A stretch of 28,824 bases of DNA from an uncultured delta proteobacterium (GTDB taxonomy: Bacteria; Desulfobacterota; Binatia; UBA9968). The position numbers and the translations under genes were made by a program. The stretch spans positions 1 to 28,824 of the forward strand of contig CAWJZV010000029.1 of assembly GCA_963847445.1 (NCBI GenBank). The letters are read 5' to 3'. Below are positions 1-28,824 of this stretch, piece after piece; positions within the stretch are counted from its first letter, which is position 1, and each line of letters begins with the position of its first letter. The notes below the pieces were generated by a model, which had not been told where the DNA came from, did not search any database, and saw only the letters and a list, made by a program, of their open reading frames with translations.

Positions 1-88
1 TGCGTGAGAAGTAGAGACTCTACGGCGACGGCTCATACGCCACCTGTCATTTTTCAGCATTTTTCAGGGTCAAGCTTTTCAATACAAG

Positions 89-108
89 CCGTGCGCGTTG
101 GCGCACGG
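89..108. repeat. 8-bp perfect hairpin downstream of the gluconolactonase gene (possible terminator/REP)
   Basis: CCGTGCGC-GTTG-GCGCACGG; no clear U-tract. Confidence 0.35.
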
Positions 109-161
109 GCCTGGGTGTGGGGCGCACCATATACGACCGCGTAATTTGCTACTCAGCGCGA

Positions 162-1076
162 CTATTTGAATGCGCCAATGCCGGGTGTTTTAACTTCGAG
201 TTTGGCGAGGGCAGCCGCGCGGGGTGAGATACAGCGTGCGGAAGGTCCGGGCCGCCGAAAGCGAGGTTGCGAACCACTCTCCGGCATCCGGAGGATGCCG
301 ATGACGCTCACCCGATGGCGCGATCACCCAGATGCCGCCGGAGCCGACGCAGAAACAGCCGACCCTTGGTGTCGACCTTCATCCCGTCTGGGACGCCAGG
401 AGCCGCCGAGGACATATCGCAGAACACGCGGTTGTTGCTCAAGGCTCCCGTCCGGGGCCACGTCGAACGCGCGGATGCGCCGATGCGGACAAGCCTCGCC
501 ACGCTCCGCCTCCCGGAAGCAGCGCTCGTCGAGCCGGCTGATCGCTACGTACAGCACCGACTCGTCGGGCGAGAACGCCAGCCCATTGGGGTACTCGCAC
601 TCGTCGGTGGCCAGGTGCAGGTGGCCCGTCGGGTCGATGCGAAAGACCCCGGAAAATCCGATCTCGCGCAGCTCTGCCGGGAGGCGCAGCCCGGGGGTCG
701 GTGAAATAGATGGTGCCGTCGGAAGCGGCACACCACGTCATTAGGCTTATTGAAGCGTTCGCCTTGCCAGCGCTCGGCGATGGCCGTGACCGTGCCATCG
801 GCCGCCATGCGGGTAATGCGCCGGTGATCGGCGCCTTCGCACATGATGAGACGGCCCTGGCGGTCGAGGGTGCAGCCGTTGCCCTCGCCGGCATTCTCCC
901 GCACTACGGTTACCTGCCCCGGTCGGGTCCCAGCGCAGCAGCCGGTTCCCCTCGAGATCGACAAAGGTGACATAGCCGCTCGGCGTGCCAGAGCGGCCCT
1001 TCGGCGCGGCCCCAGCCAGTGGCAAGCTGGGTCGGCTCGGTGGATGCGAATATGTCGGAGAGGTTCTCTCAGCCAT
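162..1076 (-). CDS. SMP-30/gluconolactonase/LRE family protein, broken by multiple frameshifts
   Basis: AGGAGG RBS before ATG at 1076. Motifs are spread over several frames: EGPLWH, GNGCTLDRQGRLIMCE, FNKPNDVV, DGTIYFTDP, PNGLAFSPDESVLYV, PDGMKVD, NLAFGG; ends PGIGAFK* at 162-164. Confidence 0.85.
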
Positions 1077-1174
1077 CGTGCACCTCCTGGTTTTGCATGG
1101 AGCGGTAATGGAACAGTGCGAGAGATCGCGACGATGCTGCTTGTTCTCGCGTAGACGGACTTCTGGGGCACTAT

Positions 1175-1310
1175 TTACGCTCCAGGCAGCAGCGAAAAAT
1201 CGACAAACTTCTGCGGGTCGAGATCGGGCGGGATCCGCGCTGTGGCTCGCGCGCGGCAGCAAAAAGCTCATTGCCAGCAATAGGACGATCGATGGCAATT
1301 GTCGTTTCAT
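1175..1310 (-). pseudogene. Hollowed SBP remnant: signal peptide joined to an NMT1-type SBP C-terminal tail
   Basis: AAGGAG RBS, then MKRQLPSIVLLLAMSFLLPRASHSA; a shifted frame reads IPPDLDPQKFVDFSLLPGA*, resembling the tail PEEFVDTSFV of 2864-3871. Confidence 0.6.
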
Positions 1311-1507
1311 GCTTTGACTCCTTCACACGATGGCTGTCCACTTATGATTGGTCAGGGATAGAAGTGTCCTCAGCCTGCGCTGGAGATCTTAATCAAGGGC
1401 GAGAGCGCCCGTCAAACTCGTGAGGCGCTTTTGCGCGCCAACACATGGGCGATAGCGTTCGATCCTTTGTCGGCGAGCAACCGTGGTTTTGAATTTGGCG
1501 ACAATTG

Positions 1508-1536
1508 TTGACAGCCAGCAACGCCGCTCTTAGAGT
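1508..1536 (+). promoter_or_regulatory. sigma70-like promoter
   Basis: TTGACA-N17-TAGAGT upstream of the SBP gene at 1571. Confidence 0.55.
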
Positions 1537-1570
1537 GGGCACCGGCTCCTATGCTGTGGCTTTAGCTATA

Positions 1571-2698
1571 ATGACAAAGGCATTATTAACATTTCTCCTT
1601 ACCCTCTCCATCAGCGGCAGCAGCTTTGCTGCGGATGCTAAGCCGGCGTGGCGCATCGAATGGGACAAGACCGTGGCGGCAGCGGAGAAGGAGGGCACGG
1701 TTTCGATTTACATATTCGAAGCCGGGCCGCTCACCGAAGAAACCGTGCTAGCCTTCGAGCGCGCCTATCCGAAGATTAAAGTTAACCAATTGCGCGGCCG
1801 CGGCAACGATCTCGGTCCGCGCATCGTCGCCGAGCGGCGCGCCGGCAAATATCTGGTCGATCTCTTCGCCGGTGGCAAAGGGACCGCGTTGGGCACCCTT
1901 TACGTCGGCAAACTGCTGGATCCAATCAAGCCGCTTTTGCTGCTTCCGGATGTCCTGGATGAAACGAAATGGTGGCGCCGCGAACATAAATACGTCGATC
2001 CGGAGAATAAATATATTTTCGCTTACATCGGCAACGCCGGCGGTGTCGAGATCAATTACAATTCTACTTCGGTCAACCCCAAGGAGTTTACATCCTATTG
2101 GGATCTGACCCAGCCCAAATGGAAAGGCAAAATCGCCGCCACCGACCCGCGTTCCCGCGGCATGGACAACCCGGTGCTGTTTTTCTACTACCATGCCAAA
2201 CTTGGGCCCGAGTTCATTCGCAAACTTTACGGCGACATGGAAGTCGCGATCGCGCGCGACTATCGGCAGCCGGTGGATTGGCTGGCATCTGGAAGGTACG
2301 CCCTCTGTATCCCCTGTGTTTCGGACGAAATGGACAAGGCGATGGATCAAGGTCTGCCGGTGGGGCAAATTCTCCGGCTTAAGGAAGGCGGCACCCTGAG
2401 TTCTTCCGGTGGGACGCTGACGTTGCTGCAAAATGCGCCCCATCCCAATGCGGCGAAAGTATTCGTCAACTGGCTGTTGTCGCGGGAAGGACAAACCGTG
2501 GTGCAAAAAGGCCGCAAGGGGCGCACGCGCACCGCGTCCAATTCGCTGCGAATCGATATTGCCAAGAACGAGCTGCCGGAAGAAGTTCAACGCCGAGAGG
2601 GCGTCGACTACTTCGATGCCGACGATGATAACTGCCCCGCCGCCCGGCGGACAAGTTGTTCAACGAAATTTTCGGCAAGACGGCTAAATAAACTGTGA
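1571..2698 (+). CDS. ABC-type extracellular solute-binding protein (Fe3+/thiamine/polyamine-like family)
   Basis: Signal peptide MTKALLTFLL...AFA-like; AAEKEG, SYWDLTQPKWKGKI, APHPNAAKVFVNWLLSREGQ. A probable frameshift near 2632 would give the true end RRPADKLFNEIFGKTAK* at 2691. Confidence 0.9.
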   Translation: MTKALLTFLLTLSISGSSFAADAKPAWRIEWDKTVAAAEKEGTVSIYIFEAGPLTEETVLAFERAYPKIKVNQLRGRGNDLGPRIVAERRAGKYLVDLFAGGKGTALGTLYVGKLLDPIKPLLLLPDVLDETKWWRREHKYVDPENKYIFAYIGNAGGVEINYNSTSVNPKEFTSYWDLTQPKWKGKIAATDPRSRGMDNPVLFFYYHAKLGPEFIRKLYGDMEVAIARDYRQPVDWLASGRYALCIPCVSDEMDKAMDQGLPVGQILRLKEGGTLSSSGGTLTLLQNAPHPNAAKVFVNWLLSREGQTVVQKGRKGRTRTASNSLRIDIAKNELPEEVQRREGVDYFDADDDNCPAARRTSCSTKFSARRLNKL

Positions 2699-2707
2699 GC
2701 GAAACTC

Positions 2708-2832
2708 GGAATATCTCCCGCAAAGGCGTCAAGCTCGCAAAGTTCCGAACAGGACGGTAAAAATCAATCGTAAGAATTTTAATCCTCTCAGTCTGAACTT
2801 CGCGCCTTTGCGCCTTTGCGGGAGGAATATCC
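2708..2832. repeat. REP/REPIN-like intergenic inverted repeat
   Basis: CTCCCGCAAAGGCG (2715-2728) and CGCCTTTGCGGGAG (2811-2824) form a perfect 14-bp IR, with further imperfect pairing inside and outside. Confidence 0.75.
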
Positions 2833-2863
2833 GGTTCCGATAGATTACATTTGGGAGAATGCC

Positions 2864-3871
2864 ATGACGAAGATCGTTGGGCGAAGCGGGTTACTCACAT
2901 TGGTTCTAGCGCTGCTGGTGTTCGCAGTGCAAGGCGCGGCGCAGGACAAGCCTCTAAAAAAAATCTATTGGGGCGTGTCGACTTTGTCGCCGAACTTGTG
3001 GATCCCGTGGCTCGCTAAGGACGCGAAGATATTCGACAAGAACGGCCTCGATGTCGAAGCGGTTTTGCTCAATGGCTCGGGACGAACTTCACAGGCGCTC
3101 TTGTCGGGCAGTTTGTTTGCCGCGTCGGTGGCGTTGCCGCAAGTCATGCTGGCGGATTTGACCGGCGCGGACTTGGCCAACGTCGCCCATGGTATCGGTG
3201 TGCAGGCGAGCCGTCTCATGGTGCGGCCGGAGATTCGCAAGGTCGAAGATCTCAAGGGGAAACGGATCGGCATATCGAGCTTGGGTTCCGCCGGCGATCT
3301 GTTGTTCGGCTACGTGCTGCGCAAATACGGCATAGACACGACCCGCGAGATCATCTGGCTAGCGGTCGGCAATACCGCCGAGCGGCTGCAAGCACTCATA
3401 ACCGGGACGGTCGATGCGGCGGACATGACTTATCCCGCCGACGTTGAGGCGGAACGCAAAGGCTTTCGCCCCTTGCTCGATGCGCGCAAAGAAATTGTCT
3501 ATCCGACCGCGTCGGTGGTGACGCGGCGCAAGACGATTCGCGAAGAGCGCGATACGGTGATGCGCTTCGTGCGTTCGTTTGTCGAAGGCATCGCCTATCT
3601 CAAGCAGAATAAAGAATTCAGCAAAAAGGTGCTGACCAAATACATGCGCACGACCGATGCGGAATATCTTGAAGGCTCCTACAACATGTTCCGGGAAGAT
3701 TTCATTTCCGTGCCCTATCCGATCACCAAAAATCTCGATGCGATCTACGAGATCGCGGCGTTTCGCCGCCCGGAGATCCGCACGCACAAACCCGAGGAGT
3801 TCGTCGACACGAGCTTTGTCGCCGAATTCGAGAAGAGCGGCTTCATCAAAAAGCTTTATGAGAGGAAGTAG
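2864..3871 (+). CDS. ABC-type substrate-binding protein, NMT1/THI5/SsuA-like
   Basis: GGGAG RBS, signal peptide; FDKNGLDVE, IRKVEDLKGKRIGISSLGS, RLQALITGTVDAA, PEEFVDTSFVAE. Confidence 0.92.
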   Translation: MTKIVGRSGLLTLVLALLVFAVQGAAQDKPLKKIYWGVSTLSPNLWIPWLAKDAKIFDKNGLDVEAVLLNGSGRTSQALLSGSLFAASVALPQVMLADLTGADLANVAHGIGVQASRLMVRPEIRKVEDLKGKRIGISSLGSAGDLLFGYVLRKYGIDTTREIIWLAVGNTAERLQALITGTVDAADMTYPADVEAERKGFRPLLDARKEIVYPTASVVTRRKTIREERDTVMRFVRSFVEGIAYLKQNKEFSKKVLTKYMRTTDAEYLEGSYNMFREDFISVPYPITKNLDAIYEIAAFRRPEIRTHKPEEFVDTSFVAEFEKSGFIKKLYERK

Positions 3872-3881
3872 GAGGGGAATG

Positions 3882-4053
3882 GCCGCAAAGAACCAGTCGA
3901 AGGGCAAAAGGATGAGGATCATTCCTACGAAGGACGAAGAGCACGAAGTTCGGAAGAGGCTTCGGCCGAAGGAGGGATCGCGTAAGCGGCTAACCTAAGA
4001 GGGCGCAGCATTGGCCCTTGCGATTCGAACCTTGTGCCTTCGTTCTTTGCGGC
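3882..4053. repeat. REP-like inverted repeat between convergent SBP genes
   Basis: GCCGCAAAGAAC (3882-3893) and GTTCTTTGCGGC (4042-4053); adjacent GAAGGGCAAAAGG pairs imperfectly with CCTTGTGCCTTC. Confidence 0.65.
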
Positions 4054-4094
4054 TGAAATCTGTTGTCTCATTTGGTTACCAGTTACGGCACCAT

Positions 4095-5159
4095 TCACGC
4101 GCCTTTGCGGCCGGTTTCCTTCAGTAGCTTGTCCCACCGTTCGAGTTCTTTTTCGTATTTATCCAGCGGCAGATCGCGTTCGGGACGCCATTTTTTAAAG
4201 CCGTAATTTTTTGCGCCGTTGCCGTAGTGGTATTTCTCCAGGATGCCTTGGCCTTCCGGCCCGAGCAGGTAGTCGGCGAGCAGCAACGCGGCGTGCGGAT
4301 GGGGTGGTTGCGCGGCGATGGCGACGCCGCCGACGTTGGTCGGCACGACATCCATGGCGACCCATTCCACCGGCGCGCCTTTTTGTTGGGCGACGATCAC
4401 ATGGTTACGAAAGATCGCCGCGCCGGCGATCAATTCTCCCGAGGCGATGAGATCGAGCAAAGCTGGCGGGATGATCGTGTGCAGAGGGATATCCTGGCCT
4501 TTGAGTTTTTTCAGAAATTCAGGCCCGCGGGTTTTCAGCATGCCGGCGATGGACTTGTTACTGGTGTCGTCGAGGGTGAGGCCCATTCTGCCCTTGAGGG
4601 CGGGATGCAGCAGCCCTTGGTAATTTTTCGGCACGGCGTCTTTGGGCAGCAGGTTCTTGTTATAGCCGAAGCCGATGTAGGACTCCCGCGCCGTGCCCCA
4701 GAAGTAGAGGCCGCGTTCGCCTTTGACCTTGGCGTCCTCGGGATAGGAGGCAAAATAGGGAGAGTGATAAGGCCGTAGCAAAAACGCCTCGCGCTGGAAC
4801 ATTAAGTTTGATTCGGTGGTTTCGATGGTGTCGACGATGGACTTTCTCGCCTTGGCTTCCTCGAACATACGGTTGGTGATCTCGCCGCCGTTGGCGCGGT
4901 AGGCTTCGATTTTGACGCCGGCATATTTTGTCTCGAAGGCCTTGATCATGGCCTTGTAGGAGTCGCCGGCGAGGGACGTGTACCAGGTCGCTTTCCCTTC
5001 GGTCTTCGCGCCGGCGTAGAGCACCGCTTCGCGGTCTTTGCCGTTGTAGGTGACCAGCTCGGAAGCGGTCTGCGGTTTGCGCGGCTGAGCGTCGAGTTCG
5101 CCGGGGAATAGCATCGAACCGAGCGCTAGGACTGATAGGACGAATAATAATACGGGCAT
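4095..5159 (-). CDS. Extracellular solute-binding protein (Fe/polyamine-like), tandem paralog
   Basis: AGGAG RBS; MPVLLFVLSVLALG signal peptide; GAKTEGKATWYTS, PPHPHAALLLADYLLG. Confidence 0.92.
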   Translation of the reverse strand: MPVLLFVLSVLALGSMLFPGELDAQPRKPQTASELVTYNGKDREAVLYAGAKTEGKATWYTSLAGDSYKAMIKAFETKYAGVKIEAYRANGGEITNRMFEEAKARKSIVDTIETTESNLMFQREAFLLRPYHSPYFASYPEDAKVKGERGLYFWGTARESYIGFGYNKNLLPKDAVPKNYQGLLHPALKGRMGLTLDDTSNKSIAGMLKTRGPEFLKKLKGQDIPLHTIIPPALLDLIASGELIAGAAIFRNHVIVAQQKGAPVEWVAMDVVPTNVGGVAIAAQPPHPHAALLLADYLLGPEGQGILEKYHYGNGAKNYGFKKWRPERDLPLDKYEKELERWDKLLKETGRKGA

Positions 5160-5224
5160 GGTTGTGGTCTCTCCTGCAAAACTCTTATCGTGCGCCGGCT
5201 CCGCTGACAAGCCGAGCTCACTTC

Positions 5225-6277
5225 TTACGCGCCGCGGCGGCTGATTTCTTTTAAAAGCTTTTCCCAGCGCTCCAGCTCCTTTTCGTATTTGTCGGTAGTG
5301 ATGCCATGGTCGGGGCGCCATTTGTTGAAACCGAGTTTCTTCGCTGCGCTGCCATATTCAAATTTCTCCAAGACCGCCTGGCCTTCACTGCCGAGAAGAT
5401 AATCGGCCAACAGCAAAGCGCCGTGCGGGTGCGGCGGTTGCACGGCGATGGCGGCGCCGCCGACATTGGTCGGCACGATGTCCATGGGCACCCATTCCAC
5501 CGGCGCGCCTTTGCTGATCGCGTTCAACGTGTGGTTGCGAAAGATGCCGGGCGACGCCAGCACTTCACCGGACGCGATCAATTCCAACAGCGCCGGCGGA
5601 ATGATCGTGTGCAGGGCGATTTCTTGCACCTTCAATTTCTTGACGAACTCTTGGCCCTTGGTGCGCAGCATGGCGCCGATGACTTTATAGGCGGGATCGC
5701 TGACCGACACGCCCATGCGGCCTTTGAGCTCTGGATGGAGCAGCCCGTCATAGCTTTTCGGCACGGCGCTTTTCGACAGGAGCTTCTTGTTGTAGGCAAA
5801 ACCGATATAGGACTCCCGCGCGATGCCCCAGAAATATAATCCGCGCTCGCTTTTTTCCTTGGCGTCCTCCGGATAGTTGGCGAAGTGCGGCGAGTGATAG
5901 GGGCGCAAGAGAAAAGCGTCGCGCATGAACATCAAGTTGCCTTCGGTGGTTTCGACGGCATCGACGATGTAACGCTTGGCCTTCGACTCCTCCATCATGC
6001 GCACGGTCATGTCGGAACCGGAGACGCGGTAGGCATCGAGCTTGACGCCGGGATACTTGGCTTCAAAGGCCTTGGCCATGCCTTTATACGAGTCGCCGGA
6101 AAGCGACGTGTACCAGGTGACTTTGCCTTCGCTCTTGGCGCCGGCGTAGAGCATCGCTTCGCGGTCTTTGCCGTTGTAAGTGACGAGCTCGGAGATGGTC
6201 TGCGGCTTACGTTGGGCGAGCAGGTCGTTGGCGAAGAGGATTGATCCGAACGATAGGACGAGTATTAGCAAATGCAT
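5225..6277 (-). CDS. Extracellular solute-binding protein (Fe/polyamine-like), tandem paralog
   Basis: AAGGAG RBS; MHLLILVLSFGSILFA signal peptide; long identical blocks shared with 4095-5159. Confidence 0.92.
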   Translation of the reverse strand: MHLLILVLSFGSILFANDLLAQRKPQTISELVTYNGKDREAMLYAGAKSEGKVTWYTSLSGDSYKGMAKAFEAKYPGVKLDAYRVSGSDMTVRMMEESKAKRYIVDAVETTEGNLMFMRDAFLLRPYHSPHFANYPEDAKEKSERGLYFWGIARESYIGFAYNKKLLSKSAVPKSYDGLLHPELKGRMGVSVSDPAYKVIGAMLRTKGQEFVKKLKVQEIALHTIIPPALLELIASGEVLASPGIFRNHTLNAISKGAPVEWVPMDIVPTNVGGAAIAVQPPHPHGALLLADYLLGSEGQAVLEKFEYGSAAKKLGFNKWRPDHGITTDKYEKELERWEKLLKEISRRGA

Positions 6278-6299
6278 CGCGATAGACTCCTTTGGTGCG

Positions 6300-6496
6300 T
6301 TAGTGTTGGCTGATTTCTCTAGCGAGTTTACCCCACTTTTAGCTGTCTTTCTCGTAGTCTTCCAAGGATCGCCCCTGGTCTTGGTACCATCTTTTGAAGC
6401 CGTAGTCTGTTGCCGGATGGCCGTAGTTGAACTTATCGAGATCTTCGGCGCGTCGGCGACGGATAGGAAAAATAGGACCAATATTAGAGCGTGCAT
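6300..6496 (-). pseudogene. Hollowed fourth SBP paralog (signal peptide plus C-terminal tail only)
   Basis: GAGGAGG RBS; MHALILVLFFLSV joined to ADAPKI/LDKFNYGHPATDYGFKRWYQDQGRSLEDYEKDS*KWGKLAREISQH*, which aligns to the tail of 6519-7568; internal TAA at 6339-6341. Confidence 0.85.
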
Positions 6497-6518
6497 CGCG
6501 GAAGCCTCCTCTGCTGCG

Positions 6519-7568
6519 TCAGCGTTGGGTGATTTCCTTGGCGAGCTTTTCCCACTTCTCGCTATCTTTCTCGAATTGTTCGAGGGAGCGGCCGAAGCCG
6601 GGATGCCAACGTTTGAACGGCAGATTGTTGGACGGATGACCGTATTGAAACTTCTCCAACACCTTGCGCGCTTCGGCGCCGAGCAGAAAGTCGACAAACA
6701 GCGTCGCGGCGTGGGGGTGCGGCGGCTGGGCGCTGAGGCTGACGCAGCCAGAGTTGGTCGGCACCAGCTCCATCGGCACCCAGCTTGCCGGCGAGCCGCG
6801 CTCGGCCGAGACCATGGCGTGGTTTCGGTAAATATGAAACGACGCGCCGAGCTCGCCTGACGCCATCAGGTCCACCAGCGCGGCGCTACTGACGGTGTAA
6901 ATGCGGATCTGCTGCGCTTTGAGTTTTTTGACAAAGGCTTCGCCCTTAATTTTAATCATGGCGCCGATCATGCGCGCCGAACTTTCATTGAGCGTGATGC
7001 CGAATTTCCCTTTCAACTGCGGATGGAGCAGGCCGTCGAACCCTTTGGGCACGGCATCGGCCGGCACCTGATCCTTGCTCAAACCGAAACCCATGTACGA
7101 TTCGCGAAAGATCGTCCAGAAGGTTAGTCCGGCATCGGCCTTCTCCTTGGCGTCGCTTGGGTAGGCGGCGAGCAGCGGCGAATTGTACGGCCGGGTGAGG
7201 CTGTAGGCCTTCGACACCATGGTGAAATCGTAGGTGGTTTCGAGCGCATCCATGGTCGGCCGCCGCGCCTTGGTTTCCTCCGACATGCGCGTGACCAGTT
7301 CGCTGCCGCCGGCGCGAAACGCTTCGACGCGCACGCCCGGATATTTGGTTTCGAAGGCGCGCGCCAGCGTCTTGTACGAGTCGCCCGCCAGCGAGGTGTA
7401 CCAGGTGATCACGCCTTCGCTCTTGGCGCCGGCATAGAGCAGCTGCTCGCGGTCCGCGCCCATGTAGGTGGAGATTTCCGACACGGTGGCGGGCTTGCGC
7501 GGCTGGGCGAAGAGTTGATTGGGGTAAAGAAGCGAAAAGACTATTAGACCGGATATCGCATGCAACAT
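6519..7568 (-). CDS. Extracellular solute-binding protein (Fe/polyamine-like), tandem paralog
   Basis: GGGAG RBS; MLHAISGLIVFSLL signal peptide; GAKSEGVITWYTS, PPHPHAATLFVDFLLG. Confidence 0.92.
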   Translation of the reverse strand: MLHAISGLIVFSLLYPNQLFAQPRKPATVSEISTYMGADREQLLYAGAKSEGVITWYTSLAGDSYKTLARAFETKYPGVRVEAFRAGGSELVTRMSEETKARRPTMDALETTYDFTMVSKAYSLTRPYNSPLLAAYPSDAKEKADAGLTFWTIFRESYMGFGLSKDQVPADAVPKGFDGLLHPQLKGKFGITLNESSARMIGAMIKIKGEAFVKKLKAQQIRIYTVSSAALVDLMASGELGASFHIYRNHAMVSAERGSPASWVPMELVPTNSGCVSLSAQPPHPHAATLFVDFLLGAEARKVLEKFQYGHPSNNLPFKRWHPGFGRSLEQFEKDSEKWEKLAKEITQR

Positions 7569-7629
7569 GACGGTGATCTCCCTGTGGCTTCGCTCGCCGA
7601 TGCGGCTGGCGGCGCGTATCACTTCCGCC

Positions 7630-7659
7630 CGGATAGCATGGCGCATCGAAGCGAGTCAA
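7630..7659 (-). promoter_or_regulatory. Possible sigma70 promoter for the SBP array
   Basis: TTGACT-N18-TATCCG with an extended-10 TG; the -10 box is imperfect. Confidence 0.3.
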
Positions 7660-7816
7660 TGCGCCTAGAGAGTTGTTTCGCCTGGCGAAATTAACGGCAA
7701 GAGTCGAAGAAGCGAGATGCGTGGCTAGGCTGATTCGATTTCAGCCATTCCATTTTCCGTGGAATTGGAACGGGAACAGGCGTTCTAGCCTTCTGTTAGA
7801 GCGCCTGTTCTCGTCG

Positions 7817-8030
7817 ATGGGTTTGGCAACGTATGCAGGCAGCACCGTCAGCGGCACCATCACCCCGGCTGAGGTGCTCGCCCAAACCGCACAGGGGATC
7901 GCTGCCGGGGAGTTCGAAGAACTTGTCCGCGCGCTCCAAGCCGGTGCAGCCTACGCCAACGTTCACTCGACGCTCCACACACCCTGGTGAAATTCGCGGA
8001 CAGATCGACCAAGTACGTAAGGACGACTAA
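7817..8030 (+). pseudogene. CHRD-domain protein remnant (C-terminal part)
   Basis: GTITPAEVLAQTAQGIAAGEFEELVRALQAGAAYANVHSTLH/PGEIRGQI matches the CHRD C-terminal motif Y.NVH....P.GEIRGQ; N-terminal half absent; frameshift near 7980. Confidence 0.75.
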
Positions 8031-8057
8031 CTCGACCCCAATTCTGGTCTTGTCGAT

Positions 8058-8101
8058 AAAGCGGGGCTTCGACAAATTGTCCGTGGGAGCCCCGCTTTTT
8101 T
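8058..8101. terminator. Intrinsic terminator, possibly bidirectional
   Basis: AAAGCGGGGCT ... AGCCCCGCTTT stem ending in a T run, between convergent genes. Confidence 0.6.
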
Positions 8102-8114
8102 ATCGATGAAGCGT

Positions 8115-9200
8115 TTACTTGCTTCCCTGCTCCATATACTGGCGCAGGAAGCTCAATAGCTCCGGCGCTACTTGCGCGGCGCGTTGAAAAGTTTTCTCTC
8201 CCTGTTCGCCGATCTCGAAGCGCGGATAAAAGCGCATGACTTTCTGCGATTCGGCGATGAAATCGGCGTCTTTCGATAGCGCTGTGACCGCTTGCCGCAG
8301 CGTCGTCACCGCTTCCGGCGGCGAGTTGGGCGGCAGCATGATGGTGCGGGTCATGTTGGTGCTCGACATGTTCGCGGCTTTCAATGCGTCGTACTTGATG
8401 CCGCTCGGCAGCTTGCCAAAAACTTGCCGGTAATAATGGGTGAAGGGGAGCAGTTCCGGAACATCGGGACTGACGACGATCTCGCCGTCGAAGGAGACCA
8501 GATCGGTGTAATAGAGCGCTGTGACCATGCCGGTTTGCACCATCTGCGGTTCGACGGCGGAGCGGTAGCTCGGCAGCGTCTCGTCGTGGTAGTGCGCTTC
8601 GCCGCGCTGCACCGCGAGCCTGGCGGTGGACGAGGAATTGTATCCAGTCACGTAATCGTATTTCAGCCCAAGCAGATCGAAGGACAGCCGAAAACGCACG
8701 TCTTTGGAACTCGCTAAGCCCAACCCCGCCGCTCTGAAACGGTCGGCCTTGACGAAGTCCGCGGCCTTCTTAATGCCCGGCGCGAGATCGGAGCGAATAT
8801 AAGAAACCGTCACTCCCTGGACGCCGGAGATGAAGCCGAACTTGGCGAAGTCGACGCGCAGGCCCGGCTCTTTCAACTGATGATGAAACAAGGTGCCGGT
8901 GAGATAGCCGGCGGTAAGACCATCCGGTTTCGCCACCTCGCCGAGAAAATTCACCGCGGTCACGCCGCCGCCCCCGCCCATCGCCTGGATCGTCACCGCG
9001 GGATTGCCTGGAATATGCTTCGCTAAATGTTTGGCGATGACCCGCCCTTCGATATCGGTGGGGCCGCCGGCGGCGAAGTTGATGATGACGGTGAGCGTCT
9101 TGCCCTGATAGAAAGGAACCTTCTCCGCGGCGCGCACCGGCGTGTAAATACCGAGAACCAAACCGAGGCAGGAAATCTGCAATAAATGTTTTCGTTTCAT
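8115..9200 (-). CDS. Bug/TctC-like tripartite tricarboxylate transporter substrate-binding protein
   Basis: AAGGAG RBS, signal peptide; FYQGKTLTVIINFAAGGPTD, KHIPGNP, KPDGLT, VTGY...LAVQRGE. Confidence 0.88.
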   Translation of the reverse strand: MKRKHLLQISCLGLVLGIYTPVRAAEKVPFYQGKTLTVIINFAAGGPTDIEGRVIAKHLAKHIPGNPAVTIQAMGGGGGVTAVNFLGEVAKPDGLTAGYLTGTLFHHQLKEPGLRVDFAKFGFISGVQGVTVSYIRSDLAPGIKKAADFVKADRFRAAGLGLASSKDVRFRLSFDLLGLKYDYVTGYNSSSTARLAVQRGEAHYHDETLPSYRSAVEPQMVQTGMVTALYYTDLVSFDGEIVVSPDVPELLPFTHYYRQVFGKLPSGIKYDALKAANMSSTNMTRTIMLPPNSPPEAVTTLRQAVTALSKDADFIAESQKVMRFYPRFEIGEQGEKTFQRAAQVAPELLSFLRQYMEQGSK

Positions 9201-9514
9201 GGTGCTCTCCTTTTTGACGCTGGAAAGTTAGAAACAGAAATCCCTTTAAACCGCGCCGCCGCCACAGTGGTTGCAAAGGAACCTTTAGCATTAAACTCAT
9301 CTGGCGCCAAATGCGCCGACAATAGCCCGCATGTCCGGCTAAATCAGCGTCTTGGCCACCCGTGGAGACCGCGTCCGATTGCCGCAGCTTGCCAAAGTCA
9401 CCAGCAAATCTCCGGGCAAACTCCATAACTGTTCAACGCCACGGTCGATATTAGGTCTCAGGTCGGGAGTCGGCACAAGATAATTATCCGCCTTCGCCGC
9501 CCCGATGATTTATA

Positions 9515-12500
9515 ATGACATGCTTAATGATGACTGCATCCTGGCTAACCCGCAGTGCCAACATAATCGTAACTATCTCGGGCTATTTCATTCTGGCGTG
9601 GCTGGTTAACTCATTAAACAGCGGATCGACTTCCGAGGCGGTGATTTGGCCGTCCGCCGGTCTGGCCCTTGCGGCATTGTTGGGTTTTGGTTATTCGGCG
9701 AGTGTTGGAGTTTTCCTCGGGTCCTTCGCGTTTAGCAGCTGGCTCGCCTGGCAAAACGATCAGCTCGCTTCCATAGCCAGTCAAGCCGGTATAGCGGCGA
9801 TGGGTCGGGCGCTTGGAGCAACTTTGCAAGCGCTGATCGGCGCGCTGCTGGTGCGCCGTTTCATAATATTGCCGAATAATTTTGACCGCGAACTCGATAT
9901 CGCGAAGTTTCTCGTCATCGCTGGGCCGTTGACGGGTCTGGTCAGCGCCAGTGGGTCCGTAACGCTGCAATGGATCACCGGCGCCGTTCCATCGAGCGAA
10001 TATTTTTCAATCTGGCTTGCCTGGTGGGTGCGCGATCTGGTCGGCAGCCTGATGATAACGCCAATTTTGCTCTTGTTCCTGGGCGAACAGCGTCTTGTGA
10101 ACTGGCGTCGCATCCTAACGGTTGGCGCGCCAGTAACTGTCCTGGCCGTGGTGGTGTGCGGCATCTTTATCTACGCGCGAGATTGGCAGAAAACCGAGAG
10201 CCAAATCGAACTTGGCAGGCAGGCGACCAGCGTCTCTGACTCTTTGCAGAATAGCTTGAGCAGCCAATTAGCGTTGCTCCAAACCATGGCCAGTTTTTAT
10301 GCCAGCGCCGATGAAGTGAGCCGTCGGGAGTTCGCCAGCTTCGTGCGCACCTTAAGCAAAGACAATCGCGGGTTGCAGGCGATCGCATGGGTGCCGCGCG
10401 TGACCAACGCGCAGCGCGCCGAGTATGAGCGCATGGCGCGCCAGGACGGCTATCCGGCGTTTGAACTCAAAGAGCGCAATTATTACGGCAAATTAATTCG
10501 CGCCGGCGTGCGCGCCGAATACTTTCCGGTTTATTTCGTCGAGCCTTACCAGGGAAACGAAGCGGTGATCGGTTTCGATCTAGGGTCGAGCCCGCCCCGT
10601 CTAGCGGCGCTGTCCTCGGCGCGAGACAACGGAGTGGCTACTGCCAGTGGCCGAGTCCAATTGATCCCAACACAGAGCGGCCAGTCTGGAGTCCTAGTTT
10701 TGCAACCTATCTACGGCGAAGGCCGGCCGCTAAGTATCGCGAACCAACGGCAGCAGAATCTGCGTGGCTTCGCTCTGGTGGTTTTAAATGTTGAAGACCT
10801 AGTTAACAGTGCAATCGGTCATCTTGGGCTGACCCATATTGACCTGAAGATCTATGACGACAACGGCGTGCCCGGCGACCAACTGCTTTTCTCTTCGGCT
10901 CGAGGCGACGAGGATGATCATTCGAATGACACCGGGTTACACTGGGTGACGACAGCTAAATTTGCCGGCCGCGACTGGCGCATCGCGATCTATCCATCGG
11001 CCTTGTCGCAACTTAAAAATGATTCTTGGCAAGCGTCAGCGGTGCTCATTTTCGGCACGGCGTTGACGACGATGTTGGGGGTGATTCTTCTGTGGACGAC
11101 CGGACGGGCGGCCAGAGTCGAAGGCTTGGTGCATGAGCGGACCGCCGATCTGGCGCGGGAGATCACCCAGCGCAAAGCCACTGATGCGAAATTACGGAGC
11201 AGCGAAACCCGCGTTCAAGCAGTGTTCGAAGCCGCGCCCAGCGGCATTTTTACCGTCGACGGTAGTGGCAATGTGGAATCGATCAATCCCGCCGGCGAAA
11301 CGATTTTTGGATACCCTGCGGCGGCTCTGATCGGCAAGCCGGCGCGCTCGTTATTCTTCGGTCCGTACCAGCGTTTGTTCGAAAGCCGCATCGGCATTTA
11401 TGAAGAATCAGGGGTGAGCGAAGTGCAGCACTCGGCGTGGGAATTGCAAGGTCAACGCTCGGACGGTTCAGTGTTTCCTCTAGAGCTGGCGCTGAGCGCG
11501 GCGCGCATAGAAGATCAGGTAATCTCCATCGGTATCGTCCACGATATATTCGAACAGAAACGCGTCCATGCGGAGTTAGCGCAAGCTAAAGAGGCGGCTG
11601 AGAGCTCCAGTCGCGCCAAAAGCGAATTTCTCGCCAGCATGAGCCATGAAATCCGCACGCCAATGAACGCGATTATCGGCATGGCGGATTTGCTCAGAGA
11701 GACATCTCTTAACTCTGAACAAACGGATTACGTCAACACCTTCGCCAACGCAGGCGAAGCGCTGCTCAGCCTGATCAACGATATTTTAGATGTGTCAAAA
11801 ATCGAAGCGGGGCAACTGGAGCTCGAACAGGTTCCATTCAGCCTCGAACCCATGATCGAGAAGCCCTTCGCCATGCTCGCTGGGCGCGCCCATAAAAAGG
11901 GGCTGGAGATCGCCTACAAGATAGCCCCCGACGTTCCCCGTGGAATCGTCGGCGACGCCACGCGGTTGGGACAAATGATCATCAATTTGATGACCAACGG
12001 GATTAAATTTACTGAAAAAGGCGAGGTAATTTTGACCGTCGCCGTCGACGCCGATAGCTCTCCGGAAAACTGTATCTTGCGCTTTTCCGTCAGCGATACT
12101 GGCATCGGTATTCCGGCGGAGAAGCTCGATATGATCTTCGAGCGCTTCACCCAAGTCGATTCGTCGACGACGCGCCGGTTTGGCGGCACCGGCCTCGGTT
12201 TGGCGATCTGTAAACAACTAGCTGCGATGATGGGCGGGCGGATTTGGGTCGAAAGCACTCTCGGTCACGGCAGTAGGTTTAGTTTTACCGCCCGCTTCGC
12301 AGTGGCGGCTGAAGCAGACTTACCAGGGCTGCCGCGGCAAAATCTTAGCGGCCTCAAAGCCATGATCGTTGACGATAACCTGACCAATTTGATGATTGAG
12401 CAGCAGATCCTGGTCTCGATGGGAATGCACGCCGGGGTGTGTGCCAGCGGTCGCGAGGGTTTAGCCGAGTTGCAGCGCGCCCATTTGCGCGGCGATCCCT

Positions 12501-13177
12501 ACGATCTGGTTTTGCTCGACCGCGAAATGCCTGAGATGGATGGCTTTACGGTCGCGCAAAATATTTCCCGCGACCCGAGCCTGGCCGGCATTAAGATTGT
12601 CATGTACGTCTCTTCTTTGGCAGCCGGCGACGTTAGCCGCATGCAAACCCTCGGCGTCGCGCGGGTGCTGATCAAGCCGGTGCGCCGGTCGATTTTGGCG
12701 GAAGCGATCACCGCGGTATTCGGCGAGCGCGGTGGCGCGAAGGCGCTAGAAGGCGCGCCTACCGTGACATCCTTGGCGCCGGCGGAAGCGCGCGCGCTGC
12801 GCATTCTCGTCGTCGACGATACCTCGGATAACCGTAATCTGATCCGGGCCTATTTGAAAAAATCTCCCTACCTGATCGACATGGCGGAAAACGGCGCGAT
12901 CGCCGTGCAAAAATTCACCGCAAGTCGCTACGATCTGGTTTTGATGGATATGCAGATGCCGGTGCTGGATGGCTACAGCGCCACCGCGGCAATTCGCGAT
13001 TGGGAAAGAGAGCATGGGGTCGTGCCGACGCCGATCGTCGCGCTTACCGCCCACGCCCTCGCCGGCGATATGGAGAAGTCGCTTGAGGCCGGTTGCACGG
13101 CCCATGTGACCAAGCCGATTAAAAAACCCAAATTGATGGAAACCATCGCACAGTTCGCAGGGGGTAAGGAGTTATGA
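9515..13177 (+). CDS. Hybrid sensor histidine kinase (MASE1-CHASE-PAS-HisKA-HATPase-REC-REC)
   Basis: IWPSAGLALA (MASE1); YFPVYFVEP...IGFDLGS (CHASE); PAS NPAGETIFGY; H-box SHEIRTPMN; N, G1 and G2 boxes; two receivers with intact Asp. The start could instead be 9527 or 9530. Confidence 0.95.
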   Translation: MTCLMMTASWLTRSANIIVTISGYFILAWLVNSLNSGSTSEAVIWPSAGLALAALLGFGYSASVGVFLGSFAFSSWLAWQNDQLASIASQAGIAAMGRALGATLQALIGALLVRRFIILPNNFDRELDIAKFLVIAGPLTGLVSASGSVTLQWITGAVPSSEYFSIWLAWWVRDLVGSLMITPILLLFLGEQRLVNWRRILTVGAPVTVLAVVVCGIFIYARDWQKTESQIELGRQATSVSDSLQNSLSSQLALLQTMASFYASADEVSRREFASFVRTLSKDNRGLQAIAWVPRVTNAQRAEYERMARQDGYPAFELKERNYYGKLIRAGVRAEYFPVYFVEPYQGNEAVIGFDLGSSPPRLAALSSARDNGVATASGRVQLIPTQSGQSGVLVLQPIYGEGRPLSIANQRQQNLRGFALVVLNVEDLVNSAIGHLGLTHIDLKIYDDNGVPGDQLLFSSARGDEDDHSNDTGLHWVTTAKFAGRDWRIAIYPSALSQLKNDSWQASAVLIFGTALTTMLGVILLWTTGRAARVEGLVHERTADLAREITQRKATDAKLRSSETRVQAVFEAAPSGIFTVDGSGNVESINPAGETIFGYPAAALIGKPARSLFFGPYQRLFESRIGIYEESGVSEVQHSAWELQGQRSDGSVFPLELALSAARIEDQVISIGIVHDIFEQKRVHAELAQAKEAAESSSRAKSEFLASMSHEIRTPMNAIIGMADLLRETSLNSEQTDYVNTFANAGEALLSLINDILDVSKIEAGQLELEQVPFSLEPMIEKPFAMLAGRAHKKGLEIAYKIAPDVPRGIVGDATRLGQMIINLMTNGIKFTEKGEVILTVAVDADSSPENCILRFSVSDTGIGIPAEKLDMIFERFTQVDSSTTRRFGGTGLGLAICKQLAAMMGGRIWVESTLGHGSRFSFTARFAVAAEADLPGLPRQNLSGLKAMIVDDNLTNLMIEQQILVSMGMHAGVCASGREGLAELQRAHLRGDPYDLVLLDREMPEMDGFTVAQNISRDPSLAGIKIVMYVSSLAAGDVSRMQTLGVARVLIKPVRRSILAEAITAVFGERGGAKALEGAPTVTSLAPAEARALRILVVDDTSDNRNLIRAYLKKSPYLIDMAENGAIAVQKFTASRYDLVLMDMQMPVLDGYSATAAIRDWEREHGVVPTPIVALTAHALAGDMEKSLEAGCTAHVTKPIKKPKLMETIAQFAGGKEL

Positions 13178-13488
13178 GTCACACCGAAGCGATCCTCGTT
13201 CGCGTCGATATAGTTCTGGAGGATTTGGTTCCACAGTTTCTCAGCAACCGACTGGGCGACATTGAGTCGATCCGTTGCGCGACGGCCAGCGGCGACTACG
13301 AAACTGTCGGCGCCTTGGGCCATGGTATGAAAGGCGCCGGCGGCGGGTTTGGTTTCGACGACATTACCGTGATCGGCGCGGCTCTGGAGCAGGCGGCAAA
13401 ACGACAGGATATCCCGGCGATCGCCGCCGAACTGGAAAAACTCGCCGATTATTTGGCGCGAGTCGAAGTAGTCTATGAAGAACTTTGA
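13174..13488 (+). CDS. Stand-alone Hpt phosphotransfer protein
   Basis: LGHGMKGAGGGFGF Hpt motif; ATGA overlap with the kinase stop; AAGGAG RBS. Confidence 0.9.
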   Translation: MSHTEAILVRVDIVLEDLVPQFLSNRLGDIESIRCATASGDYETVGALGHGMKGAGGGFGFDDITVIGAALEQAAKRQDIPAIAAELEKLADYLARVEVVYEEL

Positions 13489-13783
13489 TGCAACCCTGGT
13501 CCTGAACGTCGATGACGACAAGGATAGTCGGAAGCTCATCGAGCGCTCCCTCGCTGGTGCCGGTTATTGTGTGTTGTCGGCGGACAGCGGTGCCAGCGCG
13601 CTTTCGCTTGTGAGCGAGGCGACGCCGGACTTGATCTTGCTCGACGTCATCATGCCGGGGATGGACGGCTACGCAGTTTGTGCCGAGTTACTGCAGCCGA
13701 CGACGGCATCGATGCGATCATGCAGTTGGGCCGTAAACAGCAAGAGAGTCACTGATAGTCTAACTGGCGACAAGGGAGGATGA
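13475..13783 (+). pseudogene. Truncated response regulator receiver (internal deletion)
   Basis: VDDD...PDLILLDVIMPGMDGYAVC, then loses the conserved Thr and Lys; a shifted frame reads RVTAADDGIDAIMQLGRK, part of a second receiver. Confidence 0.75.
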
Positions 13784-14994
13784 TGATTACCATACAGGAA
13801 ACATTCGACGCTGAGTTGCTGGCCAAGCGCAATACCTCTCTGCGCGAACTGGGCGCCGATCTGGACACTATTGAGGGTTTGATTCTCGCTTTGGCAGATC
13901 CCACCGTCGCCGTGGAGCGCGGACGTAGACTGGCCCGCATCGCCCACTCCATCAAAGGTATCGCCGGCAGGTATGGCCTCGATTTGATCTCGGTGGCGGT
14001 GCATCGAATGGAAGACGATATGGCGATCCAGGATCTCGTCGATGGCGAAAACGATAAATATGTCGAGCGCATGTTAAAGCACAAGGAGCGCTTGGTGAAA
14101 TTGGTCGAGGCCTATTTCAATGATGACCAGCAGGTATTGGCCGACATGCAGCCAATCTTCGCCCGTGCCCCGGCTGCGCCGGCACTCGAGCCGGACGCTG
14201 CCGAGGCCGCGTCATGGTTCCGCGTGCTCCTGGTCGATTCCTCACGGGCGACGCTGAAGGTCTGCGTCGATGTGCTCAATGAACTAGGGGTAGAGGAAGT
14301 CGCCACCGAGCAAGACGGCTACGAAGCCCTGGGCCGGCTGCTCAAAGAGCCGTTTGACGCCGTGATCACCGCGCTCCATGTGCCGACCATTGGTGGTCAC
14401 TCGTTGATGCCGGCACTAAGAACCATCCCCGGACCCAATCAGATGACGCCGGTGATCTTGCTGACCCCGTCGGCCGCGGACCTCGATGCCAACGCGGTCC
14501 GGCCCGACTACATCGTCGAAACAAATCTCAAAATGACGCAGCGCTTGAAAAGAATCCTGAGCGAATTGAAAGACGCTGCTAGGCTTGGCGCGCCACTGGT
14601 TTGGCCGAAGATTGATCGGGTGTTGAAGAAAATCGTCTTGGTCGACGATTCGCCGACGATTCATCAATTGCTTCGGATATCGTTCAAACGCTTTAAGCAT
14701 ATCCAGATCGCCAGCTTAGAAGATCCGACGACGGCGGTGGCTTTTGTCCGTAACGAGCGGCCCGATTTAGTCTTGCTGGACTTAAACATGCCGAAGCTAA
14801 GCGGCAAGGACGTCATACGCGAGATCAAGATGAGCGCCGACCTGCAAGACATTCCGGTGGCGTTTCTAACCGCGGCTGACACTGCCGACGAGCGCGAAGA
14901 GTTGTTCGGCCTGGGCGCTTGGCAGGTTTTTAAGAAACCTTTTGTGCCGAAAACTTTCGCCGATGAATTGCTCCAAATCTATAAAGAAGCGTAG
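13780..14994 (+). CDS. Hpt - pseudo-receiver - receiver protein
   Basis: AHSIKGIAG (Hpt); REC1 FDAVITALHVP lacks the phospho-Asp; REC2 is intact (VDDS, LLDLNMP, FLTA, KPF). Confidence 0.88.
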   Translation: MMITIQETFDAELLAKRNTSLRELGADLDTIEGLILALADPTVAVERGRRLARIAHSIKGIAGRYGLDLISVAVHRMEDDMAIQDLVDGENDKYVERMLKHKERLVKLVEAYFNDDQQVLADMQPIFARAPAAPALEPDAAEAASWFRVLLVDSSRATLKVCVDVLNELGVEEVATEQDGYEALGRLLKEPFDAVITALHVPTIGGHSLMPALRTIPGPNQMTPVILLTPSAADLDANAVRPDYIVETNLKMTQRLKRILSELKDAARLGAPLVWPKIDRVLKKIVLVDDSPTIHQLLRISFKRFKHIQIASLEDPTTAVAFVRNERPDLVLLDLNMPKLSGKDVIREIKMSADLQDIPVAFLTAADTADEREELFGLGAWQVFKKPFVPKTFADELLQIYKEA

Positions 14995-15122
14995 CCGGTG
15001 CGGCGAATGCCGCCCCGCCGACCCCCAAGGCGTAACACGATACGCGCTTGCGTCCGGGCTTCCTCTTTGGATTCGTTGCGTATTGCGCGGCTATCTCGGC
15101 GGTTCCGATTTACCGCGTTAGC

Positions 15123-16127
15123 TTACAAGCCGAAGATTTTGCGAAACTCGCGCGCGTGATCGTCCAGTCCTGAGTACACCTCTTTGGGTACCGCTTTCAC
15201 CTTCAATTTGCTTTGGTCCATTTTCGCCGCCAGCGGTTTGACGTCGGTGCGCGCCGGGATGCGGCGCATCTCGCGGACCATTTCCTGGCCTTTGCGCGAA
15301 GTCGCGAAGTTGATGAGCAGCTTGGCGCCATTGGGGCTGGCTGCCTTGGCGCTGAGCGCTATGCCGCTGATGGTCGCGACGATGGGATCGAAACTTTCGA
15401 TCCAATCCACTGGCGCGCCGTCGCTCTTCATTCTTTCGATGCGGAAGTTATAGGCCCACGCCAATGGCACTTCGCCGGCGCCTACCAGTTGTGCGGTTAA
15501 GCCGTGGCCGCGGCGCCAGAGCGGGTCTTGCCTGGCGAGCTGCTGCATGTACTTGACGGTCTTTTCCCTGCCCCACACCGTCATCAATGTACCGAACCAG
15601 TCGTAGTCGGTGGAGTCCATGAGCATCTGCCCTTTCCATTTTGGCTGGAGCAGATCCTCATAACTCTTCGGCGCGTCTTTGGCGGCGAGCATCTTGGTAT
15701 TGAATGCGAGCACCAGATTGTTTACGAACACGCCGGTCCAGTAGCCCTGGGGGTCTCTGAATTGATCCATAAAAAGATCGCGATCGGGAGCGAGATAGGG
15801 CGTGATCATCTTGCGCTCGATCATTGTCGCGATCGAGCTTGTCGAGAGGACATCGAAAGCCCAGCGCCCGGCACGGGTCTCGCTCAAGATGCGGTTGACC
15901 AACTGTTCTTCGCCTAATCGAACCAGTTCCGGTTTGATAAACGGGTGCTCTTTAACAAAGGCATCGAGCAACGGCTTCGAAGTATCCACCGCCATCGAAG
16001 TGTACCAAGTGAGTTTGCCTTCCTTCTTGGCGCCGTCGATGAGGGTGGATTGGGATTGGGCATCGAGGTTGGCGGTGACCGAGAGACTGAGGATTACTGC
16101 GGCGACTAAAAGTAAATAATACTTCAT
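15123..16127 (-). CDS. Extracellular solute-binding protein (Fe/polyamine-like)
   Basis: GGGGAG RBS, signal peptide; GAKKEGKLTWYTS, APKSYEDLLQPKWKG, GAPVDW. Confidence 0.92.
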   Translation of the reverse strand: MKYYLLLVAAVILSLSVTANLDAQSQSTLIDGAKKEGKLTWYTSMAVDTSKPLLDAFVKEHPFIKPELVRLGEEQLVNRILSETRAGRWAFDVLSTSSIATMIERKMITPYLAPDRDLFMDQFRDPQGYWTGVFVNNLVLAFNTKMLAAKDAPKSYEDLLQPKWKGQMLMDSTDYDWFGTLMTVWGREKTVKYMQQLARQDPLWRRGHGLTAQLVGAGEVPLAWAYNFRIERMKSDGAPVDWIESFDPIVATISGIALSAKAASPNGAKLLINFATSRKGQEMVREMRRIPARTDVKPLAAKMDQSKLKVKAVPKEVYSGLDDHAREFRKIFGL

Positions 16128-16149
16128 GCTACTCCCCTGGTCTGCCTCC

Positions 16150-16226
16150 GGGTCGAGGATCGATGATGGAGGATGGCTCGGATTGAAGAACGCGATCTTC
16201 TATCGTCCATCCTCGATCCTCGACCC
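16150..16226. repeat. REP-like inverted repeat built of GAGGAT/ATCCTC units
   Basis: GGGTCGAGGATCGA and TCGATCCTCGACCC form a perfect 14-bp IR, extended imperfectly inward. Confidence 0.75.
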
Positions 16227-16234
16227 ATTCAGTC

Positions 16235-17356
16235 CTACGCCCTTGGATACAACGCGTCGACCATCAAACGTTTATGATGACCCGGCGTGCCGAGATATTG
16301 ATACAGCGTATGGGCGAGGACGCTGTGCGCCATCATCGGGTGGCTGTAGTCCGTGCCCGGTCCGGCCCAGACCATGTGCGCGTAGTTGGTGCCATGATAG
16401 TAGCCGTCGCTGGCGGTGGCTTTGGCCTCATGGACACCGGCGCGGGCGTCCATGCCGGTCTCTAAGCGCCAGATCGCTTCATAGGTCGCCCAGCGCGCGG
16501 TGTCCAAACAGATCGAGATATCGACGCAGTGATCTTGGACGCGTTGAAAGCGGCCGATGGGTTGGCCGAAGACCACGCGGGTGCGGGTGTACTCGCAGGT
16601 GAAGTCAAAGACTTCCTGGGTAGCGCCGACTTGGTAGGCCGACAAAATCGGCAGCGCTCTGTCGAGAGCTTGTTCCAGCGTTGCCCAGCTGGCGCCGCTC
16701 GAGCCGAGCAGGTTCTCGGTCGTGACGACGACTTGGTCGAAGCGCACTTCAAAGACCGAGACGAAAAATCCGATATGCTGAGTCACCGTGATGCCGGGGC
16801 TTTTGGCGTCGACCAGCAAGAAGACCACTTTGCCTTCCTCGCTGCGCGCGGCGCAGAGAAAGCTCGTCGCGGCGTCGGCGTCAAAGACGAAACGCTTGGT
16901 GCCGTTCATCAAATAGCCACTGGGGGTTTTGCTCAAGCGGGTTTCGACCGCTTCCGGTCCCCAGTAGGCGGACTGGTCGGCGATCGCCGGTATGACGATT
17001 GCCTTGCCGCTGCACAACGCCGGCAGCAGCGCTTTTCTTTGCGCATCGGTACAGGCTTCGAAAATCATCTGAGCGCTGAGTATTCCCGAGGTGAACAGCG
17101 GCCCCGGCACCGGCCCATGGCCCAACTGTTCGAATACCACGGCGCAGTCCATCGGCGCTAAGCCGGCGCCGCCCCATTCCTCCGGCAACATCATGCCCAA
17201 CCAGCCGAGCTCGGCGGCTTTCTTCAAAATCTCCGGTCTAAACACTTGCTTGTTTTTGTACCACTGGGTCATCTGGTGCGCCGGCACTTCGGCTTTGACG
17301 AAATCCGCCGCGACTTTTTTCAACATTTCCTGGTCTTCGGTTAAACCTAAATCCAT
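16235..17356 (-). CDS. Acyl-CoA dehydrogenase family protein (probable partner subunit)
   Basis: LTEDQEML, ELGWLG...PEEWGGAG, GTKRFV, RVVFGQPIGRFQ; AGGAG RBS. Confidence 0.9.
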   Translation of the reverse strand: MDLGLTEDQEMLKKVAADFVKAEVPAHQMTQWYKNKQVFRPEILKKAAELGWLGMMLPEEWGGAGLAPMDCAVVFEQLGHGPVPGPLFTSGILSAQMIFEACTDAQRKALLPALCSGKAIVIPAIADQSAYWGPEAVETRLSKTPSGYLMNGTKRFVFDADAATSFLCAARSEEGKVVFLLVDAKSPGITVTQHIGFFVSVFEVRFDQVVVTTENLLGSSGASWATLEQALDRALPILSAYQVGATQEVFDFTCEYTRTRVVFGQPIGRFQRVQDHCVDISICLDTARWATYEAIWRLETGMDARAGVHEAKATASDGYYHGTNYAHMVWAGPGTDYSHPMMAHSVLAHTLYQYLGTPGHHKRLMVDALYPRA

Positions 17357-17371
17357 TTCTTTTCTCCTGCG

Positions 17372-17440
17372 TTTGGAACCATATGGAACCTTGGAACGAA
17401 AACAGCTCGTGTTTCAATCGTTCCAGATGTTCCAATCGTT
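17372..17440. repeat. Short palindromic repeat of TGGAAC/GTTCCA units
   Basis: Three TGGAAC units followed by inverted GTTCCA-like units. Confidence 0.6.
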
Positions 17441-17460
17441 ATCTGTTGCCCCAGGTCCAA

Positions 17461-18676
17461 TTAATGCGTCTCCGGCGCGGTCTCTTTGGTCGGACGGCCG
17501 AGGCCGAGACGGCGGGCGAAGATCAATCGGTCGGTGTCCAATGTGCCGCCGCCATGGAGCTGGCCCGGCCCGGTGCGCACAGCGTACTCGAAGTCGATGA
17601 CTTCGTGCACCGATAGATTTTGCACCAGGGCGTCGGCGCCCATGATCGCCTGCAAGCGCTCGCCGTTGCGCAGGCGCAACATTCTCTGAAAATAACGTTG
17701 TTGCGGGCCGCCGTAGGGATGCGGTTTCTTGGCGAACCGGCACCAGTAGATCAATTGATTGAAGCGGCGCAGAGTGTTCAACTCGATGGTCATGTCGGCG
17801 ACCAGGTCGCGCACGCGCGGATCTTCGATGATCGGTTTGCCGTCGATATGGGTATTGCGGCAGTACTCGACGACGCGTTCGATCAATGGGTCGACGGCGA
17901 TGCGGCCGTCGCCGCCATGTTCCAACTCCATGTGGGTGCTGGCGACTTTCCAGCCGTTGTTCTCGCCGCCGATCAAGTATTTCGCCGGCACGCGGACGTT
18001 GTCGAAGAACACCGCGTTTTTGATGCCCATCATCAGATTCATGTGTTGAATCGTGATGCCGGGAAGATTGGCCGGGATATGCAGCCAGGCGAGATTTTCA
18101 TGGCGCTTGCCCTGGGGGTTGGTGCATACCAGCGTCCACAGGTAATCCGGCGGCAGGTGGTGGCCGACCATGACTTTTTGACCATTGACGACATAGTGAT
18201 CGCCGTCGCGGATCGCCTTGGTCTGACAGTTGGCGATGTCGCTGCCGCCATGGGGTTCGGTGAGCACCTGCCAGACGCAGATTTGCGCCTTGGTGATGGC
18301 CGGCAAGAATTCCGCCTTCTGTTCCTCCGTGCCCCAGCGGATCAACACCGGCGCGACGATGCGCGCCAGGGTGTAAAACGTGTGCGAGAGATTGAGGCCG
18401 TACTTGAACAGCTCGGTTTCCAGGACCATCTGATGATCGACGGTGAGTTCGGCGCCGCCGTATTGTTTGGGATAGAGCGGGAACAGCCAGCCCTTGGCGC
18501 CGAGTTTTTCCGCCAGGCCGCGGCGGAACTTGTACTCGTCGGCGTCCTCGCGGGTCGACCAGGAGGCCGACCAGCGCAGATGCTCATTGACCTTTAAACT
18601 GCTCGGCAAGCCATGCGCCGACCTCTTTGCGAAACTCCACTACATGAGGTGGATCTGCACTGACGTTAAAATCCAT
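17461..18676 (-). CDS. Acyl-CoA dehydrogenase family protein (probable catalytic subunit), one frameshift near 18590
   Basis: AAGGAG RBS, MDFNVSADPPHVVEFRKEVGAWLAE, then a frame change; TEPHGGSD, NGQKV, VFFDNVRVP, GGENNGW, HGGGT. Confidence 0.88.
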
Positions 18677-18693
18677 AGTTCACTCCTTTTCAG

Positions 18694-18748
18694 TCGTTCA
18701 CAGTTTCGGGTTGAAAAGACGAAACCTGTAACGCGAAACTCGTAACGA
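18694..18748. repeat. Short REP-like inverted repeat
   Basis: AGTTTCGGGTT and AACGCGAAACT (one mismatch), outer TCGTT/AACGA. Confidence 0.5.
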
Positions 18749-18750
18749 AT

Positions 18751-19932
18751 TTATATCACTCCGTTGGTCTTCAATTCCTTAACAGCATTGCCGTCGTAAC
18801 CCAACCTCGCCAATATTTCTTCGGTATTCTCCCCGAGCAGCGGCGCGGGACGAAAAAACTTTGGCGGTGTGCCGGACATGTTGATCGGGCTGCCGACCAG
18901 ATTGCTCACGCCCATCTTGGGATGCTCGATCTGTTTGGGTATGCCCAGATGTTTGATCTGCGGGTTGTCGAACACTTCCTGGATCGTGTTGATCGGCGCA
19001 TTGGGGATGTTGTTGGCGTCGAGGCGCGGCAGCCAGTAGTCGCGGCGCTTCTTGACGAACGCCGCGCGCAGCATTGTGACGATCTCGTCATGGCGATCGC
19101 TGCGCTGCTTGCGCGTGGCGAAGCGCGGATCGCCGACGCGCTCGTCGAGTTCGCCGGCTTTGAGCAGACCCTCCCAAGCTTGGTTGTGGCCGGACAGATG
19201 GACCATGAACGGTTTCTTATCACAATCGAGCAGGCTGTAAATTCGCCCCTTGGGAAAATTCTCCCGCGACACCGCTTCGCCGCCGTTCAAGTAATCCGAA
19301 ACATGGGATTCGATGAAGGCGATGGCGACTTGCAGGAGCGAGACGTCGATAAACTGGCCAACCCCGGTTTTGGCCCGCGCCAAAAGCGCCGCCATGATGC
19401 CGTGAGCGGCGAAAATGCCGGCCGAGTGGTCGACGAAGGAGATGCCGGCGACTTTAGGATCGTCGAGATCGGTGACCAGGCTCATCATGCCGCTGAGCGC
19501 CTGGCCGATGGTGTCAAAGCCGGGTTTGTCACGGTACGGGCCGCTCTGGCCGTAGCCGGAGATCGAGCAGTGGATCAATTGAGGATTCAATTTCGCCAGT
19601 TCGTCGTAGTCGAGGCCCAGCTGTTGGCGCGTCGGCGGGCGAAAGTTTTCCAAAAAAATATCCGCCGTGGCGAGTAGCTTGGACAAAATCTCACGAGCCT
19701 TTTTGTCGCGCAGGTTGAGCGTGAGGCTTTTTTTATTACGATTGAGCGCGCGGAAACTCGGACCGTAGCCGTCGTATTTGGGATTGCGCCCGCGGTGGGT
19801 GTCGCCGCCCTTGGGCAGCTCGACTTTGATCACTTCACAACCCAGGTCGCCGAGCAAGCTGCCGGCGTAGGGCCCGGCCACATGGCCGCTGACATCGATA
19901 CAAGTGAATCCTTCGAGTGCGCCGGAGATCAT
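18751..19932 (-). CDS. Family III (CaiB/BaiF) CoA-transferase
   Basis: VAGPYAGSLLGDLGCEVIKVE, NRNKKSLTLNL, ENFRP, SISGYGQSGPYRDKPGFD, APLLGENT. Confidence 0.95.
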   Translation of the reverse strand: MISGALEGFTCIDVSGHVAGPYAGSLLGDLGCEVIKVELPKGGDTHRGRNPKYDGYGPSFRALNRNKKSLTLNLRDKKAREILSKLLATADIFLENFRPPTRQQLGLDYDELAKLNPQLIHCSISGYGQSGPYRDKPGFDTIGQALSGMMSLVTDLDDPKVAGISFVDHSAGIFAAHGIMAALLARAKTGVGQFIDVSLLQVAIAFIESHVSDYLNGGEAVSRENFPKGRIYSLLDCDKKPFMVHLSGHNQAWEGLLKAGELDERVGDPRFATRKQRSDRHDEIVTMLRAAFVKKRRDYWLPRLDANNIPNAPINTIQEVFDNPQIKHLGIPKQIEHPKMGVSNLVGSPINMSGTPPKFFRPAPLLGENTEEILARLGYDGNAVKELKTNGVI

Positions 19933-19968
19933 TTATTTTTGCCTATTCCTAACAGACGGGTTTTACTA

Positions 19969-20066
19969 TCGTCATTCCCGCGCACGCGGGAATCCAGGTT
20001 GTGTTTTGGGTCACGGGACTGAAACCCTACTATAACGGAGCCGCGCCGACCGAGCTGGAATGACGA
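19969..20066. repeat. REP with dRS3-like core ATTCCC-N8-GGGAAT plus a degenerate partner
   Basis: GTCATTCCCGCGCACGCGGGAATCCAG at 19971-19997; GGAATGACGA at 20057-20066 pairs with TCGTCATTCC. Confidence 0.7.
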
Positions 20067-20142
20067 AATGACTATGGTTTCACTTATCGCAATCAAAAAT
20101 GGTTTTCCACCTCGGCTGGTGCAAAGGTTCAAACCCAAAAGA

Positions 20143-20194
20143 GCGTGGGCTTTCTAGCCCGCGTTTAACAAGAGCGGACAGGAATGTCCGCTCT
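20143..20194. repeat. Tandem hairpin pair (REP doublet)
   Basis: GCGTGGGCT-TTCT-AGCCCGCGT and the perfect AGAGCGGACA-GGAA-TGTCCGCTCT. Confidence 0.65.
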
Positions 20195-20397
20195 CCTCTT
20201 TCAATTGGATCGAGACGGGGTCGTCGGCAGTTTGCAACTTTGGCTATCGCGGAGTGCATCCTGAGCAACAGCCGAAGGGCTTCACCCATCCTACAGGACT
20301 TGCGATCTCGGCTTGACTGAGAGCCGCGCGCAGGGTTATAGCTGCCAAGTTCGGCGAATGGGCCGACAATACGTCAACGTTCGGAGGAGCAAAATAG

Positions 20398-20805
20398 ATG
20401 AACTGGCAAGAAGCACTTCCCCTGTTGCAGGGAAATCATACTGGTGTCGCGGCGACTGTCACGCCGAAAGGCCGTGCACAGGCGACCATCGTCTCGACTG
20501 CGGTGCTGGACGGCAAGGTCGGCGTCGCGGCGCGGCCGCGCACCGTCAAGGCTAAAAACATCGAACGGACGGGCCGAGCGGCGATCACGGTCATCAAACT
20601 CGAAAACCGCCGTTACGTCACCGTCGAAGGGCCGGCGTCCATCGAACCGTGGCAAGACACCCCGGCGCACATCAAGCGGCTGAAAGACTTTTACGTTTCG
20701 ATGGGACGAGCCAAGGGAACTGACGAGGAATTTGCCAAGCAGATGCGCGAGGAGCAGCGCAGCCTGATTCTAGTTACCCCCGAGCAGCTCTACGGCAGTC
20801 TTTGA
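20398..20805 (+). CDS. Pyridoxamine 5'-phosphate oxidase-like (split barrel) protein, possibly F420-dependent
   Basis: GGAGGAG RBS; ATVTPKGRAQ, KAKNIERTGRAAITV, YVTVEGPA. Confidence 0.85.
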   Translation: MNWQEALPLLQGNHTGVAATVTPKGRAQATIVSTAVLDGKVGVAARPRTVKAKNIERTGRAAITVIKLENRRYVTVEGPASIEPWQDTPAHIKRLKDFYVSMGRAKGTDEEFAKQMREEQRSLILVTPEQLYGSL

Positions 20806-20900
20806 TCGGCAACCTGGCGAATTTTCCTTTCGCGTCCGCAGGCGTCGGGACGGCAAGCTGGCTTCTACAGTCAAACCAACCTGTCGCCGCGCGACTTGCG

Positions 20901-21059
20901 TCAGTCGCGCAATAGATATTCGCCCGAAAACTTCACCTGATCACTTTCCGGCAGCGGATGGTAGCGCGCCGCCTGAACGTCGCGGAACAGCCGTTCCAGA
21001 CCGAAATCGCGATAGAAACCCGCCCCTCCGACGATTTCCATCGCCTTGGTGACAACCCT
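20901..21059 (-). pseudogene. Acyl-CoA dehydrogenase C-terminal remnant
   Basis: Frame absent from the ORF track: VVTKAMEIVGGAGFYRDFGLERLFRDVQAARYHPLPESDQVKFSGEYLLRD*. Confidence 0.85.
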
Positions 21060-21255
21060 TTTCTAACGTCCAAGATCCTTTCGTAGTGCGCCAGGTTTTT
21101 TTGCCGCTCAACACATGAACAAAATAATCCATCGGCGTCCACACGCCGGCGACATCTTGCTCGATCGGGCACTTGTACTCGACGAAAAGCAGCTCCCCCA
21201 CCGCGAATTTATTGAAATGTAAATTGTCGCGAATCGTCTCGTACATATTCATCAT
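21056..21255 (-). pseudogene. AraC-family regulator N-terminal (cupin-like) remnant, no HTH
   Basis: MMNMYETIRDNLHFNKFAVGELLFVEYKCP...YFVHVLSGKKTWRT, cut off at the ACAD tail; family assigned from motif recall. Confidence 0.6.
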
Positions 21256-21603
21256 GGGGATCATAAAGCCATGGCCTCCGCCTGAATATTTGCCCAGCTC
21301 CTGCATGACTTACCGCACGACCATCTTGCTATTTTGCCGGGCGCTTTCCAAGCTTGGGTTAGGAAACTATATATCGAGTCGAGTGGTAATTGGAGCGCCT
21401 GCAATCGACCGTAATAGTCTTCTCGAGGATTGTAAAAATCCCTCGCGTTCAGGCCAAGAGAGGTTGGCATGCCGGCGCAGGCTCTGCGCCGTAACGACGG
21501 AAGCAAGGGTCAGCTTCGAAGCGACGGATTCACAACCACTCGCGTTCGAGCAGGGGGGGGTTACCAATGCGGTCCCGCGATTCTCGCGCAAGCTGATAAA
21601 AGG

Positions 21604-21633
21604 TTGACAGGATCGCTGATTAGCGCTTACTGT
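21604..21633 (+). promoter_or_regulatory. sigma70-like promoter upstream of GST
   Basis: TTGACA-N18-TACTGT. Confidence 0.5.
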
Positions 21634-21700
21634 CCAAAAAATATGGCGCGCGTTCGGGTGCGGTGCCCGACTTGCACGCTGCGCTAGTTCAAATCAACCG

Positions 21701-21801
21701 GGCATTTCGCGATCGGGGTATGAACCCCGCTCGCGACCAAAGTGGATGTTCAACCCCCTTTGGAAACCCCAGCAATTTTGTGCCCGCAGCAAGCTGCGGG
21801 G
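21701..21801 (+). repeat. ~100-nt structured element, copy 1
   Basis: Homologous to the reverse complement of 24851-24951; shared core CCCCCTTTGGAAACCCCA and two hairpins. Confidence 0.8.
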
Positions 21802-21834
21802 AATGTTAGATTCAAAAAAACCGGAGGTGTTCCC

Positions 21835-22464
21835 ATGATGACGCTCTATTTCAGTCCGGGCGCCTGTTCTTTGGCTTCGCATATTGGTCTCGAAGAAACC
21901 GGCGCGCCCTACGAGGCCAAGCCGATTCTTCTGGCCAAGGGACAGCAGCGCACCGAAGACTATCTGAAGATCAACCCGCGCGGTAAAGTCCCGGCGCTCA
22001 GCGTCGACGGCAAGATCCTGGTCGAGAACACCGGGATACTCACTTATCTGGCGCGGCGATTTCCGGAAAAGAAGCTGCTGCCGGCCGATCCCGCCGAGGA
22101 GGGGCGTTGCATCGGCACCATGTGCTGGTTTTCGAGCGTGGTCCATCCGTCGTACCAGCGCTTCCATCGGCCCGAGCGTTTCGCCGACAGCGAGGTGGCG
22201 CATGCCGCGGTCAAGGAAAACGGCCGAAAGTCGTTCTGGGCCAATCTTCAAGAGATCGACTCGATGATCCAAGCAAACGGCTGGGTCATGGGCAAAGAGT
22301 TCACCGCCGTCGATGGCTACGCTCTGGTTTTTTACGGCTGGGGCGCGCGCAGCGGGTTTCCCATGAAGGACCTCGGTGCCTACACGGCATGGCGGGAGCG
22401 CATGATGCAGCGCCCGACGGTTCGGAAAAGTGTCGAGAGCGAGGAAAGCGTTTCGGCGTCATAG
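21835..22464 (+). CDS. gstA: Glutathione S-transferase, beta class
   Basis: GGAGG RBS; LYFSPGACSLASHIGLEE, INPRGKVPAL, EFTAVDGY. Confidence 0.92.
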   Translation: MMTLYFSPGACSLASHIGLEETGAPYEAKPILLAKGQQRTEDYLKINPRGKVPALSVDGKILVENTGILTYLARRFPEKKLLPADPAEEGRCIGTMCWFSSVVHPSYQRFHRPERFADSEVAHAAVKENGRKSFWANLQEIDSMIQANGWVMGKEFTAVDGYALVFYGWGARSGFPMKDLGAYTAWRERMMQRPTVRKSVESEESVSAS

Positions 22465-22634
22465 TTCGTCATCGAATACTCGCCGCCGCTTGCGGGAAAT
22501 AAATCGTTGCGGCGCGTCATCGCAGCGGAATGCGCTCCCGGTTTGCACTTGAGATTGATTCTTATTGATGAGCCCGCTGATTTAGCTTTCATGCTCCCTC
22601 GTGGTGGCGCGGCTTGAAGGTGGCATTAGAACGT

Positions 22635-23099
22635 ATGTCCGAGCACTACGGTAAACATCCGCTCGCAACCGTGCCGGGAGTGTTTGCGCTTGCCCTATGG
22701 TCGGTTTACTCGCTTTACGCGGCGCTTTACTATCCCGATGTCCTTACCTCAATGCTCATTGCCGGTTGCTTCGGCTTGGCCGCCTGCTTGGCTGTGGTCT
22801 TTAATTTTACCTATTGGCGTTCCACTGTGTTGCTGGCGTCATCGGTTTATTTGTTGCTCTATGTGATTCGAATCGTGCGCATGACGGCGATTGCGAAAGA
22901 TTTCTCGTTTCTGTCTGCGCTCTCCTTTTATTACAGCGCCTCGTGGCGCGTGGCTACGGGCGCGTTTGAAGAGAAAGGTTTGGTGGGTGGTTTGACACAT
23001 GCCTTTTTAGAATTCGCAATGCCCGTGCTGGTGATCGCTCTTATCTCAGTTATTCTATTAACTTCGCGACGGAAGCTTGGCGTTCCGCGGCCCGGCTGA
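22635..23099 (+). CDS. Hypothetical membrane protein (about four TM segments)
   Basis: Long hydrophobic stretches and a basic C-terminus; start uncertain (22614 or 22635). Confidence 0.7.
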   Translation: MSEHYGKHPLATVPGVFALALWSVYSLYAALYYPDVLTSMLIAGCFGLAACLAVVFNFTYWRSTVLLASSVYLLLYVIRIVRMTAIAKDFSFLSALSFYYSASWRVATGAFEEKGLVGGLTHAFLEFAMPVLVIALISVILLTSRRKLGVPRPG

Positions 23100-23216
23100 T
23101 CCAGAGAACCGTGGCGAGAAAAGAGGCCGGTTAGATTTTCTGGCCATCACGAAACTTTTCTGCTTCTATAGAGACAGTGTCGCACCTCAGCATCGAAGGA
23201 AACAGGAGGAAACTAT

Positions 23217-23805
23217 ATGGCCAGGATCAAAGGCGTAACGGAAAGGGACGCCAATGATGATGTGCGGCAGATTGTCGAAGAGCAGAAGAAGCGCCACGGA
23301 TTTGTCTCAAACGCTGCGCAGGTGTCCGCCGTAAGGCCGACAATTCAGAAGGGAGTTCAGGCGCTCGCCGGGGAATTCAGGATTCAGGACTGATAGCGCA
23401 GGAGTTACGCAACCTGGTCTGCGTCAGGACTGCTCACATCAATGGCTGTCCTTATTGAATTGATAGTAACGCATCCGGGGCGATGCAAAACGGAGCGGCG
23501 GGGGACAAGGTCGAAGCCGCATTGGGCGATTACAAGAAAAATCCATTGTTTTCCTTGCGCGAGCGGCTGGCGCTGGAGCTGGCGGAGCGAATGACCTACA
23601 CGGGCAAACGGGTCTCGGATAAGTTTTTCAATCGTCTCAAAAAGCATTTTAGCGACGAGGAATTAGTCGAATTGGCGGCGGTGATCGCCCTCGAGAACTT
23701 TCGCAGTAAGTTCAACCCGGTGTTCGCCATCGAGGCGAACAATTTCTGCCCTCTGCCGGAATCAAAGAAGCTGCCGCCGCCGCCACGCGGCGCTTCCGTG
23801 AGTGA
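23217..23805 (+). CDS. AhpD/carboxymuconolactone decarboxylase-family protein with CxxU motif (probable selenoprotein)
   Basis: AGGAGG RBS; MARIKGV...LRNLVCVRTAHINGCPY-TGA(23456-23458)-IDSNASGAMQ, in frame with ORF 23483 (FSLRERLALELAERMT, HFSDEELVEL, ENFRSKFN). One-base frameshifts at the G run 23370-23373 and probably near 23759. Confidence 0.8.
23471..23486 (+). promoter_or_regulatory. Candidate bacterial SECIS hairpin
   Basis: GCATC-CGGGGC-GATGC, starting after a 12-nt spacer from the in-frame TGA; G-rich loop. Confidence 0.5.
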
Positions 23806-23947
23806 GACGATGCATTTTGCAAATTGAGACGAGCGATCTCATCGCTATTCGTTGGGCCGCGAAGAACTCGGCTCACGGGCGAGAACGTTGATTTTCAACG
23901 ATTGGAGCGCTCACTGACTCTTACGCCGTTCGACCAGGCAAAGCACC

Positions 23948-24458
23948 ATGTGGGACTATACCGGCCATAGGCGGCCGCCTTCGCCGGTACCCGGATCCCG
24001 ACAGGAGTCGGTGTGGGATTATCCTCGGCCGCCCAAACTTGTTGCAGACCATCGGCGCATCGTCGTGCAATGCGGCGATCTTCCCATCGCCGACTCGCGT
24101 GAAACTTATCGCGTCCTGGAGACTGCGGGACCGCCGACTTGTACCGTTCCGGCAGGAATGTGCATGCGGAGCTGCTGAAGCCGTTTCCGGCACGTCGATT
24201 TGCGAATGGAAAGGCGCGGCCCAGTATGGACATTGGCAACGTCGATAGCGCCGCGAGAAGCGATCGCCTGGAGTTATCCGCGGGCGCAAGCGCCATACGG
24301 CGCGATTGCCGATTGCTTTTCCTTCTATCCCGGTCGCGTCGACTGTTGCGTCGATGGCGAGCGCGTGCGCCGCAGGCCCAGGTTATTTCTATGGCGGTTG
24401 GATAACCGATGAAATTGTCGGTCCTTGGAAAGGGGAGCCGGGGACGGAAGGGTGGTAG
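23948..24458 (+). CDS. DUF427-domain protein, multiple frameshifts
   Basis: QESVWDYPRPP, RVLETAGPPT, SICEWKGAA, AWSYP, FSFYPGRVDC, FYGGWIT...GPWKGEPGTEGW* across frames. Confidence 0.85.
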
Positions 24459-24464
24459 CCGGCG

Positions 24465-24791
24465 ATGTTTAGGGAAGAGGGCGCAGTTTTGTTTTTCTTC
24501 CTTGATAGCGCTTGCGACGTCAATCGCCGTTTGGTGCAGGTGCTCACAGCTGCCGAAGAGTTCGGTCATCCGATGATGGCACCTCCCGCCACGCCGCCGG
24601 ATCGGGTGAAGCTCTTACGCCAGGCTTATGCAAAAGCCCTAAGAGACCCGGAGCTGTTGGCCGAAGCGCAAAAAGCGCAATGGGAGCTGGATCCGGTCAC
24701 AGGGGAAGATCTCCAGGAACTGGCGCGCCGGGTGGTGGAGCAACCGCCGGCGGTCATCGAGCAGATCAAAAGAATCTTGCGTTCGAACTAG
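24465..24791 (+). pseudogene. Bug/TctC-like SBP remnant (signal-like head plus C-terminal third)
   Basis: FGHPMMAPPATPPDRVKLLRQAYAKALRDPELLAEAQK parallels the C-terminus of 8115-9200; preceded only by a short hydrophobic head. Confidence 0.75.
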
Positions 24792-24850
24792 GACCGGCTC
24801 GCCTAGTTGACGGCGCCGGCGCCGGGGCTGCGCGGCCTTTCATGTCATTA

Positions 24851-24951
24851 GCCCCGCCTCTTGAGGCGGGCACAGCTAAATGGGGTTTCCAAAGGGGGTG
24901 AACATCCCCGTTGGTCAAGGGCGGGGTTAAATCCCCGCCCGCGAAGATGCC
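24851..24951 (-). repeat. ~100-nt structured element, copy 2, flanked by an ATGTCATT direct repeat
   Basis: Inverted homolog of 21701-21801; ATGTCATT at 24842-24849 and 24953-24960. Confidence 0.8.
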
Positions 24952-24972
24952 TATGTCATTGAAAGCGAGGGA

Positions 24973-25704
24973 ATGATGGATCGAGTAAAAATCGGCTTTC
25001 TCGGCTCCACGGCGCCGTCGAGCCCGCATCTCGACAGCTTCCGCCCCTGCGTGCCACAGGACGTCGAGTTCACCTTCGTGCAGGAGGCGGATGCGGGGGA
25101 TTCCCTTTGGGATGTCAAAGGCAAAACCGAGGGTTTGATTCGCCAGGCCAATGAATTGATCGAGCGCCATGGATGGGACGGCCTGGTGATCAGCGGCGGG
25201 CCCAAAGAAGTTCTCAATCCCGGCATGTGGGAGCGCCTCTGTGTCGAGATCAAAGTGCCGGTGGCCACGGCGCTGCGCTCGTCGGCCCTCGCCCTCAAAG
25301 CGCTCGGCGCCGCGCGGATCCTGCTGATGACCCCGGTCGACGACAAGCTCAAAGAGCTGTACCGAGATTATCTTGCCGGGTTTGGTTTCGCCGCAGTCTA
25401 TCCACCGCAGACCTTGCGCAAGCACACCGACGCGCTCAAGCTCACGCCGCAGGAGGTCGCGCAGATGACGCGCCAAACATTCGCGGCGCACCCAGGGGTC
25501 GACGCGATTTATTTCCAAGGCGCCTTGCTCGATCCATTGCCGATTTTGGACCAGCTCGAAACCGAGCTCCGGGTGCCGATAGTCGCCAGCAGCCTGGCGC
25601 GGATGTGGGATATCCTCTCGCAGCTCGGTCGCAGCTACAGCATACCGGGTTACGGCACCCTGCTCGCCAACTGGCCGCCTTTGCCGCGCCTTGAAAAGGT
25701 GTAA
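24973..25704 (+). CDS. Asp/Glu racemase-fold protein (maleate isomerase/arylmalonate decarboxylase-like)
   Basis: ALKALGAARILLMTP, DAIYFQG, LETELRVPIVAS...MW, IPGYGTLL. Confidence 0.85.
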   Translation: MMDRVKIGFLGSTAPSSPHLDSFRPCVPQDVEFTFVQEADAGDSLWDVKGKTEGLIRQANELIERHGWDGLVISGGPKEVLNPGMWERLCVEIKVPVATALRSSALALKALGAARILLMTPVDDKLKELYRDYLAGFGFAAVYPPQTLRKHTDALKLTPQEVAQMTRQTFAAHPGVDAIYFQGALLDPLPILDQLETELRVPIVASSLARMWDILSQLGRSYSIPGYGTLLANWPPLPRLEKV

Positions 25705-25709
25705 TTCTA

Positions 25710-26002
25710 GCAGCTACGCCTGCATCCAGCGGCCGGTCCGGCAAACTTGTCATCGAGCCGCACCTTGCGTCTCTGAAGATCGTCAGCGGCGGTGCGAGGT
25801 TTTGGATTGGAGAAATGGCAGGAGATTCGAGCATCGACCCCTTGTCATGACCGACCAGACCACGGGCCAGCAAGTTGCGAAGCCGCGCATCATGCGCAAC
25901 GCCGATTCCATTGCTGGAGGATTTTCAATCGGCAAGAGCGACCAGAACCTGCTCGATTACGTCGCAAGCATCGCCTATCAGTACATGAAGGATAATCATT
26001 GA
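25710..26002 (+). pseudogene. C-terminal remnant of a DUF4410-like lipoprotein
   Basis: KLVIEPHLASLKIVSGGARFWIGEMAGDSSID/LVMTDQTTGQQVAKPRI...YQYMKDNH*; no start codon, one frameshift; family assigned from motif recall. Confidence 0.55.
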
Positions 26003-26265
26003 TTGGTAGAGGGCCGAAGATATACCGGGAGTCTTTTCTAAAGCTAGTTTGCTATTGCATGCTGATATGGCACTGAGTTCCGACCCTAAAGCACTGAAAA
26101 GAGTCCTCGATACTCAGGCGCATAGACCCAATGATGCCCCAAAATTCAAACTGATAAGACCGGAGAGAAATTGATTCAAATTAAGCCAGAGTGTGTAGCA
26201 CGGAACTGACGCGCGAAAATCAATTTGATCGTGACTCTTCCACCGCGGAATTAGTAGTCTTGGTC

Positions 26266-27564
26266 TTAGCCTGAAGCTTTTCCCTCCTTCACTTCGGTTT
26301 CCAGAACGATCCCGCGGGCGGCCAAGATGGGCTTTGCCGCCTCGCGAAGGCGGGGCAATTGGCGGGCGAAGACAATTCCGGCAACAGCGCAAAATCCGCC
26401 GCCGATTGCCACGACCAGCGGAGCGCCGACCTGGTCAGCGGCCCAACCTGCCAGCAAACTGCCGAACGGTGCCATGCCGACCAGCATCATCGAGAACAGG
26501 CTCATCACCCGGCCGCGCATTTCGCGGTCGGCCAGGGTTTGCAGCGCAGTATTGCTCGCGGCGATCAGCACCATCCAACCACAGCCGACGCCGACTAGAA
26601 GCACGAGCGAAAGCCAAAACACGCGGGCAACGGTAAAAAACATCAGTCCCATGCCGAATCCCACGGTGGCGATCACGATGACGCGGCCAAGCCCGATAAT
26701 GTTTTTTCGTTGGGCGAGGAATAGCGCGCCGATGAGCGCGCCCAAACCGACCGCTCCGAACATCGTTCCAAGCGCATCGGCGCCGCTGTTATGCAAATGA
26801 GCCGCAAACACCGGCATCAACGTCATGTAGGGCATGCCCATGACACCGACTACAGCCAAGAGTATCAGCAGATCGCGTATGGGCGTTGTCGCTAAAGTGT
26901 AGTGATAACCTTCGATCAACGAACGCCCGATGGAAATTGCCTTCGTCCCCTGCTGCGGTGCCGTCGCGAACTTCATCATGAGCAAGGCCAGGATCGTCGC
27001 TATGTAACTCGCCGCGTTAATAATGAAACAAACGCCCTCGCCGAATTTAGCCACGACCAACCCGGCGAGCGCCGGCCCGACGATTCGCGCCGCGTTGATC
27101 ATGGAGGAATTGAGCGCGACGGCATTCGCCAAGTCATCTGGTTCAACCAGTTGATGCACCAGAGCCTGACGCGCAGGCATGTCGAAGGCATAGACAACCC
27201 CTAGCGCGGCTCCCAACAGGATAATATGCCAGGGTTGTATCCAACCCATCAGCGTCAGCGCGGCTAAAATAAGCGCTTGGCCGAGAGCCGCGAACTGCGT
27301 CCATACCGCGACCCGATGGCATGAATAGCGGTCGCTGAACACGCCGCCGAGGGGGCCCAATGCAAGGATCGGAATCTGCGATGCGAAACCGACGACGCCG
27401 AGCAGGGTTGCCGAGCCGGTTAGACGATAGACCAGCCAGCTCAGCGCCACCTGCTGCATCCAAGTGCCGCAAACCGAAACCAATTGGCCAGTAAGATACA
27501 GCCGGTAATTACGATGACGCAGGGAACGCCATAGCGGTGATGAAGCGGTGGATTTTGATTGCAT
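26266..27564 (-). CDS. MFS transporter (MFS_3/DHA3-like)
   Basis: SLRHRNYRLY...GTWMQQVALSWLVY, FDMPARQA, ARIVGPALAG, MRGRVMS; about 12 hydrophobic segments. Confidence 0.93.
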   Translation of the reverse strand: MQSKSTASSPLWRSLRHRNYRLYLTGQLVSVCGTWMQQVALSWLVYRLTGSATLLGVVGFASQIPILALGPLGGVFSDRYSCHRVAVWTQFAALGQALILAALTLMGWIQPWHIILLGAALGVVYAFDMPARQALVHQLVEPDDLANAVALNSSMINAARIVGPALAGLVVAKFGEGVCFIINAASYIATILALLMMKFATAPQQGTKAISIGRSLIEGYHYTLATTPIRDLLILLAVVGVMGMPYMTLMPVFAAHLHNSGADALGTMFGAVGLGALIGALFLAQRKNIIGLGRVIVIATVGFGMGLMFFTVARVFWLSLVLLVGVGCGWMVLIAASNTALQTLADREMRGRVMSLFSMMLVGMAPFGSLLAGWAADQVGAPLVVAIGGGFCAVAGIVFARQLPRLREAAKPILAARGIVLETEVKEGKASG

Positions 27565-27646
27565 CGGCACGAAGCGAAGAAGGGTTATTCAGGGCAAGCG
27601 GCATTTTTTAATCTATTGTCTAACTATCCCATGCCCGGAGAGTAAG

Positions 27647-27897
27647 ATGAAGAGCTTGCGAACGAATACAGTTTCGAAGCCAGCCACCCGGTTTTTCAAG
27701 ATCTGTGCACGTCAAGACGACGAGACAAACGTTTGGCACTGCTTGGAGGTTCAATCCGACGATCGCATCGTCAAGCACGGGGAGTTTGTCGTGTCGTACA
27801 TATTGAAAGACGGCCACCTCTTTCTGTCGCTCATGGCGATGGCGGCATTTGGGAGTTCGCACCAATCGCGGAGGGAAAGGTAGCCGAAGCCGATTAG
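27647..27897 (+). pseudogene. META (HslJ-like) domain C-terminal remnant joined to an unidentified gene head
   Basis: GGAGAG RBS and ATG at 27647; DRIVKHGEFVVSYILKDGHLFLSLMA/DGGIWEFAP tail with a frameshift, stop at 27897; family assigned from motif recall. Confidence 0.55.
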
Positions 27898-27912
27898 GCC
27901 GATCCGGCCGCG

Positions 27913-27951
27913 AAAAAAAAGGGGCATCCTGCCCTTCGGCAGGATGCCCCT
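27913..27951 (-). terminator. Rho-independent terminator
   Basis: 13-bp GC stem GGGGCATCCTGCC/GGCAGGATGCCCC with a 4-nt loop, followed by T8 on the minus strand, just after the SBP stop. Confidence 0.9.
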
Positions 27952-27974
27952 GGAATATTCTCAGAGGAGTTTTG

Positions 27975-28824
27975 TTATTTGCTTTTGTACATCTTCTCGA
28001 AGAAACCCTCGTCGTCGAGTTTCTTGAGCCACGTCGGGTCGACGATGCGCTCGGCTTTGATCGATGCGACCTTGGGATTTTGCTCGGCGACGTATTTGAT
28101 GACGGTTCGGGTGCCCTCGACGGTCGGATAGGGTTTGCGATCGAGTTCCTCCAAGGCTTCAACGTAAAAGTCCTCGGCGGCTTCGACATTGGACAAGCGC
28201 AGGTTCTTGGCGAGCACTTCCTTGACCGCTTGCTTGTTTTCCTTGTTGAAAACGTACGCATAGCCTTCCACCATGGCCCGAGTGAAGTTCTCGAACAGCT
28301 TCGGATTGGCCGCCATCTGATCTCGGCGCGACGCAAGCACGGTGTTTTGGTAAGGGATCTTCGCCTGATTCATGTTGAGCAACTGGTGATATCCTTTGCC
28401 GATCATGGTTTTGGTGGCAAGCCGCTGCAGCATGGCGGCATCGAGTGCTTTTTGCTCCAGAGCAGCCATGCGTTCGGGGTCGAGGCCGGTTTGCATGAGA
28501 ATCACATTGTCGCGCTTGGCCTCGAGGCCGAGATGATCGAGCGCGATCAGGGCCGATACATGGGACGAGCCGCCGAAGCGCGCGGTGCCTAGTCGCTTGC
28601 CTCTGAGATCGGCCGCGGTCTTGATGTTGGTTTGAGTGATCAAGGCAAACGGAGAGGTATTGCTGACGCCGAGAAACATCGAGATATCGACGCCGTTGGC
28701 GATCAAGCTCAAAAGAGCGGCGGGCGCATTGGCGGCGACTTGGATTTCCCCGGCGGCCAACATCTGGCTCACTAGCGCGCCGCCCATGACGAAGATCAAT
28801 TGAACGTCGACGCCGTACTTGTCG
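27975..28824 (-). CDS. ABC-type substrate-binding protein, NMT1/SsuA-like (5' end beyond the window)
   Basis: Frame open to the edge (DKYGVDVQL); IKTAADLRGKRLGTARFGG, KPYPTVEG, IVDPTWLKKLDDEGF. Confidence 0.92.
   Translation of the reverse strand, partial: DKYGVDVQLIFVMGGALVSQMLAAGEIQVAANAPAALLSLIANGVDISMFLGVSNTSPFALITQTNIKTAADLRGKRLGTARFGGSSHVSALIALDHLGLEAKRDNVILMQTGLDPERMAALEQKALDAAMLQRLATKTMIGKGYHQLLNMNQAKIPYQNTVLASRRDQMAANPKLFENFTRAMVEGYAYVFNKENKQAVKEVLAKNLRLSNVEAAEDFYVEALEELDRKPYPTVEGTRTVIKYVAEQNPKVASIKAERIVDPTWLKKLDDEGFFEKMYKSK

Follow-up and report, generated by a model that had tools for sequence, protein, structure and literature searches.

The stretch of DNA analysed here, which we call the window, is 28,824 nt long and makes up the whole of contig C29, one of 48 contigs in a 7.19-Mb MAG with 91.8% completeness and 6.9% contamination. 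Window positions 23217-23805 (forward strand) hold one gene of the AhpD/CMD family, the product of which has 196 residues in relatives. A Shine-Dalgarno-like AGGAGG, read directly at 23204-23209, lies 7 nt upstream of the ATG at 23217-23219, in agreement with the ribosome binding site and start that a preliminary description of this DNA had given, and all 7 aligned orthologues retain a purine-rich stretch upstream of the ATG. As given, the frame of this ATG reads MARIKGVTERDAN...QALAGEFRIQD and meets a stop at 23391-23393. The first coding part in that frame, 23217-23368 (MARIKGVTERDAN...QALA), is collinear with the N-termini of 196-aa homologues. The CMD/AhpD core is found in a second frame, in the middle coding part at 23369-23755 (..GIQDSGLIAQELRNLVCVRTAHINGCPY-U-IDSNASGAMQ...NNFCPL, forward strand). 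This frame reads GIQDSGLIAQELRNLVCVRTAHINGCPY, then TGA, then IDSNASGAMQNGAAGDK..., and reaches 23827 when the TGA at 23456-23458 is read through. A translation-table-11 list of open reading frames shows only a 58-aa piece (23217-23393) and a 114-aa piece (23483-23827) for the whole gene.

The redox motif lies within the middle part. The TGT at 23447-23449 specifies the first Cys of a CxxU motif, and its column is invariant in our alignments A1, A2 and A3. The residues ...INGCPY are followed by TGA at 23456-23458 and then, in the same frame, by IDSNASGAMQ...; thus the TGA at the place of the second Cys and the family-like sequence beyond it, both of which had been described beforehand, can be read directly from the letters. 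The TGA, which we read as selenocysteine given its conservation and the Cys found at this column in 5 distant paralogue loci, would specify U81 of the 196-aa protein. The invariant residues in the relatives' alignments are C78, P79, Y/F80, U81, D83 and N85. A SECIS-like hairpin, GCAUC / loop CGGGGC / GAUGC, occupies 23471-23486 (forward strand) and starts 12 nt 3' of the UGA; its arms are GCATC at 23471-23475 and GATGC at 23482-23486 in the DNA, with the loop CGGGGC between them, so that the hairpin and the 12-nt spacer reported earlier are indeed present.

Two frame breaks interrupt the gene. At the first (23367-23373), one C is missing from the C run before GGGG, where relatives have GCC CAG/CGG GGA. 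At the second (23750-23759), one C is again missing, relatives having CTGCCCGG where the window has CTGCCGG. In alignments with the 7 orthologues (78-91% DNA identity) the extra base at the first break was present in 7/7, and a second extra base was placed near 23755. The last coding part in the relatives' frame, as given by these alignments and by the orthologues' translations, is 23756-23805 on the forward strand (..GIKEAAAAATRRF..E). With both missing bases restored, the protein ends ...AAAAATRRF.E and the stop is the TGA at 23803-23805, not 23827, which is the gene end at 23805 originally proposed. The preliminary description had also called a single frameshift, in the G run at 23370, and had ascribed it to sequencing error. 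A base is lost near 23370, most likely through an assembly error, but the loss is in the C run before the G run, and the second loss of a C, behind 23755, had been missed. We also weighed a 7-nt tandem duplication, ATTCAGG x2 at 23375-23388, as the origin of the first break and rejected it, since its removal gives the wrong frame and the orthologues carry both copies. Programmed frameshifting was also rejected, because the relatives need no shift.

To place the gene within its superfamily we relied on profile matches. The window's middle part scored 35.2 bits against the Pfam CMD family PF02627 (cut-off 23), and against TIGR00778, the AhpD core domain, the window scored 30.1 bits and an intact orthologue 33.4 bits (cut-off 27.8). 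Both window pieces matched the NCBIfam model NF053654, "YciW-related (seleno)protein", collinearly, the first coding part at positions 1-50 (26.8 bits) and the second piece at positions 53-173 (118 bits). Because two pieces hit one model collinearly, they represent one gene with a change of frame near profile position 51; an intact orthologue covers positions 1-172 of the 179. Three intact relatives scored 162, 161.5 and 169.4 bits on NF053654, below the equivalog cut-off of 310, and 63.7, 38.8 and 34.6 bits on TIGR01926, below the cut-off of 81.8. A profile built from 15 relatives recovered the solved CMD/AhpD-fold proteins 2gmy, 2o4d, 6ohi and 6k40, at E values between 4.6e-14 and 5e-07. By these matches the gene is assigned to the AhpD/CMD superfamily, nearest the YciW-type group and outside any curated equivalog. 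In place of a CxxC followed by His at +4, the gene has CPYU IDS N, with the Asn at +4 invariant in alignment A2; the fold assignment stands although the proton-relay His is absent.

NF053654, "GroundWater_YciW", is the best-scoring curated family, the match to it is full-length and collinear, and the family is annotated with Sec forms; with 162 bits against a cut-off of 310, however, the gene represents by the NCBI threshold a sister subfamily and not a member. NCBIfam contains several "(seleno)protein" AhpD models. That CxxU AhpD/CMD-like selenoproteins are a recognised class, as had been stated at the outset, agrees with the literature since 2005, when the Sargasso Sea survey, in the portion drawn on here, gave 27 AhpD-like (COG2128/YciW) CxxU selenoproteins and 4 CMD-domain CxxU proteins (PMC1088965); in the parts used here, later reviews list AhpD-like CxxU selenoproteins in tables (PMC9312934, PMC13188914). 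As described in that same portion of PMC1088965, the AhpD-like (COG2128/YciW, TIGR01926) CxxU selenoproteins share with the present subfamily the CMD/AhpD core, Sec at the second CxxC position, a small hairpin with an apical-loop G 3' of the UGA, and the fact of having been overlooked by gene finders. The present subfamily differs from the TIGR01926 CxxU selenoproteins in scoring below the TIGR01926 cut-off and in having Asn instead of His four residues after the second Cys position. It has Sec in every close relative seen, and its hosts are, by record titles, soil and groundwater Binatia-type MAGs. A literature search found no paper on Binatia selenoproteins among those listed, and the supplementary tables of the reviews and of BSepDB (PMC13326102) may already list the subfamily. 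The gene is a new, unannotated member of a well-known selenoprotein type.

The conservation of the TGA was examined at two depths. Six-frame searching of the genome that holds the window and of 40 relatives, 41 genomes in all, gave 29 matches of 69-99% identity, and a TGA lies inside the match in 29/29. The 29 sequences include the window itself and its duplicate on contig C8, and one (L035) is from the unpublished genome G005, no claim resting on it; locus L030 (76% identity, 1 TGA) is outside the motif pattern and was left aside. An uninterrupted frame of 196-197 codons with a single U, running from M(A/L)RI(K/T/R)G to the end, is present in 24 of the 29 loci, where the two halves thus lie in one frame, in keeping with the earlier claim of one gene. 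The five exceptions are the window, the C8 duplicate, L044 and L045, which have N-terminal frame trouble, and L050, which has masked Ns. A wider scan with one genome per species found 287 relatives, with record titles mostly of Candidatus Binatia, "delta proteobacterium" or Thermodesulfobacteriota MAGs and a few of Chloroflexota/Dehalococcoidia. Eighty public loci were kept from these, and all 80 have TGA at the Sec codon; no Cys form was found at the Sec column in the close relatives among these 80 kept loci. Pairing of Sec with Cys, which the preliminary description had recommended looking for, was seen only at 26-32% identity: of the 27 distant paralogue loci taken from the same genus, 5 carry Cys at this column (one reads INGCAYCIDMH), 4 carry a UGA and 10 carry Val or Ile, and the other 8 yielded no alignment there. 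Homologues proper always have TGA.

Stop codon usage bears on how the internal TGA is to be read. The 26 genes of the set with a natural end stop at TGA (15), TAA (7) or TAG (4). TGA is thus a true stop in these genomes, and an internal TGA needs local recoding. The dN/dS of the window versus four orthologues, taken in the orthologues' frame over 193-194 codons spanning the UGA, was 0.059-0.099; both flanks of the UGA are under purifying selection. Contigs from 4 independent runs that cover 23456-23458 have no other letter there, so that TGA is kept and neither TGC nor TGT is seen in what are contigs, not source reads. The proposal that the UGA is recoded is thus upheld by TGA in 29/29 and 80/80 homologues and by Cys in distant paralogues, and the codon is probably decoded as selenocysteine.

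The RNAalifold consensus is the hairpin, both for the 29 genus sequences and for 75 distinct sequences. In the latter set the 5 core pairs are standard in 75/75, and 2 pairs have changes on both sides. One pair is AU in 59 sequences, GU in 11 and GC in 5; another is UA in 72 and UG in 3. A sixth pair is CG in 43, GC in 4 and unpaired in 28, the window being among the unpaired. None of 500 shuffles reached the observed paired share, the number of both-side-change cells or the covariation score, and when the partner was slid by 1-3 columns, 16-53% of cells paired, versus 93.8% observed. The compensatory changes came mainly from one clade (5 Chloroflexota/Dehalococcoidia sequences) and hence stand for few independent events. 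Synonymous entropy was calculated from 55 gapless coding sequences for the 68 codons with at least 4 synonymous forms. Codons 86, 87 and 88 (Ala-Ser-Ser/Gly), which make up the 5' arm and loop, gave 0.68, 0.13 and 0.0 bits versus a mean of 1.59 bits, three of the four lowest entropies in the gene. The apical loops are GGGG, AGUG and GGUG, with G invariant at alignment columns 32 and 34. A bacterial SECIS, in the portion of PMC1088965 that defines it, is a stem-loop right after the UGA with a G in its small apical loop, and the 5-6 bp hairpin found here 12 nt after the UGA has this form and is a putative SelB site. The stability of the hairpin did not exceed that of shuffled sequence (z = -0.71, -0.64, -1.11 and -0.97), and for the window's own sequence the minimum-energy fold prefers a different pairing. 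Support for the candidate element comes from conservation, not from thermodynamics. An Rfam scan of 23100-23950 with E up to 10 gave a chance lncRNA match only and no SECIS family.

Genes for selenocysteine synthesis and insertion are present in the MAG. The stretch C14:191492-195726 holds selA (569.8 bits), selB (broken into four pieces of frame) and selD (360.3 bits) one after another; selD has a UGA of its own, ...KSAGUAAKLGPGDL, and each of the three has assembly-type frame breaks. A search for the sel genes had been suggested as a check, and it succeeded for selA, selB and the Sec-containing selD but not for selC, since a search with RF01852 and aragorn found no intact tRNA-Sec gene in the 91.8%-complete MAG, only two fragments. 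The first 23 nt of a relative's tRNA-Sec, with the upstream flank, match C4:239397-239486, the 5' fragment having 2 substitutions; the last 24 nt, with the downstream flank, match C12:77602-77280. A tyrosine integrase gene at C12:77653-78855 (Arm-DNA-bind_2, 78 bits; Phage_integrase, 33.7 bits) directly adjoins the 3' fragment. The match to two separate places may reflect integration of an element, a rearrangement or a join made during assembly. Two other sets of candidates were dismissed: RF01852 matches on C46 (best at most 45 bits) are tRNA-Ser genes, and an 82-nt "tRNA-SeC" called by aragorn at C2:139122-139203 has mismatches in a weak A/U acceptor stem and lies in sequence that looks coding. 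A clear tRNA-Sec (74-78 bits) was found in 10 of the 13 genomes searched, one match being from the unpublished genome G005, on which no claim rests. Among same-genus relatives it was found in 6/8 (75-77 bits), and the other two genomes are 65% and 84% complete.

The quality of the assembly varies from contig to contig. C29 duplicates C8:128382-154957 at 93-98% identity, the alignment opening 35 gaps over the 3.2 kb that surround the gene, and at least two strains are present in the MAG. Next to the gene, the DUF427-like gene (23948-24458) has single-base losses at 7 or more places versus 3 relatives. Compared with two or three relatives, C14 has one-base indels in selA (1), selB (4) and selD (1), and also outside the sel genes at 186812, 187299, 197137 and about 20 places in 198492-203000; in the stretch equivalent to that of C14, the ORFs of the relative G004 are clean, at 440, 423 and 498 aa. 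rpoB and rpoC, on C34, are intact, showing that the indel noise is not uniform and differs between contigs, so that real mutations keep some probability for C29; the idea of a uniformly bad assembly was rejected on this ground. The pattern is most simply explained by single-base errors left over where a long-contig assembly has poor support and mixed strains. The extra C behind 23367 and the extra C behind 23755 are both present in contigs of 4/4 independent public runs (X1, X3, X5 and X7), these contigs being from related populations, 95-99% like the window, and not the reads behind the assembly; the X1 contig has 9 other differing letters over 795 bases. The C8 duplicate within the same MAG reads ALARGIQDSG in frame at the first break and keeps the TGA, and has a frameshift of its own just after the Sec codon. 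Because the contig is a strain-variant duplicate of C8, and because single-base indels are spread across unrelated genes in the MAG, the two frame breaks are most likely assembly errors and not biological.

From the observed conservation of the UGA and hairpin, the family assignment, the sel genes and the pattern of indels, we conclude, with a probability of about 0.83, that the locus encodes a 196-residue Cys-Pro-Tyr-Sec thiol-selenol oxidoreductase of the AhpD/CMD fold, with the UGA recoded and the frame breaks being assembly artefacts. The gene might instead be a recent pseudogene of this strain, both one-base deletions being real mutations and the selenoprotein no longer being made. Two frame breaks in 590 bases as given would be expected of a pseudogene, and other long genes of the MAG, rpoB and rpoC, are clean. 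Nevertheless, we consider a pseudogene unlikely: the dN/dS of 0.06-0.10 versus orthologues gives no sign of relaxation, both losses are in C runs for which the contigs of 4/4 runs have both Cs, and the adjacent unrelated genes on C29 and C14 are equally full of single-base indels. A broader decay, in which an integrase-bearing element broke up the tRNA-Sec, selA and selB are degenerating and the selenoprotein genes go the same way, would account for the two tRNA-Sec fragments, the 5' one with its 2 substitutions, for the tyrosine integrase directly beside the 3' fragment, and for the frame breaks in selA (1), selB (4), selD (1) and both copies of the gene. Yet breaks are not enriched in the sel genes, the non-sel genes beside them on C14 having at least as many; an intact tRNA-Sec may have gone unassembled in a MAG that is 91.8% complete and 6.9% contaminated with at least two strains; and 6/8 same-genus genomes searched have a tRNA-Sec of 75-77 bits. 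Collapse of the whole Sec trait is accordingly very improbable, and the order of events that it implies, with the tRNA-Sec split first and real frameshifts following in selA, selB, selD and both gene copies, is just as hard to credit.

A different question is whether the UGA might be an ordinary stop, giving two small proteins, or might be read as Trp or Cys, giving a selenium-free protein. Public annotation leans this way. The best 120 database matches include 109 that are 107-aa second halves, 4/5 full-length public calls translate the codon as W, and an ATG of its own opens the second half at 23483. Two proteins would, however, require a stop at one and the same codon in 80/80 and 29/29 loci, halfway through the active-site motif of a single-domain fold, and purifying selection on both sides of the UGA. 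A sense-codon reading is opposed by the use of TGA to end 15/26 of these genes, since TGA is then not a sense codon genome-wide. Against an ordinary stop stand the Cys paralogues, which align Cys at the UGA, the frozen synonymous sites of the hairpin, and the presence of the sel genes. We regard these readings of the UGA as highly improbable, and return to the recoded selenoprotein.

In M. tuberculosis AhpD, the second residue of the CxxC attacks as the nucleophile, with the first Cys resolving the mixed intermediate that results. A His at +4 helps to deprotonate the nucleophile, as part of a Glu-His-water proton relay. M. tuberculosis AhpD and the solved proteins 6k40, 2o4d (PA0269), 2gmy (Atu0492) and 6ohi (Bmp8) have the CMD fold in common with the present gene by sequence profile, and the redox pair is in the same helix motif as in the solved AhpD/CMD proteins. 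The present gene differs from these in having Sec for the second Cys, Asn for the relay His, and no adjoining ahpC. In the mechanism that we propose, the UGA at 23456-23458 would be decoded as Sec by SelB bound to Sec-tRNA(Sec), SelB being recruited by the mRNA hairpin that starts 12 nt downstream, with its G-containing apical loop. By homology, the selenolate would replace the nucleophilic second Cys of the AhpD CxxC and, as a peroxide or disulfide is reduced, would form a selenenyl-sulfide with Cys78. The Asn in place of the +4 His would fit a residue already ionised at neutral pH. His at +4 is present in 0/4 other UGA-bearing paralogue loci versus 3/5 Cys forms, a small sample of related sequences, and the absence of the +4 His where Sec is predicted is only a lead.

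The neighbours of the gene are a GST gene, a gene for a 161-aa protein of no family (hydrophobic by eye), the DUF427-like gene and an Amdase-like gene. The nearby GST had been taken as a hint of a redox cluster, but the link is weak: in both G003 and G004 the gene is on the opposite side of the GST. Given that gene order differs within the genus, no operon logic can be claimed, and a functional GST-AhpD cluster finds no support for the same reason.

The main value of these findings is in annotation, since the UGA hides the gene from gene finders and two dropped bases make it look broken. The subfamily occurs widely among MAGs of soil and groundwater that bear the label Binatia or "delta proteobacterium", one scan giving 287 relatives. 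Public calls show it almost solely as 107-aa halves or with W at the codon, leaving the active site invisible to users, and among the best 120 matches none of the protein-collection names shown says selenoprotein. Frame breaks in this MAG should not be counted as biology without reads. Finally, the restriction to Sec of the close members seen, together with Asn for His, offers a small lead, open to testing, on what happens to an AhpD-type site once sulfur gives way to selenium.

Genes for selenocysteine (Sec) insertion were found in the metagenome-assembled genome (MAG) that contains the window. On one of its contigs, C14, selA, selB and selD lie consecutively (191492-195726), and selD has a Sec codon of its own, in KSAGUAAKLGPGDL. 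When selA, selB and selD were compared with those of relatives, one-base extra letters were seen in all three, and the non-sel genes nearby also have such extra letters relative to the relatives. The tRNA-Sec gene is present in the MAG only as two pieces on separate contigs, a 23-nt 5' piece at C4:239463-239486 and a 24-nt 3' piece at C12:77579-77602, and in each case the adjoining flank is the one that a relative's gene predicts. The 3' piece has a tyrosine integrase gene (C12:77653-78855, minus strand) as its immediate neighbour.

The whole of the window's contig, C29 (1-28,824), is matched in the same MAG by a duplicate, 93-98% identical, at C8:128382-154957, with dozens of single-base gaps between the two copies. 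It looks as though C29 stems from another strain, whose sequence was placed in the same bin as that of the C8 strain. Single-base losses are also seen when the window is compared with relatives. Directly downstream of the AhpD-like selenoprotein gene (23217-23805), a DUF427-like gene (23948-24458, plus strand) is broken across several frames, and single bases are missing at at least seven sites in comparison with three relatives. One C present in all three of three relatives is absent at 17391, near the junction of two minus-strand open frames of 392 codons each (16238-17413 and 17464-18639).

The place of the selenoprotein gene varies inside the genus, as shown by comparison of window positions 20300-24500 with loci L051 and L052 of the same-genus genomes G003 and G004. 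In G003 and G004 the gene lies between the block at window position 20800 and the GST gene, versus after GST and an additional 161-aa ORF in the window and C8. This ORF, at 22614-23096 in the window, lies between GST and the selenoprotein gene and belongs to no family.

Among the 120 best matches in the public protein collection, nearly all records of the family are 107-aa C-terminal halves, which begin at a Met 3' of the hairpin (23471-23486); a few calls render the Sec codon as Trp. The Sec codon column was also compared in 27 distant AhpD-like paralogue loci of the same genus. Paralogues with UGA have no His at Sec+4, the residues there being N, G, G and R, versus His at +4 in three of the five Cys-form paralogues (CAYCIDMH). 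The His is also retained in a third group of paralogues, in which Cys and Sec are both missing (VEYVQRAH). It is likely that the AhpD-like fold is represented in the source organism by several CxxU proteins. Further AhpD-like sequences in the MAG, at C42:99851-100252 and C16:39719-40075, were also noted: a second-subfamily copy of the selenoprotein gene, with 73% identity and a single TGA, together with one or more matches that are more distant and carry an in-frame TGA.
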